Of a stretch of DNA of 64,000 bases, positions 1-64,000 are shown piece after piece (the stretch's first letter is position 1; every line of letters begins with the position of its first letter). The notes beneath the pieces are model-generated. The model saw only the letters and a list, made by a program, of their open reading frames with translations, was not told where the DNA came from and did no database searches. The translations under genes were made by a program, and so were the position numbers. The DNA is from Syntrophorhabdaceae bacterium (GTDB taxonomy: Bacteria; Desulfobacterota; Syntrophorhabdia; Syntrophorhabdales; Syntrophorhabdaceae): contig CAXXUO010000001.1 of NCBI GenBank assembly GCA_963666485.2, positions 480,001-544,000 of the forward strand. The letters are read 5' to 3'.

Positions 1-1448
1 TCGCCTTATTTGCAGCCTTTTTATTGTTTTTTACCTTTTCTGTGCTGGCAGACCCGGCCAGCCCTCCCGTTAAAAAGGCGGGCTTTGCCGGCGCGTTCTA
101 TCCGGCAGCGAGGCAGGACCTTGAGAAGGCGGTCGACGATTATCTCAAGAATGCCGCTTCCGCAGGGTGTTCAGGCGCGCCCGGCACTTTCGCGGTCATG
201 GCCCCCCATGCGGGATACATCTATTCCGGACAGGTCGCGGCATGCTCCTACTCGGCGCTCAAGGGCACGAAGGCAAGAACGGTCATTCTGCTCGGGTCGA
301 GCCACCGGGCCTCTTTCGATGGCGTCGCTTTGTATCCGGACGGAAGCTGGGAAACCCCGCTCGGCCCTGTCGCGATCGATGCCGCGGCGGCGAAGGCTTT
401 AGCGCCCCCCGGAGGTATCCTCAAGGCCCTGCCGGGTGTGTTCGACGGGGAACATTCCCTTGAGGTCCAGCTTCCCTTCCTCCAGAGGACGTTTAAGGAT
501 GTGAAGATCGTTCCCCTGCTCACAGGGCGCATCGACAAACAGGGCATTGCCCAATTAGCGGATGCCCTGAAGGGGGCCATTGCCAGGGACAAGGGCCGGA
601 CGGTGCTCGTCGTATCCTCAGACATGTCTCACTACCGCTCGTACACCGCAGCGGAGACCATGGACGTATCGACCTTGAAGCAGATCGAGGGGCTCTCCTG
701 GGAGGGCCTTCTTAACGGCGTCTCGCGCGGCGAAAATGAACTGTGCGCGGCCCCCGCAGTCGTTGCGGCGATGAAGGCGACGAGAGACATGAACGGGGAA
801 GCGCACATCCTCGGTTACGCGAATTCCGGCGATACGGGCGGGGACAGGTCCCGGGTTGTCGGGTATGGTTCGGTGTCGTTCGTACTGCCGGAGAAAAAAG
901 ACCTCCCTCCTCTCACAGAGGCCCAGAAGAAGAAACTCCTTTCGCTTGCCCGCAAAACCCTCGATGAATATGTTTCGTCGAAGACCATCCCGGCCGTCGA
1001 GATGAAGGACGCCAGGCTCACGGAGCGGTCGGGGGTATTTGTCACCCTGAACAAGCACGGGCAGCTCAGGGGCTGCATCGGGTATATACGGCCGATCGCG
1101 CCGCTTTACCGGTCCGTCGTCGAGATGACCGTGGCAGCGGCATCGCGCGACACGAGGTTCCTTCCCGTGACGGCCAAGGAGACGAAGGATATAGCGATAG
1201 AGATATCGGTGCTTTCGCCTCTCAAGATCATACGGTCGCCGAATGAGATCGTGATCGGCAGGCACGGCCTGTATATCGTAAGGGGCGGCGTATCCGGCCT
1301 CCTTCTGCCGCAGGTGGCGACCCATTACACGTGGAATCGGGAGGAGTTCCTCCGCAATACATGCTCGAAAGCAGGGCTGCCCGAAGATGCCTGGAAGGAT
1401 AAAGAGGCAAAGATCTTTATTTTCTCGGCTGAGATCTTCTCGGAGTAG
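1..1448 (+). CDS. AmmeMemoRadiSam system protein B (Memo-like) / protein A (AMMECR1) fusion; 5' end probably lies outside the window
   Basis: Memo motifs AGAFYP, PHAGYIYSG, EHSLEVQLPFLQ, SSDMSHY. AMMECR1 motifs GVFVTL, LRGCIG, IEISVLSP, GLLLPQVA. The frame is open back to base 3 with a hydrophobic signal-like stretch. Confidence 0.92.
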   Translation, partial: ALFAAFLLFFTFSVLADPASPPVKKAGFAGAFYPAARQDLEKAVDDYLKNAASAGCSGAPGTFAVMAPHAGYIYSGQVAACSYSALKGTKARTVILLGSSHRASFDGVALYPDGSWETPLGPVAIDAAAAKALAPPGGILKALPGVFDGEHSLEVQLPFLQRTFKDVKIVPLLTGRIDKQGIAQLADALKGAIARDKGRTVLVVSSDMSHYRSYTAAETMDVSTLKQIEGLSWEGLLNGVSRGENELCAAPAVVAAMKATRDMNGEAHILGYANSGDTGGDRSRVVGYGSVSFVLPEKKDLPPLTEAQKKKLLSLARKTLDEYVSSKTIPAVEMKDARLTERSGVFVTLNKHGQLRGCIGYIRPIAPLYRSVVEMTVAAASRDTRFLPVTAKETKDIAIEISVLSPLKIIRSPNEIVIGRHGLYIVRGGVSGLLLPQVATHYTWNREEFLRNTCSKAGLPEDAWKDKEAKIFIFSAEIFSE

Positions 1449-1481
1449 TAATGCCACGTACTATCAGATAAGGGAGTCTGA

Positions 1482-1847
1482 ATGAAGATCAGTTGTTCCG
1501 TAAACACCGAAAATAGTATTAATCAGGACCGGGACAGGTTCCTCACGTCCTGCATGGGCGCCTGCTGGCATGAAAAAACCGGCGAGCCTGTCACGAAGTT
1601 CGCGTCCAAAGGTTTCATATGCATAAAATGCGGCATGTTCTTTACCGCGCAGAACAATTACTCGATGCCTGAAGATTTTTTGAAACTGTACGAATGGGCC
1701 AAAAACGACAGCGGTCTCGACGAATTTGTAAAGAAATTCAAGCCTGCAGATTTCCTGAATGAAAAGAAGGGGCCGCGTACGAGAAAATCATTCGCTGACG
1801 GCCTCTTCGCACTGCTTTCCGCCCGGGAGGAAAAGAGCGATGTTTGA
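1482..1847 (+). CDS. hypothetical protein with CxxC
   Basis: GGGAG RBS, fills the gap between co-oriented genes, CIKC motif. Confidence 0.65.
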   Translation: MKISCSVNTENSINQDRDRFLTSCMGACWHEKTGEPVTKFASKGFICIKCGMFFTAQNNYSMPEDFLKLYEWAKNDSGLDEFVKKFKPADFLNEKKGPRTRKSFADGLFALLSAREEKSDV

Positions 1848-3042
1848 TAAAGGGATACGGGAAAAATATGCCGACGTCCTGTTGTGGGGACTTACGACCG
1901 CCCGGAAAGGGGCATTCAAGAAAGGGGATGTTATCCTTATCCAGTATGACCCTGCCGCACGGGAACTCGCCGAGACGATCTACCGCAAGGTCCTCGAGAG
2001 GGGCATGTACCCCCTCCAGCGGATGGGGCTTACCAACACGATGGAACACACATTTTATGAAATGGCGAACGAGCAGCAGCTGAAATTCCTGCCGCCGGGT
2101 GACAGGGAGCTCTACCAGGCAATAAACGGCCGCATCTTCCTTCGCGCGCCCGAGTCGCTCACATATCTGAAGGATATCGATCCCTCACGCATCGGGAAGG
2201 TCCTTGTTTCACGCAAGCCCTTCCGGGAAATAATGGACAGACGGGAAGAAAAAGGAGTGTACAGCTGGACATTGTGCACCTATCCGACGGCGGGCCTGGC
2301 AAAGCAGGCAAAGATGCCGCTTTCAGCTTATGCCGCCCAGATCAGGAAAGCCTGTTTCCTCGACCTCAAGGACCCGGTCCGGAAATGGGAGGCCATACAC
2401 GCGAAAGCGACTGAGATCAAGAAATGGCTGAGCAGTCTGCACGTCGAATATTTTCGGGTGGTCTCCCGGAATATGGACCTTGTCCTCACACCCGGGGACA
2501 AGAGAAAGTGGGCAGGCATCTCCGGTCACAACATACCGAGCTTCGAGGTTTTCCTCTCACCTGACTTTCGCGGCACCGAGGGCGTTTACTACGCGAACCT
2601 GCCTTCCTTCCGCAGCGGAAATTACGTCGAGGGCGTACGGCTCGTCTTCAGGAAAGGGAAGGTCGTTGAGGCCGAAGCGAAAAAGGGCGGGGAATTCCTG
2701 AAAAAGCAGGTTGCCATGGACAAGGGGGCCTGCCGGGTCGGCGAGTTTTCACTCACGGACAAGCGATTCTCCCTTATCGACCGTTTCATGGCGGATACGC
2801 TGTTCGACGAGAACTTCGGGGGTAGCGACGGCAATTGCCATCTTGCTCTCGGGGCATCCTACAGTGACACGTATAGCGGCAACCCGGCCCGGCTGACGAG
2901 GGAGGTCAAGGCCAGGCTTGGCTTCAACGACTCGGCCCTGCACTGGGACCTTGTGAATACCGAGCCGAAGACGGTGACTGCCTATCTTAAAGACGGCAGG
3001 GAAATGGTCATTTATGAAAAAGGCGTCTTTCGGAAACCGTGA
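1840..3042 (+). CDS. aminopeptidase (peptidase M29 / AmpS-like)
   Basis: NIPSFEVF, GEFSLTD, LFDENFGG, CHLALG, NDSALHWD motifs. ATG at 1840 follows GGAGG. Confidence 0.88.
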   Translation: MFDKGIREKYADVLLWGLTTARKGAFKKGDVILIQYDPAARELAETIYRKVLERGMYPLQRMGLTNTMEHTFYEMANEQQLKFLPPGDRELYQAINGRIFLRAPESLTYLKDIDPSRIGKVLVSRKPFREIMDRREEKGVYSWTLCTYPTAGLAKQAKMPLSAYAAQIRKACFLDLKDPVRKWEAIHAKATEIKKWLSSLHVEYFRVVSRNMDLVLTPGDKRKWAGISGHNIPSFEVFLSPDFRGTEGVYYANLPSFRSGNYVEGVRLVFRKGKVVEAEAKKGGEFLKKQVAMDKGACRVGEFSLTDKRFSLIDRFMADTLFDENFGGSDGNCHLALGASYSDTYSGNPARLTREVKARLGFNDSALHWDLVNTEPKTVTAYLKDGREMVIYEKGVFRKP

Positions 3043-3137
3043 GATTTCAACCCGGGACAACCGGGCAACGGCATTGTCCGCGTATTTCATCTGTGCTAGA
3101 ATACCGTGCATATTACTATGAGAAAGGGCGTTTATCT

Positions 3138-3524
3138 ATGGGTAAGGCAATATCAGGCAGTCTGTTGAAAATGTGGGAACTTCTCCCCGACGAGATACAG
3201 GACGCTCTCCTGTTGGCCACAGAAAAGTATCGGCATGCCGACAGGGACAACACGGTCAATTCGTGCCCGCACTGCGGGGACCACAATACGATGGACTGCT
3301 CCAATATAGACCCTATCAATGACGCCACGGTGGGCCTATGCTGCGTCTGCGGGTATCTCTGGTGCACGGAATGCGATGCGTCATTGATGCACGGGATAGA
3401 CTGCGGCCACTGGCAGATATGCACCGCATGCCCCGAAAAGAAGGAATCAGGCTTCTGCGGCACGCTCGTCTGGGAATGCCCCCGCATCAAGGAATGGCTG
3501 AGAAAGAATCATCCGGTAGTATAA
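3138..3524 (+). CDS. Cys-rich putative metal-binding hypothetical protein
   Basis: Multiple CxxC pairs (CPHC, CCVC, CTEC, CTAC). Confidence 0.7.
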   Translation: MGKAISGSLLKMWELLPDEIQDALLLATEKYRHADRDNTVNSCPHCGDHNTMDCSNIDPINDATVGLCCVCGYLWCTECDASLMHGIDCGHWQICTACPEKKESGFCGTLVWECPRIKEWLRKNHPVV

Positions 3525-3531
3525 TAAGAGA

Positions 3532-3616
3532 GGCGATGGGCAAGGTGCGATAGGAAAGGACATTCTCCCTATAGCCTATCGCCTATCGCCTATAGCCTAT
3601 AGCCTATCGCCTATAA
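3532..3616. repeat. heptamer array (CCTAT(A/C)G)x7 at 3568-3616 with a degenerate inverted arm at 3532-3554
   Basis: cctatag cctatcg cctatcg cctatag cctatag cctatcg cctataa read directly. Confidence 0.9.
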
Positions 3617-3635
3617 CTATTTTAAGGAGCTATCG

Positions 3636-3809
3636 ATGGACAAGAAAGCTGTAATGGAAAAAGTTAAAACCCAGCTGCAGGACGGGAAGATCTCGTGCCA
3701 GAGGGCCCGCAAGCTCGCCGAAGACGAAGGCATTACCTACAAGGACATGGGCGATCTGCTCAACGAGAACAAGATCAAGATAATGGGCTGCCAGCTCGGC
3801 TGCTTCTGA
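3636..3809 (+). CDS. 57-aa small protein ending CQLGCF (below the ORF-track cutoff)
   Basis: AAGGAG RBS. Translates MDKKAVMEKVKTQLQDGKISCQRARKLAEDEGITYKDMGDLLNENKIKIMGCQLGCF, then TGA TAA and a terminator. Confidence 0.85.
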   Translation: MDKKAVMEKVKTQLQDGKISCQRARKLAEDEGITYKDMGDLLNENKIKIMGCQLGCF

Positions 3810-3810
3810 T

Positions 3811-3842
3811 AAACGCGGTCCCCGGAACGGGGCCCGCGTTTT
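3811..3842 (+). terminator. intrinsic terminator hairpin
   Basis: aaacgcggtcccc-ggaac-ggggcccgcgttt followed by a short T run. Confidence 0.7.
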
Positions 3843-3921
3843 CGGGTACCCGCATGCCCTTGCTTAGCTCTCCCTGTTCTGTTACAATTTTCTGATAGAA
3901 TCCGATGAGAGGTAATCATTC

Positions 3922-4830
3922 ATGAACATTCTTTCCGCAATCGGCAATACGCCACTCGTGGAATTGTGCAATATCAACCCCAACCCGAACGTAAAGGTCC
4001 TGTGCAAACTGGAGGGGTGCAACCCCGGGGGCTCGGTGAAGGACCGCCCCGCCCTGTACATGATAACAAACGCCGAGAAACGCGGGGAGCTCACCAAGGA
4101 AAGAACGATCCTCGAACCGACGTCCGGCAATACCGGGATTGCGATCGCGATGATCGGGGCGGCGAAAGGTTACCATGTCGAGCTGTGCATGCCGGCGTGC
4201 GTCAGCAACGAACGGCGCCTGATACTGCAGGGCCTCGGCTCCGAGGTGTTTCTCACGCCCGCGAAAGAGAACATAGACGGTGCCATCCGGCAGGCGCACA
4301 TTTTCTTGAGCGACGAACCGAAAAAATACTACATGCCGAACCAGTATGAGAACCCGGACAATGTCCTTGCGCATTTCGAGACAACCGGGCCGGAAATATA
4401 CCGCCAGACCGACGGGGAGATCGATTATTTTGTAGCGGGCATGGGAACGGGAGGTTCATTGATGGGGACCGGAAAATACCTCAAGTCGGTGAAGCCCTCC
4501 GTGAAGATCGTCGGCGTCGAACCGGTGATGGGCCATACCATCCAGGGGCTGAAGAACATGACGGAATCCATTGTCCCCGGGATATACCACCAGGAAAAAC
4601 TCGACATGAAGGAGATGGTGGAAGATGGTGAGGCCTTCGAATTGACAGGGCTCCTCGCCCAGAAAGAAGGCATCTTCGTCGGAACGTCAAGCGGCGCCGC
4701 AGCAGCCGTCGCCTTGAGGATCGCCCAGAGGATCGATCACGGGACGATAGTCGTTCTCTTCCCGGACCGCGGGGACAGGTACTTAAGCACCATGCAGTTC
4801 AGGTCCATCTGCGCCAAGTGCCCGCCCTGA
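3922..4830 (+). CDS. cysM: PLP-dependent cysteine synthase (CysM/CysK family)
   Basis: IGNTPLV, NPGGSVKDR (PLP Lys), EPTSGNTG, GMGTGGS, PDRGDRYLS. Confidence 0.9.
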   Translation: MNILSAIGNTPLVELCNINPNPNVKVLCKLEGCNPGGSVKDRPALYMITNAEKRGELTKERTILEPTSGNTGIAIAMIGAAKGYHVELCMPACVSNERRLILQGLGSEVFLTPAKENIDGAIRQAHIFLSDEPKKYYMPNQYENPDNVLAHFETTGPEIYRQTDGEIDYFVAGMGTGGSLMGTGKYLKSVKPSVKIVGVEPVMGHTIQGLKNMTESIVPGIYHQEKLDMKEMVEDGEAFELTGLLAQKEGIFVGTSSGAAAAVALRIAQRIDHGTIVVLFPDRGDRYLSTMQFRSICAKCPP

Positions 4831-4892
4831 GACCATTCAATTGTGCCGTCGAACCAGCAACTGCATGACATCATACCGTGCAGGAGCCGTAA

Positions 4893-5228
4893 ATGAGGGA
4901 GATAGCAAACACCAATCTCACAGAAAAAGACATCCCGCCCCCCGGTGCACAATACTGGGGCCTGATCGATCGCTTCGCGCTTTCTTTTGACGGATACAAA
5001 TACTGGGGCACATTCGAAAAATGCGCTGAGATCTCAAATAACCGGATAAACGCCTGGCACGAGGCGAAAACCTTGCCTGCCTCATTGACCGAATTGCGAA
5101 CGTGCTTATTTATGCAACAAAGGGCCTGGAAACATCTGGAAGAGCATCCCGATGAAAAGGCCATGATATATATCCGCGCTCTCGTTGAGGCGATCAGAAA
5201 CAAAGTTCAGAAGAATGAATTAGAGTAA
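4893..5228 (+). CDS. hypothetical protein
   Basis: AGGAG RBS, globular-looking 111-aa ORF. Confidence 0.7.
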   Translation: MREIANTNLTEKDIPPPGAQYWGLIDRFALSFDGYKYWGTFEKCAEISNNRINAWHEAKTLPASLTELRTCLFMQQRAWKHLEEHPDEKAMIYIRALVEAIRNKVQKNELE

Positions 5229-5459
5229 TCCAGGATCTGGTTTGCTTCATCTTCGTTGTTACCGGGACGCCATACAGTTCAGGCCCATCCGTGCCAAATA
5301 CCCCCTTCAAAAGATCTTCAGGCCCGGAAGGCTCCGGGTAAACATTATTAAGCCGGCCCGGCTCACATCTGTTCTATTCGCGTGACAATATCATTGACAT
5401 TTTTATGGACATAATCTACACTTATTGTATCATAACTTATGGACTATTAAGGATATATA

Positions 5460-6614
5460 TTGGACAAAATACTTACAATAAGGACGTTCAAATCGGGACA
5501 TATCTATTTCAGCTCCCGGTATCAGGATTCCACATTACGGGAAACTTTCACAGAGGCAAGAACCCTCTATGCAACAATTAAAGATCTGCCCATCATTCCG
5601 CAGTATGCATCCTTTCTGGAAGAAGAGCTTGTAAAGCGTTCTATCTTTGGGACGGCTGCAATTGAAGGAAACCCCCTTTCAGAAGAGAAAATTAAGAGAA
5701 TTATAGAAAAAACTCCAGACACTTCCGGATCAATGGGGCAGTTCGAACAAGAAATAAGAAATTTGAACGAGGCGTACAATAATTATGTGATTAGATGTAA
5801 AAAAAACGTTATGCCAGCATATCTTACCGAAGACAATATAACTGAAATTCACCGGATCGTTACCAATAAGATCGATTATGAGCACAATGTTCCCGGTCAT
5901 TACAGGAATGAACGTGTTCAGGTCGGCGATAAAGAACATGGCGGAGTATACACGCCTCCCAAGGTCCTCGATGACATTAGAATTTTAATGAAAGCCTTTG
6001 TAGACTGGATAAACAGCGACGAACTGCTGCGCCTGGAACCAATCATCCGGGCGGCTTTAGCGCATTATTATCTGGGACTTATCCATCCGTTCAGGGATGG
6101 GAACGGGAGAACTGCACGAATAATTGAGGCATATCTTCTGACCTGCAGCGGCTACAGGTATGTACCAGTTATGCTATCCAATTTTTACTACAAGAACATC
6201 GATAAGTATTTTTTGGCCTTCTCCGTTACTGAAAAAAACAAAGACCATGATTTGACCTATTTTCTGGAGTTTGTGACGGGAGGATTTGTAGAGTCCCTGA
6301 AAGAAATCAAGGACCGCATTATCTTCATGATCAGAAAGTTGGCACTCAAAGATTATTATTCATTTCTGAAAGAAAGGTCGGAGATCAACCAGAGACAATG
6401 CGATCTGTTGTCCATTTTACTCGCCCGGCCTGCAGCTTTCTCTTTTCGGGATTTATTTGAAAATCCCGTTTTTTCGATCCTCTTTAGGAATGTCGTGGAT
6501 AGAACTGCTAAACGGGACCTGAAAAAGCTATGCGGGATGAACCTTTTAACATATCAAGACGATAAGTACCTTCTAAATTTCAAGGTTCTGGATCCATTCA
6601 GCAATATCCCGTAG
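5460..6614 (+). CDS. Fic family protein (class II-like) with probable C-terminal wHTH
   Basis: HPFRDGNGRTAR catalytic motif, TAAIEGN inhibitory-type motif, TTG start, AT-rich coding sequence. Confidence 0.92.
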   Translation: MDKILTIRTFKSGHIYFSSRYQDSTLRETFTEARTLYATIKDLPIIPQYASFLEEELVKRSIFGTAAIEGNPLSEEKIKRIIEKTPDTSGSMGQFEQEIRNLNEAYNNYVIRCKKNVMPAYLTEDNITEIHRIVTNKIDYEHNVPGHYRNERVQVGDKEHGGVYTPPKVLDDIRILMKAFVDWINSDELLRLEPIIRAALAHYYLGLIHPFRDGNGRTARIIEAYLLTCSGYRYVPVMLSNFYYKNIDKYFLAFSVTEKNKDHDLTYFLEFVTGGFVESLKEIKDRIIFMIRKLALKDYYSFLKERSEINQRQCDLLSILLARPAAFSFRDLFENPVFSILFRNVVDRTAKRDLKKLCGMNLLTYQDDKYLLNFKVLDPFSNIP

Positions 6615-6654
6615 ACGTTTGCCATTGATAAACGTCGATCCCTGCCCGACCGGG

Positions 6655-7110
6655 TCACTGCTTCGCTTTACAGATATCTGCGATCAGCCTGTCGAGGATA
6701 GAACCGGCAGGGAACTTTTCCCACTTTTCGGCCACTGGCGAGGCGGAGTATGTGTGCAGGACCGCACCCGTGGCACTGTATGCAATGGAGCTTTGCATGC
6801 CGCACGCCAGCTTGTCGCAGTCGCAAGCGTAATTGAACATGTCGTAATTCCAGGAATCGTAGCTTTTCTTATAGGCTCCCTTCTTCTTTTCCTCGTCTAT
6901 CAATTCGCGGAGCTTCTCTTTTGTGTAGACGACCTTTACCCAGAAAACGACGATGCCCGTGCGGGTCCCGCTCAGACTTTCCTTATCGTAGTACCATTTT
7001 CCCGAATTGTCGGCATCAAGATACGTCCAGACATCCGCACCCGCATGTGTCGGGCACAGGCAAAAACAAAAAGTCAGGGCTAATAATGAAATTACGATGA
7101 TATGTTTCAA
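6655..7110 (-). CDS. secreted protein, surface-adhesin E-like
   Basis: Signal peptide, W..YYDKES..V.FWVK pattern and C-terminal Cys. Family call is inference. Confidence 0.65.
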   Translation of the reverse strand: MKHIIVISLLALTFCFCLCPTHAGADVWTYLDADNSGKWYYDKESLSGTRTGIVVFWVKVVYTKEKLRELIDEEKKKGAYKKSYDSWNYDMFNYACDCDKLACGMQSSIAYSATGAVLHTYSASPVAEKWEKFPAGSILDRLIADICKAKQ

Positions 7111-7180
7111 TTGTCTTCCCCCCTCGGATCTTTTGTGTATCCATGATACTTTTTTGCAGAAATAATATCAAGGAACGAAG

Positions 7181-8509
7181 CTATTTCAGGTCGGTGATCT
7201 TCAGGCTCCTCCATCCATGCACCGGGTCATGTGCCTGCCTCAGCCTGTCGTATATTTCCCGCTCTTCGGCCGAGCCTGCCGGCGGCGGTTCGTCCCCGGA
7301 CCTCTCGTACGCGTCCAGGACATCGTTTATCGTGATATCGTCGAAAGGCCGTGCCGGATGAAAACAATCCTTTCGCTTCTCATCGGCCACTTCGATGATG
7401 AGCCCCAAATCCTTCAGATTACCGAGGGCCTCTTCAACGAGTTTCACAGGCATTTGAAGGCGGCTCGCTATCTGCCGCGCCTCGAGCGGCCCTTCCCCGG
7501 ATTGAAAACGTTTCACGATCAGGTGAAATACCCTCACCATGAATAATTTTCGGGCCGCGTCCCCGATCCTTGCAAGGTCGGGATGGATACCGAAAGTGTC
7601 CGAATACTCTGCCGCGTGTGCGATCTCTGCCCCGAAAAGGACTATCATCCAGCTTATCTGGAGCCAGCCGAGAAAGAGCGGAATGGCCGCAAAAGTTCCG
7701 TAAATGGCACCATGTCCCGATATGGCCATCTGGATCTCGAGGTAAATGAATTGTATGACCTGGAACCCGGTGCCGGCAATGATCCCTGCGAGGAGACCGG
7801 AACGGACCGCGACCCGGGTGTTCGGCATGACGATGTAAAGCACGATAAGGAGTATCCAGGTGGCAATATACGGCAGGAGCTTGATAAGGACGATCATCTC
7901 TTTGCTCAGGGAGCCCAGGAATGATATTTCATTCGTGATGGACGTGAGCTGCCCGGTAATAACCACCGTTGCGCTCGCCGATACGGCAAAAAGGATCGGT
8001 ACCACAACGAGTATCGACATGTAATCGGAGAATTTCCTTATCAGGGTCCTGGCTTTTTTCACTTCCCAGATCCTGTTAAAGCTGTCCTCTATCCTTCCCA
8101 GGATCGATATGACCGTCCAGAGCAAAAGAACTATCCCGACACCGGCAATGATACCGCCACGGGCATGCTTCAGGAGGGAATTGGAGAATATCACGACCTG
8201 GTTCGCCATCTCGGGATCGAGGTGTGCCGTGTCGGCCATCTGCATGATATACCCCTGTATCACCCGCCGCAGGCCGAATCCCTTGGCAATGGCAAATACA
8301 ACGGCAACGAGTGGTATAAAATTGAGGACCGAATAATAGGTCAGGACCGATGCCGTCCGCAGGGAATCGTTTCGCCTGAAATTTCGCGCGGCCAGGATCA
8401 CCGTCCTCAGGTACCGGATAAAGAGCGCGTACAGGGCCGGAAGGTCACGCATCCTCACTTCCCAGATACCTTTTTTCAGAAAATCGGTGAGCCTGGCGAT
8501 GTGTCCCAT
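7181..8509 (-). CDS. YihY/virulence factor BrkB family membrane protein with C-terminal Rrf2-like HTH
   Basis: ASVLTYYSVL, FNRIWEV, IYGTFAAIPLFLGWLQISW motifs. Start uncertain. Confidence 0.88.
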   Translation of the reverse strand: MGHIARLTDFLKKGIWEVRMRDLPALYALFIRYLRTVILAARNFRRNDSLRTASVLTYYSVLNFIPLVAVVFAIAKGFGLRRVIQGYIMQMADTAHLDPEMANQVVIFSNSLLKHARGGIIAGVGIVLLLWTVISILGRIEDSFNRIWEVKKARTLIRKFSDYMSILVVVPILFAVSASATVVITGQLTSITNEISFLGSLSKEMIVLIKLLPYIATWILLIVLYIVMPNTRVAVRSGLLAGIIAGTGFQVIQFIYLEIQMAISGHGAIYGTFAAIPLFLGWLQISWMIVLFGAEIAHAAEYSDTFGIHPDLARIGDAARKLFMVRVFHLIVKRFQSGEGPLEARQIASRLQMPVKLVEEALGNLKDLGLIIEVADEKRKDCFHPARPFDDITINDVLDAYERSGDEPPPAGSAEEREIYDRLRQAHDPVHGWRSLKITDLK

Positions 8510-8727
8510 TTCCCATACTTTTTCATATCTGCCGGGAACAATCAAACCATTTGTCATAAATCCCCGGTACCGCGACAAAACGCTCGCGGCAAAAGCACTG
8601 CCGGCGCGTGTCGGCGCCTCCCCTTTAAATTTGCCGTGTACGATGCCTTTAGGCTAAAGTACTGTTTTACAACCGTGTTACGCGCGCCGCACATTGACAG
8701 GCATCGCCGCTTGCCCCATGTTTAGAC

Positions 8728-9675
8728 ATGGGAATGACGAACATCCAGGCGGCCCGGCCGCTCATTCTCCGGCTCAGCCTTTTTTTCGCCCTCTCCCGGA
8801 CCCCGCACTGTCTTATCGACCTTGCCACGCCGGTCCTTACGGCCATATTGTGTTATGGGGGTTTCCCGCCCGGGCGCGTCCTGTGGCTCGGGATAGTGAC
8901 GGCGTTTGCAGGATATACGAGCGTGTATGCGTTAAACGATCTTGTGGATTATCATGCGGACCGCGAGCGCTTCCTCCGTAAGCTCACGTCTTCGGGCCCT
9001 GTCGACCTCGATTCGATCTTTGCGCGACATCCCGTAGCGTCGGGCCGCCTGTCGCTGATCGATGCGGCGATATGGGCGGCGGCCTGGGGAGTCATCGCGG
9101 TCATCGGGGCATTGATATTGAATCCCCTGTGCATTGTGATCTTTCTCGCGGCATGCTGCCTCGAGGCTTTGTATTGCCAGGCATGGCAAACGAGCTGCCT
9201 CAAGGTCTTCGTGAGCGGGGCGGTAAAGACGGCGGGGCCCCTTGCCGCCATATACGCCGTCGATCCTGAACCATCCCCATCATTTGTCGCCATCGTCTTC
9301 TTCTGGCTCTTCCTCTGGGAGGTCGGGGGACAGAACATACCCAACGACTGGTCCGATATAGACGAGGACACACGGATGGACGCCTCGACCTTCCCCGTTC
9401 GTTTTGGAACGTCGCTCAGCGCCGACATCGTGCTCGGGTGCCTCTACCTCGCGTTGTGCCTCGGTGCCGTGGCCGTCAATTCATCCCGGGTACCCCATAG
9501 TTTCATCTCCACGCTCCTGTCGATCGCTGCCGCGATGTACCTCCTCATATTCCCGGCATTGAAGCTCAACAGGACACAGGGCAAAGCTGACGCGCTCTCC
9601 CTCTTCAACAGGGCTTCATATTACCCGGCGGCCATGCTCCTGTTTGTCAGTGCGGGATGCCTTCGCGGACCTTGA
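8728..9675 (+). CDS. UbiA-family prenyltransferase
   Basis: Asp-rich motifs NDLVDYHADR and NDWSDIDED, HPVASG motif, multiple TM helices. Confidence 0.85.
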   Translation: MGMTNIQAARPLILRLSLFFALSRTPHCLIDLATPVLTAILCYGGFPPGRVLWLGIVTAFAGYTSVYALNDLVDYHADRERFLRKLTSSGPVDLDSIFARHPVASGRLSLIDAAIWAAAWGVIAVIGALILNPLCIVIFLAACCLEALYCQAWQTSCLKVFVSGAVKTAGPLAAIYAVDPEPSPSFVAIVFFWLFLWEVGGQNIPNDWSDIDEDTRMDASTFPVRFGTSLSADIVLGCLYLALCLGAVAVNSSRVPHSFISTLLSIAAAMYLLIFPALKLNRTQGKADALSLFNRASYYPAAMLLFVSAGCLRGP

Positions 9676-9704
9676 ACGAGGGTGGGCTTGAAAGGACGCG
9701 ACAC

Positions 9705-10448
9705 ATGAAAGAGATAGACCGGGCCGGGCTTGCAGCAAACAACGGTACCAACGGAAAGCCCCTCTGGGTGGCTTACGAGGGGAAGGTCTTCGACCTGTCG
9801 GAAAGCGTCCTGTGGGAAGGCGGCGAACACATGGGGAGCCATAACGCCGGGGGGGACCTGACCGAAGAACTGGGAGGGGCCCCTCACGGGCCTGAAATGC
9901 TCGAACGTTTCCCGCAGATCGGGATACTGAGGGATAGAAATGGTCTCCATGCCGAAAAGGAGCCCTCTCCGAAAGAGGGGGCATCTGCGCGCTCCCTGCC
10001 CGATCTTTTCACCCGGTTCCCGATATTGAAGAGGCATCCTCACCCGATGACGGTCCATTTCCCGATCGTCCTTGGCATATTTGCGCCGCTCCTTATCATC
10101 CTTTTTTTCATTTTTGACAATCCCGGGTTCGAACTTGCGTCCTTCTACTGTCTCGGGGCAGGCCTTGTTTTCATCCCGGTCGCCATGATAACCGGGTACA
10201 TCGCCTGGCGGGTCAATTACGGCCGCCCGATACGGGCCGTCACGATCAAGAAGGCTCTTTCGGTCGTACTCCTTCTGCTCGATGTTGCAGCGTTTGCCTG
10301 GCGCTTTGCGGACCCCGGCATATCACGGCATATCACGGGGGCCGGCGCCTTCTATTTTGTCCTTGTTCTCCTTCTCATGCCGATCGTTGCCGTGACCGGG
10401 TGGTACGGGGCAACACTGACATTCCCCTTAGCAAAGCCAAAAAGGTAA
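9705..10448 (+). CDS. cytochrome b5-like heme-binding domain fused to a DUF2231-like membrane domain
   Basis: WVAYEGKVFDLS...WEGGEHMGSHNAGGDLT...APHG, then HPMTVHFPI and about 4 TM helices. Confidence 0.85.
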   Translation: MKEIDRAGLAANNGTNGKPLWVAYEGKVFDLSESVLWEGGEHMGSHNAGGDLTEELGGAPHGPEMLERFPQIGILRDRNGLHAEKEPSPKEGASARSLPDLFTRFPILKRHPHPMTVHFPIVLGIFAPLLIILFFIFDNPGFELASFYCLGAGLVFIPVAMITGYIAWRVNYGRPIRAVTIKKALSVVLLLLDVAAFAWRFADPGISRHITGAGAFYFVLVLLLMPIVAVTGWYGATLTFPLAKPKR

Positions 10449-10454
10449 AGACAG

Positions 10455-11201
10455 GTGGAAACCGGCGGGCTCGTTGATTTCGGATTTGAAAAGGTATCGA
10501 AGCCGGAGAAAGAGCGCCTCGTCAAAGAGCATTTCGAGACCATTGCCCACAGGTATGACCTTGCAAACACTATCGCGAGCTTCGGGATGCATTATCTCTG
10601 GAAACGCGAGGCGGTCCGTTTTCTTGAACTCAAACCCGGTGAAAAGGTGATCGATGTCTGCGGGGGCACCGGTGACCTTGCCGTGCTCATGAAGCGCAAG
10701 GTGGGATGCCCGGGCCTTGTCGTCCTTGCCGACATAAACGGGCCCATGATACGCGCAGGGAGGTACAAATCGACACATGCCGCCGAGCGGAAAAAGATCG
10801 TGTATGTTCAGAGCGATGCGGAGGGCATCGCCATAAGGTCCTCGTCCTTCGACGCCGCCATTGCAGGTTTCGGGATACGGAACCTTGTTGATATGCGCAC
10901 AGGCCTTAAGGAAATACACCGGCTGCTGCGGCCGGGAGGCCGCTTTGTCTGCCTCGAGTTCTCGCACCCCGAAAAGGCCTGGTTCCGCAAGGTGTATGAC
11001 ATGTATTCATTCCGGGTCATGCCGCATCTCACCCGTGCGGTCCTCGGGTCCCGGAAGCCTTTCCTGCACCTGTCGGAATCGATCCGGGTCTTCCCCGGTC
11101 CCGATGAATTCTCCGGCTATCTTGCCGGGGCGGGTTTCCGGAATATCGCATACCGCCTCCTCACAAACGGCATTGTGGCCGTGCACAGGGGAGAAAAGTA
11201 G
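10455..11201 (+). CDS. ubiE: UbiE/MenG-type quinone C-methyltransferase
   Basis: DFGF, F..IA.RYDL.N...SFG.H..WK, DVCGGTGDL, FGIRN, CLEFS. Confidence 0.88.
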   Translation: METGGLVDFGFEKVSKPEKERLVKEHFETIAHRYDLANTIASFGMHYLWKREAVRFLELKPGEKVIDVCGGTGDLAVLMKRKVGCPGLVVLADINGPMIRAGRYKSTHAAERKKIVYVQSDAEGIAIRSSSFDAAIAGFGIRNLVDMRTGLKEIHRLLRPGGRFVCLEFSHPEKAWFRKVYDMYSFRVMPHLTRAVLGSRKPFLHLSESIRVFPGPDEFSGYLAGAGFRNIAYRLLTNGIVAVHRGEK

Positions 11202-11807
11202 ATGAAGCTCAACTGGGCCGAACGGTGGGTGGTGAACAACCCTTTACGGGTCATCGAGCAGCGCATCGAAATTGGAAAACTTGTGCGGGCAATGCCGCTT
11301 CGCCCCGGGTCTCAGTGCCTCGAGATAGGCGGCGGCAGGGGGGCGGCGGCAAAGATCATACTCGAGTCATTTCGGCCGGCGTCTCTGACGGTGACCGACC
11401 TTGATCCCGAGATGCTCGATCGGGCGGTCAGGTTCATTCCGGGTGATATCAGGGGTGAAGTGGCGCTCGCTGCGGCCGACGGGCATGACCTTCCCTTCCG
11501 CGACGGCTCGATGGACGCTATCTTCTGTTTCGGCGTGCTCCACCATATACCCGACTGGAGGGGCGCGCTCGGCGAGATCGAACGGGTTTTAAAGACGGGC
11601 GGCCGCTTTTTCTTCGAAGAGCTCTACCCCGGCGTATATCAGAATTTCATTACCCGGCACATCCTCGCCCACCCGGAGCACGACCGCTTTCAGGGACGGG
11701 ACCTTCTTCATGCAATGCACCGCCTCAGGCTCTCTCTCGCGTGGTCGAGGGAGTTTAAGCACCTCGGCATCCTCGGTATCGCCGTCAAGAACGGGGCCCG
11801 TCGGTAG
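11202..11807 (+). CDS. class I SAM-dependent methyltransferase
   Basis: LEIGGGRG, DLPFRDGSMD, GVLHHIPDW, RVLKTGG. Confidence 0.9.
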   Translation: MKLNWAERWVVNNPLRVIEQRIEIGKLVRAMPLRPGSQCLEIGGGRGAAAKIILESFRPASLTVTDLDPEMLDRAVRFIPGDIRGEVALAAADGHDLPFRDGSMDAIFCFGVLHHIPDWRGALGEIERVLKTGGRFFFEELYPGVYQNFITRHILAHPEHDRFQGRDLLHAMHRLRLSLAWSREFKHLGILGIAVKNGARR

Positions 11808-11922
11808 GGCGCTCCCCCATCCCGTTTTTCTTACTTTCCTCTTTTGAACAGCCCCAAATAATGATAAATAATCCCGAAGCCGGATTTAAGGCCAGACCGA
11901 AAATACCGCCGGAGGAGATAGT

Positions 11923-12750
11923 ATGAAAACGCCCCGCTGCCATACACGAAAAAGACTGAGCGCGATCGCCCTGGCGATGTGCGTGATATCCCTCGCACTG
12001 TCGGGGACGCCGTCGGCCACCTTGGCGGAAGGCCCCGGTACCATCCTCGACATGACGTATGCCTATGATTCGCAGACAATTTACTGGCCCAACGCCTCAC
12101 CTTTCACATTGTCACCGGAATTTAACGGGATGACCGAGGGCGGCTACTGGTATTCGGCGAATTTCTATTCCGCCTCTGAACACGGGGGGACCCATGCCGA
12201 TGCTCCAAAGCATTTTTCCCGGAACGGCCGAACCATAGACCAGGTCCCGCTTGCCGAATGGATCGGCCCCGCGGTGAAGATCGACGCGACCCGGCAATGC
12301 TCCGGCGACCGCGACTACCTCCTTTCCGTCGATGATATCCTCGCCTGGGAAAAGAAGCATGGCCGGATCCCCGACGGGTCATGGGTCGTCATGTATACGG
12401 GGATAGGGACACGCTTCTATCCCGATCCCAAAAAGGTCCTGGGAACCGACAAAAAAGGCCTGCCCGCACTGCCTGAGCTCTCCTTCCCCGGTTTTTCCCC
12501 GCAATCCGCAGAATTTTTGACGAGGGAGCGGAACATCCGGGGCATAGCGCTCGACACCCCGAGTATCGATTACGGAAGGTCGAAAGATTTCATGGTCCAT
12601 CGCATTATGTGCGCCGCAGACAGGCTGGCCCTCGAAAATATTGCGAACCTGGACAAGCTCCCGGCGACCGGCGCGGTCCTCTACGTTATCCCGATGTCGA
12701 TAAAGGGCGGGTCGGGCGCGCCGGCGCGCGTTTTCGCCATCCTGCCTTAG
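11923..12750 (+). CDS. cyclase / kynurenine formamidase-like metal hydrolase with signal peptide
   Basis: EHGGTHADAPKH, DTPSIDYG, LENIANL, GSGAPARV. Confidence 0.9.
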   Translation: MKTPRCHTRKRLSAIALAMCVISLALSGTPSATLAEGPGTILDMTYAYDSQTIYWPNASPFTLSPEFNGMTEGGYWYSANFYSASEHGGTHADAPKHFSRNGRTIDQVPLAEWIGPAVKIDATRQCSGDRDYLLSVDDILAWEKKHGRIPDGSWVVMYTGIGTRFYPDPKKVLGTDKKGLPALPELSFPGFSPQSAEFLTRERNIRGIALDTPSIDYGRSKDFMVHRIMCAADRLALENIANLDKLPATGAVLYVIPMSIKGGSGAPARVFAILP

Positions 12751-12775
12751 CCCTTGCGCCTTACGGCGCGAAGGG
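12751..12775. terminator. hairpin between convergent genes
   Basis: cccttgcgcc-ttac-ggcgcgaaggg. Confidence 0.5.
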
Positions 12776-12791
12776 TTCTTGCCGGTTCACG

Positions 12792-14183
12792 CTATATCGC
12801 GCTCTTCCTCGGAATGCCGTACTGTTCCATTTTTTTATTGAGGGTGGGGCGGGACATGCCGAGGGCCTTGCAGACATTCCCGTAATGCCAGCGGTTCTTT
12901 TCAAGAGCCTGCAGGATGAGGTCCTTTTCGCTTGCCGTACGCCTGCCCGGTGTCCCGCTTTCGTTCACCGGGACCGGCGCATTCGTCCTTTCCGCCTCTT
13001 CGATGAGCGGGGCGACCGAAGAATCGAGGATGATATCCCCCTGTGTATACATGGCGGCCCGGGTCAGGATATTTTCCAGTTCACGGACATTGCCCGGCCA
13101 TGAATACTCCATCATCCTCCGCAACGCCTTCTTCTCGATCTGTTCGATCCCTTTTCCCAGGTCGCGGTTTATCTTCTTCAGGACATACTCAGTGATCAGG
13201 GGAATGTCGTCGCTGCGCTCCCGCAGGGGCGGGACTTTGACGGAGGCCACGTTGAGCCGGTAGAAGAGGTCCTCCCGGAACTTCCCCTCTTTTACCATCA
13301 CCGCGAGGTCCCTGTTCGTGGCGGCGATCACGCGGGCGTTGGAATGTATCGACCTTTCGGAGCCGACCCTGTGGAATTCTTTCTGCTGGAGAAATCTCAA
13401 AAGCTTCGTCTGCAATTCCATGGGTATCTCCCCGATCTCGTCGAGGAGGATCGTCCCGTTCGAAGCGAGCTCGAATTTGCCCTTCTTTGTCGATATGGCC
13501 CCGGTAAAAGCCCCTTTTTCATGGCCGAACAGCTCGCTCTCAAGCAGTCCCTCCACAATGGCGCCGCAGTTTATAGCCATGAACGGCTCGTCCTTGCGCG
13601 GGCCGTGAAAATGTATCGCCCGGGCAACAAGTTCTTTTCCCGTTCCCGTCTCGCCCTCGATAAGGACCGTCACGCGGTTCCCCGAGAGCAGCCCGATGCT
13701 CTTGAAGATCTCCTTCATTTCCCGCGTCTTGCCTATGATGTCCCCCTCTTCGAAATCACGCGGGGGGCTGGCGCGTAGACCGCCCGGGCGCGTCCGGGAG
13801 AGGTCGATCGCCCTTTGTATCGCTGCCTCGAGATCGTCAACATCTATCGGCTTGGGGATGTAATCGAACGCGCCGAATTTCATCGCGCGTATGGTCGTTT
13901 CCATGTCGTGAAAGGCCGTGATGATAATAACGTGGGGAGGGTTCTTCCTGCGCTTTATCTCCCGAAGGATATCGAGGCCGTTCATATCGGGGAGCCTCAC
14001 ATCGAGGACCACGACCCGGGGATCGGCCTCATCGAGCTGCTTTAAGCATTCCCGGCCGTTCACGGCACACACGATGTCATAACCCTTTTCAGAAAGGTAA
14101 ACCTCGAGAAGCTCCAGGGAAGACGGCTCATCATCGACGATGAGCACGCGCGCTGATCTATGGGCCGGATCGGTTTTCGTCAT
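12792..14183 (-). CDS. sigma-54-dependent response regulator (NtrC family)
   Basis: Receiver domain, GETGTGKE, GAFTGA, WPGNVREL, Fis-type HTH. Confidence 0.96.
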   Translation of the reverse strand: MTKTDPAHRSARVLIVDDEPSSLELLEVYLSEKGYDIVCAVNGRECLKQLDEADPRVVVLDVRLPDMNGLDILREIKRRKNPPHVIIITAFHDMETTIRAMKFGAFDYIPKPIDVDDLEAAIQRAIDLSRTRPGGLRASPPRDFEEGDIIGKTREMKEIFKSIGLLSGNRVTVLIEGETGTGKELVARAIHFHGPRKDEPFMAINCGAIVEGLLESELFGHEKGAFTGAISTKKGKFELASNGTILLDEIGEIPMELQTKLLRFLQQKEFHRVGSERSIHSNARVIAATNRDLAVMVKEGKFREDLFYRLNVASVKVPPLRERSDDIPLITEYVLKKINRDLGKGIEQIEKKALRRMMEYSWPGNVRELENILTRAAMYTQGDIILDSSVAPLIEEAERTNAPVPVNESGTPGRRTASEKDLILQALEKNRWHYGNVCKALGMSRPTLNKKMEQYGIPRKSAI

Positions 14184-15700
14184 TTCTCCGGTACCGCGGG
14201 TATGGTGAAGACTGCGCGGGTCCCGGCCGGTTCAGCCGGTACGATCTCGATCTTCCCCCCGTGGGCCTCGATTATCTTTTTTGCATTCGCAAGGCCAAGG
14301 CCGGTCCCTTTGGTCTTTCGCGTGAAGAAAGGATCGAATATAAAGGGCATGCTCCCGGGCTCGATGCCATGCCCGTTGTCCGTGATGTGGACGGCGAGAT
14401 CATGGGTACCCCGTACGCGTTTGATGGCGATATCGATCCGCCCTTCCCTGTCGACCGCCTCGACGGCGTTGAGCAGGAGGTTTATAACCACCTGCTCCAT
14501 CTTCCCGGGGTCCATAGTGACGAGGGGCAGTTTGCCGGGAAATTTTCGGGTCACCGTGATCCCTTTTTCGAGGATCTTCGCCTCTATGGCTTCGAGGCTC
14601 GACCTGATAAGGGCAGCGAGCGACCCCGTCTGAAGGGCGAACCTCATCGGTTTCGCAAAATCGAGCATCTCCGAGACGATCATGTTGAGCCGGCCCACCT
14701 CCTGCGACAGGATCTCGAGGCGCCGCTTTTCATTCCCTTTGAAGGAATGGCTCTTGAGGAGCATCTGGATGCTCATCCGGGCAGCTGAAAGGGGGTTGCG
14801 GATCTCATGGGCCAGGCTCGCCGTTATCTCCCCGATGTGTGCGAGGTTTTCTGCCTCCCGGACCCGCTTCTCTATCTCCAGCCGTTCAGTTATATCCCGG
14901 CAGATGCCGAGTGCGGCCTGCTTTCCTTCATACACGGTCAGGACCACCTTGTTCTCAGTGGGAAGCGACGTGCCGTCCCTGTGCCTGCGGTAATACACGT
15001 AATGTTCCCGGGCCTTTCCGGCCTCTATCCTGCTCTCATAGGTCTTCGTTACCTCCTCGAGGGATTCCGGGGCAACGAAATCCGTGTATGGCCGCCCGAC
15101 GACCTCGTCCACGGTATACCCGTGCATACTGGCGAATGCCTTGTTGGAGAAGACGATCTTCCCATCCTGGTTCACAAAATAGCCATCACGTATCTCCTCG
15201 ACCAGGGTACGGTATTTCGCTTCCGACTCGGCGAGTTCCCGTGTCCTGTCCCGGACCTTGATCTCGAGCATCTGGGCATAATTGCGGATCTCTTTCTCCG
15301 ACAGGGCCTGGAAGAAATCGCTGAACAGGTGGATGGTGTAGTCGAGGCACACCTGGACCCGGTCGATGGCGGCAATCGTTTCCGGTACGGAACCGGACAT
15401 TTCCTTGACGATCCGGGGCATCGCGAGGTAGCCGAACATCTCGAATGCCTTCTGCACTTCGGACAGGGTGAACCCCGCCTTGAAGCGGAATTCGCCTATC
15501 TCCTGCACGACGTCGTCTATCCGGGAATAATCGTTGAAAACAAGCGCATTGTAATACGCCTCGTACGCGGCATTGATCGTCTGCTCATATTCCTCGACGG
15601 GACGGCTCGAGTACCGGGGGCTCACCTCAGACCTCAGCCGTCGTTTCCACTCACGCACGATCGCGCCATGATGCCTGTCGAGAAACTGCTTAAAATCCAT
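14180..15700 (-). CDS. sensor histidine kinase: RsbRD_N-like helical domain, PAS, HisKA, HATPase
   Basis: LAHEIRNPL H-box, NAVEA, DNGHGI, GTGLGL, no TM segment. ATG at 15700 lies downstream of the repeat array. Confidence 0.92.
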   Translation of the reverse strand: MDFKQFLDRHHGAIVREWKRRLRSEVSPRYSSRPVEEYEQTINAAYEAYYNALVFNDYSRIDDVVQEIGEFRFKAGFTLSEVQKAFEMFGYLAMPRIVKEMSGSVPETIAAIDRVQVCLDYTIHLFSDFFQALSEKEIRNYAQMLEIKVRDRTRELAESEAKYRTLVEEIRDGYFVNQDGKIVFSNKAFASMHGYTVDEVVGRPYTDFVAPESLEEVTKTYESRIEAGKAREHYVYYRRHRDGTSLPTENKVVLTVYEGKQAALGICRDITERLEIEKRVREAENLAHIGEITASLAHEIRNPLSAARMSIQMLLKSHSFKGNEKRRLEILSQEVGRLNMIVSEMLDFAKPMRFALQTGSLAALIRSSLEAIEAKILEKGITVTRKFPGKLPLVTMDPGKMEQVVINLLLNAVEAVDREGRIDIAIKRVRGTHDLAVHITDNGHGIEPGSMPFIFDPFFTRKTKGTGLGLANAKKIIEAHGGKIEIVPAEPAGTRAVFTIPAVPEK

Positions 15701-15717
15701 TTTTACTCCGTAAAAAT

Positions 15718-15816
15718 GTTCCAGGTTCCACGTTCCACGTTCCACGTTAAAAACTGATTGCGAAAACCGGACCATGGGATTTTTAAGCGTGGAACTTGAA
15801 ACGTGGAACGTGGAAC
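15718..15816. repeat. inverted heptamer arrays (GTTCCAC)n at 15718-15748 and (GTGGAAC)n at 15788-15816
   Basis: Read directly. Confidence 0.9.
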
Positions 15817-15868
15817 TCTATTCTTTTGCGATAATACCATTCGCTATTCTTTCCGTAAAGTACTTTGG

Positions 15869-16735
15869 TCAATCGGGCGGGTCAATTCCGAGGATGCGCC
15901 GCAGGGCTTGCAGTTGAACACCTTCGAGCGTCCCTCTGCTTTCTGCCATCTGCAAAGCCATTTTTGAAAGGGCCATGTATATCTCCCTGTGGAGCGGCAT
16001 ATCGGACATTGCCTCAAGGTGGGCGGCCACCGTCTTGTCGTCCCCGCGCACGATGGGGCCCGTGAGCGCATCGACCGGGCCTTTTGTTTCGATATTCTTC
16101 ATCGTGGCGCGTATGATCGGTATGAAAGGCTCAAAATCGATGTCGATCCTTTTCATAACGCCTTCTCCCGCCTGCATAAGAGCGGACAGGAGATTGCATA
16201 CAAAGACCGCGGCCAGGTGGTAGTAGACCTTGTCCTCGCCTGCGACGACATACACCTTCGCCCCGAGGTTCTCCCCGAGGAAACGAAGCGCCTCGCGCGC
16301 CCTGTCATCTCCTTCGATAAAAATACTGGTATCGGGCAGGACATCGATGGCACTTTCGATGTCGGGAAAGGTCTGGAGAGGGTGAAGCGACCCTATGCTT
16401 GCGCCCTTCGCTTCGAGCGGTGAAAGCACCGTGGACGGGTCGGCGCCGCTCGTATGAAAAAAGAGCTTTCCCCGGATGTCTGACACCCTGTCGGCGACAG
16501 ACTGCGCCGCCTCTCCTATGAGCCTGTCCTGCACCGCTATCGCTATAACGTCGCACGCATCGACGATCTCAATGTTATGGAGAGTGTAAAGCGTGTCCGC
16601 CCCTAAGAATCCCCGCGCCCTGTCGAGGGCCCCCCTGTTTACGTCGGAGATCCCGACAACATCGATCCCGTTGCTCCTGAGCACATACCCCAGCGAGATC
16701 CCGACTTTGCCTGCCCCAATGATCCCGATCTTCAT
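15869..16735 (-). CDS. Rossmann-like / DUF2520 oxidoreductase
   Basis: IGIIGAGKVG, HTSGA, HPLQTF, YHLAAVFVCN, LTGPIVRGD. Confidence 0.9.
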   Translation of the reverse strand: MKIGIIGAGKVGISLGYVLRSNGIDVVGISDVNRGALDRARGFLGADTLYTLHNIEIVDACDVIAIAVQDRLIGEAAQSVADRVSDIRGKLFFHTSGADPSTVLSPLEAKGASIGSLHPLQTFPDIESAIDVLPDTSIFIEGDDRAREALRFLGENLGAKVYVVAGEDKVYYHLAAVFVCNLLSALMQAGEGVMKRIDIDFEPFIPIIRATMKNIETKGPVDALTGPIVRGDDKTVAAHLEAMSDMPLHREIYMALSKMALQMAESRGTLEGVQLQALRRILGIDPPD

Positions 16736-19700
16736 TTGATCTCAAAGACCTCCTTCGGGAAAACGAGGATATTCCTCAGGATCTCGAGCGATTTCGCGCC
16801 GACCGTCCCGACATAGTTCGTTTTGATGTCGGGATCATCGAACGGGCCCGAAACGGTGTACGTGACGTAGAGAAAACCTTTATTCTTGTTCTTCACTATG
16901 CTCCGGACGATGGGGATGTTGTCGATCGTCCTGTCGAGTGCCACAAGCGGCGACACCTCGAGGGTGCCATTCAGCGTCTCCTTGTTGAGGTCGATGTCCC
17001 CGGTCCCGGTAATGACCATCGACTGGCTGTCGAGGAGGAAATTCTTCGTTCGAAAAACACCATGATCGATAACGAATGTGGCACCCATCTTCTTATATAT
17101 TAAACCATCTTTGCCGAAATCGATCTTTCCGCGTACGAGGTCATACACATTCAGGGCCGCAAATACCTTCGACAACATGTTCCAGCGCTTTATGACGCCG
17201 TCCCTGCTGTACACAGAGGTGTCCCCGCTGAGATTGGCCTTGAGCTCTTTCGAGGTCGCGCCCTCTGACTTCAAGGTGCCGGTAACATAACCGTCGCCGC
17301 TTATCTCCTGGGATGTGCTTCCCATGGCGGCAGATAATATGCCCGGTTTGACATGCGTCATCCGGCCATTCATATAAAACGAGGGTACGGGGCCCGAGAG
17401 GTCCACCATTCCCTTGAGATCGGCATCTCCCCCGAATACGCGGAGTTTCAGGTCGGCTATGTTGACCTTTCTGTCTGTCATGAAGGCGTTGACCTCGAGG
17501 TCCTTTGCCGCGACCTTGCCGAATGCCGCACCGTTTGCCCTTAAGGATATCTTACCGCTCGATACCGCGAGCGCGCTGTCTTTCCGGATGCTCCGCAGCG
17601 TAAGATCGCCGCCCGTCTTGAAATCCTTTGAATCCAGGCGGTCCATGCTGATGATCATGTCGAATTTCGGGGCCTCGAAGCCTTTTACCTTGAGAGACGC
17701 CTTTTTAAGGACGCTCGACCCGGTCGTCAACCCGTTTAAGACAATGTCACATTCATATCCCCTGAAATCAGCGTTGAGATCTATGTCCTTCATCACTGAC
17801 GGCATCCCGGGGAGCTTGACGAAGCCTTTCTTCATCTGTACGTTCCCGACGACCCAGGGGAGTTTTTCCACGGGAAACACAAGGTCCTTGACGGTGAGGT
17901 CGATATTTACCTCACCTCCCTTGAGATCACCCGCCAGGTTGAACAGCGACATGGCCCTGCCCGAATCTTTCGTGCGCACGGCTATCTTCGTGTCGATCTT
18001 CCGCGCCTGCGATATCATGACCGATGCCTGGACACTGATCACGTCGAGGGACCCGGAAAGGTCGTCAATCGTAATCTCCCCGGTCTTCTTCCGGGTAAGC
18101 TTGAACTGGGCCCTGCAGGGAACACCCTTCGCTTTTTTGAAATAACCGGGGACTGTATATGTGACATCATCCATCATGAGATGGGCATTCGTCACAACCT
18201 GGCTGTCGGCGACCGAGATATTTCCGTCAAACTGGACCTTTCCGGATATCGCTGCGGGGCTGCCTGTAATCGGTTTTACAAGCCCGGCGTCGGCGTATCC
18301 CCTGAACGACGACACAAGTCCTTTCGGCCCCCACCTGCCGTTCACAGTAACGGCTGTATCTTTTCCCAACAGTGTTATTGCATTGAATATCAATTCCTGG
18401 CCGGACAGCTGGAACGGGCCATGGATGGTAAACGGTTGTCCCTTCCATTCGACAACCGCATTATTTACCCTGCCCGAACCACCAAGGGCAAGGGCTTTTT
18501 CCTTCGCGCTGTCGAGTTCGATGACCCCGTCCGCGGTCCCTTTCTGGATAGTTACCTCTTTCAGTTCGACAAAATAGGGGATATGCGTAAGGTCCGCCGT
18601 GTATTTGCCGGTCAGCCGCACCCGGGGTTTCTTGCCAAAACCGATCGTTCCCTTCAGGTCATGAAAGGAGGTTGCCCTGAAAGATACTCTGCCCTCCGAA
18701 AAAGTCCCCCTGTCATCTTCTATATCGAGGTTCCCCGAGATATCGGTGAGCTCGTTTCCGTTATACGTGCCGGTGGTCTGCTTCAGTTCCAAGTTCGCGG
18801 TGAAAGGCCGGTCTTTTTCGTACGTCAATTTTTTCATCTTGAGATAACCGTCCTTGATGTACGCCCAGATATCATACCCGACCTCGTCCATCTTCACATA
18901 TTCTCTGACGACGCTTAACGGGACAGGTCCTGACGTGATATCGAGCCGCGCGAACGCGAAGTTCTTCATAGAGGTGTCAACGGTGAACGGGGCATTGGCA
19001 TACCCGGTATCGTATACCTTTATCGTGATATCCGACCCCCTGGCCGTGATGGTCGACTTTGCTTTTACCCTGTCGACGACGAGCGGCTTCCTGAGCCAGG
19101 TGTCGCGCAGGATGAGCTTCGGCGATTCGCATGTCCCCGCGAGGGTCAGGGCACCATCGTACAATGTGAACTCGCCTTTGCCGTTGACAACGCCGGCGAG
19201 GATAGGGTCGATCTTCTCAAGGCCGAAAGAATCTACTTCGATCGAGCCCTTGATCCTGTGCTTCGCCTTCTCTATGGTACTGCTCCCCACTATCCGCACC
19301 TTCCCGGCATGATCGGGATCGGAGATCGATGCGATAAATTTCATCGGTTTTTTTGTATTGATGTTCTCGGCGACAATGGATGCGACAACGAACTTTCTTC
19401 CGTTCGCATCTACAGTACCGTTACTTATATTGAGAAGACCGATCCTGGTATTGAAATCCTTGTTTTTCATCTTGAGCTTGTCGCTGATCACCAGGTTGAA
19501 ATCCTTCATGGATATGGTATCAAAAAAGACCCCGCCCGAAAGATAGATCCGCGTCGACACCTGGCCGATCTTTCCCGAAACCGGCCCTTTGAAAGAAAGG
19601 TTGTTGAGCTCGACCGACAGTGTGCCGTCTTCAAAGAGAAAGTGGGCCTTCTCGATCTTGACCGGTATCCCCGACCGGCTTAAAAAACCGGATATGATCG

Positions 19701-19782
19701 CCGGCAGGTTCCGCGAGACGACGAAGGTCCCCGACGCGATAAGAGCGAGGCATATGAGGACTATGACAATGGCTTTTTTCAT
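16732..19782 (-). CDS. AsmA-like / YhdP-type envelope beta-taco protein
   Basis: N-terminal anchor, about 1000 aa beta-rich, C-terminal IPIVRSI...Y.VSGPFDDP typical of AsmA_2. Confidence 0.8.
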   Translation of the reverse strand: MKKAIVIVLICLALIASGTFVVSRNLPAIISGFLSRSGIPVKIEKAHFLFEDGTLSVELNNLSFKGPVSGKIGQVSTRIYLSGGVFFDTISMKDFNLVISDKLKMKNKDFNTRIGLLNISNGTVDANGRKFVVASIVAENINTKKPMKFIASISDPDHAGKVRIVGSSTIEKAKHRIKGSIEVDSFGLEKIDPILAGVVNGKGEFTLYDGALTLAGTCESPKLILRDTWLRKPLVVDRVKAKSTITARGSDITIKVYDTGYANAPFTVDTSMKNFAFARLDITSGPVPLSVVREYVKMDEVGYDIWAYIKDGYLKMKKLTYEKDRPFTANLELKQTTGTYNGNELTDISGNLDIEDDRGTFSEGRVSFRATSFHDLKGTIGFGKKPRVRLTGKYTADLTHIPYFVELKEVTIQKGTADGVIELDSAKEKALALGGSGRVNNAVVEWKGQPFTIHGPFQLSGQELIFNAITLLGKDTAVTVNGRWGPKGLVSSFRGYADAGLVKPITGSPAAISGKVQFDGNISVADSQVVTNAHLMMDDVTYTVPGYFKKAKGVPCRAQFKLTRKKTGEITIDDLSGSLDVISVQASVMISQARKIDTKIAVRTKDSGRAMSLFNLAGDLKGGEVNIDLTVKDLVFPVEKLPWVVGNVQMKKGFVKLPGMPSVMKDIDLNADFRGYECDIVLNGLTTGSSVLKKASLKVKGFEAPKFDMIISMDRLDSKDFKTGGDLTLRSIRKDSALAVSSGKISLRANGAAFGKVAAKDLEVNAFMTDRKVNIADLKLRVFGGDADLKGMVDLSGPVPSFYMNGRMTHVKPGILSAAMGSTSQEISGDGYVTGTLKSEGATSKELKANLSGDTSVYSRDGVIKRWNMLSKVFAALNVYDLVRGKIDFGKDGLIYKKMGATFVIDHGVFRTKNFLLDSQSMVITGTGDIDLNKETLNGTLEVSPLVALDRTIDNIPIVRSIVKNKNKGFLYVTYTVSGPFDDPDIKTNYVGTVGAKSLEILRNILVFPKEVFEIK

Positions 19783-20474
19783 AGGGGCGTCCTCGCGAGG
19801 GCGAAGAGGACGACGTCCGAGGACCCGGCCCTCACGAGGGTCCGGGCCGCCTCGGCCGCGGTATACCCCGTCGTGAAAAGATCATCGACAAGCAGGATCC
19901 GCCTGCCGCTTAACTGGTCGGGTCTGTTCACCCGGAACGCTCCGCGTACATTCTTCTTCCGCTCATTCCTTGAAAGGCTGAACTGGTCACGCACGCCTTC
20001 GTTCTTGGCAAGCAGGGCATACTCAACGGAAAGCCCTGTGAGGGCCCCGATCTCTTCAGCGATTATGTACGACTGGTTGAAACCCCTTTCCCGGAGCCTT
20101 TTCGCCGACACCGGCACGGGCACGACGAAATCGACCTCCCTGTCGATACCGTGAAGCTTATGCGATACAAGCCGCACGAGCTCGCGGCCTATCTTTTTGA
20201 ACCCCTGAAATTTGAACGCATGGATGGCTTCCCGTACCGCCCCGTCGTACTCGAACCCAAACGAACCCCGGCTGAACCACATCTTTGTCCTGCTGCACGA
20301 ACCGCACACCACGGAACGCCCGAGCCAGCGCCCGCACACCGGGCACACTTCGTCATCCCGGACAATGCGGAACCCGGCAGTGCACTTCTCGCAGAGAACA
20401 TCGCCCTCTGCGCCGCAGACTCCACATGATTGGGGGTAAAAGAGACGTAACGCTGAGTTGAGAAAACTAAGCAC
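19779..20474 (-). CDS. comF: ComF family protein (zinc finger + phosphoribosyltransferase)
   Basis: Four CxxC pairs, RGFNQS, LLVDDLFTTG. GTG start inferred. Confidence 0.9.
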   Translation of the reverse strand: MLSFLNSALRLFYPQSCGVCGAEGDVLCEKCTAGFRIVRDDEVCPVCGRWLGRSVVCGSCSRTKMWFSRGSFGFEYDGAVREAIHAFKFQGFKKIGRELVRLVSHKLHGIDREVDFVVPVPVSAKRLRERGFNQSYIIAEEIGALTGLSVEYALLAKNEGVRDQFSLSRNERKKNVRGAFRVNRPDQLSGRRILLVDDLFTTGYTAAEAARTLVRAGSSDVVLFALARTPL

Positions 20475-21663
20475 CGTACTTGTCGAGCCGCCCCCCGTGC
20501 GCAAGGGCAAGGGACATGAGGTCTTTGCTGTATAGTGTTCCTACACTCCCGGCAAGGCAGTTTTTTTCGTGAAAGACCATGCCGTCCGTTTCCCCGGTCT
20601 TTGTCACGATGAGGGCCGGCACCGGATGCCAGCTATGGCCTTTCATCGGGCACGGCGTCGAATGGTCCCCTGTAATGACGAGGGTGTGCGGGTCGAGCCC
20701 GGCGATCTCCGGGAGGAACGTGTCAACGTTCTCGATGGCCTGCACCTTTTCCGCAAAATTACCGTCCTCTCCTGCAAGGTCCGTTTCCTTGACATGGAAG
20801 AAGAAAAATTGGTAATCGCTGTAATTCTTTTTCAGGATCGCGACAGCCTCGTCGTAGTTTGCCGGTTCGTCCCTGACATCCATCCCGAGGACCTTCGCTA
20901 TACCGCGGTACATCGGGTATGTGGCGATCGCCAGCGCCTTCATGCGATATTTTGCGGTAAACGGCGTGATGTCGGGCTTTAAGGAAAAACCGCGCAGAAG
21001 CGCCCCGTTTGCGACAGGCTCCACCTTCAGGATGTCCATAACCCGTTCGATAAAACCGTTGACGACGCGCGCGGAGAACTCGGCGTCCGGGGATTTCGCC
21101 GATGTGTAGACGAACGGTTTGTTGTCCTTGTGGGGATCGGCATCCGAAAGTTTATCAGTAAGGTTCTTTCCCCTGAATATGACGGCAAACCGGTGGGATT
21201 TGCCGGGCTTTATAATAACCTCGCACCCTTCGACCTTTTCCACCTGCGAACTGATGAGCTTGCAAAGGCGCTCGGTTTCCGATGTCGGTATCCGGCCTGC
21301 CCTGCGATCGGTGACAAGGCCGTTCTTGACGGTGCAGAAATTCGCGCGGGCGGCGAGGTCGCCGTCCTTGAGGTCCATGTTGAGCCCGAGGACCTCGAGC
21401 ACCCCGCGCCCTATTTCATGGACTTGCGGGTCGTACCCGAAAAGGCTCAGGTGGCCCGGGCCGCTCCCCGGGGTGATGCCGATATCGACGGGAGTGATGC
21501 GGCCGAGGACGCCCCTCTTTGTCGCGAGGTCGTCCATGTTGGGTTTTTTCGCGGCCTCGAGCGGGGTCTTCAGGCCAAACGCCGGATTGGGAATGTCCCC
21601 GAGGCCGTCCAGTATGAGGAAGATAACCTTGTTGTCGTTTGACAGCAGCAGTTCATCCATCAT
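20467..21663 (-). CDS. apgM: 2,3-bisphosphoglycerate-independent phosphoglycerate mutase, ApgM type
   Basis: LDGLGD, TPLEAA, TPGSGPGHLSLFGYDP, TGDHSTP, HSWHPVP. Confidence 0.92.
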   Translation of the reverse strand: MMDELLLSNDNKVIFLILDGLGDIPNPAFGLKTPLEAAKKPNMDDLATKRGVLGRITPVDIGITPGSGPGHLSLFGYDPQVHEIGRGVLEVLGLNMDLKDGDLAARANFCTVKNGLVTDRRAGRIPTSETERLCKLISSQVEKVEGCEVIIKPGKSHRFAVIFRGKNLTDKLSDADPHKDNKPFVYTSAKSPDAEFSARVVNGFIERVMDILKVEPVANGALLRGFSLKPDITPFTAKYRMKALAIATYPMYRGIAKVLGMDVRDEPANYDEAVAILKKNYSDYQFFFFHVKETDLAGEDGNFAEKVQAIENVDTFLPEIAGLDPHTLVITGDHSTPCPMKGHSWHPVPALIVTKTGETDGMVFHEKNCLAGSVGTLYSKDLMSLALAHGGRLDKYGA

Positions 21664-23030
21664 GGTTCGCTCCGCGTCCACTCCGCTTCGTCATAGAGGG
21701 TCCTCAGTTCGGTCATGTCGCCGTGCAGAAAATCCTCTTTCTTCACATTTATCGTATTCCAGCTGTAGCAGCTTTCGCAATAATCGCTCCATTTTTCCTT
21801 GAGGGAATTGCATTTCGTGCAGACAAAAGGAATATACACCGATTCGTCCATCGGGAAGGCGTCCTTGAATTCCTGAACGGCGTTCTCCAACTCGCCCCTG
21901 TGGACGTAGGCCTCGGCCATGGCCCTGTGCAGGCCTTTGAAATCCTCGCCTTCCGCCATGAGGGAATTCAAAGTGTCGATGGCCTCATCGATCATTTCGA
22001 GCCTTAAGCACAATCTGGCATAGAGAAAGGAGATCAGGTGGTCATCGGGAGAGACGTCGAGGACCCTCCGGTAGATCTTGAGGATGACCTCGGGGTCGCC
22101 CCTGTCAATATAGAGGTCTTCCATCTTCAGGAGGAACTCTATGTGGCCGGTCTTTGTGTATCCCCTGCCGTAGATCCTTCCGGCCTCGTTCAGTTTCCCG
22201 GTCTTTTTGTACGCCTCCCCAAGCAGGACATACGCCGGTATAAACCTCTTATCCTCGCCGATGATCTCTTTGAGCTCATCGATGATCGTCTCCGCGTTCA
22301 GCTGGAACTGGTCATTGAAAAGGGCATAAGCCTTCTGGTAGCGGATCCCGATAAGGCGCTTTCCTTCCTCCTCGGTTTTCACGTAACGCCGTATCTTCTT
22401 CTCTACGTCGTATGCCCCGTCCCAATCCTTCTTCCATACGTAGAGGTCCCGCATGAGCCGCAGGGCATCGAGGCTCGACTCGTTGACCCTGAGAATATCC
22501 TTGAGTATAGCTTCGTTCCTGGCGTAATCCCTGGCTTTCATGTTCAGTCTGACCTTCTTGAACAGAATGCTTTCGACCTTGCCTAAGCTCGCCTCGGCGA
22601 GGTCCAGGGTTTCCCGCGCCTTGTCATAATCCTCCATCGAGACGTAGATATCGGCAAGGGCAATGTAGGTCTCTTCGCGGCCCGGGTTCCTGCGCGCAAG
22701 CCTGTCAAGGTGTTCTATGGCCTTCTCGCGGTCGCCTTTGAGGTCGTAATGACGGGCTTTTTCCAGGAGTTCCAGGTATTCTTCGCTTCTGCGCTCGGCA
22801 CGTCTCGCCATCCACGACGTCACGGCTGTTTTCAGGTCGTAGAAAAAGCTGACGATAATGGAGATAACGACGCCGAGACAGAACGCCGCAATAATGAATT
22901 CCGCGAGGGAGAGTTCGATGGGGCGGTGCCCACCGTAGTAAAACTTGACGTTTTCCGGGTTCAGGTGGGCAATATAGAAGTAGAAGACAAGGAAGAGTGC
23001 GAGAACGAAAAAGAATATCTTATAGCGCAT
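21660..23030 (-). CDS. LapA-like TM domain + TPR + rubredoxin-like zinc domain (LapB-like)
   Basis: Two N-terminal TMs, TPR repeats, C-terminal CTKC...CESC.SWNT. Confidence 0.82.
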   Translation of the reverse strand: MRYKIFFFVLALFLVFYFYIAHLNPENVKFYYGGHRPIELSLAEFIIAAFCLGVVISIIVSFFYDLKTAVTSWMARRAERRSEEYLELLEKARHYDLKGDREKAIEHLDRLARRNPGREETYIALADIYVSMEDYDKARETLDLAEASLGKVESILFKKVRLNMKARDYARNEAILKDILRVNESSLDALRLMRDLYVWKKDWDGAYDVEKKIRRYVKTEEEGKRLIGIRYQKAYALFNDQFQLNAETIIDELKEIIGEDKRFIPAYVLLGEAYKKTGKLNEAGRIYGRGYTKTGHIEFLLKMEDLYIDRGDPEVILKIYRRVLDVSPDDHLISFLYARLCLRLEMIDEAIDTLNSLMAEGEDFKGLHRAMAEAYVHRGELENAVQEFKDAFPMDESVYIPFVCTKCNSLKEKWSDYCESCYSWNTINVKKEDFLHGDMTELRTLYDEAEWTRSEP

Positions 23031-23034
23031 TTCT

Positions 23035-23388
23035 TTATAATCCTTTCTCCTCCATTTGTCGCTTACACGTTATACAATAACGTGCTACGGGATTTGCTTC
23101 AAGTCTTTTCTCGCTGATCTTCTCCTCGCATTCCTCACAGATGCCGTAGGAGCCCTTGTTCAGCTTGTCGAGCGAATTGTCGATATCCTTGAGGATGGTG
23201 AGGTCGTTGTCGCTTATGCTCATGAGGATGTCGGCATTGTACGTATTGCTGGCGGCATCGGCCATGTCCTGGATGCCGTCCGTGCCAAGGTTATATGAGT
23301 CCTCTTTGAGCTTTTTCGCCTTGTTGAGGATGTTCTCGCGCATCTTCAGCAGCCTCTTCCGGTATAACTCTATGGTCTGTTTATTCAT
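23035..23388 (-). CDS. dksA: DksA/TraR family regulator
   Basis: DMADAA coiled-coil tip and YGICEEC...RL.A.P...CITC. Confidence 0.88.
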   Translation of the reverse strand: MNKQTIELYRKRLLKMRENILNKAKKLKEDSYNLGTDGIQDMADAASNTYNADILMSISDNDLTILKDIDNSLDKLNKGSYGICEECEEKISEKRLEANPVARYCITCKRQMEEKGL

Positions 23389-23755
23389 TGCCCACCTCTA
23401 TATCCTTGTTTTCTTTTTTTATTCTGTATTTTTTGGCCTCCAGCCACAGGCTTTCGAGATCATACAGTTCCCTCAGCGAGGACAGAAAAATATGGACGAT
23501 AACACTCTGAAAATCAAGAATAACCCACCGTCCTTCGTCGTACCCTTCCGATGCGGCGGGCCGCATCTTTTTTTCCTTCATGCCTTCGCGGACCCCGTCC
23601 GCGACCGTTCTTACGTGACGCTCGCTTGTGCCGCTGGCGATGACGAAATAATCGGCAATGTCCGTAAGGCCTTCGAGGTTCATTATAACGATGTCCCCCG
23701 CTTTTTTGTCATCTGCCAGCCTGCCGAGCTCTTCGGCTAATTCTTCAGGTTTCAT
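23381..23755 (-). CDS. rsfS: ribosome silencing factor
   Basis: DKKA.DI, DYFVIASG.S.RHV, WVILD, Y.LE.LW; follows nadD. Confidence 0.93.
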   Translation of the reverse strand: MKPEELAEELGRLADDKKAGDIVIMNLEGLTDIADYFVIASGTSERHVRTVADGVREGMKEKKMRPAASEGYDEGRWVILDFQSVIVHIFLSSLRELYDLESLWLEAKKYRIKKENKDIEVGNE

Positions 23756-23756
23756 G

Positions 23757-24392
23757 TCAGGACCTGTACAACCCCCTTTCACGTATGATCTTCTCGACCG
23801 GAGCGGGGACAAGGTATTTTATCGACCTTGAATCCCTGTGCAGGGCACGCACCTTCGTCGACGAGATGTCTATCTTTGTCACAGCCCGTAGATATATCAT
23901 TTTACCCGATTCATGCCTGTAAACATTTTCCTCCTGCGCGCTAAGTTTAGCACGAATGCGCTCAGGAAGCATCCCGGGGATGTCAGGCTGCCCCGGTACG
24001 GGCCGCGTCATGACGATAAAGTTCGTATGGTAAAAAAGTTCCTCATAATGGTACCAGGTATCGATGAGCATGAAAGCGTCGATACCGATAATAAAATAGA
24101 TATCGTTGAAGCGGCGGCCGAGCTTTTTCAAGGTCTCGATCGTGTAGGAGACACCGCCCCGCCTTATCTCGAGATCGGACACCCGGAAGAGAGGGTTTCC
24201 CCTGACAGCTGCCTTAAGCATTCTCAGCCGGTCTGACGACAGGGCCGCCCCGTCGCTGTCTTTGTGGGGCGGCAGATGGGACGGCACAAAATAGACGGCC
24301 TCGAGGCGGAAATCCTCCCGTATCTCCTCGGCCACGCGCAGGTGACCTACGTGCACAGGATTGAAGGTTCCGCCAAAGACCCCTATTGCCAT
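23757..24392 (-). CDS. nadD: nicotinate-nucleotide adenylyltransferase
   Basis: GGTFNPVHVGH, PPHK, SYTIETL, ISST. Confidence 0.96.
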   Translation of the reverse strand: MAIGVFGGTFNPVHVGHLRVAEEIREDFRLEAVYFVPSHLPPHKDSDGAALSSDRLRMLKAAVRGNPLFRVSDLEIRRGGVSYTIETLKKLGRRFNDIYFIIGIDAFMLIDTWYHYEELFYHTNFIVMTRPVPGQPDIPGMLPERIRAKLSAQEENVYRHESGKMIYLRAVTKIDISSTKVRALHRDSRSIKYLVPAPVEKIIRERGLYRS

Positions 24393-24401
24393 CAGTCTAC
24401 C

Positions 24402-25646
24402 CTATGTCCTTACCTGCCCGCTGCCGAAACCGATGAATTTCGTAACGGTAAGCTCTTCGAGCCCCATGGGCCCGAATGCGTGAAGCCTCGTCGTGCTTAT
24501 CCCCATTTCTGCGCCGAGGCCAAGCTGGAAGCCGTCGTTGAGCCGGGTCGACGCGTTGACCAGAACGAGCGACGAGTTTACCTCGCGCAGAAATTTCCAG
24601 GCCCTGTCATAATTGGTCGTGATGATCGCCTCGGTGTGACTCGAGCCATACTTCCGGATGTGAGCGATGGCATCGGCCATATCTTTCACGACCTTCACCG
24701 ACAGCGTCAGGTCGAGGTATTCCCTGTACCAGTCCGCATTCGTCGCTTTCTTTATCCCCTTCAGTATGGCTGCTGTCTTTTCGCAGCCCCTGACAACCAC
24801 GCCCTGCCGTGTCAGTTCCTTGTGGACCTTCGGCAGGAAGGACCGGGCTATCTTCTCGTTGACGAGGAGCGTTTCCAGTGCGTTGCAGGTGGCGGGCTTC
24901 TGGACCTTCGCGTTTATCGAAACGTCCATGGCCAGTTTCTCGTCGAACTCGTCGTCAATGTATATATGACAAACACCCTTGTAATGCTTGAGGACGGGTA
25001 TCCGGGACCGTTCCACGATGCTGCGTATCAGCGCCTCCCCGCCGCGGGGAATGACGAGGTCTATCTCCTCCTCCCGTTCGAGCAGCGAATAAATGAAATC
25101 ACGGTCCGCCGTCTCGACAAACTGGATGGCATCGGGCGGTATGTCCGATTCTTCCAACGTTTCCACGATCAGCCTGTACAGGGCCTTATTTGAATGATAC
25201 GCCTCGGAGCCCCCTTTCAGGATCACGCAGTTGCCGCTTTTCAGGCACAGGGAAAAGGCCTCCACGGTGACGTTCGGCCGTGATTCGTAAATGATCAGGA
25301 TGACGCCGATGGGTATCCTCATTCGCCCGACGAGAAGGTCGTTCGGCCTCTTCCAGGTCTTGACGATCTCTCCTACGGGGTCGGGAAGGGCCGCAACATC
25401 TTTGAGGCTCCCCTGCATTTCCCGCAGGACCTTGTCATCTATCCTCAACCGGTCGATAAGGCTCCGCGCAAGGCCTTCTTTCTCTGCGGCCTTTATGTCC
25501 TTTGCATTTTCCTCGTACAGGTACCCCTGGTTCTTTCCCAGTTTTTCGGCTAGCCGTACGAGGACCCGGTTCTTTTCATCGGTCGTGGCGTGCGCCAGGA
25601 CGTCGGACGCCCCTTTCGCCCTCTGCGCCAGTTTTTCCGCTTTCAT
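24402..25646 (-). CDS. proA: glutamate-5-semialdehyde dehydrogenase
   Basis: IYESRPNVT, CNALETLL, NASTR..DG..LGLGAEMGIST. Confidence 0.97.
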   Translation of the reverse strand: MKAEKLAQRAKGASDVLAHATTDEKNRVLVRLAEKLGKNQGYLYEENAKDIKAAEKEGLARSLIDRLRIDDKVLREMQGSLKDVAALPDPVGEIVKTWKRPNDLLVGRMRIPIGVILIIYESRPNVTVEAFSLCLKSGNCVILKGGSEAYHSNKALYRLIVETLEESDIPPDAIQFVETADRDFIYSLLEREEEIDLVIPRGGEALIRSIVERSRIPVLKHYKGVCHIYIDDEFDEKLAMDVSINAKVQKPATCNALETLLVNEKIARSFLPKVHKELTRQGVVVRGCEKTAAILKGIKKATNADWYREYLDLTLSVKVVKDMADAIAHIRKYGSSHTEAIITTNYDRAWKFLREVNSSLVLVNASTRLNDGFQLGLGAEMGISTTRLHAFGPMGLEELTVTKFIGFGSGQVRT

Positions 25647-26737
25647 ATGACCACCATGTTGTCCCTGTGCACTATTTCTTCGGTATATTTGTACCCGAGC
25701 TCCCGTTCGATATCGAGGCTCTTCAAGCCTTTTATCCTGTCCATTTCGGACGACGAGTAATTGGCGATCCCCTTCGCGACCACGGTCCCCGATGCGTTCT
25801 TCATCTCGATGCAGTCACCGCTCGCGAAATGGCCCTCGATCCGGACAACGCCCGACGGCAGGAGGCTCTTGCCGTTCGAGACGATCGCCCGCTCCGCTCC
25901 CTCGTCGACCCACACGGTCCCCTTCGCCTTGAAGGCAAACGCGGTCCACCACTTGCGCCGCGCCAGCTTGCGGCCGGGCAGGAACAGGGTCCCGACCTCT
26001 TTGCCCGCTATGACATTGAGGATGACGTCCTTTTTGCCGCCGAGGACGACCCGGGTCGGTATCCCGTACATACCGGCTTTCTTAGCTGCTTCGAGCTTGC
26101 TTATCATGCCGCCGACACTTTTTTCGCTTGCCGATTGCGCAGCGCTTCCCTCGATGTCTTCATCGATCCTCCGCACGACAGGTATCATCTTCGCGTGGGG
26201 GTTCCGGTTCGGGTCGCAGTCGTAGAGCCCTTCGACATCCGACAGGATGAGGAGCAGGTCGGCGGATGCGATCTGGGCGATCATGGCCGAGAGATTGTCG
26301 TTGTCACCGAACTTTATCTCCGTGAACGAAAGCGCGTCGTTTTCGTTTATCACGGGAACGATGCCCATCCTGAGAAGGGTATCGAGCGTGTTGGTAAGGT
26401 TGAGGCACCGTGTCCTGTTCTTGATGTCCTCATGGGTGAGCAGGATCTGGCTCACCTTCATGGCCTTCTTCTCGAAGTTCTCACGGTACATCTTCATGAG
26501 AAGGACCTGGCCGATGGACGCAAGGGCCTGCTTCTTGGCGATCTCTTTCGGCTTGCGGGAGATGCCGATGGTCTCCATGCCGCATCCCACGGCGCCGCTC
26601 GACACGATGATGACCTCCGTGCCGGCATCTCGTGCCTTTTTCACCTGTCGCGCGATATCGCGTATCTTGTCGGAACTTATCTTCTTATCGTCGTCAAGAA
26701 GCACGGATGTCCCGATTTTAATGACAACCCGGTTCAT
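25643..26737 (-). CDS. proB: glutamate 5-kinase
   Basis: VIKIGTS, INENDA, FGDNDNLSA, GGM.SK, PUA domain. Confidence 0.97.
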   Translation of the reverse strand: MNRVVIKIGTSVLLDDDKKISSDKIRDIARQVKKARDAGTEVIIVSSGAVGCGMETIGISRKPKEIAKKQALASIGQVLLMKMYRENFEKKAMKVSQILLTHEDIKNRTRCLNLTNTLDTLLRMGIVPVINENDALSFTEIKFGDNDNLSAMIAQIASADLLLILSDVEGLYDCDPNRNPHAKMIPVVRRIDEDIEGSAAQSASEKSVGGMISKLEAAKKAGMYGIPTRVVLGGKKDVILNVIAGKEVGTLFLPGRKLARRKWWTAFAFKAKGTVWVDEGAERAIVSNGKSLLPSGVVRIEGHFASGDCIEMKNASGTVVAKGIANYSSSEMDRIKGLKSLDIERELGYKYTEEIVHRDNMVVI

Positions 26738-27780
26738 TCAAAAACCTCGGCACTATCTTTTTTCGCGGTCCCCTCGAGAGCAAGGTCCTGCTTCAACGAG
26801 TGAATGCTGCTTGAAATTGCGGTCTTGAGCTCCCGGATCCCCGCCCGGGTACGCGCGCTCACGACGACGGCCTTCTCTCCCGAACCCTCAAGGTCTGCCT
26901 TCCGCCGGGCGGCCTCGTCCGCCGGCACCAGGTCCGCTTTGTTGAGGACAATGATCCGCGGTTTTGCCAGCATCGCGTCCTTATAGGTCCCGAGCTCGTC
27001 AAGCAGTGTCGCGTAATCCCCTGCGACGTCGCCCGAAGAAAGATCGAGCACGATGAGGAGCGCACCCGTTCTTTCGATATGCTTCAAAAATGCGAGGCCA
27101 AGTCCCTTCCCCTGAGATGCCCCTTCGATGATGCCGGGGATATCGGCGATCACGAACTTCTTTTCGTCGTCATCGTCGAGCACGCCGAGGCTGGGCTTGA
27201 GCGTCGTGAAAGGATAATCGCCAACCTTGGGCCTTGCCTGCGTGAGGCGGGAGATGAGCGTCGATTTCCCGGCATTCGGGTGGCCGACAAGCCCGATGTC
27301 CGCGAGAAGCTTGAGGTCAAGATAGAGCCAGCGTTTTTCGCCCTCTTCCCCGGGGTCGAACTCGAGGGGCGCCTTGTGCGTCGGCGTGACGAACCGGGCA
27401 TTGCCGCGGCCGCCGCGGCCGCCTCTCGCTGCAACACGGACCTCGCCGTCCTTTAAGACCTGGAATAGAACAACTGATGCGTCACGGTCAGTCACGACCG
27501 TGCCGAGGGGCACGTTTATTGTGATGTCGCTGCCTTCCCTGCCGGTCTTGTTCCTGCCCGACCCGGCCTTTCCATTTTCGGCTTTGTACGTGCGCTTGTA
27601 TCTGAAATCGTGGAGGCTTGCGAGGTCCTTATTGCCTGCTATGATAACGTCTCCTCCCTTCCCGCCATCACCGCCGTCAGGCCCGCCTCGCGGAATGAAC
27701 TTTTCTCGTCGGAAACTTACACAGCCGCTCCCACCCCGTCCCGCTTCAACGTATATGGTCGCTTCATCAATGAATTTCAT
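26734..27780 (-). CDS. obgE: GTPase ObgE
   Basis: FRREKFIPRGGPDGGDGG, GHPNAGKST, YPFTTL, DIPG, NKAD. Confidence 0.98.
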   Translation of the reverse strand: MKFIDEATIYVEAGRGGSGCVSFRREKFIPRGGPDGGDGGKGGDVIIAGNKDLASLHDFRYKRTYKAENGKAGSGRNKTGREGSDITINVPLGTVVTDRDASVVLFQVLKDGEVRVAARGGRGGRGNARFVTPTHKAPLEFDPGEEGEKRWLYLDLKLLADIGLVGHPNAGKSTLISRLTQARPKVGDYPFTTLKPSLGVLDDDDEKKFVIADIPGIIEGASQGKGLGLAFLKHIERTGALLIVLDLSSGDVAGDYATLLDELGTYKDAMLAKPRIIVLNKADLVPADEAARRKADLEGSGEKAVVVSARTRAGIRELKTAISSSIHSLKQDLALEGTAKKDSAEVFE

Positions 27781-28031
27781 CAAGCGGGAAGAACATGCGC
27801 CCTTCTCTTGTCACCTGACACGTCGAATTTCACGATACCGTCGATCAAGGCAAAGAGGGTGTCGTCTTTGCCGATGCCAACATTCTGCCCCGGATGGATC
27901 TTTGTGCCATGCTGCCGTACGATGATGCTTCCGGCCTTGATGGACTGCCCGCCGTATATCTTCACGCCGAGCCTCTGGCCCTGCGAGTCCCTGCCGTTCC
28001 GTGAGCTTCCGCCTGCCTTCTTGTGCGCCAT
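27780..28031 (-). CDS. rpmA: 50S ribosomal protein L27
   Basis: [16 protein letters not shown]. Confidence 0.99.
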
Positions 28032-28032
28032 T

Positions 28033-28350
28033 TTATGCCTCCACTACGATCTTTTCTACAAGCAGTTCCGTAAAAGGCTGCCGGTGACCTTTTTTCACCT
28101 TGTAGTCTTTCCGTCTCTTGTACTTGAAGACCGTGATCTTCTTGTCTCTTCCCTGGGCAACGACCTTTCCGTTGATGTATGCACCTGAAACGTAGGGACT
28201 TCCGATAAGCGTTGCCTCTCCCGTGTTGACGGCAAGAACGTTCTCGAGTTTCACCTCGTCGCCTTCCGCGCCGGCAAATTTCTCGAGCCTGACCTTCTTC
28301 CCTTCTTCGATCTTGTACTGCTTGCCGCCGTTCTCGATGATCGCGTACAT
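28033..28350 (-). CDS. rplU: 50S ribosomal protein L21
   Basis: [12 protein letters not shown]...GHRQ. Confidence 0.99.
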
Positions 28351-28391
28351 GTAATGCTCCTTAGACTTAGGTTCTGAAAAAAACTACATAT

Positions 28392-28419
28392 ATTATGATA
28401 AGGACGTCAGAAAAGTCAA
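28392..28419 (-). promoter_or_regulatory. sigma70-like promoter of rplU operon
   Basis: TTGACT-16 nt-CATAAT on the minus strand. Confidence 0.6.
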
Positions 28420-28458
28420 TAGAAACGAGCCAGATACGACGCTTTGGGCCCAAAAGTA

Positions 28459-28487
28459 TGGACTTTTAAAAACCTATTCGTTATATT
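28459..28487 (+). promoter_or_regulatory. sigma70-like promoter of tRNA-Pro
   Basis: TGGACT-17 nt-TATATT, 10 nt upstream of the tRNA. Confidence 0.55.
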
Positions 28488-28497
28488 AGGTATTCAT

Positions 28498-28573
28498 CGG
28501 GGCGTAGCGCAGCATGGTTTAGCGCACCTGCTTGGGGTGCAGGAGGCCGCAGGTTCAAATCCCGTCGCCCCGA
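28498..28573 (+). tRNA. tRNA-Pro (GGG)
   Basis: Acceptor CGGGGCG/CGCCCCG, D-stem GCGC/GCGC, anticodon stem CCTGC/GCAGG with loop TTGGGGT, T-loop TTCAAAT (one A-C mismatch in the T-stem). CCA is not encoded. Confidence 0.96.
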
Positions 28574-28600
28574 TATTTTATTTTCAAGACCGGGTAATTC

Positions 28601-29353
28601 TTGCTTATCCTTCTCACCAACGATGATGGAATCCACTCAAAAGGCATCCTGACCCTCGAAGAACACCTCGCGAAAAGGCATGACGTCTACGTGATCGCGC
28701 CCGAGCGCGAGCGCACCTGTGTCGCCCACGCGGTGACGCTGCACAAACCGCTTCGGGTCCGGGAGGTGTCGGAGCGCGTCTTTGCCTCGAACGGCACCCC
28801 TGCCGACTGCGTTCTCCTCGGCGTGAACACCGTTTTGCCGCGAAGGCCCGACTTCATCGTGTCGGGCATCAACACCGGGCCCAACATGGGGCAGGACGTG
28901 AATTATTCCGGGACCGTTGCAGCCGCCAAAGAGGGGGCCTTCCTCGCTATCCCGTCCATGGCCGTCTCGATATGCGCCCGGGAAGACTTCCTTTTCGATG
29001 ATGCGGTCGTGGTCGCCGGACACGTGATCGAGGCATTAAGCGAAGGTGAACTTCCGGAGGGGACCTTCGCTAATGTCAATATTCCCAACCTTCCGCGCGA
29101 TATGCTCAAGGGCTTCACCGTGACAAGGCTCGGCAAAAGGATATATAATGATATTGTCCACGAAAGGATCGACCCGCGAGGCGGAAAATATTACTGGATC
29201 GGCGGCAATGGTGATAAGTACGAACGCAGGCGCGGCACTGACTTCTACGCAGTTGAAAAAGGCTTCGTATCCATTACCCCCCTTGGTCTTGATATAACGA
29301 ACGTGCGTTCGATGAAGATCTACAAAGATCATTTCAAGAGGAGGTTGCCATGA
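28601..29353 (+). CDS. surE: 5'/3'-nucleotidase SurE
   Basis: ILLTNDDG, GTPADCV, SGIN.G.N, YSGTVAAA. Confidence 0.97.
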   Translation: MLILLTNDDGIHSKGILTLEEHLAKRHDVYVIAPERERTCVAHAVTLHKPLRVREVSERVFASNGTPADCVLLGVNTVLPRRPDFIVSGINTGPNMGQDVNYSGTVAAAKEGAFLAIPSMAVSICAREDFLFDDAVVVAGHVIEALSEGELPEGTFANVNIPNLPRDMLKGFTVTRLGKRIYNDIVHERIDPRGGKYYWIGGNGDKYERRRGTDFYAVEKGFVSITPLGLDITNVRSMKIYKDHFKRRLP

Positions 29354-30447
29354 AGATAACGTTGTCCATTATCAAGGCGGATATCGGAAGCATCGGCGGT
29401 CATCTCTGTCCAAGCAAACCACTCGTTGATAAGGTCAAAGATTTTGTAGCATCGGAGAGCAAGGACCTCGTGAGCGATTTCTTTGTAAGCCACACCGGCG
29501 ATGACATCGCAATTCTTTTTGCCCATTACAATGGCGAGGGATATGGGAAGCTCCACAAGCTCGCCTGGGATGCCTTCCTTGCAGGCACGCAGGTCGCGAA
29601 GGGCCAGGGCCTCTACGGCGCGGGGCAGGACCTGCTGAAAGACTCTTTTTCCGGCAACGTCAAGGGTATGGGCCCGGCCGTCGCCGAAATGGAGTTCGAG
29701 GAACGCACGAACGAGCCGTTCGTGATGTTCGCCGCTGACAAGACCGACCCGGGCGCATACAACCTGCCCCTTTATCTCATGTTCTGCGACCCGATGTATA
29801 ATTCCGGCCTCATCCTGTCCCCGAACATGGCCAAGGGCTTCAAGTTCGTCATAATGGACGTCGCGAACACCGAGGGCGACAAGGTCATCGAGCTCGAGGC
29901 ACCCGAGGAACTGTACGATATCGCGGCGCTCCTTCGCGATAACGAGCGGTACGTCGTCGAGAAGGTCTATTCCCGTGAAACAGGTGACATCGCGGCCTCA
30001 TGCTGCACGTCCCGCCTTCACAATATCGCGGGGAAATACACCGGAAAAGACGACCCGGTCATGCTCGTACGCTGCCAGGGCTCCTTCCCGGCAACGGGCG
30101 AAGTGCTCGCACCCTTCAACATCGGCCACTACGTCGCCGGCTTCATGCGCGGAAGCCACAACGGGCCTCTCATGCCTGTCAAGATGAACTCCACCGTTTC
30201 GTTCTTCGATGGCCCTCCCGTCGTCTCCGCGACGGGATTCTGTGTGCACGAAGGCAAACTGACCGACCCCGCGGACTGCTTCGATCACCCCTACTGGGAC
30301 TACATCAGGGCAAACGTCTCCCGCAAGGCGACAGAAATTCGCCAGCAGGGCTTCTCCGGAGCCGCAATGCTTCCGTACAGCGAACTGGAATATGGGGGGA
30401 TAGTGAAGAAGATGGAGAAACTGGAGCCGAGGTTTAAGGTGAGATGA
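29350..30447 (+). CDS. fbp: bifunctional fructose-1,6-bisphosphate aldolase/phosphatase (FBPase class V)
   Basis: IKADIGSIGGH, LYGAGQDLL, DKTDPGAYNLP, GKDDPV, MRGSHNGPLMP. Confidence 0.96.
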   Translation: MKITLSIIKADIGSIGGHLCPSKPLVDKVKDFVASESKDLVSDFFVSHTGDDIAILFAHYNGEGYGKLHKLAWDAFLAGTQVAKGQGLYGAGQDLLKDSFSGNVKGMGPAVAEMEFEERTNEPFVMFAADKTDPGAYNLPLYLMFCDPMYNSGLILSPNMAKGFKFVIMDVANTEGDKVIELEAPEELYDIAALLRDNERYVVEKVYSRETGDIAASCCTSRLHNIAGKYTGKDDPVMLVRCQGSFPATGEVLAPFNIGHYVAGFMRGSHNGPLMPVKMNSTVSFFDGPPVVSATGFCVHEGKLTDPADCFDHPYWDYIRANVSRKATEIRQQGFSGAAMLPYSELEYGGIVKKMEKLEPRFKVR

Positions 30448-30452
30448 AAACC

Positions 30453-30483
30453 GTTCTGCGTTCTGCGTTCTGCGTTCTGCGTT
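30453..30483. repeat. heptamer tandem repeat (GTTCTGC)x4
   Basis: Read directly, just after the fbp stop. Confidence 0.9.
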
Positions 30484-30624
30484 AGAACTGGTGCAAAATT
30501 TGTACTTTATTTAAGACCGTGTTAAGTTAAATGCCGAACTTGACATGGTCTTTTTTAATTATATGGGGTCTTTAAGGTAGAACATCATTTATGAAATTCC
30601 TGATTGAAAATCGCTGCCCTCTAG

Positions 30625-30741
30625 CCGTCATCCCGGCCCCCGAGCCGGGACCCAAGGTTTTTCTTTTAATCTTTTTAGGAGCCAAAGATAAAATAACAAA
30701 AAAACAAAACCTTGGGTCCCGGGTCAAGCCCGGGATGACGG
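30625..30741. repeat. inverted pair of REP-like palindromes (GTCATCCCGG...CCGGGA) around an AT-rich spacer
   Basis: Left arm ccgtcatcccgg-cccccgag-ccgggacccaaggttt. The reverse complement of the right arm is ccgtcatcccgg-gcttgac-ccgggacccaaggttt. Confidence 0.9.
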
Positions 30742-30787
30742 TGTTGGCGAGATCAAGGCAGAGTCGGAATCCAGGGTCCGAAACGAT

Positions 30788-32104
30788 ATGAAATTCTTGA
30801 TCGAAAATTTTGGCTGCCAGATGAATGACCATGACATGGAGAAAATGGGGTCTGTCCTCGTCGATCATGGACATTTGCCTGCGGCGGGCGTTGACGATGC
30901 CGACATTGTCATTGTCAATACGTGCTGCATCCGGGAGAAGGCGGAACAGAAATTCTACAGCCTCATGGGGAGGCTCCAGCATGTCCGGAGAAAGACGGGC
31001 CTTATCCTCGGGGTGACCGGGTGCATTGCGGAGCAGGAGAAAGAGAACATCTTCGAGCGCCTTCCGTTCATAGATTTCTCTCTCGGCCCGTCGAATATCC
31101 ACAAGGTCGCCGAGGCGGTCGACAATGCGAAGGAAAGCTTAAGGACAGAGGGGTTCGGCGATGACGGCTGCTCCCCATCCCTTCTGATCAGGCCGCACAA
31201 CACGCGGCAGGGGATCAAGGGTTTCGTGACCATCATGAAGGGCTGCAACAACTTTTGCAGCTACTGCGTTGTGCCCTATGTCAGGGGGCGCGAGGAGTCG
31301 AGACCGAGTGCGGATGTACTGTCCGAGGTCCGCGAGATGGCCGACCGCGGCATTATCGAGGTGACCCTTCTCGGGCAGAACGTCAATTCGTACAATAATG
31401 GCAGCGACGACCTGCCGTTCCCCGCACTCCTCAAAGAGATCGACGATATACCCGGGATCTCGCGGGTCCGGTTTGTGACATCGCACCCCAAGGACATTTC
31501 CCGGGAGCTCATCGCGTGCTTCGGAACGCTCGGGACCCTGTGTGAATCGATCCACCTGCCGTTCCAGTCAGGCTCCGACCGGATACTCAAACTGATGAAC
31601 AGGGGGTACACCGCGGCCGAGTACCTCGAAAAGGTCGACGCCCTGAAAAAGCAGTGCCCCGAAATATCGCTTACCGCCGACTGCATCGTCGGGTTCCCGG
31701 GCGAGACGGATGAAGATTTTGAACAGACGATGAAACTCGTGGAGAGCGTGAGGTTCGACGGCATATTCTCCTTTATTTACTCTGCCCGGAAATTCACCGC
31801 CGCGGCGAAGCTGACGGGGGCCGTCCCTTCGTCGGCCGCACACGAGCGGCTCGCGCGTTTTCAAAAACGCCAGAGGGAAATAACGCTCGAATCGAACAGG
31901 AATGTGGAGGGAAAAACGGTGGAAGTCCTCGTCGAGGGCCCGAGCAAGAACTCACCCGATGAACTCTCAGGCAGGACGCGGACCGGCAAGATAGTCAATT
32001 TTACGGGTAGCCCGGGCATGGTTTACAAATTAGTGGAAGTGAATATAATAAAAGGGTATGCTAATTCATTGCGGGGAAAGATAGAAAGCTCCCCGGGGAG
32101 GTAA
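30788..32104 (+). CDS. miaB: tRNA-2-methylthio-N6-isopentenyladenosine synthase MiaB
   Basis: FGCQMN, NTCCIRE, GCNNFCSYCVVP (radical SAM), LLGQNVN, TRAM domain. Confidence 0.96.
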   Translation: MKFLIENFGCQMNDHDMEKMGSVLVDHGHLPAAGVDDADIVIVNTCCIREKAEQKFYSLMGRLQHVRRKTGLILGVTGCIAEQEKENIFERLPFIDFSLGPSNIHKVAEAVDNAKESLRTEGFGDDGCSPSLLIRPHNTRQGIKGFVTIMKGCNNFCSYCVVPYVRGREESRPSADVLSEVREMADRGIIEVTLLGQNVNSYNNGSDDLPFPALLKEIDDIPGISRVRFVTSHPKDISRELIACFGTLGTLCESIHLPFQSGSDRILKLMNRGYTAAEYLEKVDALKKQCPEISLTADCIVGFPGETDEDFEQTMKLVESVRFDGIFSFIYSARKFTAAAKLTGAVPSSAAHERLARFQKRQREITLESNRNVEGKTVEVLVEGPSKNSPDELSGRTRTGKIVNFTGSPGMVYKLVEVNIIKGYANSLRGKIESSPGR

Positions 32105-32107
32105 GCG

Positions 32108-32608
32108 ATGCTCAAGGAGATGAAGGTAGCGGGCATCACGGTAGACCCGTTCACGAATACACCGATCGTCCTTTTAAAGGATTCAGAAGAAAAGGATGTC
32201 CTGCCGATCTGGATCGGGCTTCTCGAAGCGTCAAGCATCGCAACAGCCCTCGAGAACATCGAAACACCGCGTCCCATGACGCATGACCTGATAAAGAACA
32301 TCCTCGACAGCCTGAGCGTAAAGGTCCTCAAGATCGAGGTCAACGACCTCAAGGACAACACATATTATGCCCTGCTTCACATCGACGTGAACAAGAAGCG
32401 CATGGTCATCGACGCGCGCCCGAGCGACGCGATCGCCATCGCGCTGCGCACGGACGCCCCTATCTTTGTTGAAGAAAGCGTGATCCAGCGCTCGGCGAAG
32501 GTCGACCTCACGACCCAGAAAGAGGACAAGATCGTATCGGACAGCAGTGATTGGGAAGATATCCTGGAAAATCTCTCCCAGGATGACTTCGGCAAGTATA
32601 AAATGTAA
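32108..32608 (+). CDS. bifunctional nuclease family protein (DUF151)
   Basis: LPIWIG..EA, PRPMTHDL, DARPSDAIAIALR. Confidence 0.95.
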   Translation: MLKEMKVAGITVDPFTNTPIVLLKDSEEKDVLPIWIGLLEASSIATALENIETPRPMTHDLIKNILDSLSVKVLKIEVNDLKDNTYYALLHIDVNKKRMVIDARPSDAIAIALRTDAPIFVEESVIQRSAKVDLTTQKEDKIVSDSSDWEDILENLSQDDFGKYKM

Positions 32609-32610
32609 AT

Positions 32611-33261
32611 ATGATCGACCTGCACACGCACACCCTTTTAAGCGACGGCGAACTTCTGCCCCTTGAACTTGCCCGCCGGGCAAAGGTCAAGGGCTATACC
32701 ATTCTTGGCATTTCCGACCATGTCGACGTCACGACCATCGAAAAGACAGCCGAGTCCATATTAAAGATCACGAGATATGCCGAGCTCCATGAAGGGCTCA
32801 CGATCATACCGGGCTGCGAGCTTACGCATTGCCCCGCGAGGCAGATCGGGGAGCTTACGGAGCTTGCCCGCAAGCTCGGCTTCGCCTACGTTGTCGTTCA
32901 CGGGGAGACCATAGCGGAGCCCGTCGAGGCGGGGACCAATGCCGCCGCCATAGAGGCGGGCGTCGATATCCTCGCGCACCCCGGCCTTATTACGGAAAAA
33001 GAGGTGGAAGAAGCCAGGAACCGGGGCATCCTCCTCGAGATAAGCGCCCGGAAGGGACATTCTTTGACTAACGGGCACGTGGCGCGCCTCGCCAGGTCGC
33101 TTGGCGCCCGGCTTGTCCTCAACACGGACTCACACAGCCCGTCGGACCTGATAACGGATGACGAGGGCCGCAGCATAGTTCGGGGAGCTGGCCTTACGGT
33201 CGATGATTTCACGGAGATGCAGAAAAACGCCCGGACCCTCGTGCGGAAGATAACCGGCTGA
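32611..33261 (+). CDS. PHP-domain protein (histidinol-phosphatase-like)
   Basis: DLHTHT..SDG, SDH, HGET, LAHPG, NTDSH; adjacent to hisC. Confidence 0.88.
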   Translation: MIDLHTHTLLSDGELLPLELARRAKVKGYTILGISDHVDVTTIEKTAESILKITRYAELHEGLTIIPGCELTHCPARQIGELTELARKLGFAYVVVHGETIAEPVEAGTNAAAIEAGVDILAHPGLITEKEVEEARNRGILLEISARKGHSLTNGHVARLARSLGARLVLNTDSHSPSDLITDDEGRSIVRGAGLTVDDFTEMQKNARTLVRKITG

Positions 33262-33264
33262 CCG

Positions 33265-34329
33265 ATGAAATTCTCCATCAGCGACAGTGTGAAGAACATC
33301 CCTTATTACCCCAAAGCCCTCATGTACGGTCACGAGGACGGATGGGTGCGCCTATCCTCCAACGAGAACCCCTTCCCGCCGTCCGAGGCGGTCTTCGAGA
33401 CCATTCTCGACGCGCTTTTCGCTATAAACCGCTATCCCGGCGGGGAAAAGGAATTGAAGGACGACCTCGCCGCGCACTATGGGCTGTCCGCCGAGAACTT
33501 TGTCATCGGCAACGGGTCGAACGAGCTCATCGAGATGTCTCTCAGGGCAATGAAGCACGATACGCGCAATGGGGTCATCGTCACCGAATCATCGTTCGCA
33601 TTTTACGAGATAGCCGCAAAGATCTACGGGTATACGATAGAAAAGGTACCCCTGAAAGACCTGACCACGGACCTTAACGCCATTGCCGGTGCGATACATG
33701 AACGGACCAGGATCATTTTTCTCAACAACCCCCTGAACCCGACAGGGACTATGTACGGGGACCGGGAATTCGATGATTTTGTCCGGTCCATTCCCCCGGA
33801 TATCCTGATCGTTGTGGATGAAGCATACGCGGAGTTTGCGCAAAACGAACATTTCCCGACAACGCTCTCCTATATCAAGGACCATCCGGTTCTTATTTTC
33901 AGGACATTTTCCAAGGCATACGGCCTCGCGGGCCTCAGGGTAGGCTACGCGATCGGGGACCCGGGACTGATCTCCTTCCTCGAACGGACGAAGCAGCCCT
34001 TCAGCATCAACCTCATCGCCTGCCTCGCTGCACGCGCCGCATTGAAGGACAAGGCCCGGCTCAGGAAGGTCCTCGACAACAGCGCGAAGGCGCGGCGTTT
34101 TTACTACGACGCCCTCGAAGCCATGGGCCTTGCGTATGTCCCCTCCGAGGCTAATTTTGTGCTCATCCGCATAGGTGAGAGGGCGGAAGAGATTACCCGC
34201 ACGCTTTTCGACAGAAAAGTCCTTGTACGTTTCATGGGGTCCTACGGCTTTCCGGATTGCATCCGCATATCGTTCGGCACGCCCGCCGAGAACAAGCGGT
34301 GCATTGAAGAATTAAAGAAGCTGATCTGA
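33265..34329 (+). CDS. hisC: histidinol-phosphate aminotransferase
   Basis: LSSNENP, GNGSNE, NNPLNPTG, VDEAY.EF, RTFSKAYGLAGLRVGY. Confidence 0.93.
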   Translation: MKFSISDSVKNIPYYPKALMYGHEDGWVRLSSNENPFPPSEAVFETILDALFAINRYPGGEKELKDDLAAHYGLSAENFVIGNGSNELIEMSLRAMKHDTRNGVIVTESSFAFYEIAAKIYGYTIEKVPLKDLTTDLNAIAGAIHERTRIIFLNNPLNPTGTMYGDREFDDFVRSIPPDILIVVDEAYAEFAQNEHFPTTLSYIKDHPVLIFRTFSKAYGLAGLRVGYAIGDPGLISFLERTKQPFSINLIACLAARAALKDKARLRKVLDNSAKARRFYYDALEAMGLAYVPSEANFVLIRIGERAEEITRTLFDRKVLVRFMGSYGFPDCIRISFGTPAENKRCIEELKKLI

Positions 34330-34348
34330 TACCCTGCCGGCCTTTTTC

Positions 34349-35530
34349 CTATCCGTAGAGCGTTTTCATGAGAGTGGGCGGTTCGCCCGGACCGAATGCC
34401 GAGTCTTCGACCTTTTTGAGAAAGCGCCTGTAGAGCCTGGTTTGCTCCTCGAACTCGACAAGGAACGCATCGTGGCCGTAACTCGACCGCAATATGTGGC
34501 ACTTCGCGTCGATGCCGGCGGCCCGGCATATCTTGACGATATTCTGCGACTGATAGGGAGGATACAGCCAATCTCCCGAGAATGCGATGACAAGGAGCTT
34601 TGTCTTGATCCCCGCGAGAAATTTGGCCGCCGGGCTGTAATTCGCCATGCTGAAATAATCGGCCGCCCTCGTTATATACAGGTATGAATTCGGATCGAAA
34701 CGGTTAACGAAGTCGTATCCCCTGTAATGCAGGTAATTCTCTACCTCGAATTCCGGGCCGAACTTGAATTGTCGTGCCCCGTTCTTCGTTCGCCTGCCGA
34801 ATTTTTCGTTCATCGACGTATCGCTCATGTACGTGATATGCCCGATCATCCGGGCAACGCTCAGGCCTTTTTCCGGCACGCGCTTTCCGTAATAGTCCCC
34901 GTCGTTCCAGTTGGGGTCCGCCATGAGCGCCTGGCGCCCTGCCTCGTTGAACGCGATCTGCTGGGGCGTGTGCTCCCATGTGGTCGCGATGAGTATGGCC
35001 GAGGCCACCCTGTCCGGATATGAGACAACCCACTGCAGGGCCTGCATGCCCCCCATCGAGCCCCCTGCCACCGAAAGGAGCCTCGCGATGCCGAGATGAT
35101 CGAGGAGGCGCACCTGGGCATTCACCATATCGCGTATCGTGACAAGCGGGAAATCGAGCCCCCACGGCCTTTGCGTCGAAGGGCTCACAGATGACGGGCC
35201 CGTCGATCCCGCGCAGCCGCCGAGGACATTGCTGCAGATGACGAAATACTTTTCCGTGTCGAATGCCAGGCCGGGGCCTATCATATTGTGCCACCAGCCC
35301 GGCCCCTTCTGTCCTTTGTGAAAACCGGCGGCATGTGCATCCCCCGTCAGGGCGTGGAGGATAAGCACCGCGTTCGTGCGGTCCTCGTTCAGCTCCCCGT
35401 ATGTCTCGTAGCACAGGGTGACGGGGCTTAAGCTTTCACCGCTTTCCAGCATGAACCTGCCGGGCGGGCCGGCGAACGTAAAATACCGCGGCTCAACTAT
35501 TCCGATCCTGTCACGTTTCTTCTTCACCAT
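34349..35530 (-). CDS. metX: homoserine O-acetyltransferase
   Basis: HALTGDAH, GGSMGGMQ nucleophile, YGHDAFL. Confidence 0.95.
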   Translation of the reverse strand: MVKKKRDRIGIVEPRYFTFAGPPGRFMLESGESLSPVTLCYETYGELNEDRTNAVLILHALTGDAHAAGFHKGQKGPGWWHNMIGPGLAFDTEKYFVICSNVLGGCAGSTGPSSVSPSTQRPWGLDFPLVTIRDMVNAQVRLLDHLGIARLLSVAGGSMGGMQALQWVVSYPDRVASAILIATTWEHTPQQIAFNEAGRQALMADPNWNDGDYYGKRVPEKGLSVARMIGHITYMSDTSMNEKFGRRTKNGARQFKFGPEFEVENYLHYRGYDFVNRFDPNSYLYITRAADYFSMANYSPAAKFLAGIKTKLLVIAFSGDWLYPPYQSQNIVKICRAAGIDAKCHILRSSYGHDAFLVEFEEQTRLYRRFLKKVEDSAFGPGEPPTLMKTLYG

Positions 35531-35672
35531 TTTTCAGAACATTAGTTTTATCCGAACCCCTGCACTTATGCAACAGGAATCGGGAAATGGTTCCGCGGAA
35601 ATTTTCCGGGAACTTTTATATATCATACGGTGTCATATAAATTATGACAGATCGCAACGGATGGATGGAAGA

Positions 35673-35900
35673 ATGGAACTCAAAAGTTTAATGATATTGT
35701 TGATGTTCGCGATATTGACCGGATGTGCGGTCGCCCCTGTAGACCGGTACTACGCATCGGAACCATATTATGCTGCGCCCTGTTGTCCCCCTCCCCCGTG
35801 CTGCAGGCCCGCTTATGGATACTACGGCGGGTATAAAGGCATCTCCGGAGGAGGGTACGGTGGAGGGCACCACAAGTCCGGCTCCCGGCATCACCGGTAG
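35673..35900 (+). CDS. small lipoprotein, Cys/Pro/Tyr/Gly/His-rich
   Basis: Hydrophobic leader and lipobox LTGC, then CCPPPPCC and a GY/His-rich tail. Confidence 0.7.
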   Translation: MELKSLMILLMFAILTGCAVAPVDRYYASEPYYAAPCCPPPPCCRPAYGYYGGYKGISGGGYGGGHHKSGSRHHR

Positions 35901-35912
35901 ACAGCCCGCCTT

Positions 35913-37922
35913 TTAACCGCCGACAACGACAGTCCTCAAGACCTCTTCTACGCTGATCGCACCCTCCTTCGCCAGGATAAGGCAGTAATCCTTGAGTGAT
36001 ATCATGCCCGCCGCCAGGGCCGCATCCCGTATGGCCAGCGTGCTTGCGCCTTCGGCTATGAAATGGCGTATGTCCTCGTTGACATTCAAGACCTCGTATA
36101 CGCCGATCCTCCCCTTCGTCCCCTGATTCCTGCAGGCATCACAGCCTTTACCCCTGTAGAACGTCGTACCGGCGGGGAGCCCGAGGTATTCACACGCGGC
36201 CGCGTCTTCGTAGGCCTCCTTGCAGTTCGGGCAGATCTTCCTGACGAGCCTCTGGGCGACAACGCCGATGATAGAGGCGGAGACCAGGAACGGTTCTATC
36301 CCCATCTCCGTGAGACGCATGAACGTGCCGGGGGCGTCATTGGCGTGGAGGGTCGTAAAGACGAGGTGGCCGGTGAGGGCGGCTTCGACGGCGATCTTCG
36401 CCGTCTCCTTGTCCCTTGTTTCCCCGACGAGTATCACGTCCGGGTCCTGCCTGAGGAATGCCCTGAGGACACGGGCAAAGTCGAGGCCGATGTCATGGTT
36501 GACCTGTATTTGGTTGACACCCCTCAGATCATACTCGATCGGGTCCTCTGCCGTGGAGATATTCCTCTTCACATCATTGATCTCTGCAAGCGAGCTGTAC
36601 AGAGTTGTGCTCTTCCCCGAACCGGTGGGCCCCGTCACGTATATTATCCCGTACGGCTTCTTGATCATGTCCCGGACGAGGTTGAGGACCGGGGGATGGG
36701 ATATCAGCTTATCGAGCCCCAGGGTCGTATTTGTCTTGTCCAGGATCCTTGTACATATTTTTTCGCCGAACTTGGCAGGGACTGTGGACACGCGGAAGTC
36801 GATGGACTTGTTCCCCATCTTGATCGTTATACGGCCGTCCTGCGGCAGCCTTCTCTCCGTGATATCGAGCTTGGAGATGATCTTCACCCTGCTGATGAGG
36901 GGAAGCTGTATCTTCTTCGGGAGTACCATGTCCTCCTGCAGGTCCCCATCGACGCGATACCGTACCCTCACCTCTTTTTCCATGGGTTCGATATGGATAT
37001 CGCTCGCCCCCTTCTTCAGGGCCATGGCAATGATGCTGTTCGTCAACTTGATGATCGGGGCGCCTTCGGCCTCTTTTTCTATGTCGGGGATGCCGAGGTC
37101 CTCGTCGCCCCCTTCGTCCAGGGCAAACTCCTTGAGGATATCCGACTGGATATGGTCCATCGACTCGACAAAGCTTTCGATATCGAGGGAGTCGTCCTTG
37201 GTCAGGGTCTTGTATTCCGAATCCATGAATTTAAAAAAATCTTCCTCGTTGACAATGACGAGGTCAAAAAATACCTTCGGGTATTTCTGCTGTACCGCTT
37301 TTTTTATCTCGTCGATCGCCGTGACATTGCGCGCATCGACAACGGCCAGCGTGATCTTGCCATTCACATAGGACGTGGGCAGTATCTTATGCTTGCGCAC
37401 CAGATGCTCCGGGACGCAGGCCATAATGGAATCGTCGTGCTTGAGCGTATGAAGGGAGACGGTGCCGGGGGATTCCCTGTTCTTCATTTCCTCGATGCGG
37501 TCGGCAACGATCCTGCTCAGCTCTATCGACAAAGACTGGTGTTCATGAAGCAGCACGTCGAAATCGTTCTTCATGAGGACCAACACCTTCGTATTGCCGG
37601 ATGCCATAACGGTCGCGGAACGGGGGTTTCCCGTGAGCAGCGCCATTTCCCCGAAGGCAGCCCCGTCGCCCAGTGTCGTAATGGCGACATCGAAATCATT
37701 GTTCTTGGGGTCCCTTTTCCGTATCTCAACTTTTCCCTCGATGATGATAAACATCGCATCGCCGGGCGAGCCTTCGCGGACTATCGCGTGGTTCGGCGGA
37801 TATGACCTCTCGATCATCCTTGCAGAAAGCCTCAGCAGTTCTTCGTCAGGAAGGTCCCGAAAGATGTCCGTATTTTTTAACAGCGCCATCCTGTTGACGT
37901 TCGGCGTATTCATATCAGGCAT
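35913..37922 (-). CDS. PilB/GspE-type assembly ATPase with N-terminal cyclic-nucleotide-binding domain
   Basis: cNMP motif FGEMALLTGNPRSATV; ASDIHIEP, ERRLPQDG, GPTGSGKS, EDPIE, LRQDPD.ILVGETRD, TGHLVFTTLH, CxxC...CxxC. Confidence 0.93.
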   Translation of the reverse strand: MPDMNTPNVNRMALLKNTDIFRDLPDEELLRLSARMIERSYPPNHAIVREGSPGDAMFIIIEGKVEIRKRDPKNNDFDVAITTLGDGAAFGEMALLTGNPRSATVMASGNTKVLVLMKNDFDVLLHEHQSLSIELSRIVADRIEEMKNRESPGTVSLHTLKHDDSIMACVPEHLVRKHKILPTSYVNGKITLAVVDARNVTAIDEIKKAVQQKYPKVFFDLVIVNEEDFFKFMDSEYKTLTKDDSLDIESFVESMDHIQSDILKEFALDEGGDEDLGIPDIEKEAEGAPIIKLTNSIIAMALKKGASDIHIEPMEKEVRVRYRVDGDLQEDMVLPKKIQLPLISRVKIISKLDITERRLPQDGRITIKMGNKSIDFRVSTVPAKFGEKICTRILDKTNTTLGLDKLISHPPVLNLVRDMIKKPYGIIYVTGPTGSGKSTTLYSSLAEINDVKRNISTAEDPIEYDLRGVNQIQVNHDIGLDFARVLRAFLRQDPDVILVGETRDKETAKIAVEAALTGHLVFTTLHANDAPGTFMRLTEMGIEPFLVSASIIGVVAQRLVRKICPNCKEAYEDAAACEYLGLPAGTTFYRGKGCDACRNQGTKGRIGVYEVLNVNEDIRHFIAEGASTLAIRDAALAAGMISLKDYCLILAKEGAISVEEVLRTVVVGG

Positions 37923-37961
37923 ACTGCTTCCCTCCTTCACCCTTATAATACCGGAGAATAT

Positions 37962-38663
37962 TTATTTTTTGAAGTCCTGCGCGCATGCTTCCCCCTGGGC
38001 CGGTCCCGATTCCTTCAAGCTCCCCGTCTGCCCCTTTTTCCGGGCTGCCCAGTTAAGGACCCTCTGGCTTGCCTGCGGGCCCCACCCGACGATGATCTCC
38101 CCGTCCATGTCGATCGTCGGTACGGCGGTGCGGCCGGTCAACCTCTTCAGTTCTGCCACCCCTTGAGGGTCATTCCCGACATCGATCTCGGTATATGCGA
38201 TCCCGTTGTGCGAAAGAAACTCTTTCGCCTGTCTGGCATACGGTCATTGCGATGTCATAAAGAGCCGTAACTCCCCCTGTACGACATTCGCAGGTGTTTC
38301 CGGGCGTTGTCTTTTTAATAAGGGGTACCCGTAATACATGATCGCTATGCAGACGAGCACGATGACGATCACGGTCGGCGCAGCCGACCTTTTCTTCTTT
38401 ATGACGGGGCCCGGTGCTGTAATGTCCGGCTGCCGGTAACTGACCGAGCCCTGTTGCGGAGCGTTTCTTTCGGACCAGTATTTTCTGACTATTTCGTAGG
38501 CCGAACTTGCCTCTTTCAGCCTCTGCCAGGCTTCCGGGTCGCCGGATGATTGCTCGGCCTGGTATCTGCGTACCAGTTCACGGTACTTTGCCTCTATTTC
38601 GTTTAACTGCGCCGTTTCGGGAATATCGAGGACCTTGAACATCCTCTGGGTGAGCTCATCCAT
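37962..38663 (-). CDS. candidate selenoprotein: J-like domain + TM + glutaredoxin/NrdH-like domain (Sec UGA at 38246-38244), 233 aa
   Basis: ORFs 38244-38663 and 37962-38159 share a frame and are joined by one TGA plus 28 sense codons: LFMTSQ-U-PYARQAKEFLSHNGIAYTEIDVGNDPQGVAELKRLTGRTAVPTIDMDGEIIVGW. Confidence 0.85.
38210..38228 (-). promoter_or_regulatory. putative bacterial SECIS hairpin
   Basis: GCGAAAGA-GUU-UCUUUCGC, a perfect 8-bp stem starting 15 nt after the UGA, with G in the apical loop. Confidence 0.65.
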
Positions 38664-38882
38664 TTCATCCCCCTTATAGCGGTGGTATGTGCCGTATTTG
38701 GAAACCCAAGAATCATATATTAATAATTGTCGATTTTTATTGCAAAAACTTTGTGATATGGCGAGAATGACAAAACCGGGATAAATAAACCTAACAGAAT
38801 ATCTTCATCGGGAGTACAAGCCTGCTTCGGGCAGACTGGGCTTTTTTAAATCGATTAATTCCTCAGGGGGAGGTATATTCTC

Positions 38883-39098
38883 ATGACCGATAGAGAGGAG
38901 TACATGTGTCCTGCCTGCCAGAGCACAATTACGGATGGCGACCTGATGCGATGCCCTCATTGCTATCATTTCTTCGGGCAACAGAGAAGAACAGCACCGC
39001 GCCCGGCTGAGGCGGACGTCCCCGGCCACTTAAGCGGGTTGAAATCGGTTCTCAAAAAACTTAACCTGGGAAGATCATCGCCAGCTGACAGCGTATAA
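38883..39098 (+). CDS. small zinc-ribbon protein
   Basis: GGGGAGG RBS; CPAC...CPHC. Confidence 0.75.
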   Translation: MTDREEYMCPACQSTITDGDLMRCPHCYHFFGQQRRTAPRPAEADVPGHLSGLKSVLKKLNLGRSSPADSV

Positions 39099-39115
39099 CC
39101 ACAACCAGGCAGTCT

Positions 39116-39469
39116 TTAACCACCGCCATTCTCTTCAAAAAATAGAGGACAAAGCTCGGATGAGCCCGGTACATAATCCCGGCAGACTTTCGGCCGCGTC
39201 TCATATATCTCGCACGAGCACAACCCGTCATCCGAACGAAGATAAAAACAATGATTTATCTTCGACCCCTTCTGCGAGATTATACGGTCACCCGCCCAGA
39301 AGACACCTGTGCCGTCAAGCCGGGCGAGGATGTCCGCCCGTCCTTCCTTCTCCCACCTCTCCCTGTCCCCGGCGTCCGCGTATGCGATCATATCAACACT
39401 GCAGCAGAGGCCGCAGCGGCGGCAGGCCTTCTCATGAACATCGTCCATATCCTGCAGAAAGTGTACCAT
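39116..39469 (-). CDS. YkgJ family cysteine-cluster protein
   Basis: CRRCGLCC...CFYL...CEIYETRPKVCRDY. Confidence 0.88.
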   Translation of the reverse strand: MVHFLQDMDDVHEKACRRCGLCCSVDMIAYADAGDRERWEKEGRADILARLDGTGVFWAGDRIISQKGSKINHCFYLRSDDGLCSCEIYETRPKVCRDYVPGSSELCPLFFEENGGG

Positions 39470-39585
39470 GTCTGCCGGGGCCGTGCGCGAAAAAGTACGA
39501 GATCACCGGGAAGGTGCGTGCGGACATAAAGAAAGCAATTGAAAATATGCCCGCGAGGTATTAAAGAATTCTGTGGAGGAAAAAC

Positions 39586-40038
39586 ATGAGCGATGACCTG
39601 ATCACAGCGGTGTGCCCCAGGTGCGGGGCGAAGAACCGCATTCCCGCAAGCCGATGGAAGGACCGGATGAGATGCGGAAAATGCAAGGAACCCCTTGACC
39701 TGCAGACCCTTTATCCGGGCAGGCCCGTGGACGTGACCGATGCGACCTTCCAGCGGGAGGTGGTGGATTTCAAGGGCCCTGTCCTCGCGGAATTCTACGC
39801 ATCCTGGTGAGGGCACTGCCGGAATCTCGAACCGGTTCTGGATGAACTGGCTCAGGCCTTCAGGGGACAGGCAAGAATAGCGAAAATAAATGTCGATACC
39901 TCTCCGGCATCGGCATCCCGTCATGGCGTGCAGGGAGTTCCCGCCATGTTCTTTTACAGGAACGGAACGATCGCGGACCAGGCGGTCGGGGCCCTGCCAG
40001 GAAATGAGATAGAACGGCGCATCAGGGCCATTTTATAG
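39586..40038 (+). CDS. trxC: candidate selenoprotein: zinc-finger thioredoxin (TrxC/Trx2-like) with WUGHC active site (Sec UGA at 39808-39810), 150 aa
   Basis: CPRC/CGKC zinc finger. Reading through the TGA gives FYASW-U-GHCRNLEPVLDELAQAFRGQARIAKINVD...HGVQGVPAMFFYRNG...VGALP to TAG at 40036-40038. Confidence 0.9.
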
Positions 40039-40173
40039 CGGCCTGATATCCATTCGACGACATCCCCTGTCGCCATAATGGTTACATGAGGAACCGTCGG
40101 ACGCGCTACAGACAAACCCCGCCTCTTTTTATACCCTGAAATAAAGTACCACGGATAGGGGCGGATTCTTATC

Positions 40174-41289
40174 ATGGAAATCTTGAACAAATTGAAGTGT
40201 ATAATGTATCCGGCCGCGTCGCACTATTTCAGCCATGCCACCCTGCTCGAGGGAAATCTCAGGGACAGTCGTGACATTTTCCGGTGTCTCTTCGTGGAAA
40301 ATGACGACCTGATGAACTACATGGCATCACGCATGTATGAAGGGCCGCCGGTCACCCTGAGGACATGGCGTATATGGATCCCTTCTCTGAAGAAGACCGT
40401 TGACAGCCTTTCCTGCCATATCGACATGGCGGTGGCAGTGCTTCCCAGAAAATATGAGTCGGCGATGGAAGAGAGGGCCCACTTCAAAAGCCAGACCTTT
40501 ATCTGTTCGGCCATTGACACATCGGATGGCTGGGATACGATAAAAAAACGCTTTCAGCATAATAAGCGGCAATTCTGCAATAAGATGGATAGAAAGCCCC
40601 TTTTTTCCTACCGGACATCAAAAGAATTAAAGGATTTCGACCTTTTCTATCATGAGATGTATGTCCCCCACGTTGAAAAAAGGTTCCGGGAAATCGCATT
40701 CGTCGACCCTTACCCTGCCATGAAAGCAATGTTCCTGAAAGGTTTTCTTCTTTTTATTGAAGAAGGCGACAGGTCTATTGCCGGTATTCTCTGTGAGGTA
40801 AAAAATAATACCCTCTATTCCCGAAGGACGGGAGTGCTGCACGGCAACGAGGATTATATCAGGAAAGGGGCCGCATCGGCCGAGTATTATTTTATGCTGA
40901 AATTTGCGCTGGAAAACGGCCTGGCAAAAATTGACCTTTTGAGAAGCAGGCCTTTCCTCAACGACGGGGTTTATACCACCAAAAGAAAATGGGGCGCAGC
41001 GGTCTGCCCGAACGATCAGTCGGACAAATGGGTTTTTTACTTCATTCCGAGATATACGAGGAAGATCATTAATTTCTTCGAAGCGAACCCGGTCATTAGC
41101 TGCATAAATGACAAGATGTATGGAGTGGTCGGGTGGAGCAAGGCAGAGGAACCGTGTGACAAGGACCATTCAAAATTCACCGATCAATATTATTCACCGG
41201 GACTTCACGGCCTCATGCTGATCCGCCCCGGCTCCGAAGAACCGGTAAGGATCGATTTTGAATCACCCGTCAGGACAACAGGGGAATAA
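40174..41289 (+). CDS. GNAT/FemAB-like fold hypothetical protein
   Basis: Long ORF with FY..MY, G+L, AEYYFMLKFA..G..IDL, GV...KRKWGA, typical of Acetyltransf_6-like proteins (inference). Confidence 0.65.
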   Translation: MEILNKLKCIMYPAASHYFSHATLLEGNLRDSRDIFRCLFVENDDLMNYMASRMYEGPPVTLRTWRIWIPSLKKTVDSLSCHIDMAVAVLPRKYESAMEERAHFKSQTFICSAIDTSDGWDTIKKRFQHNKRQFCNKMDRKPLFSYRTSKELKDFDLFYHEMYVPHVEKRFREIAFVDPYPAMKAMFLKGFLLFIEEGDRSIAGILCEVKNNTLYSRRTGVLHGNEDYIRKGAASAEYYFMLKFALENGLAKIDLLRSRPFLNDGVYTTKRKWGAAVCPNDQSDKWVFYFIPRYTRKIINFFEANPVISCINDKMYGVVGWSKAEEPCDKDHSKFTDQYYSPGLHGLMLIRPGSEEPVRIDFESPVRTTGE

Positions 41290-41312
41290 CAAGAGGAAAA
41301 AGGCGAAAAGCG

Positions 41313-41840
41313 ATGAACGTGGCCGAAGGCAATAACCTGTGTGTCAGGATAGCGATCAACCGGATACCCCCAATACTGAAACCGTACTATACAGTCAAAT
41401 GGCTTACGCGAAAAGATATCTCGATGAGAATATGCAGGAAGATCCTTGGGTGTATCGGGCTTGTGCCGTCCTACCCGCCGACCACGACGGCGGGCAGACG
41501 ATTTACACCTGCCGAGGGAGTCCTGGGGCTCGAACCGGGTGATTATGTCGAAGTGTCGACGGCCGATGAGATCAAAAAAACCCTCGACTCGTACGGAAGG
41601 CACGATCGCCTGTATTTCATGGCAGAACAGTGGCAGTATTGCGGCGGGAAGTTCCGGGTGCACAAGAGGGTAAACCGCGTCCTTTCAGAGCAGACAGGTG
41701 TGCTCAGAAAGGCCAGAAATGTCGTATTGCTTGAAGGCGTCTGCTGCGACGGATCACATCACGGGAATTGCGACGCTTCCTGTTTTCTTTTCTGGAAGGA
41801 AGCTTGGTTAAAGCGGGCCCCGAAAGGGCCCGCCTGTTAA
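41313..41840 (+). CDS. conserved-looking Cys-containing hypothetical protein (SH3-like core)
   Basis: LEPGDYVEV...EI..TLD..G....L.F..E..YCG...RV.KRV; C-terminal CDG..HG.CD..C..FWKEAWL. Confidence 0.75.
   Translation: MNVAEGNNLCVRIAINRIPPILKPYYTVKWLTRKDISMRICRKILGCIGLVPSYPPTTTAGRRFTPAEGVLGLEPGDYVEVSTADEIKKTLDSYGRHDRLYFMAEQWQYCGGKFRVHKRVNRVLSEQTGVLRKARNVVLLEGVCCDGSHHGNCDASCFLFWKEAWLKRAPKGPAC
41813..41833 (-). terminator. probable terminator of hup, inside the 3' end of the convergent gene
   Basis: gcgggccc-cgaaa-gggcccgc, followed by TTT on the minus strand. Confidence 0.55.
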
Positions 41841-41844
41841 TAAT

Positions 41845-42204
41845 TTATTTCTTTTTTGCTTTAGCGGCCGGTTTTGCTGCCTTCGCCGGTGCCTTCGCTG
41901 CGGCTTTCTTCGCAGGTTTTGCCACGGCCTTCCCGTTGACGGCGGCCTTTAACGCGGCACCCGCGGCGAATCTCGGGACCTTCTTGGCTGCTATCTTGAT
42001 CTCCTGCCCGGTCCTCGGATTTCTTCCCTTCCGTGCCTTGCGCGTACTCACGGAAAATGTCCCGAAACCGACGAGCGTCACTTTATCCCCCTTCTTGATC
42101 GCCTGGGTGATACTGCCGATGACGGTCTCAAATGCCTTTCCCGCTGCTGCCTTCGATATCTTTACTTCTTCGGCTACCTTTTCAATGATCTCTGCTTTGG
42201 TCAT
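41845..42204 (-). CDS. hup: HU DNA-binding protein with Ala/Lys/Pro-rich tail
   Basis: [23 protein letters not shown]; tail [25 protein letters not shown]. Confidence 0.95.
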
Positions 42205-42450
42205 CTTTGCCCCTTCCTTAAATGTAGTTATATCTATGCTCATCAGGCCGCTTGTGCTGCCTGTTGCGTAAATCCACCAGATTATGGGCTTGTTAAGAAT
42301 TATTTAACATAGACATACGAAATTCAAGGTTTTTCGTAGCAAAAATAGCGATTTCCTGATTTTTTCCTGTATTTTTTTCGAACAGGGGTGCCAGGGGCCC
42401 TTATTTCCTTGCCAAATCGGCTGATTTTCACGATAATTCGGGAGAATATT

Positions 42451-42504
42451 GGCGATAGGCTATAGGCGGGGGGCCATAGGGTTTTTTTGCCATTGCCTAT
42501 CGCC
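42451..42504. repeat. degenerate inverted heptamer arrays (GGCGATA/GGCTATA ... CCTATCG)
   Basis: ggcgataggctataggc...ccattgcctatcgcc. Confidence 0.7.
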
Positions 42505-42513
42505 GGATTTATT

Positions 42514-43764
42514 ATGCCTAATTTCAAAAACGTTCTCCGATCATACCGGTTCTCCGCTATCCTGCTGCTGTCGGTCGTTCTGGGCGCTGCTATCGGCCTT
42601 TATTTCGGCAAGAGTGCGGCGGCACTCAAGCCACTCGGGGATATTTTCCTCAACCTTCTCTTTACGGCCATTGTGCCTCTCGTCTTTTTTTCCATAGCTT
42701 CGGCTGTATCCGGTATGCCCAACATGAAAAGGCTCGGCCGGATCCTGTTCTTCATGGTCACGGTTTTCATCCTGACGGGCATTGTCGCATCGATCATCAT
42801 GGTGATCTGTGTACAGTTCTATCCGCCCGCACGAGGTCTCGTAATAGATCTCGGCACAAAGGTCCAGGTCGATCATTTCAAGACCTCTGAACAGATCGTC
42901 AGGGCATTCACGGCGACCGACTTCACCGAGATACTCTCTAAAAGGAATATGCTCGCGCTGATCATTTTTTCGATCCTTATGGGATTGGGATGTGCGGCGG
43001 CTGGCGAAAAAGGCAGGGCATTTTCCGGCTTTCTCGCCTCAGGGAACGAGGTCATGATGAAGGTCATCTCCTTTATCATGTACTACGCGCCGGTCGGCCT
43101 GTGCGCCTATTTCGCCCATTTTATCGGAACGTACGGCAGCGACCTTTTGAACGTGTACTTCAGGGGCATGGCGCTCTATTACCCTGTCGCCATCCTCTAT
43201 TTTTTCCTCGCCTTTTCGCTGTATGCATATGTGGCGGCCCGCGGGCGCGGCATACGGAGATTCTGGAAAAATATCATGCCCGCCAGCCTTACCGCGCTCG
43301 CTACGGGGAGCAGCATTGCGACGATACCATGCAATCTCGACGCGGCGGACAGGATAGGCATCCCCCGAGACGTAAGCGAGGTGGTCATCCCCATCGGTGC
43401 GACGATTCACATGGACGGCTCATGTCTCGGGTCCATACTCAAGATCGCCTTTCTCTTCGGGATATTCGATATGAATTTCGGCGACCCCATGACGATGCTC
43501 ATAGCCGTCGGGATCGCGATCCTGTCCGGCACGGTCATAACGGGGATACCGTCCGGCGGCGTCATAGGGGAGATACTGATAATAACCCTGTACGGGTTCC
43601 CGCTCGAAGCCCTGCCTATCATATCCATGATCGGGGCACTCATCGACCCGCCGGCGACAATGATCAACGCGGTTGGTGACAATGTCGCCAGCATGATGGT
43701 CGCACGATGGGTGAATGGGAAAAGGTGGATGGGTGAAAACGGGGCGATGGGCGATGGGCGATAG
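42514..43764 (+). CDS. dicarboxylate/amino acid:cation symporter (DAACS)
   Basis: LKPLGDIFLNLL, ATGSSIATIP, PIGATIHMDG, INAVGD. Confidence 0.93.
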   Translation: MPNFKNVLRSYRFSAILLLSVVLGAAIGLYFGKSAAALKPLGDIFLNLLFTAIVPLVFFSIASAVSGMPNMKRLGRILFFMVTVFILTGIVASIIMVICVQFYPPARGLVIDLGTKVQVDHFKTSEQIVRAFTATDFTEILSKRNMLALIIFSILMGLGCAAAGEKGRAFSGFLASGNEVMMKVISFIMYYAPVGLCAYFAHFIGTYGSDLLNVYFRGMALYYPVAILYFFLAFSLYAYVAARGRGIRRFWKNIMPASLTALATGSSIATIPCNLDAADRIGIPRDVSEVVIPIGATIHMDGSCLGSILKIAFLFGIFDMNFGDPMTMLIAVGIAILSGTVITGIPSGGVIGEILIITLYGFPLEALPIISMIGALIDPPATMINAVGDNVASMMVARWVNGKRWMGENGAMGDGR

Positions 43765-43811
43765 GCGATGGGTTAGGTCTTCCGATTGCCTCTTGCCCCT
43801 TGCCCATCGCC
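43743..43811. repeat. inverted heptamer arrays (GGCGATG)n / (TTGCCCC, ATCGCC), overlapping the symporter stop
   Basis: ggcgatg ggcgatg ggcgata ggcgatg ... ttgcctc ttgcccc ttgccca tcgcc. Confidence 0.85.
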
Positions 43812-43815
43812 TGCT

Positions 43816-44148
43816 TTATTCCGTTATTATTTTTATCTCCCCCATATCCTCGCATTGATCTGCCATGATCACTGCACGGTGGGCGAGGGGGGAAAGTCCT
43901 TCGATAATGTGATCATCGGTATAGAGACCGCAGGCACCGGATGGTAGGGCTGCCTGGTGATGGACCTTGTTGTCTTCGACATACAGGATGCCTTTCTTCC
44001 CCGCGATACCAATGCTGCTTCCGAGTGCATGGCACGTCCGGGTGAGCAGGAATTCCCTGCCGTCCTGCAGGACCCTGTATGTGTTCACGGTCCCGGGGAG
44101 ATTTCCTCCGAGAAGAGCGGAATTAGTCCTTTTTATAGTTATTTCCAT
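43816..44148 (-). CDS. hypothetical protein
   Basis: About 110-aa ORF flanked on both sides by heptamer arrays. Confidence 0.65.
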   Translation of the reverse strand: MEITIKRTNSALLGGNLPGTVNTYRVLQDGREFLLTRTCHALGSSIGIAGKKGILYVEDNKVHHQAALPSGACGLYTDDHIIEGLSPLAHRAVIMADQCEDMGEIKIITE

Positions 44149-44155
44149 AAAAAAA

Positions 44156-44209
44156 GGGCAACAGGCAATAGGGTAAAGTCCCATGGCCTATTGCCCATCG
44201 CCTATTGCC
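44156..44209. repeat. inverted heptamer arrays (GGCAACA/GGCAATA ... CCTATTG/CCCATCG)
   Basis: gggcaacaggcaatagg...cctattgcccatcgcctattgcc. Confidence 0.8.
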
Positions 44210-44215
44210 TTTAAT

Positions 44216-45721
44216 TTATTCTTGAAACGCTTCGAGGCGCTGTCTTCTCAACGGGTGCCTCAGTTTCTTTAATGCCTTGGCCTCGATCTGGCGAATGCGC
44301 TCACGGGTCAGGCCAAATGCGTCACCCACCTCTTCGAGGGTGTACTCGGTCGCCTCACCGATGCCCAACCTCATCCTGATGACCTTTTCTTCCCGTGGCG
44401 TCAGCGTGGCCAGGATCTGGTCTATCTCGTGCTTCAGCGAGCTTCCGATAAACTCTGACAGGGGTGAGGAGGCGTTCGGGTCCGCAATGAGATCGCCCAG
44501 CCTCGACTCGTCGTCTCCGATCGGCGTCTCGATAGATACGGTCCCGCCGGAGACCTTCATGATCTTCCTGACCTTCTCGACGGGAAGACCGGCTTTGACC
44601 GAAATATCCTCAATATCGGGGTTTTCGCCCGATTCCTGGAAAAGCGCCGAGGTTGCTTTGCTTATCTTGTTCTTGGTTTCAAGGACATGGACCGGGACCC
44701 TGATCGTCCGCCCGCAGTCCGCTATTGCACGCGTGATCGCCTGGCGTATCCACCATGTCGAATACGTCGAGAACTTATAACCCTTCTGGTAATCATATTT
44801 TTCGGCGGCTTTCATGAGCCCCATGTTGCCTTCCTGGATAAGGTCAAGAAAGGAGAGCCCGCGATTCTGGTACTTTCTGGCGATATTGATGACGAGCCTT
44901 AGGTTCGCCTGCACGAGCCTGTTCCTGACGGCCTTCAGCCCGTTCTCTATCTCGCCGAGCTCGGTGAGCCTCACCTGGATAGCGACCGCTTCCTTACTGT
45001 CCATGAGCTTCATCTGCTGCGTGATCTTCCTGATGATCACCACGATGGTCTTTTTGTTCAGTTTGAGGTCAAGCAGGGCCTTTTCAACCTTGCCGCTTAT
45101 CTTTTCGAGGTCGGCGGCCAGTTTCTTTCTATCAGCCGCTTTGCGGCATTTCTTCAACAGCCACCGCACTTCTTCCCTTTTTCCGTACTGGTTCTTTATC
45201 GACGTAATGGATGAGACAATGGCCTTGCGATATTTCTCCTCATCTTTCTGCGTCAGGTCCATCTCGTCGATATTGATCACGTCCGCTATGCCCATCTCCT
45301 GGGCCTTCAACTGCCGGCCTATTTCAAGCAGTTCGACGACCGCCTCGGGCATGTCGAAGACGATCTTGATCGCCTTTCTTTCCGCTTCCTCGATCCTCTG
45401 CGATATCTGGAACTCTTCGTCGGGCGTCAGCAGCGAAACCTGTCCCATATCTTTCAGGTACGCCCAGACGATATTATCTGTGTCAGAAGATACCCTTTCT
45501 GTTTCCTCAGAATCCTCCCTGCCGCCCGTCATGCGCGGGCCGGACCTTCTCTCGATCGTCTCGACAAGGTCGACATCGGATTCGGAAATAAAGTCAAATT
45601 CTTCTTCTTCGCTGCCGGAAAAGCATATTTCCCGGGGAATGGACTCTTCGGCCTCGTCAAAGAGGTCCTTGTCGATCCCCGTATCCAGCATATCCTTTAC
45701 CTTTGTGTTATTAATGGCCAT
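44216..45721 (-). CDS. RpoD/SigA-like sigma-70 factor (probable paralog)
   Basis: Region 1.2 [68 protein letters not shown]. Confidence 0.93.
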
Positions 45722-45777
45722 TCCTCTTCTCTCCACCTATAAGTCTTGCCTGATTTTAGTCCCGGTACGGTTCAGAC

Positions 45778-45821
45778 AAAAAAATAGAAAGAGCAGGCCG
45801 GGACTTACCCGGCCTGCTTTT
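45778..45821 (-). terminator. 11-bp GC-rich hairpin with U-rich tail, upstream of the sigma gene
   Basis: Minus strand AGCAGGCCGGG-TAAGT-CCCGGCCTGCT-CTTTCTATTTTTTT. Confidence 0.75.
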
Positions 45822-45842
45822 ATCGACTTACCTTCGATTGTT

Positions 45843-45871
45843 ACTATAACACAAGATCAATACAATTTCAA
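45843..45871 (-). promoter_or_regulatory. sigma70-like promoter
   Basis: TTGAAA-17 nt-TATAGT with extended TGn on the minus strand. Confidence 0.65.
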
Positions 45872-45953
45872 CACCTAAATTGACCCTGCTCCATCAGATA
45901 ACAGTATGGTCGCGACTGACGGAAGACAGGAAGGTTGCCTTGCCGGGTGTAAC

Positions 45954-46433
45954 TCACGGCTGGCCCTTTATCTGACGGTCATAAAAGTCTTTTTCAAACG
46001 TCATGACAACGGTCGTGTCCTTCTCATTCGTTATGTGAACGATAATAGGATGACCGGTATCGTCATCCTTTCCCAGGAGACGGAAGGCTGCATCCTTTTT
46101 CTCAATTATCGTGAAGCCGTGTTTCTTGAGCCTCTCGGCTGCTTCTTCGTTCATCGTGCCATGAAAAATAAAGGCCTGCCCGATAAGCAACTGATTTTCG
46201 TAGATGCAGCCGGCCCCTAGCATAGGTTCCAGGTTCTTGAGGTTGTAAACCTCTGCCTTGAGGCCACTCCCTACATCCATGACTTCGTCGGGGCTTCCCA
46301 GAAGGGCGTGTACAGCGGACCTCGTCATGAGAACGCTGATGTCATCCAAGGCCTTTATGTCGATTGCATGCAAAGGCCCGGCTGCGATGAAGAGCAAAAT
46401 GAGTGCAAATAAAAAAGCGCGTGTTTTCTTCAT
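45954..46433 (-). CDS. secreted hypothetical protein
   Basis: AGGAG RBS; signal peptide MKKTRAFLFALILLFIAAGPLHA. Confidence 0.8.
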   Translation of the reverse strand: MKKTRAFLFALILLFIAAGPLHAIDIKALDDISVLMTRSAVHALLGSPDEVMDVGSGLKAEVYNLKNLEPMLGAGCIYENQLLIGQAFIFHGTMNEEAAERLKKHGFTIIEKKDAAFRLLGKDDDTGHPIIVHITNEKDTTVVMTFEKDFYDRQIKGQP

Positions 46434-46446
46434 AGACCTTCTCCTT

Positions 46447-47271
46447 TCATCGCGAAAACAGGGCGTCGATAATGCCCAGCGCACCCATGGGGTTGACGCC
46501 GACGCTGACGGAAGTCGTGGTTGATCTCGTCGATGTCGTACTGCTCGATGTGGTGTGCGTTGACGAGGATGATCTGGTTTCCGTTCTCCCCGGGGCGGGC
46601 GTCACGGTCCTCGATGAACCTGTCGTCACGCTGGCGCTGCTCGATGTTGTGTTCGATCGGGAAGATGACGTCTCCCATGTTTTTTGTACAGGATTTGGCT
46701 GACCGGCCCCTGCGGCAGTACCGACGATTATGCCTGCTGCGACTGCATCCCTCGTACGGATGTCGCTGGAACCGGCTGGCTGGGGCGGGGATGGGACTGC
46801 TGTCGTCGCGGCAGGATATGCCGGCTGCCCAGCGTTCTGCCCTCGCAAGGGAACAAGGGAGACCGCGACCGATGGCGGAGCGAGGATATAAGCCTCGCCC
46901 GATTCCTCCTGGTACGAAATGGAGTTCATGCCGCTCGACATCCCCATCGAGGTGCTTTTAAAAAAGAGTCCTGAATTTACCCCGGATTGGACTGCCTTCA
47001 TCATCACTTTATTCGACTGGTACTGTCTCGTAATGGGCATGTCGACCTGATGGTATCCTTGCTTGAACAGTGTAATGATGTGGTCCCGGTTCCTTTCAAG
47101 GGAAACGGTTCCCGGCGTCTGCCCGGCCGGCCTGCCGTCAGCGAGGATGCTCGCCCCCATGGGATTCGAAGAAACGGGGACATCCTGCCTGAGCACCGTT
47201 GTTTCGCATCCGGCGGCAAAGAGGCCAAAGATGCAAAGAGCTATAACACACTTCATTCGGTCCATCGACAC
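46447..47271 (-). CDS. PEGA-domain lipoprotein with Ser/Thr-rich tail
   Basis: Lipobox AAGC; SSNPMGA.I..DG...G.TP; K.GY. Confidence 0.8.
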   Translation of the reverse strand: MSMDRMKCVIALCIFGLFAAGCETTVLRQDVPVSSNPMGASILADGRPAGQTPGTVSLERNRDHIITLFKQGYHQVDMPITRQYQSNKVMMKAVQSGVNSGLFFKSTSMGMSSGMNSISYQEESGEAYILAPPSVAVSLVPLRGQNAGQPAYPAATTAVPSPPQPAGSSDIRTRDAVAAGIIVGTAAGAGQPNPVQKTWETSSSRSNTTSSSASVTTGSSRTVTPAPGRTETRSSSSTHTTSSSTTSTRSTTTSVSVGVNPMGALGIIDALFSR

Positions 47272-47310
47272 TTCCTCCTCATATATGTCTAATGTCTGTG
47301 CCCGTAAAAC

Positions 47311-48783
47311 CTACATACTCCTAAACTTGTAATATTCCACCGGGGCATAGTCGTCGGTTATGACTGGCATATCGAGCGGTATATCTTCCTTCCACCGGTA
47401 GCCGAGATATTCGTTCAATTCCCGGTCAGCTGACACCAGGGCCGGTTCTTTTGCGTTCTTGAGCGCCACCAGGATCACGTTCTGGGACTCCCGGGCATCT
47501 TCGATACGGACCCGGAAGAGATAGACCCGGGGAAAGAATTTCTTGTACGTGGCGATCTCCGCCCGGAGGAATTCCCCTTTTTTCCCGTTGATGCCCGAGA
47601 TTATGTTCTGGATCACGAGCCCCTCGTCATTGAGCGCCCTGTACATGCGTTCCACGGCCTCAGAGGTCGCCAGCTGATACGGGACGGAATTGAAGGAATT
47701 GAAGGCGTCACTGTAAATGACATCGTATTTATTGGCCGTCTTATTGAGGAATGTGCGCGCATCCTCATGAAATATCCTCAACCGGGCGTTGTCATACAAC
47801 CCGAAATACTTCCGGGCTATCTTCGTCATACCCGGGTCTATCTCCACGACATCCATGGTAGACCGCGGATGCTTCTTCAAGAAATCCTTCGGATACGAAT
47901 AGCCGCAACCCCCGATCATCAGGGCAGACCGTATATTCGGGTTGAAGTGCTTCGCGAGACGGAAATATTTCGTATACCTGAAGACGAGGTCCCCGTCGTA
48001 CAGATACATTGCCGACTGCGCCGCAAAAGGGTCCGTATACAGAACGACCATCGGCTTATCCGACCTGAGCTCGTAACTGACCCAGACCTTGTTGTACGGG
48101 GTGTCGATATCGATGATGCCCTGTTTCGTAAAGATATGGTGGATATTCCCAAAGAACACCAGGCCGAGGAAGACGCTTATGAGGATCACCTTTGTCCTGA
48201 AATAGATCTTTGTGCTCGCCAGGAGCGACAAGCCGAACAGGACGGCCGTCATGGAAAACAGTATTTTCGTCGTACCGAAGAACGGAATGATAAAGAACCC
48301 TGCCGAAAAGGTGCCGGCGATGCTGCCTATCGTCGAAATCGCATACAGGCTGCCGACGGTTGACGCGGAGCTCTCGAGGCTGCTCATGCGTAATTTCACG
48401 GAAAAAGGCGATATCATCCCGAGCATTATGCTGGCAGGTGCGAACAGGAACAACGAGGCCATGAGCGCCGTATACTCGGAACGTATGTTGAACAGGGCGA
48501 CAGCCTCCAGAACGATATGGTGCGTGAACACCGTGAGCCCGACAAATACCGCCGCAAGGAAAAGGATGCCGGAAAAATAATTCCAGTGGGCTTTTTTATC
48601 CGCAAGTTTGCCGCCCAGGTAATATCCCAGGCTCAACGCCCCCAGGATCACCCCGATCAGGCTGCTCCAGACGTATATCGAGGTGCCGACATAGGGCGAT
48701 ATCAGCCGTGATCCCACGAGCTCGTAGATCATGACAATGGCGCCCGAAATAAAGACAATGCATTCAAGTGTGTATTTTTTCAT
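47311..48783 (-). CDS. fused membrane / spermidine synthase-like protein
   Basis: M.YELVGSRL..P..G.S...W; LYAISTIGSIAGTF; IGGCGYS, VEIDP, DAR.FL, DAF, TDDYAPVE. Confidence 0.9.
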   Translation of the reverse strand: MKKYTLECIVFISGAIVMIYELVGSRLISPYVGTSIYVWSSLIGVILGALSLGYYLGGKLADKKAHWNYFSGILFLAAVFVGLTVFTHHIVLEAVALFNIRSEYTALMASLFLFAPASIMLGMISPFSVKLRMSSLESSASTVGSLYAISTIGSIAGTFSAGFFIIPFFGTTKILFSMTAVLFGLSLLASTKIYFRTKVILISVFLGLVFFGNIHHIFTKQGIIDIDTPYNKVWVSYELRSDKPMVVLYTDPFAAQSAMYLYDGDLVFRYTKYFRLAKHFNPNIRSALMIGGCGYSYPKDFLKKHPRSTMDVVEIDPGMTKIARKYFGLYDNARLRIFHEDARTFLNKTANKYDVIYSDAFNSFNSVPYQLATSEAVERMYRALNDEGLVIQNIISGINGKKGEFLRAEIATYKKFFPRVYLFRVRIEDARESQNVILVALKNAKEPALVSADRELNEYLGYRWKEDIPLDMPVITDDYAPVEYYKFRSM

Positions 48784-48876
48784 CCTTCTTCCTGCTCCGA
48801 TCGTTGGAAAGGAGATTGTATCAATATTGGGATGCTTATTTCAATGGAACAGTGGGGAAGATCGGGTCCTCCCATC

Positions 48877-48900
48877 CCCCATTGCCCATTGCCCATTGCC
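48877..48900. repeat. heptamer tandem (CCCATTG)x3
   Basis: cccattgcccattgcccattgcc. Confidence 0.8.
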
Positions 48901-48948
48901 TTGTTATAATACCATTGACCGGTAAATACTTTTTCTGGAGGCTACATT

Positions 48949-49350
48949 ATGACCGCTATCGAATACCTGAAAGCAAACCCCGTATTTCATATTGCAACCG
49001 TCGAAGGGACGAAGGCCCGGGTGCGTCCGTTCGGGTTCAGCATGGCCCGGAATGGCGCGATATATCTCTGCACAAACAAGACGAAGGACGTGTACAAGCA
49101 GCTCGTGAACAACCCCGAGATAGAGATCTCCGATATGGGCAGCGACATGACGTGGCTGAGGATACGCGGCCGGATCGCCTTTGATGAATCGAGGGATGCA
49201 AAGGTCCAGGCGTTCGCGGAATCAGCAAACCTTCTGAAGGTTTACCCGAAGGGCGCAGACGACGAGACCTTTATAACGTTCTATTTCACCGAAGCAGTCG
49301 CAACGCTCTTTTCATTCACAGCCGCACCAAAAACGATACCTCTCGTATAG
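48949..49350 (+). CDS. pyridoxamine 5'-phosphate oxidase-like FMN-binding protein
   Basis: ATVEG...RVRPF, CTNKTK.VYKQL..NP.IEI, WLRIRG. Confidence 0.9.
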   Translation: MTAIEYLKANPVFHIATVEGTKARVRPFGFSMARNGAIYLCTNKTKDVYKQLVNNPEIEISDMGSDMTWLRIRGRIAFDESRDAKVQAFAESANLLKVYPKGADDETFITFYFTEAVATLFSFTAAPKTIPLV

Positions 49351-49606
49351 GTACGGATTTTTTGCAGTCTCCCGGGCCCTTAAGGTTGCCGCCGGTGAGC
49401 CCGAACGCTTTCTAACACCGCACCTGGTCGTGATGTGCAGAAAATAATATGGTAAAGACGCCCATAATTTTGCCCCAATAATTCAACGGATAGACTCTTC
49501 GTTCCTTGTGGTAAGATTATCCCGGCTACAGGGGCGATGGGGGGATAGGTTCCGGGTTCTTAATTGTCAGGGCATACATCCCCGTGATTCTGGAACATAA
49601 AAAAGG

Positions 49607-49804
49607 GTGGGTGTGATGGTTAAATGTCCGACGTGCGGAAATGAAGTCCGGGTTGTTTCTTTCGGTTCCGCATTTCTTGCGGTATGCTGCGGCAGGATAA
49701 TCTACAGGGGCTCAACACCGCCCCCGCCGGGCGTAAGCCCGGCCGATCGCGACGAAAACCAGAACAGGGTCATATTTCTCGACGAAAAATTTAGCCGCGC
49801 ATAA
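49607..49804 (+). CDS. small Cys-containing hypothetical protein
   Basis: CPTC...CCG.IIY; weak support. Confidence 0.55.
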   Translation: MGVMVKCPTCGNEVRVVSFGSAFLAVCCGRIIYRGSTPPPPGVSPADRDENQNRVIFLDEKFSRA

Positions 49805-49835
49805 TACGAAGGGTCGGAAAAGATCTCCGGACCTC

Positions 49836-50168
49836 TTATTTCAGCACCCAGTGATGTATGAGTGCACCGGCAAACCAGGCCCCAAAGCTCGAGCCCAGGA
49901 CCCCGGCCAGGGACATCTCCTTTTTTAAGCAGATAAAAGCTACGAGATAGAATAATATGCTTGGCAGAATACCCCAGAGTGCGCCCCGCGTAAAACCCTG
50001 CATTACCTGCCATTGTCCCTTGTTCTCAAAATAAACGAATGCCAGTATCAAGGCCCCCGCTAAAGGCATGACGCTTATCAGTCCGGCTATCGACGGAAAT
50101 TTCCGCGCAATCCCTGTGGCGGCGAGTATGACGGCCACGCTGATCACTATTTTAATAGCAAGCTGCAT
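49836..50168 (-). CDS. DUF3147-like small membrane protein
   Basis: Four TMs; P.IAGLI..MPL pattern. Confidence 0.75.
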   Translation of the reverse strand: MQLAIKIVISVAVILAATGIARKFPSIAGLISVMPLAGALILAFVYFENKGQWQVMQGFTRGALWGILPSILFYLVAFICLKKEMSLAGVLGSSFGAWFAGALIHHWVLK

Positions 50169-50220
50169 AGATACACTCTCCTTTCCCGGGTATTCGATGC
50201 GCCTCATAATGAACGCCGTT

Positions 50221-51714
50221 TTATTTCTCGCCGGTTTTCGCGGCTGAGAGCGGGAGTGCTTCTTCCGCCATCCTGACCAATTCCCAGTAGGGCGGCCTGT
50301 ATCCGTTCTTTTCTTCGAACAAGGCCGCTAAAGCAAGGACCCGCTGCTTCACCCGTTTGTGCTCATTCTCCAACTCCATGGCTTTCACGGCGATGCAGGC
50401 ACCCATACCCTCAGGAACAGGGCCCACACCACCGAAAAGATTGCGTACTGCGCTGTATGCCTTTGCGAGCCCTGCGGGAACGAGCAGGTATACGGGACAG
50501 GCAAACCTGTTGCCCTTGTCCGCCCCCTCGAGCATGGCATCGACAACGGCATCGTCAACATGCGCCTGCCAGAGGGTGTCCGGGTCGCGTCCTTCGGCTA
50601 CCACCGAGAGTTGAGGATCATATTCCAGGTCGGCGGGTGCCTCTGTCACGAAGTAACGGACACCGAAATCGCTGAGCCAGTTGACCACCCCCGGTGAGGA
50701 CATCGTCGTGAGAATCTGCCACAGGTCGATGCCGAAGGCGGAATACGCCTGTGACGCGACCTCGGAACAGAACTGCTCGGACGGGTCCTTGTAATCCATG
50801 GCGAAGTCATAAGGGATATGTCGTCTGCGCGCTTCATCATACGCCCATTGTGCAGCCCGGTGCGGAAGCATCGGGTCCTTTTCAAGAAACGGGTGGTCTG
50901 CCCTGAGCCTCAGCACCATAACGCGAAGCTTGACATCCTTCAAATATTCATCCACCGACGATATAACGACACCGCGTTCTATGTGTGCCTCGATAATGCC
51001 CGGTTTGCCTGTGGCCTCGTCTATATAAAGGAGTGCAACGTGCGAAAAATTACCGGGGTAGTCGTTGCCCCGGGCAATAAGGGCCGATGTCGGGGCGCCG
51101 CCCCGTGAAACCAGGATATCGCCGCTGTGGAGCTTAAGCCCGGAATGCTCGGCCGAAGGGGTGGCTGACGGCTCCTCTGTGCCCGGAAGCACCCGGGGAA
51201 GGGAATTTTGGGGGGCCTGGAGCATTACCTCTTCCAGGGCTATCCTGCCTCCATAGAGTATCCGGTAAAGCCGGTCCCGGACCTGCTTGTCTTTGACATC
51301 CCATCGGACCGATTGCCTCTTCAAAGCGGTCCGTGTTGACGCTATAAGAGCGGCGTACTCTTTGACGCGCCCGGGGCACGCCGCCATCAGCGGGCCAAGA
51401 GCGAAAAGGTTGGCCTCGATCTCGTCAAAGATCCGGTCGGCGGGTTTCAGTTCCGCGAGGGCCATACGCGCATACTGCTCACTGCCATCCTTAAGACGCT
51501 TATCTATCTCGGGGTCAGCATTTTTGCAGCCGGTGGAGCGAACATCCCGAAACCGTTTTTCCAGTGCCTGCCATAATTCGTTCTGGTCCCAGGCAAAGGC
51601 GGCGGCACCCGCCCCGGTGCTTTGAGGGGCATCCCCGGCAGCATGCGACAGGCTGATCAGAATTGATCCAAGAATGAAAAGACCGATCAATACAGGTCTT
51701 CTGGCGTACGTCAT
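50221..51714 (-). CDS. secreted permuted papain-like amidase (YiiX/YebB-like NlpC/P60)
   Basis: Signal peptide; LHSGDILVSR, FSHVAL, IIEA, YDF, FCSEV (His precedes Cys). Confidence 0.85.
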   Translation of the reverse strand: MTYARRPVLIGLFILGSILISLSHAAGDAPQSTGAGAAAFAWDQNELWQALEKRFRDVRSTGCKNADPEIDKRLKDGSEQYARMALAELKPADRIFDEIEANLFALGPLMAACPGRVKEYAALIASTRTALKRQSVRWDVKDKQVRDRLYRILYGGRIALEEVMLQAPQNSLPRVLPGTEEPSATPSAEHSGLKLHSGDILVSRGGAPTSALIARGNDYPGNFSHVALLYIDEATGKPGIIEAHIERGVVISSVDEYLKDVKLRVMVLRLRADHPFLEKDPMLPHRAAQWAYDEARRRHIPYDFAMDYKDPSEQFCSEVASQAYSAFGIDLWQILTTMSSPGVVNWLSDFGVRYFVTEAPADLEYDPQLSVVAEGRDPDTLWQAHVDDAVVDAMLEGADKGNRFACPVYLLVPAGLAKAYSAVRNLFGGVGPVPEGMGACIAVKAMELENEHKRVKQRVLALAALFEEKNGYRPPYWELVRMAEEALPLSAAKTGEK

Positions 51715-52039
51715 GGCACCCCCCTTACCGGCTTTAAGGCCTCTGCGACAACCCTCTCATCCGTCATCATGAGCGGTCAATCTACATTATCCTGACAGCG
51801 GCCATGTCTGCAATAAGAAATTAGGTTGCGAAATGTGATGGAAGAGTACACCCCGTTTGTGGGCCCGCCGGATAAACAGTATGACAGCAAAACATTAACG
51901 CAAGGCAAAACAAGATCGAATTAAACACACACCCCGAAAATTATAGAGAAAATTTTCTTGCATAGTACCCGTATTCTGATTGAAAATAAACCGCGGGCCG
52001 GATGTCCCGCACACTATCTAATTTCCGGGAGGACGTGGT

Positions 52040-52339
52040 ATGAGTAAATATTTTCACCGTTTTTGCATTGCAATATTTGTCTTTGCAGCGGCAGCGTTGA
52101 TCTTTGCAGTGCCTTACGTACAGCTGGCATCTGCCGAGGACATTCCGAAAACAGAAAAAGCCGGTAAAACGGGAAGTTCCGCCGAGACAAAAATGATGAA
52201 CAAACAGGAGAAGACGCCGAAGGTCAAGACAATGGGCAACGGAGCGGACAAGGCGAAGGTCAAGACCGGCGCAGAGGCCAAGGGCGGGGATGATGTTACC
52301 CTGAAAAAAGGCGGAAAGGCGACAGCTCCCGCAAAATAA
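52040..52339 (+). CDS. small secreted Lys-rich protein
   Basis: GGAGG RBS, signal peptide, low-complexity K/A/T mature part. Confidence 0.75.
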   Translation: MSKYFHRFCIAIFVFAAAALIFAVPYVQLASAEDIPKTEKAGKTGSSAETKMMNKQEKTPKVKTMGNGADKAKVKTGAEAKGGDDVTLKKGGKATAPAK

Positions 52340-52375
52340 GATCAACGCGCGATGTCGGAAGATCAAGGGGATGAT

Positions 52376-52579
52376 ATGAAAACATTTCTTACAGCGATCA
52401 TCATATGTTTTTTATTTTTCACCTTCACGTGCACATCCTTCGGCATGATGAAAAGCACGGGCATCGTAAAACCGGGTGATAAAACAAAAACGACCAAAGC
52501 AACCGAGGATAAGAAAGACCCCAAAGACGCGACAAAGGGAAAGAAAGTAGAGCAAAAAGAGCAACAGAAGATAAAATAA
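52376..52579 (+). CDS. small secreted Lys-rich protein
   Basis: Signal peptide; ends GKKVEQKEQQKIK. Confidence 0.75.
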   Translation: MKTFLTAIIICFLFFTFTCTSFGMMKSTGIVKPGDKTKTTKATEDKKDPKDATKGKKVEQKEQQKIK

Positions 52580-52612
52580 ATTCAGGACCGCACAAAAGAG
52601 GAGGAAGAGATC

Positions 52613-52849
52613 ATGAAGAAAGTATGTATCGTATTGGTTGCCCTGTTCGTATTCGTCGCATTCGCAAGCGCTTCATTCGCGGCCACAGCCAAGAAGGTCG
52701 CGACTGACAATCCTGAAAATGCAAAACAGGGGTTCGTGCCCGACAAGACAAAAGCAGTCCCTGCGAAAGACACGGAACCGAAAGCGAAGGTAGACAAAAC
52801 AAATACGGGGAAAAAGATCGAAAAGAAAGAAGAACAGAAAAAGAAATAA
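52613..52849 (+). CDS. small secreted Lys-rich protein
   Basis: GAGGAGG RBS, signal peptide ASFA; ends GKKIEKKEEQKKK. Confidence 0.8.
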   Translation: MKKVCIVLVALFVFVAFASASFAATAKKVATDNPENAKQGFVPDKTKAVPAKDTEPKAKVDKTNTGKKIEKKEEQKKK

Positions 52850-52869
52850 CAGGTACGATTGCCTGATCG

Positions 52870-52901
52870 AACCGCCGGCTACTTCCGCCGGCGGTTTTTT
52901 T
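52870..52901 (+). terminator. intrinsic terminator
   Basis: aaccgccggc-tacttcc-gccggcggtt followed by a T run. Confidence 0.85.
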
Positions 52902-52919
52902 CTGCCTGTAAGGCGGCCA

Positions 52920-53927
52920 TTATGTAAGCCTGAATAATTTGAATATGAGCATGCACAGCGCCCCGACGATTGCGGACGCCGGTATCGTGATGAACCAGGC
53001 GACGACCACTCCTCCCGCGACACCCCAGCGCACCGCGGAAAAACGCTTTGATGACCCGACCCCGAGCAGGGACGACGTTGTGACCTGGGTCGTGCTTATA
53101 GGGGCCCCGAAGAGCGATGCTGTAAAAATGACGCCCGCGGTCGCGCTCTGCGACGCAAAGCCATGGACCGGGCGCATCCGCAAGATCTTCTGCCCCATCG
53201 TCTTGATGATCCTCCACCCGCCGTTCAAGGTGCCCATCATGATGACCGCCGCGCAGGCGATCTTTACCCATACCGGAATGTAAAGCACGGGTATCTTGTG
53301 GAAAATAAACAATGCCAGGGCGATTATGCCCATGGTCTTCTGGGCGTCGTTCATCCCGTGGCTTACCGACATGCCGGCAGCCGCGACGACCTGGAGGTTC
53401 TTGAAAATGGTGTTCGCGCTCTTGAACCGCATCCCGAGGCTGATCCATGCGAGAATAAGCATAAAAACATACCCCGCAATAAACCCGGCTACAGGGGACA
53501 GGAACAGGGGGAGAATAACCTTATACGTGATGGATGAATATTCAAGCGAGTTCCATCCGCTCTTTACGACAGCAGCACCGATAAGCCCGCCGATCAGTGC
53601 ATGGGATGAAGACGAGGGAAGACCAACGTGCCAGGTAAACAGGTTCCACAGGATCGCACCGGACAGTGCGGCAAGCAGGATAGTCTGGCTCCCCAGGATC
53701 ATCTCCGGGCTGACAATGCCCTTCCCGATCGTTTCGGCAACGTGCGTACCGAGAAAGGCGCCGGCAAAATTAAGGACCCCCGACATGATGACCGCGGTCC
53801 GGGGAGACAGCACGCGCGTTGAAACGACAGAGGCGATGGCATTGGCGCTGTCGTGCGCACCGTTCGTATAGTCGAAGACCAGCGCGACGATCACAATGAT
53901 CACGAGGAGCGCCGTCGATTCAGGCAT
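52920..53927 (-). CDS. pit: inorganic phosphate transporter (PiT family)
   Basis: NGAHDSANAIA, PSSSSHALIGG, HGMNDAQKTMG, PISTT. Confidence 0.95.
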   Translation of the reverse strand: MPESTALLVIIVIVALVFDYTNGAHDSANAIASVVSTRVLSPRTAVIMSGVLNFAGAFLGTHVAETIGKGIVSPEMILGSQTILLAALSGAILWNLFTWHVGLPSSSSHALIGGLIGAAVVKSGWNSLEYSSITYKVILPLFLSPVAGFIAGYVFMLILAWISLGMRFKSANTIFKNLQVVAAAGMSVSHGMNDAQKTMGIIALALFIFHKIPVLYIPVWVKIACAAVIMMGTLNGGWRIIKTMGQKILRMRPVHGFASQSATAGVIFTASLFGAPISTTQVTTSSLLGVGSSKRFSAVRWGVAGGVVVAWFITIPASAIVGALCMLIFKLFRLT

Positions 53928-54549
53928 TCTTGATGCTTACCCCTTCGATGATATTGGCAAGTGTCCCGGCCTTGTTCAGTGCCCGCTCGATCCGGTTGTA
54001 GATCTGGTTCCACATGAGGACCTGCAGGACCTCCTTGCTGTCCAGGGGATTGGAGTCGTAGATCTCGGCGAGCGCCATAAGGAGCTGCATCTCCGACTGG
54101 TTGGTTATTGCGATGATGTTCTTGGAATGTTGTTCGGTTGCCTTTTTGCTGCCGAGCTTGTGCAGCATGATCTCCGTCTCTTCGACGATCTCCCGCAGGT
54201 TCTCGACGAGCTCCACGGCGCTCGGCTTGACCGTGCCGAAGCGGTAGAGGCCGATACGGGAGGCGACCGATTTTATCGCATTCAGGACGTCCTCCTGCCC
54301 CATATTGATCGCATGGATGTCTTCACGATCGAGGGGGGTTATGAATGAAAGGGAAAGCTGCGATGAGATCTCACGGGAAAGGTCGTCCCCTTCGATCTCG
54401 AGATTGATTATTTTTTCGCATTTCTCGGAAACGCCCGTAAAATCCTTGAAGATAGAATCAAGGACAATGGCGGCATCCTTGACTATATTGCTCTGTTTTT
54501 CAAACAAGTCGAAGAATTTAGATACTTTCGGAAAGAATCTCGGGCTCAT
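53920..54549 (-). CDS. DUF47 phosphate-transport regulator
   Basis: E.EGD, SFITPLDREDI, ends KNA; upstream of pit. Confidence 0.93.
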   Translation of the reverse strand: MSPRFFPKVSKFFDLFEKQSNIVKDAAIVLDSIFKDFTGVSEKCEKIINLEIEGDDLSREISSQLSLSFITPLDREDIHAINMGQEDVLNAIKSVASRIGLYRFGTVKPSAVELVENLREIVEETEIMLHKLGSKKATEQHSKNIIAITNQSEMQLLMALAEIYDSNPLDSKEVLQVLMWNQIYNRIERALNKAGTLANIIEGVSIKNA

Positions 54550-54792
54550 AGCAGGTCATCCTTACAGTTTCTCAGCACATACAACGGGCAGTTCAATTTC
54601 AGGTCCGGGATACGGTATATTTCAGCTTTTTTTGAGGCGGCAATCAATATAATTTTTCAACGATGTTTAATGCCATGTTATCCTTGACCATTTTTTTTAT
54701 CAATACTAGAATGTCGTCAATCAAATATCGTTTTGTGGTCATTTACGTGCGTCGCGCATACAGGCCAAAAATTACCGTTGCCGGAGGGGTAC

Positions 54793-55959
54793 ATGGAAAT
54801 GTCTTTTTATAACAAACAGATACGCCATATGAGTCGTTATATTTTCATTGCGCTCCTCGTAACTGCCCTTTTTACCGTGCCCGGCGTAAGACCCGTCCAT
54901 GCCGACCCCCTGCTCGACGAGATAGTGCAATTTTCCGGCGAGATGTTCGGGGCCCAGCACAATGTGCCTGCCGTCATCATCGCCGTGGTACACAAGGACA
55001 AGACCTCTATCCGCGGATTCGGCGAACGCGCCGGCAAGGATAGCAAGCCCCCGGACGGCAATACGATATTGAGGATCGGCTCCATCACCAAGGCGTTTGA
55101 CGGCGAGGTCCTTGCCCATCTCGCCGCCAGGAATATCGTACAGTTTACTGACCCGGTCACAAAGGCCTGGCCTGAGCTTGCCGTGAATGCGAAGGCCAAC
55201 GTCGGGCAGATCCGCTTCATCGACCTCGTGACACATTCCGCCGGATTGCCCCGGGAGCTTCCCCTTGACCCGCAGGCAAAGGGGCCGGTAACGATTGACG
55301 CATACACCGGGTGGTTCAAGCAAAATAGACTTCTTTTCGAGCCGGGCAGATCGGTACACTACTCGAATGTCGGGTTCGACCTGCTTGCCGTCGGATTATC
55401 GAAGGCAGCGAATAAACCTTTTGCCAGTCTCCTGCAGCACTATGTGACCGGCCCTTTAGGCATGAAGGATACCGTATTTGTCCTTTCCCCGGAGCAACGG
55501 CAACGGCTCATGCAGGGCCATGACCCCGACGGGGCGCTTATACCGGACACAACCCCTCCTCCCGTAAATTACGGGGCAGGGGCCCTGTATTCAACAGCGG
55601 ATGATCTCGTGAAATGGATGCGCTGGCATCTCGACCGTTTCGGCCGGAAAGATGCCGAAGCCCGGCTGCTCAGCCATGCCCTCTATCTGCCGCATGACGG
55701 GCTTCAACTCGTGTCAGGGTTCGACGAATCGGGGCCGATGGATGCCATGGGGCTCGGGTGGGTCGCCATGATGCCGGCCGGCAACCGGCCGTACATTCTC
55801 CAGAAGAGCGGTGCATTGCAGGGAACGATCAGTTATATCGCCTTTTCGCCTGCGCGGGACACGGCGGTCTTCGTCGCAATCAATAAATTCGACTTCGGCG
55901 CCGCTGCGGCAATGGTAAAACTGGCCAACAACCTTATAACAACATTGGCCCAGCGCTGA
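54793..55959 (+). CDS. serine hydrolase, beta-lactamase/AmpH-like D-peptidase
   Basis: SITK, YSN and KSG motifs; signal peptide. Confidence 0.9.
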   Translation: MEMSFYNKQIRHMSRYIFIALLVTALFTVPGVRPVHADPLLDEIVQFSGEMFGAQHNVPAVIIAVVHKDKTSIRGFGERAGKDSKPPDGNTILRIGSITKAFDGEVLAHLAARNIVQFTDPVTKAWPELAVNAKANVGQIRFIDLVTHSAGLPRELPLDPQAKGPVTIDAYTGWFKQNRLLFEPGRSVHYSNVGFDLLAVGLSKAANKPFASLLQHYVTGPLGMKDTVFVLSPEQRQRLMQGHDPDGALIPDTTPPPVNYGAGALYSTADDLVKWMRWHLDRFGRKDAEARLLSHALYLPHDGLQLVSGFDESGPMDAMGLGWVAMMPAGNRPYILQKSGALQGTISYIAFSPARDTAVFVAINKFDFGAAAAMVKLANNLITTLAQR

Positions 55960-56037
55960 CGCGTATTTCTCGTTATTGAAGTCAGAATAAAAATGGCGTC
56001 GGGAATGGCCACGCCTGCCTTCCCAAACGTGCCGCAG

Positions 56038-59000
56038 CTATCTGTCCAGGATCTCCCTGACCTTTGCAAGCAGATCGTCCGGCACAATTGGCTTGGCAAT
56101 GAAATCAACCTGCCCTTCTTCAACGCCCTTGTCGAGAATGATGTCCTTCGTATAACCGCTCATGAACAGGACTTTCACCGGCACATTCAGGTTTCGTATG
56201 GCGTCATAGGTTTCCCGCCCATTTTTCCTGGGCATGACAGAGTCGAGGACCATGAGGTCGACATCCGGGTGCCGCGTAAAGATGTCTATGGCATCCTGAC
56301 CGTCCGCAGCTTCGAGAACGGTATACCCATGATGGGTAAGTATCTCTTTCAAAAGGAGCCTTACCCCCGTATCGTCCTCGGCAACCAGAATGGTCTCTGT
56401 TCCTGTGTTGGCTTTTGGCGATCCGGAGAAGACCTGAGTTTCTTTCTGCTCGGTGTTTTCGGCCACAGGGAAGTAGATAAAGAACCTTGTCCCTTTTCGG
56501 ATTTCGCTCTGCACATCGATGTAACCCTTATGTTGTTTCACGATGCCATAGACGGTCGCCAATCCGAGGCCCGTCCCCCTGCCGGGCTCTTTGGTGGTAA
56601 AGAATGGATCGAACAATCTTTCCCTCGTGGATTCCTCTATGCCCGAACCCGTATCGGACACGATCAGGCGGGCATATTTTCCGGGAATACCGAATCCATG
56701 AGATTCGATAAACCTGCTTTCTATTTCAAACAGTCGGGTTTCGATCGTGAGGACCCCCCCGTTCTTCATGGCGTCCCTGGCGTTCGTGGCGAGGTTGAAA
56801 AGTATCTGGTCGATCTGGGTGGCGTCGGCCAGGATTATCACGTCTTCGGGAATGAGCGATATTGCCAGCTCAATATCTTCCGTGAGGAGCCTTTTCAGGA
56901 GCTTCTCGGTCCCCTTGATGCAGTCATTGATGTTGATCGGGGCAAGGGTGATGGGCTGCTTCCTGCTGAAGGCGAGCAGGCTGCGGGTCAGATTTGTCGC
57001 CTTCTCAGCGGCTGAAAGTATTTTGTCCACATAGTGTTTCAAGGGGTCTGTCTGCATATTCAACTGGAGAATGGTCCCGAATCCCATGATGACAGTGAGA
57101 ATATTATTGAAATCATGGGCAATCCCGCCTGCAAGGGTGCCGATGGCCTCCATCTTTTGGGCTTGCCGGAGCTGGGATTGGAGTTTCGCCTCTTCCGTTA
57201 TATCTCTTTTGAGCGCGATATACCCCGTGAGTTGACCGGAGGAATTAATGAAAGGGCTTATGATCGCCGCTTCCTGGATAAGAGAACCATCTTTTCGCCT
57301 GTTCGTGACCTGACCGGTCCAGACCATGCCGCTCTTTATCGTCTTCCAGAGATTGTCGTAAAAAGCCTTATCATGAACACCGCTTTTGACTATCCGCGGC
57401 GTCTGGCCTATCGCCTCGGCGCGCGTGTACCCGGTGATCTTCTCGAAAGCCGGGTTCACGTACTGGATAACACCATCGAGGTCAGTAACAATGACATCTT
57501 CGGCCGACTGCTCGATCGCCGTGCTGAGGCGTTTTAATTCTTCTTCCGTTTTGAGCCGATCGGTAATATCGAGCACTGTACCGATAACGGCCGGTCTTGC
57601 CTGGTAAAAGGTTTGGGAACCATAGACCTCCACGTGCTTGAGCGTTCCGTCCCTGGCCCAGGCGCGAAACTGGTAACGTTTGGATTTCACGTCTCCCGAC
57701 GTCCTCTGGCGCACACTCTCCATCACCAGGGGCAGGTCCTCGTGAAAGATCACGTCCTGCAAGGTCAGGCGATCGACTATTTCCGAAGGTATGTACCCGA
57801 ACGTCGCGGCGAACTCCGCATTGACGTACTTGAATAGTCCATCCTGGTACAGGTAGATGCCTACCACGGATTTTTCCGCCAGGTCCCTGAACTTTCCTTC
57901 CGATTCGAGGAGCGCCTGCTCGGCCCTCTTTCGTTCGGTAACGTCGAGCAGGACACCGTTGAATACAATCTCGCGCCCGCTTGACGTGGGATTTGCGAGA
58001 CCGAGGAACCAGATAGTTTCGCCTGAATCTTTTATGAACCTGCCCTCGTAGTTCCATGGCTTTACGTCCTTAACAGCGTCTGTGATGGACGCGGCGAAAG
58101 ACCCGATACACTCGGGTGCGATCCTCGCGGAAAACCGCTCGAAAAAATCGTCCGGGTCGCTTTTCAGCCCGAAGGTACGCTGAGCGCTTTCGCTGACATA
58201 ATAAAGCCCCATTGTACCGCCTGGACGGGCATAGAACTGATAGACCACACCGGGGATGTTTTCCGCCGTGTCCCGCAACTGCACCTCGCGCTGCCGGAGC
58301 AACTCCTCGGTCCGCTTGAGTTCCGTAATGTCGGTCGCCGTGTTGATATGGGTCCCGCCGGGTGCCCGGGTTGCCTGCATAAGGATATCCCGGACCACCC
58401 CATCCTTGCGCACCCATTTTGTTTCAGCGACTCCCTGCGTATACAGGAGTTTTCCGGCCCGCTCATATTCCGCCGGGCTTTCGTAAAGGAACAGGGGATT
58501 CCGGCCTATGAGGTCCTTAAGGCCGTAACCTGTGATCTCGCACATTCTCTCATTTGCCCATTCCAGCATCCTGTCTCTTGCTCGGGCTATCCCGATGGGT
58601 GAGGCGAGAAGGATCGCCCTTAGCTGCTGCTCCGAAACGGCAAGTTGGGCTTCCGCCTGTTTGCGCTCGGTCATGTCGCGCACTATCGCCTGCAAATATA
58701 CAGCGCCATCGAGATCGAACCGGTTGAGGCTTACCTCGGTATCGAACGCCGTTCCGTCCAACCTTTGATGCCTCCACTCAAAGGTTTGAGGACTGCCTGC
58801 CAGAGCAAGGTTCATTTTTTCGATAGCCTTCATGCGGGAAGGTGTCCCGTCGGGCTGGACCCCGGGCGAGAAATCGATTGGTGAGCGACCGATAATATCG
58901 TCCTTGCCGCACCCGAACATGTTGAGCGTCTTACCGTTGCAATCCAGAAAAAGGTGGTCCTTCATCGTGAAGATGGCGTCATGTGCCGAATCAAAGAGCG

Positions 59001-59772
59001 TTCGAAATTTGAGCTCGTTCTCACGCAAGGCCTGCTCGGCCCGTTTACGCTCCGTTATGTCCCGCAAGAGCCCCCTGACACCGGCGGGTTGTCCTTCTTT
59101 ATCAATTATAAGCCGGCCCGACAGAGATGCGTGCCGCTCCGCCCCGTCTTTCTTTTTCAGCAACAGTTCATAGTCGTGGACGTATCCTTTCTCTGAAAGC
59201 TTCGACAGGAAATACCGCCGGTCGTCCGGATCGACATAAGCGTCGATGTCCGGTTTACCGATAAGATCTTCCTTGTTCCACCCCGTCAGACGGGTAACCG
59301 ACGGCGACAAAACCGTGATCTTGCCCTCCGCATCCGTCTCAAAATAAAGATCTTCTATTGTTTCGAAGATCTCCTTGAATTTTGCCTCGCTTATTTTCAG
59401 ATCAGCTTCCGCGCGCCTGCGATCGGTAATATCGAGCAGTATCCCGATGATCGCAGGCTCCCCTTTATATGTGGTCGCGGAGCTATAGACCTCGACGCTC
59501 TTAACATCGCCTCCCTTTGCGAGTATCCTGAATTCATAGTGGTGAAACGGCACCTGGCCCGATATCCTCCCGTGCAGACTGTCCTTTACAAGGGGCCAGT
59601 CCCCGGGAAAGATCACGTCATCCACCCTGAGATTATCAACCGCTTCTTCGGCCGTATACCCGAATATTTCGGCACATCGTGAATTGATGTACTTTAATAG
59701 ACCGTCATCCCGCATGACGTAGAAACCGGCGAGAGAATTCTCGGCCAGGTCCAGGAAATTTAGTTCAAACAT
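56038..59772 (-). CDS. cytoplasmic hybrid histidine kinase with 7 PAS domains and a receiver
   Basis: Seven PAS/PAC units ending in D(I/V/M)[26 protein letters not shown]-terminal receiver. Confidence 0.95.
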
Positions 59773-59988
59773 ATAAGAGGCCTCCCGTTTTGACAGCAGG
59801 AGTATGGGATGTTCAATACATTGAAATTATTCTGAATATTTATCGGGCTGTCAAGCGCAATCTTCCATTCGGACGGATGCACGCATCGGCAACCGGTAGG
59901 CGGACAATCATATGCCGGCATCGGTCCATTCACCATGACAGGCTGTTGTCATCGTGACCTGCTATACTGCCTGTATAAAGGAGGTCGC

Positions 59989-60171
59989 ATGCCCCGATAT
60001 ACATTTAAGTTGAGCGGCCTTGAACCCCTGACCGTTGATGCTCCCGATCTCCTAAAAGCCCTGGAAAAGGCCGGGGTTTCCAGGGACGAGGAGTATGAAC
60101 TTACTGAAGAGGATGATCCCTGGGAGATATTTTTTCTTGCAGCCATTCTCGACGAAACGTTTGACCCGTAG
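59989..60171 (+). CDS. small acidic hypothetical protein
   Basis: AAGGAGG RBS directly before ATG. Confidence 0.7.
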   Translation: MPRYTFKLSGLEPLTVDAPDLLKALEKAGVSRDEEYELTEEDDPWEIFFLAAILDETFDP

Positions 60172-60182
60172 CGGGGAATCTT

Positions 60183-60425
60183 ATGAAAAGAATTACACTT
60201 TGTATTCTTATGGCAGCCTTGATAATTACCGGCCTGGCAAGCGGCGGAGAGGCCAGGGGCACCAAAAGGATCTACGATAAGGACTGGCGGCTCAAGGGAT
60301 ATATCCGGGATGACGGGAGCGGAACGAAGAAGATCTATGATAGGAACTGGAATACTCAAGGTTATATTCGCGATGACACAATATACGACAACACCTGGAA
60401 CCGGACGGGAAGGATCGAAAAATGA
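60183..60425 (+). CDS. small secreted protein with 3 IYDxxW..G.I repeats
   Basis: Signal peptide and internal repeats. Confidence 0.75.
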   Translation: MKRITLCILMAALIITGLASGGEARGTKRIYDKDWRLKGYIRDDGSGTKKIYDRNWNTQGYIRDDTIYDNTWNRTGRIEK

Positions 60426-60489
60426 ACCTGCCCCCGTCACGGAGTCTTTTGGGGGGAATTCCTGCAAGACCTCAGCTTCGATCAATAGA

Positions 60490-60897
60490 TCATAAGGCGA
60501 AATTGCCCAGTCTTTCTGGCTGGTATATGATCTCTTCGATCTGTATCTTCACGGTGCCTGTGGGCAGGTCCCACGTCAGTATGTCCCCTTCCCTGTAGCC
60601 TATCAGGGCAATGCCCATAGGTGAGAGTATGGAAACGGCCTTGCCGTTCATGCCCTCCTTGCCGGGGAACACGAGAATGAGGGCATGCTCTTCACCCGTA
60701 TTTACATCCTTTACCCGGACAATGGAGTTCATCGTGACGATGTCACCCGGGACTTCCCTGGGTTCTACCACGGTAGCCTGCTTGAGCTCATTTTCGAGCT
60801 TTTCAAGGTACGGCGCTTCGGACGCGCTGCTCGTTTCTATAAGAGCGCGAAGCCTCTCGAGGTCATACCGGTTTATGTAGATCTTCCTTTCCGACAT
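60490..60897 (-). CDS. rnk: nucleoside diphosphate kinase regulator (Rnk, GreA/GreB family)
   Basis: D.ERL, VPGDIVTMNS.V, LVFP, VSILSPMG.ALIGYREGD, IIYQPE. Confidence 0.92.
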   Translation of the reverse strand: MSERKIYINRYDLERLRALIETSSASEAPYLEKLENELKQATVVEPREVPGDIVTMNSIVRVKDVNTGEEHALILVFPGKEGMNGKAVSILSPMGIALIGYREGDILTWDLPTGTVKIQIEEIIYQPERLGNFAL

Positions 60898-61465
60898 GTC
60901 AGGGTTTCCTGGAACTGTATGTTCTTGCCTGGCGATCAACCACTGCAGCAATACGTTTCATTCGCCGTCGCCGTATCATTGTATCGACCCTCTCGCAAAC
61001 ACACCAACGGCCTGCTATGTTAAGAAACGGCCGGCGAAAAACCTGATCTCTAGAAATTTCTTTCGAGGGCGGATCTCAGGATGTGAGTTAGATGCGCGGT
61101 GCGGCGGTTTTCAGCCTCAAAAGCCAGGTACATCATGCCTCATAATTAGCACAAAACAGGCCGGCCTGTCAAAAGGGCCGCCGCCGGGACCGCGGGGTTA
61201 TTTGGCCGCAAACCCGCCAACCGCGCTGCGGTATAAAGACCTGTACAGTCCCGGCACGTGCCATGGGAAAACACGGTTTCGGGGTTTGTTTTTGAACGTT
61301 TTCTATTTCCACTTTTTTTGAATTGGCGATACGCAAAAGAAACAGGAATGTTCAAGAGAAAAGTAAGGCAACGGGTGATGGAATAGCCGGTACCACGCAA
61401 CACGAGCAAGGAAATGTTGTCTGGGACCGACTATTCCAGGGTTCAAGCGGCAGCGGAAGATGCTG

Positions 61466-61912
61466 CTATTTGACGCACATATCCCTTCCCTGGTATTTCG
61501 TATAGTTATACCCGGGGCCGCATTTTACGCACATGTCCCTGCCGTTGTACGGGGTATAGGTATAGCCGGGGCCGCATTTTACGCACATGTCCCTGCCGTT
61601 GTATTTGGTGTAGTTATAACCGGGGCCGCATTTCAGGCATATGTCCCTGCCGTTGTATTTGGTGTAGTTATAACCGGGGCCGCATTTTACGCAGGTATAT
61701 CTGCCGTTGTACTGGGTATAGTTATAGCCGGGCCCGCATTTGTTGGCCGAGGCGGGAGCGCCTGTCGCCGGTGCGCCGGTTGCGGGAGCGCCCGTTGCGG
61801 GAGCGCCCGTTGCCGGTGCGCCCGTGGCAACGGCATATACCATCGACGAACAAAAAAGAAGGCAAACGACGCAAATAACTGCCGATACACCCAATCTTAC
61901 GGAATTCCGCAT
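61466..61912 (-). CDS. secreted protein: (TGAPA)x5 linker + five 18-aa Cys/Tyr repeats
   Basis: GGAGG RBS, signal peptide, 15-bp repeats at 61751-61825 and 54-bp repeats at 61469-61738. Confidence 0.85.
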   Translation of the reverse strand: MRNSVRLGVSAVICVVCLLFCSSMVYAVATGAPATGAPATGAPATGAPATGAPASANKCGPGYNYTQYNGRYTCVKCGPGYNYTKYNGRDICLKCGPGYNYTKYNGRDMCVKCGPGYTYTPYNGRDMCVKCGPGYNYTKYQGRDMCVK

Positions 61913-62018
61913 TTTTCCTCCTGTCCTGATCCGGTAATTGTGATTCTGCTTCATTGTATTAAATCCGTTTTTCGTAAGGAAGACAAGCAGGAAGTGGAGA
62001 TAACTTTTTCACGGGTTG

Positions 62019-63188
62019 TTATTCGGGCTTCTTGATGAGATTGGTTGCGGTGAACATGGCGCAGGCGAGGAAGACACAGGGGACGCAAATGGCAAGAAGG
62101 CCCGTCGACACGCGGTAACGGTCACCTATGTAGCCGATCATGATCGGGGACAATGACGAGACCGCATAGGAAAACGTGGTCATGATCCCGAGGGCGAGCC
62201 CCCTTGCGCGGGCGAAGGTAAGCCCTGTGAATGTCCAGAGCGCTCCCATTACCGCGGAACCGACGAAACCGGTGAAGAGCGTCAAAAAGCCGCGCAATGC
62301 GTAATTCTCCACCCTGATGAGGAGAATAAGGGACAAACCCATGACGATGCCGCCGGTGACGCCCACGAAGCGGTATCCCAGCCTGTCCGATGCGAGGCCC
62401 ATGGTGGGCCTGCCGATAAACTGGCCCATCCCCCAGACGCCTGCAATAAGGCCTGCGGCGGAGGCACTCATGCCTATCTCCGTCTTGAGGAACACCGGGT
62501 ACCACATGGCAAAACCGAACTCTGCGGATATCTGGAACATGGAGGCGAAGCTCACGAGGGTAAGAAGTATGATACTCGATCTTTGCGCGACCGACCGGTC
62601 GAAGAACGGACCGCCCGCGTGTGTTTCCTTTTTTTCGTCAGGCCAGGAGACCATGAGCAAAAGTGCGATGCCGATCCCCGCGAGCCCGGTCAGGGTGAAG
62701 GGGACGCGCCAGTTCCCTGTGAAGTCCAGCAGCCACCCGGCCAGCGCCGGTCCGGTAAACCAGCCCATGGACGTGCCCGAAGACATGAAGGTCACGTAAA
62801 AACCCGGTCTTTCCGGAAAGAGCTCCATGGTAAAGGCTATCATGGGAATAAAAAAGAACGCCTCCGTCATACCCGTTGCCAGGCGGAAAAAGAAGAGCTG
62901 CCCGGTGCTGTTCGCAAGGCCGGAGACGACCGTAAGCGCTGAAAAACCGAAGATGCCGAAGAGAACGGTGTATTTCCTTCCAAACCTGTCGGAAAGCATT
63001 CCTGCTATGATGGGCGTGAACATGTAGCCCCAGAGCGAACCGGCCCCGACGACGCCAAGCGCCGTCCTGTCGGCGCCGAAGGCCTCCATGAGCGAGGGAA
63101 TAAGCGGCCCGAAGATCCACCGTTGTGTAAAATAGAGGACCATCCCCAACCACCCCAGGAAGAAGAACAGCGTCTTGTTCGATCTCAT
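62019..63188 (-). CDS. MFS transporter
   Basis: G.LSDRFGRK and SDRLGYR motifs; about 12 TMs. Confidence 0.93.
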   Translation of the reverse strand: MRSNKTLFFFLGWLGMVLYFTQRWIFGPLIPSLMEAFGADRTALGVVGAGSLWGYMFTPIIAGMLSDRFGRKYTVLFGIFGFSALTVVSGLANSTGQLFFFRLATGMTEAFFFIPMIAFTMELFPERPGFYVTFMSSGTSMGWFTGPALAGWLLDFTGNWRVPFTLTGLAGIGIALLLMVSWPDEKKETHAGGPFFDRSVAQRSSIILLTLVSFASMFQISAEFGFAMWYPVFLKTEIGMSASAAGLIAGVWGMGQFIGRPTMGLASDRLGYRFVGVTGGIVMGLSLILLIRVENYALRGFLTLFTGFVGSAVMGALWTFTGLTFARARGLALGIMTTFSYAVSSLSPIMIGYIGDRYRVSTGLLAICVPCVFLACAMFTATNLIKKPE

Positions 63189-63195
63189 AGGATTA

Positions 63196-63798
63196 CTAGC
63201 TTGATAACACACCGGGGTTCTTCGCCAGTTTCTCGATCCCGGATACGACCCGCTCCAGTTCTTCGGTAAGGGGAGAAGGGAAGACCTCCTCAAATGCATC
63301 CGCGAGGGAACGGTAATACCAGAGGGTCCCTTCCTTGCCGCCTCTGAACCTGTCCCAGAGCGCATCGCCGTGGATCCGTAAATCTTTGAGAATGGCCCGG
63401 GCATTATGGAGCTTGTCCGAGCAGGATACAAGGCGAACGGACGCGGAGGCATCCCTGATATGGGCCAGGTAAGCCTCTTTTCTTTGCCGCCAGGGAGGCT
63501 TGGGCGTCACGTCGGCATCGGTACAGCCCTCGACTATTTCGGCCACCCTGTCACCGAAACGCAACTCGATCTCTTTCTTTGCATCGGGGCCGCCCTGGTC
63601 CTCGATGGCGTCGTGAAGGAGCCCCGCTATCGCCTCGTCCTCGTCCGCACCGTACTCAAGGGCAATGCTCGCGACACCGATAAGGTGCGCAATATAGGGA
63701 ACTTCGCTCCCTTTGCGTATCTGCCGGGCATGGAGCCTTGCGGCGAACACGAGGGCGTCTTCAAATCGCTGTCCGAGGATCGGTTTCGTGGTGTCCAT
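63196..63798 (-). CDS. HD-domain protein, Mesh1/small alarmone hydrolase-like
   Basis: H..Q.RKG...PYI.H, LLHDAIED, DKLHNAR. Confidence 0.88.
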   Translation of the reverse strand: MDTTKPILGQRFEDALVFAARLHARQIRKGSEVPYIAHLIGVASIALEYGADEDEAIAGLLHDAIEDQGGPDAKKEIELRFGDRVAEIVEGCTDADVTPKPPWRQRKEAYLAHIRDASASVRLVSCSDKLHNARAILKDLRIHGDALWDRFRGGKEGTLWYYRSLADAFEEVFPSPLTEELERVVSGIEKLAKNPGVLSS

Positions 63799-64000
63799 AC
63801 ACATCCCGCCATTTCGTATTCGTCTGGATGCCGTACAGGCTTCAGATTTTCACATTGTATTGAAAAATCCCGGGGAAAGCAATCCCGGCGGCCATACGTG
63901 AAGCGGTATGGCTCCCTGCGTGCACGTGCACAAAACGAGCACGTCGAAGGTTTATGTCATTCGCATGAAGCGTATATGAGATGCAATTTTTGCGATCGTG

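Follow-up and report, generated by a model that had tools for sequence, protein, structure and literature searches.

Does the TGA codon that interrupts the gene for a J-like membrane protein in a Syntrophorhabdaceae bacterium end that gene, or is it read as selenocysteine (Sec, U), and what would the extended protein do? We analyzed a window of 64,000 nucleotides, which is the whole stretch of DNA under study. Two listed open reading frames (ORFs), as an earlier note had claimed, are one frame of 233 codons broken by a single TGA at codon 140 (context FMTSQ-U-PYA) and closed by a TAA stop (37964–37962). Pfam analysis of the read-through product placed a DnaJ domain at residues 8–59 and a glutaredoxin (Grx) domain at residues 134–191; the latter spans the TGA, which occupies the catalytic first Cys column of the Grx/NrdH motif. 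We designate the gene and its product J-Grx (Table 1). Our main reading, to which we assign a probability of about 0.96 from the sequence comparisons below, is that the TGA is decoded as Sec, giving a 233-residue selenoprotein.

Table 1. Features of the J-Grx locus in the window and their positions
Feature	Position	Strand	Remarks
Full coding sequence, 233 aa including putative Sec140	37962..38663	-	Gene callers end the ORF at 139 aa (38663-38244)
In-frame TGA, putative Sec140	38244..38246	-	TGA in 6/6 loci with DNA
Promoter-like block TTGCAA-17-TAATAT	38717..38745	-	Kept upstream in 4/5 loci; putative function
Shine-Dalgarno-like AAGGGGGA 5' of the ATG	38668..38675	-	
Pseudo-J domain, aa 1-67, three helices, QAE replacing HPD, invariant W46-x-x-L-K-E	38463..38663	-	PF00226 29.6 bits (cut-off 27.8); model pLDDT ~90
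Pro-rich disordered linker, aa 68-94, KKKR (89-92) near its end	38382..38462	-	pLDDT <50 for aa 71-94
Lone hydrophobic helix, aa 95-116, predicted signal-anchor, with near-invariant C105	38316..38381	-	
YruB/NrdH-type glutaredoxin fold, aa 131-207, UPYA, cis-Pro-type AVP(182) and VGW	38043..38273	-	PF00462 56.9 bits
Putative SECIS upper stem-loop, 8 bp, loop GUU, UGA to loop 23 nt	38210..38228	-	Fits the bSECIS model in the available text of PMC13188914
C-terminal helix end and low-confidence tail with C228	37965..38042	-	Tail Cys within open frame in 2/5 loci
Downstream neighbor: cNMP-binding, MshEN, and PilB/GspE ATPase	35913..37919	-	
Upstream neighbor: CxxCxxCC (PF03692) protein	39116..39469	-	Context only

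The in-frame TGA, its hairpin, and its conservation

The perfect hairpin reported in the earlier note, GCGAAAGA-GTT-TCTTTCGC (38228–38210, minus strand), begins 15 nt past the TGA and has 8 Watson–Crick pairs with a G first in the loop. It lies within all 4 limits set for bacterial SECIS (bSECIS) elements in the available text of a 2026 catalog (PMC13188914): (i) a loop of 3–9 nt with a G in position 1 or 2 (here GUU); (ii) a stem of 4–16 bp (8 bp); (iii) a loop located 16–37 nt from the UGA (23 nt); and (iv) a minimum free energy of ≤ −7.5 kcal/mol (−8.6 kcal/mol for the bare hairpin). An all-Watson–Crick stem of at least 8 bp with a G-first loop at the same distance followed 1 of 6256 sampled genomic TGAs, or 27 of 6256 when G–U pairs were permitted. 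A loose SECIS model matched 260 TGAs in this genome, and a frame of at least 90 codons stayed open after the TGA in 902 of its 4411 long TGA-ended frames. Because an open frame past the TGA and a loose hairpin are both common in this genome, the Sec case rests on conservation.

DNA was available for 5 relatives (genomes G019, G020, and G022, metagenome contig L035, and L142). The TGA, the UPYA motif, and the identical 19-nt hairpin were present in the window and in all of these relatives (6/6 loci). The 7 hairpin codons showed no synonymous change in 5 loci, with a joint chance of about 2e-4 estimated from rates outside the hairpin, where 7 of 30 degenerate, amino-acid-invariant codons were also nucleotide-invariant. 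The dN/dS values over the 63 codons past the TGA ranged from 0.06 to 0.33 (5 loci; L142 left out); on this comparison, the codons downstream of the TGA are under purifying selection. These data, together with the Sec machinery described below, support the SECIS-driven read-through that the earlier note had proposed. The sequencing error that it had considered (TGC or TGT) was not seen: 4 assemblies were uniform in every letter of the stretch, all of them from one sample that is perhaps the source of the window.

The hairpin also distinguishes Sec from Cys forms among related Grx-like domains. In a comparison of 46 of 71 such domains (25 distant rows left out), the 7 outer pairs were complete in 19/28 Sec forms versus 1/18 Cys forms, and in 18/23 versus 1/5 when the peptide was held alike; this is a pattern to which no valid p-value attaches and whose significance is overstated, because kin are not independent. 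Codon choice contributes partly to stem formation. The identical 19-mer is carried by 5 stand-alone Sec glutaredoxins of the phylum, and a degenerate TGA-plus-hairpin pattern gave 0 matches in viral contigs.

Protein databases contain the family in a form cut at the TGA column. The 11 matches among 224 candidates comprised the window's own ORF, 9 proteins ending exactly at the TGA column, and 1 diverging before the helix, and profile searching across 1.8 billion representatives yielded 3 more proteins (37–47% identity) ending at the same column and 2 fragments; altogether, 12 of 13 near-full-length protein clusters end there. The entries are called as 138–147 residues long, and 2 of them are titled “curved DNA-binding protein CbpA.” As to what homologs carry at the TGA column, which the earlier note had suggested examining, no continuation with Cys was found among the 9 of 10 non-self matches and the 3 distant representatives that end there, no non-Cys residue was seen, and all 6 loci with DNA carry TGA. 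No convincing Grx domain was found in 148 new representatives from the profile search.

The gene has a narrow distribution. The complete J-Grx architecture occurred in 4 of 96 genomes of the class, all within the same genus. Among 401 genomes drawn from the phylum, the J part was matched by its own genome only and the Grx part alone by 53 others; scans of genome contigs with the single protein and with the alignment gave 0/56 and 4/107, respectively. A word-index search with the Grx part alone, which is too insensitive for absence, returned no match from 12 candidates close to it in length, and a single 43-residue fragment from the short proteins. The gene of G022 has an upstream frameshift, which may be an assembly error because neighboring housekeeping genes on the contig also look broken. 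The copy in L142 (L142:1382-2026) is decayed, with several TAG and TAA stops and a frameshift, yet retains the TGA, UPYA, and the hairpin; it sits on a 3-kb contig titled Firmicutes and is possibly mis-binned. Because the J-Grx gene is missing from the corresponding site in genome G012 and decayed in L142, it is dispensable. The promoter-like block upstream of the gene was below the detection of a consensus scan, and scans for promoters and terminators did no better than chance.

The Sec machinery, which the earlier note had proposed to look for, is complete in this genome: selA and tRNA-Sec(TCA) on C1 (the window's own contig), selB on C4, and selD on C2, all above cut-offs. SelA was also found in the 3 other genomes carrying the fusion. 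The selD gene has its own in-frame TGA, and further in-frame TGAs lie at the expected columns of fdhA, 2 of 4 mvhD matches, and one peroxiredoxin. A second selA/selB pair (C3:1-50000; selB 19427–21346, selA 23051–24430) lies in a 50-kb block with a GC content of 0.64–0.70, compared with ~0.55 elsewhere in the genome. Either a foreign piece of contig or a transferred island would probably explain the block, and the foreign-looking pair was not taken as evidence of a special Sec system. A loose scan pointed to 2 more likely selenoproteins, C1:145787 (minus strand; CSMU, then 969 open codons) and C1:443376 (minus strand; GGUAGP), which we take from their motifs to be HdrA-like and HesB-like, respectively. 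In addition, a TrxC-like ORF from position 39586 onward (plus strand, listed as 39586–39810) reads EFYASW and then stops at the thioredoxin active-site column, and its copy in G012 likewise ends in EFFAPW. Judged by this pattern, the ORF is probably another putative selenoprotein cut at UGA, 900 bp from the J-Grx gene.

The glutaredoxin domain and its probable lone selenocysteine

The redoxin domain has a thioredoxin (Trx) fold with a cis-Pro motif and scored 56.9 against the PF00462 gathering threshold of 22.9. Its top NCBIfam match was the YruB family (TIGR02196, 58.2 bits, under the cut-off of 88.55), whose C/U-x-x-C dithiol motif is absent, with UPYA at all loci. The second-best match was Uxx_star (NF041212, 58 bits, or 50.1 bits in the genome search, under the cut-off of 66), and UXX-star families 1–3 scored 29–40 bits against cut-offs of 72–100. 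The redoxin stays under the cut-offs of all named NCBIfam families, and J-Grx is the sole Uxx_star/YruB-like match in the genome. The best loci among the matches (72 examined, one without a match) provided 71 Grx-like domains, whose motifs were UxxC in 45, CxxC in 20, UxxA in 5 (the J-Grx family), and UxxG in 1; outside the J-Grx family, the second Cys was kept in 65 of 66. The stand-alone Uxx-star-like selenoprotein L091 (G014), with UPFG, is another protein whose resolving Cys has been lost.

The description of J-Grx as having a single selenol and no resolving Cys, made in the earlier note, holds for the UPYA motif and not for the whole protein, which has 2 Cys residues outside the motif (C105 in the helix and C228 in the poorly conserved tail). 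We rejected C228 as an essential resolving Cys, since it lies within the open frame in just 2 of 5 loci. In L006 (G020), a TAG stop ends the tail after the Grx domain, and the homologous Cys-bearing tail continues in frame behind the TAG. Inspection by eye against the lipobox consensus led us to reject a lipobox at C105, because position −1 is Val.

Pairwise comparison and phylogeny differ on the origin of the domain. The best pairwise scores were obtained with stand-alone Sec forms (170–175, 39–45% identity) rather than with exported Cys forms (108–124); the Grx tree grouped the UPYA clade with the exported Cys forms (support 87/70, flagged for long branches) and not with the stand-alone Sec forms. 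Because the tree does not group them, an origin from a stand-alone Sec form rests on similarity and the SECIS. It is likely, though not settled, that the UPYA domain derives from a stand-alone YruB-like UxxC selenoglutaredoxin, including its SECIS.

The best PDB sequence match was Clostridium oremlandii Grx1 (PDB 7C10/7C12, E 7e-8), which shares the fold of J-Grx (RMSD 1.7 Å over 73 residues) and has Sec at the same attacking position; Grx1 is a small, soluble UxxC protein, whereas J-Grx is naturally UxxA with a membrane leader. According to the available text of PMC4479559, native Grx1 is U13/C16, and its monothiol form, which makes a mixed heterodimer with the target, is an engineered C16S mutant. 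Grx1 was therefore rejected as a natural monoselenol precedent. YruB/Cp9-type redoxins have been linked to thioredoxin reductase and peroxiredoxin (PMC3720550, available text). J-Grx resembles the YruB/Cp9-like redoxins (TIGR02196), NrdH, BC3987, and the stand-alone Sec forms with UPYC, UPWC, or UPFC, and has the SECIS 19-mer in common with these Sec forms; unlike the YruB/Cp9-like redoxins, it lacks the second Cys, is fused and anchored, and scores below the cut-off. The UXX-star group (NF041212, families 1–3, and the HUGP/GUXX-star fusion), reportedly defined by Haft and Tolstoy in 2025, also consists of glutaredoxin-like selenoproteins truncated at UGA by gene callers, some of them without a resolving Cys. 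In the available text of PMC13188914, UXX-star family 1 is UxxT, and the UXX-star entries include neither a J or membrane fusion nor UxxA.

The pseudo-J leader, the helix, and topology

The predicted model (mean pLDDT 70.7, pTM 0.35) consists of a J fold (residues 3–67; helices 3–11, 20–39, and 43–67), a helix (residues 95–116), and a Grx fold (residues 132–214), with disordered linkers between them, and Foldseek returned Grx/NrdH-type proteins. As the earlier note had observed, YQAE replaces the YHPD of DnaJ. The His column of HPD is occupied by Gln (Q35) in 13/13 aligned rows, and the surface of the J-like domain shows strong conservation, with 13 columns invariant across 14 rows. Since none of the J chimeras tested remained functional once the His of HPD was exchanged for Gln (PMC1906734, available text), the J-like domain, by analogy, should not act as a DnaK co-chaperone or stimulate Hsp70, in agreement with the earlier note.

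Compared with the J-domain co-chaperones (DnaJ classes A–C), J-Grx has the J fold and the PF00226 match but lacks the HPD motif. A recognizable J domain with a non-conservatively replaced HPD is the hallmark of the type IV or pseudo-J proteins (Pam16-like); J-Grx differs from them as a bacterial protein joined to a selenoenzyme. What the type IV class does has been described as unresolved (PMC13254874, available text). A Pam16/Pam18-type pair was rejected because no membrane-anchored HPD J partner was found in the genome: 4 of its 6 J-like matches have HPD, and they are without a strong hydrophobic span. ERdj5/DNAJC10 also combines a J domain and a Trx-fold redox domain in one chain, which is an analogy and not membership, and Foldseek of the whole model against its J-Trx1 fragment (3APQ) gave an E value of 2e-4 with a TM score of only 0.23. 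ERdj5 works with BiP in the ER lumen, where its functional J domain with HPD lies alongside Trx domains with CxxC (according to the available literature text); in J-Grx, HPD is lost, the motif is UxxA, and a hydrophobic helix is predicted to split the domains across the membrane.

The protein has one hydrophobic span and no N-terminal signal. The KKKR that the earlier note had placed before the helix is present, and its periplasmic assignment of the redoxin by the positive-inside rule stands in part: the charge bias is weak (4 K/R before the helix, 3 after), and an N-side excess is found in 10 of 13 homologs. A topology with the N-terminus inside and the C-terminus outside is suggested mainly by the folded N-terminal domain and by a protease with a homologous leader, protease domains of the membrane-anchored HtrA/DegS type being outward-facing.

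HPD-less J-like domains with W-x-x-[LIVT]-K-E also head multi-helix HExxH proteins and helix-plus-trypsin-like proteases in the class. The genome itself encodes a leader-bearing trypsin-like protease (L123:3433-4788, corresponding to C3:350432 onward) with intact catalytic motifs, whose leader aligns with that of J-Grx from the J domain through the helix (HHalign 96%, E 3e-9), and such proteases occur in 16 of the 19 other genomes of the genus. The J loop of the protease leader is almost wholly deleted, and the protease gene has no ATG start in this genome. In L012, L015, L017, and L047, the HPD-less J-like domain is followed by a multi-helix membrane part with HEAGH and no Pfam match for that part; the motif makes membrane metalloproteases a possible assignment. 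Among 35 J domains picked by hand for a tree, the 16 rows without HPD separated from the 19 with HPD at moderate support (89/83). The HPD-less leader is, by these alignments and motifs, a reusable module of the lineage. Complex prediction for the redoxin leader and the protease leader scored 0.00 in 2 runs, with the controls not folded.

Proposed function, alternatives, and significance

According to the main reading, SelB would recognize the hairpin and Sec would be inserted at codon 140 to give the 233-residue protein, whereas failed read-through would leave a 139-residue anchor without a catalytic domain. The gene may have arisen when a UxxC selenoglutaredoxin with its SECIS became fused behind a leader composed of an HPD-less J-like domain, a linker, and a transmembrane helix, the resolving Cys being replaced by Ala. 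With the J-like domain in the cytoplasm and the helix as a signal-anchor, the redoxin would face the periplasm, where its lone selenolate could attack disulfides or oxidized thiols of envelope proteins, resulting in a mixed Se–S bond. Resolution of this bond would need a partner in trans: a second substrate thiol, in an isomerase-like manner, or a reductant supplied via CcdA, but not glutathione. The genome encodes a CcdA-type DsbD_TM protein; the glutathione-synthesis family searched for (GshB, PF02955) was not found in this 99%-complete genome, and a simple motif scan of the genome yielded no signal-bearing canonical thioredoxin. An N-terminally anchored AhpC/TSA-family CxxC protein on C9 is only a candidate relay. 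The protein would serve an anaerobe by repairing or reshuffling the thiols of its envelope proteins, and the pseudo-J domain would be a non-cochaperone leader or adaptor common to an envelope protease. We consider the chances about even that J-Grx is a thiol–disulfide redoxin that faces the periplasm, uses a single selenol to repair envelope proteins, and is recycled in trans.

The lone selenol could instead hold its partner as a stable Se–S adduct, or become oxidized, and the resulting state could be relayed through the helix to the pseudo-J domain, which would bind a regulator or a machine such as the cNMP-PilB ATPase. The invariance of UxxA in 6/6 loci against a second Cys that other sampled domains nearly always keep, the conserved J surface despite the loss of HPD, and the mixed heterodimer of the monothiol Grx1 mutant are consistent with such a covalent trap or one-component redox sensor, as is the ATPase gene, which directly follows J-Grx in 4 of 6 loci. 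This ATPase (possibly, from its domains, a cyclic-nucleotide-gated pilus or secretion motor) is, however, found in 72 of 96 class genomes, mostly without a J-Grx gene. In G012 an ATPase of 83% identity immediately follows the CxxCxxCC gene, J-Grx being absent from the interval, and G022 and L142 have J-Grx without an adjacent ATPase; an obligate link between the two genes was therefore rejected. The ATPase is multi-copy in several genomes of the genus. The disordered linkers flanking the helix also fit a tether better than a signal relay, and the occurrence of the leader on a protease argues for a generic module, so that we regard a trap or sensor as a tentative and rather unlikely reading.

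A redoxin in the cytoplasm, with the helix inverted or not spanning the membrane, would depend on thioredoxin reductase for its recycling, as the stand-alone relatives do. This location would solve the reductant problem, 3 K/R residues also directly follow the helix, and the only Uxx_star/YruB-like match in the genome could replace a cytoplasmic protein; it is nevertheless improbable, given a folded 67-residue domain that lacks a signal peptide and precedes a strongly hydrophobic 22-residue helix, the N-side K/R excess in most homologs, and the homologous leader that carries a Cys-containing trypsin-like domain. A selenol at the cell surface that binds or detoxifies metals or metalloids (Hg, As, Cu, or polysulfide) instead of acting on protein disulfides also appears distinctly improbable to us. 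The Sec of UXX-star proteins may be a metal-binding ligand and an arsenate reductase with UxxS is listed in the available text of PMC13188914, and Uxx_star ranks second among the NCBIfam matches; its score is under the family cut-off, the nearest relatives are YruB-type UxxC redoxins, and no metal-resistance or arsenic genes were found among the neighbors read in the 6 loci. The TGA might, finally, be a true stop or an error that leaves a 139-residue J-like membrane protein and a relic behind it, consistent with the length at which all database entries are called and with the pseudogene L142, which still has the TGA and the hairpin. Purifying selection past the TGA, the synonymous freeze in the hairpin, the position of the TGA at the catalytic column, the complete Sec machinery, and in-frame starts after the TGA that all lie beyond the active site make this reading highly improbable.

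The 2026 catalog lists Grx (UxxC), UXX-star families and fusions, and UxxS, UxxT, UxxG, and UxxV motifs, and DnaJ and UxxA have 0 occurrences in its available text (PMC13188914). DnaJ is likewise absent from the available main texts of BSepDB, the GOS survey, deep-Sep, the Olavius study, and the SAO preprint. The available BSepDB supplement gave no match for DnaJ, Grx, or UXX; “glutaredoxin” is also absent from it, so the family table may be incomplete there. A full-text literature search for the combination of a J domain and a Sec-glutaredoxin, whose scope did not extend to Haft and Tolstoy 2025, found no relevant description. The membrane-anchored UxxA and pseudo-J architecture and its motif, not found in the selenoprotein lists compared as far as their text was available, are new relative to them, and the component parts (selenoglutaredoxin, SECIS, and pseudo-J leader) are of known kinds. 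The unfamiliarity of the architecture asserted in the earlier note is thus borne out for the combination; the surprise was overstated, because the catalytic domain and SECIS match a common stand-alone selenoglutaredoxin, UxxS and UxxT are already cataloged, and the leader is reusable.

The finding adds an architecture and a motif to the known selenoproteins, UxxA in a membrane-anchored and probably exported protein, and corrects database entries truncated at 138–147 residues; its impact is limited by the narrow distribution (4/96 class genomes). J-Grx appears to show a selenoprotein domain that has changed compartment while keeping an intact SECIS within its coding region. More speculatively, and with low odds in our view, HPD-less J-like leaders might form an undescribed bacterial family that docks envelope quality-control enzymes (trypsin-like protease, multi-helix HExxH protein, and single-selenol redoxin) onto one common partner in the cytoplasm, with the UxxA selenol as a natural covalent trap or sensor that couples periplasmic thiol damage to proteolysis or signaling. 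If true, this would be a trans-membrane, Hsp70-independent counterpart of ERdj5. The lineage-wide HPD-less J-like leader on envelope enzymes offers a small bacterial test case for pseudo-J function.
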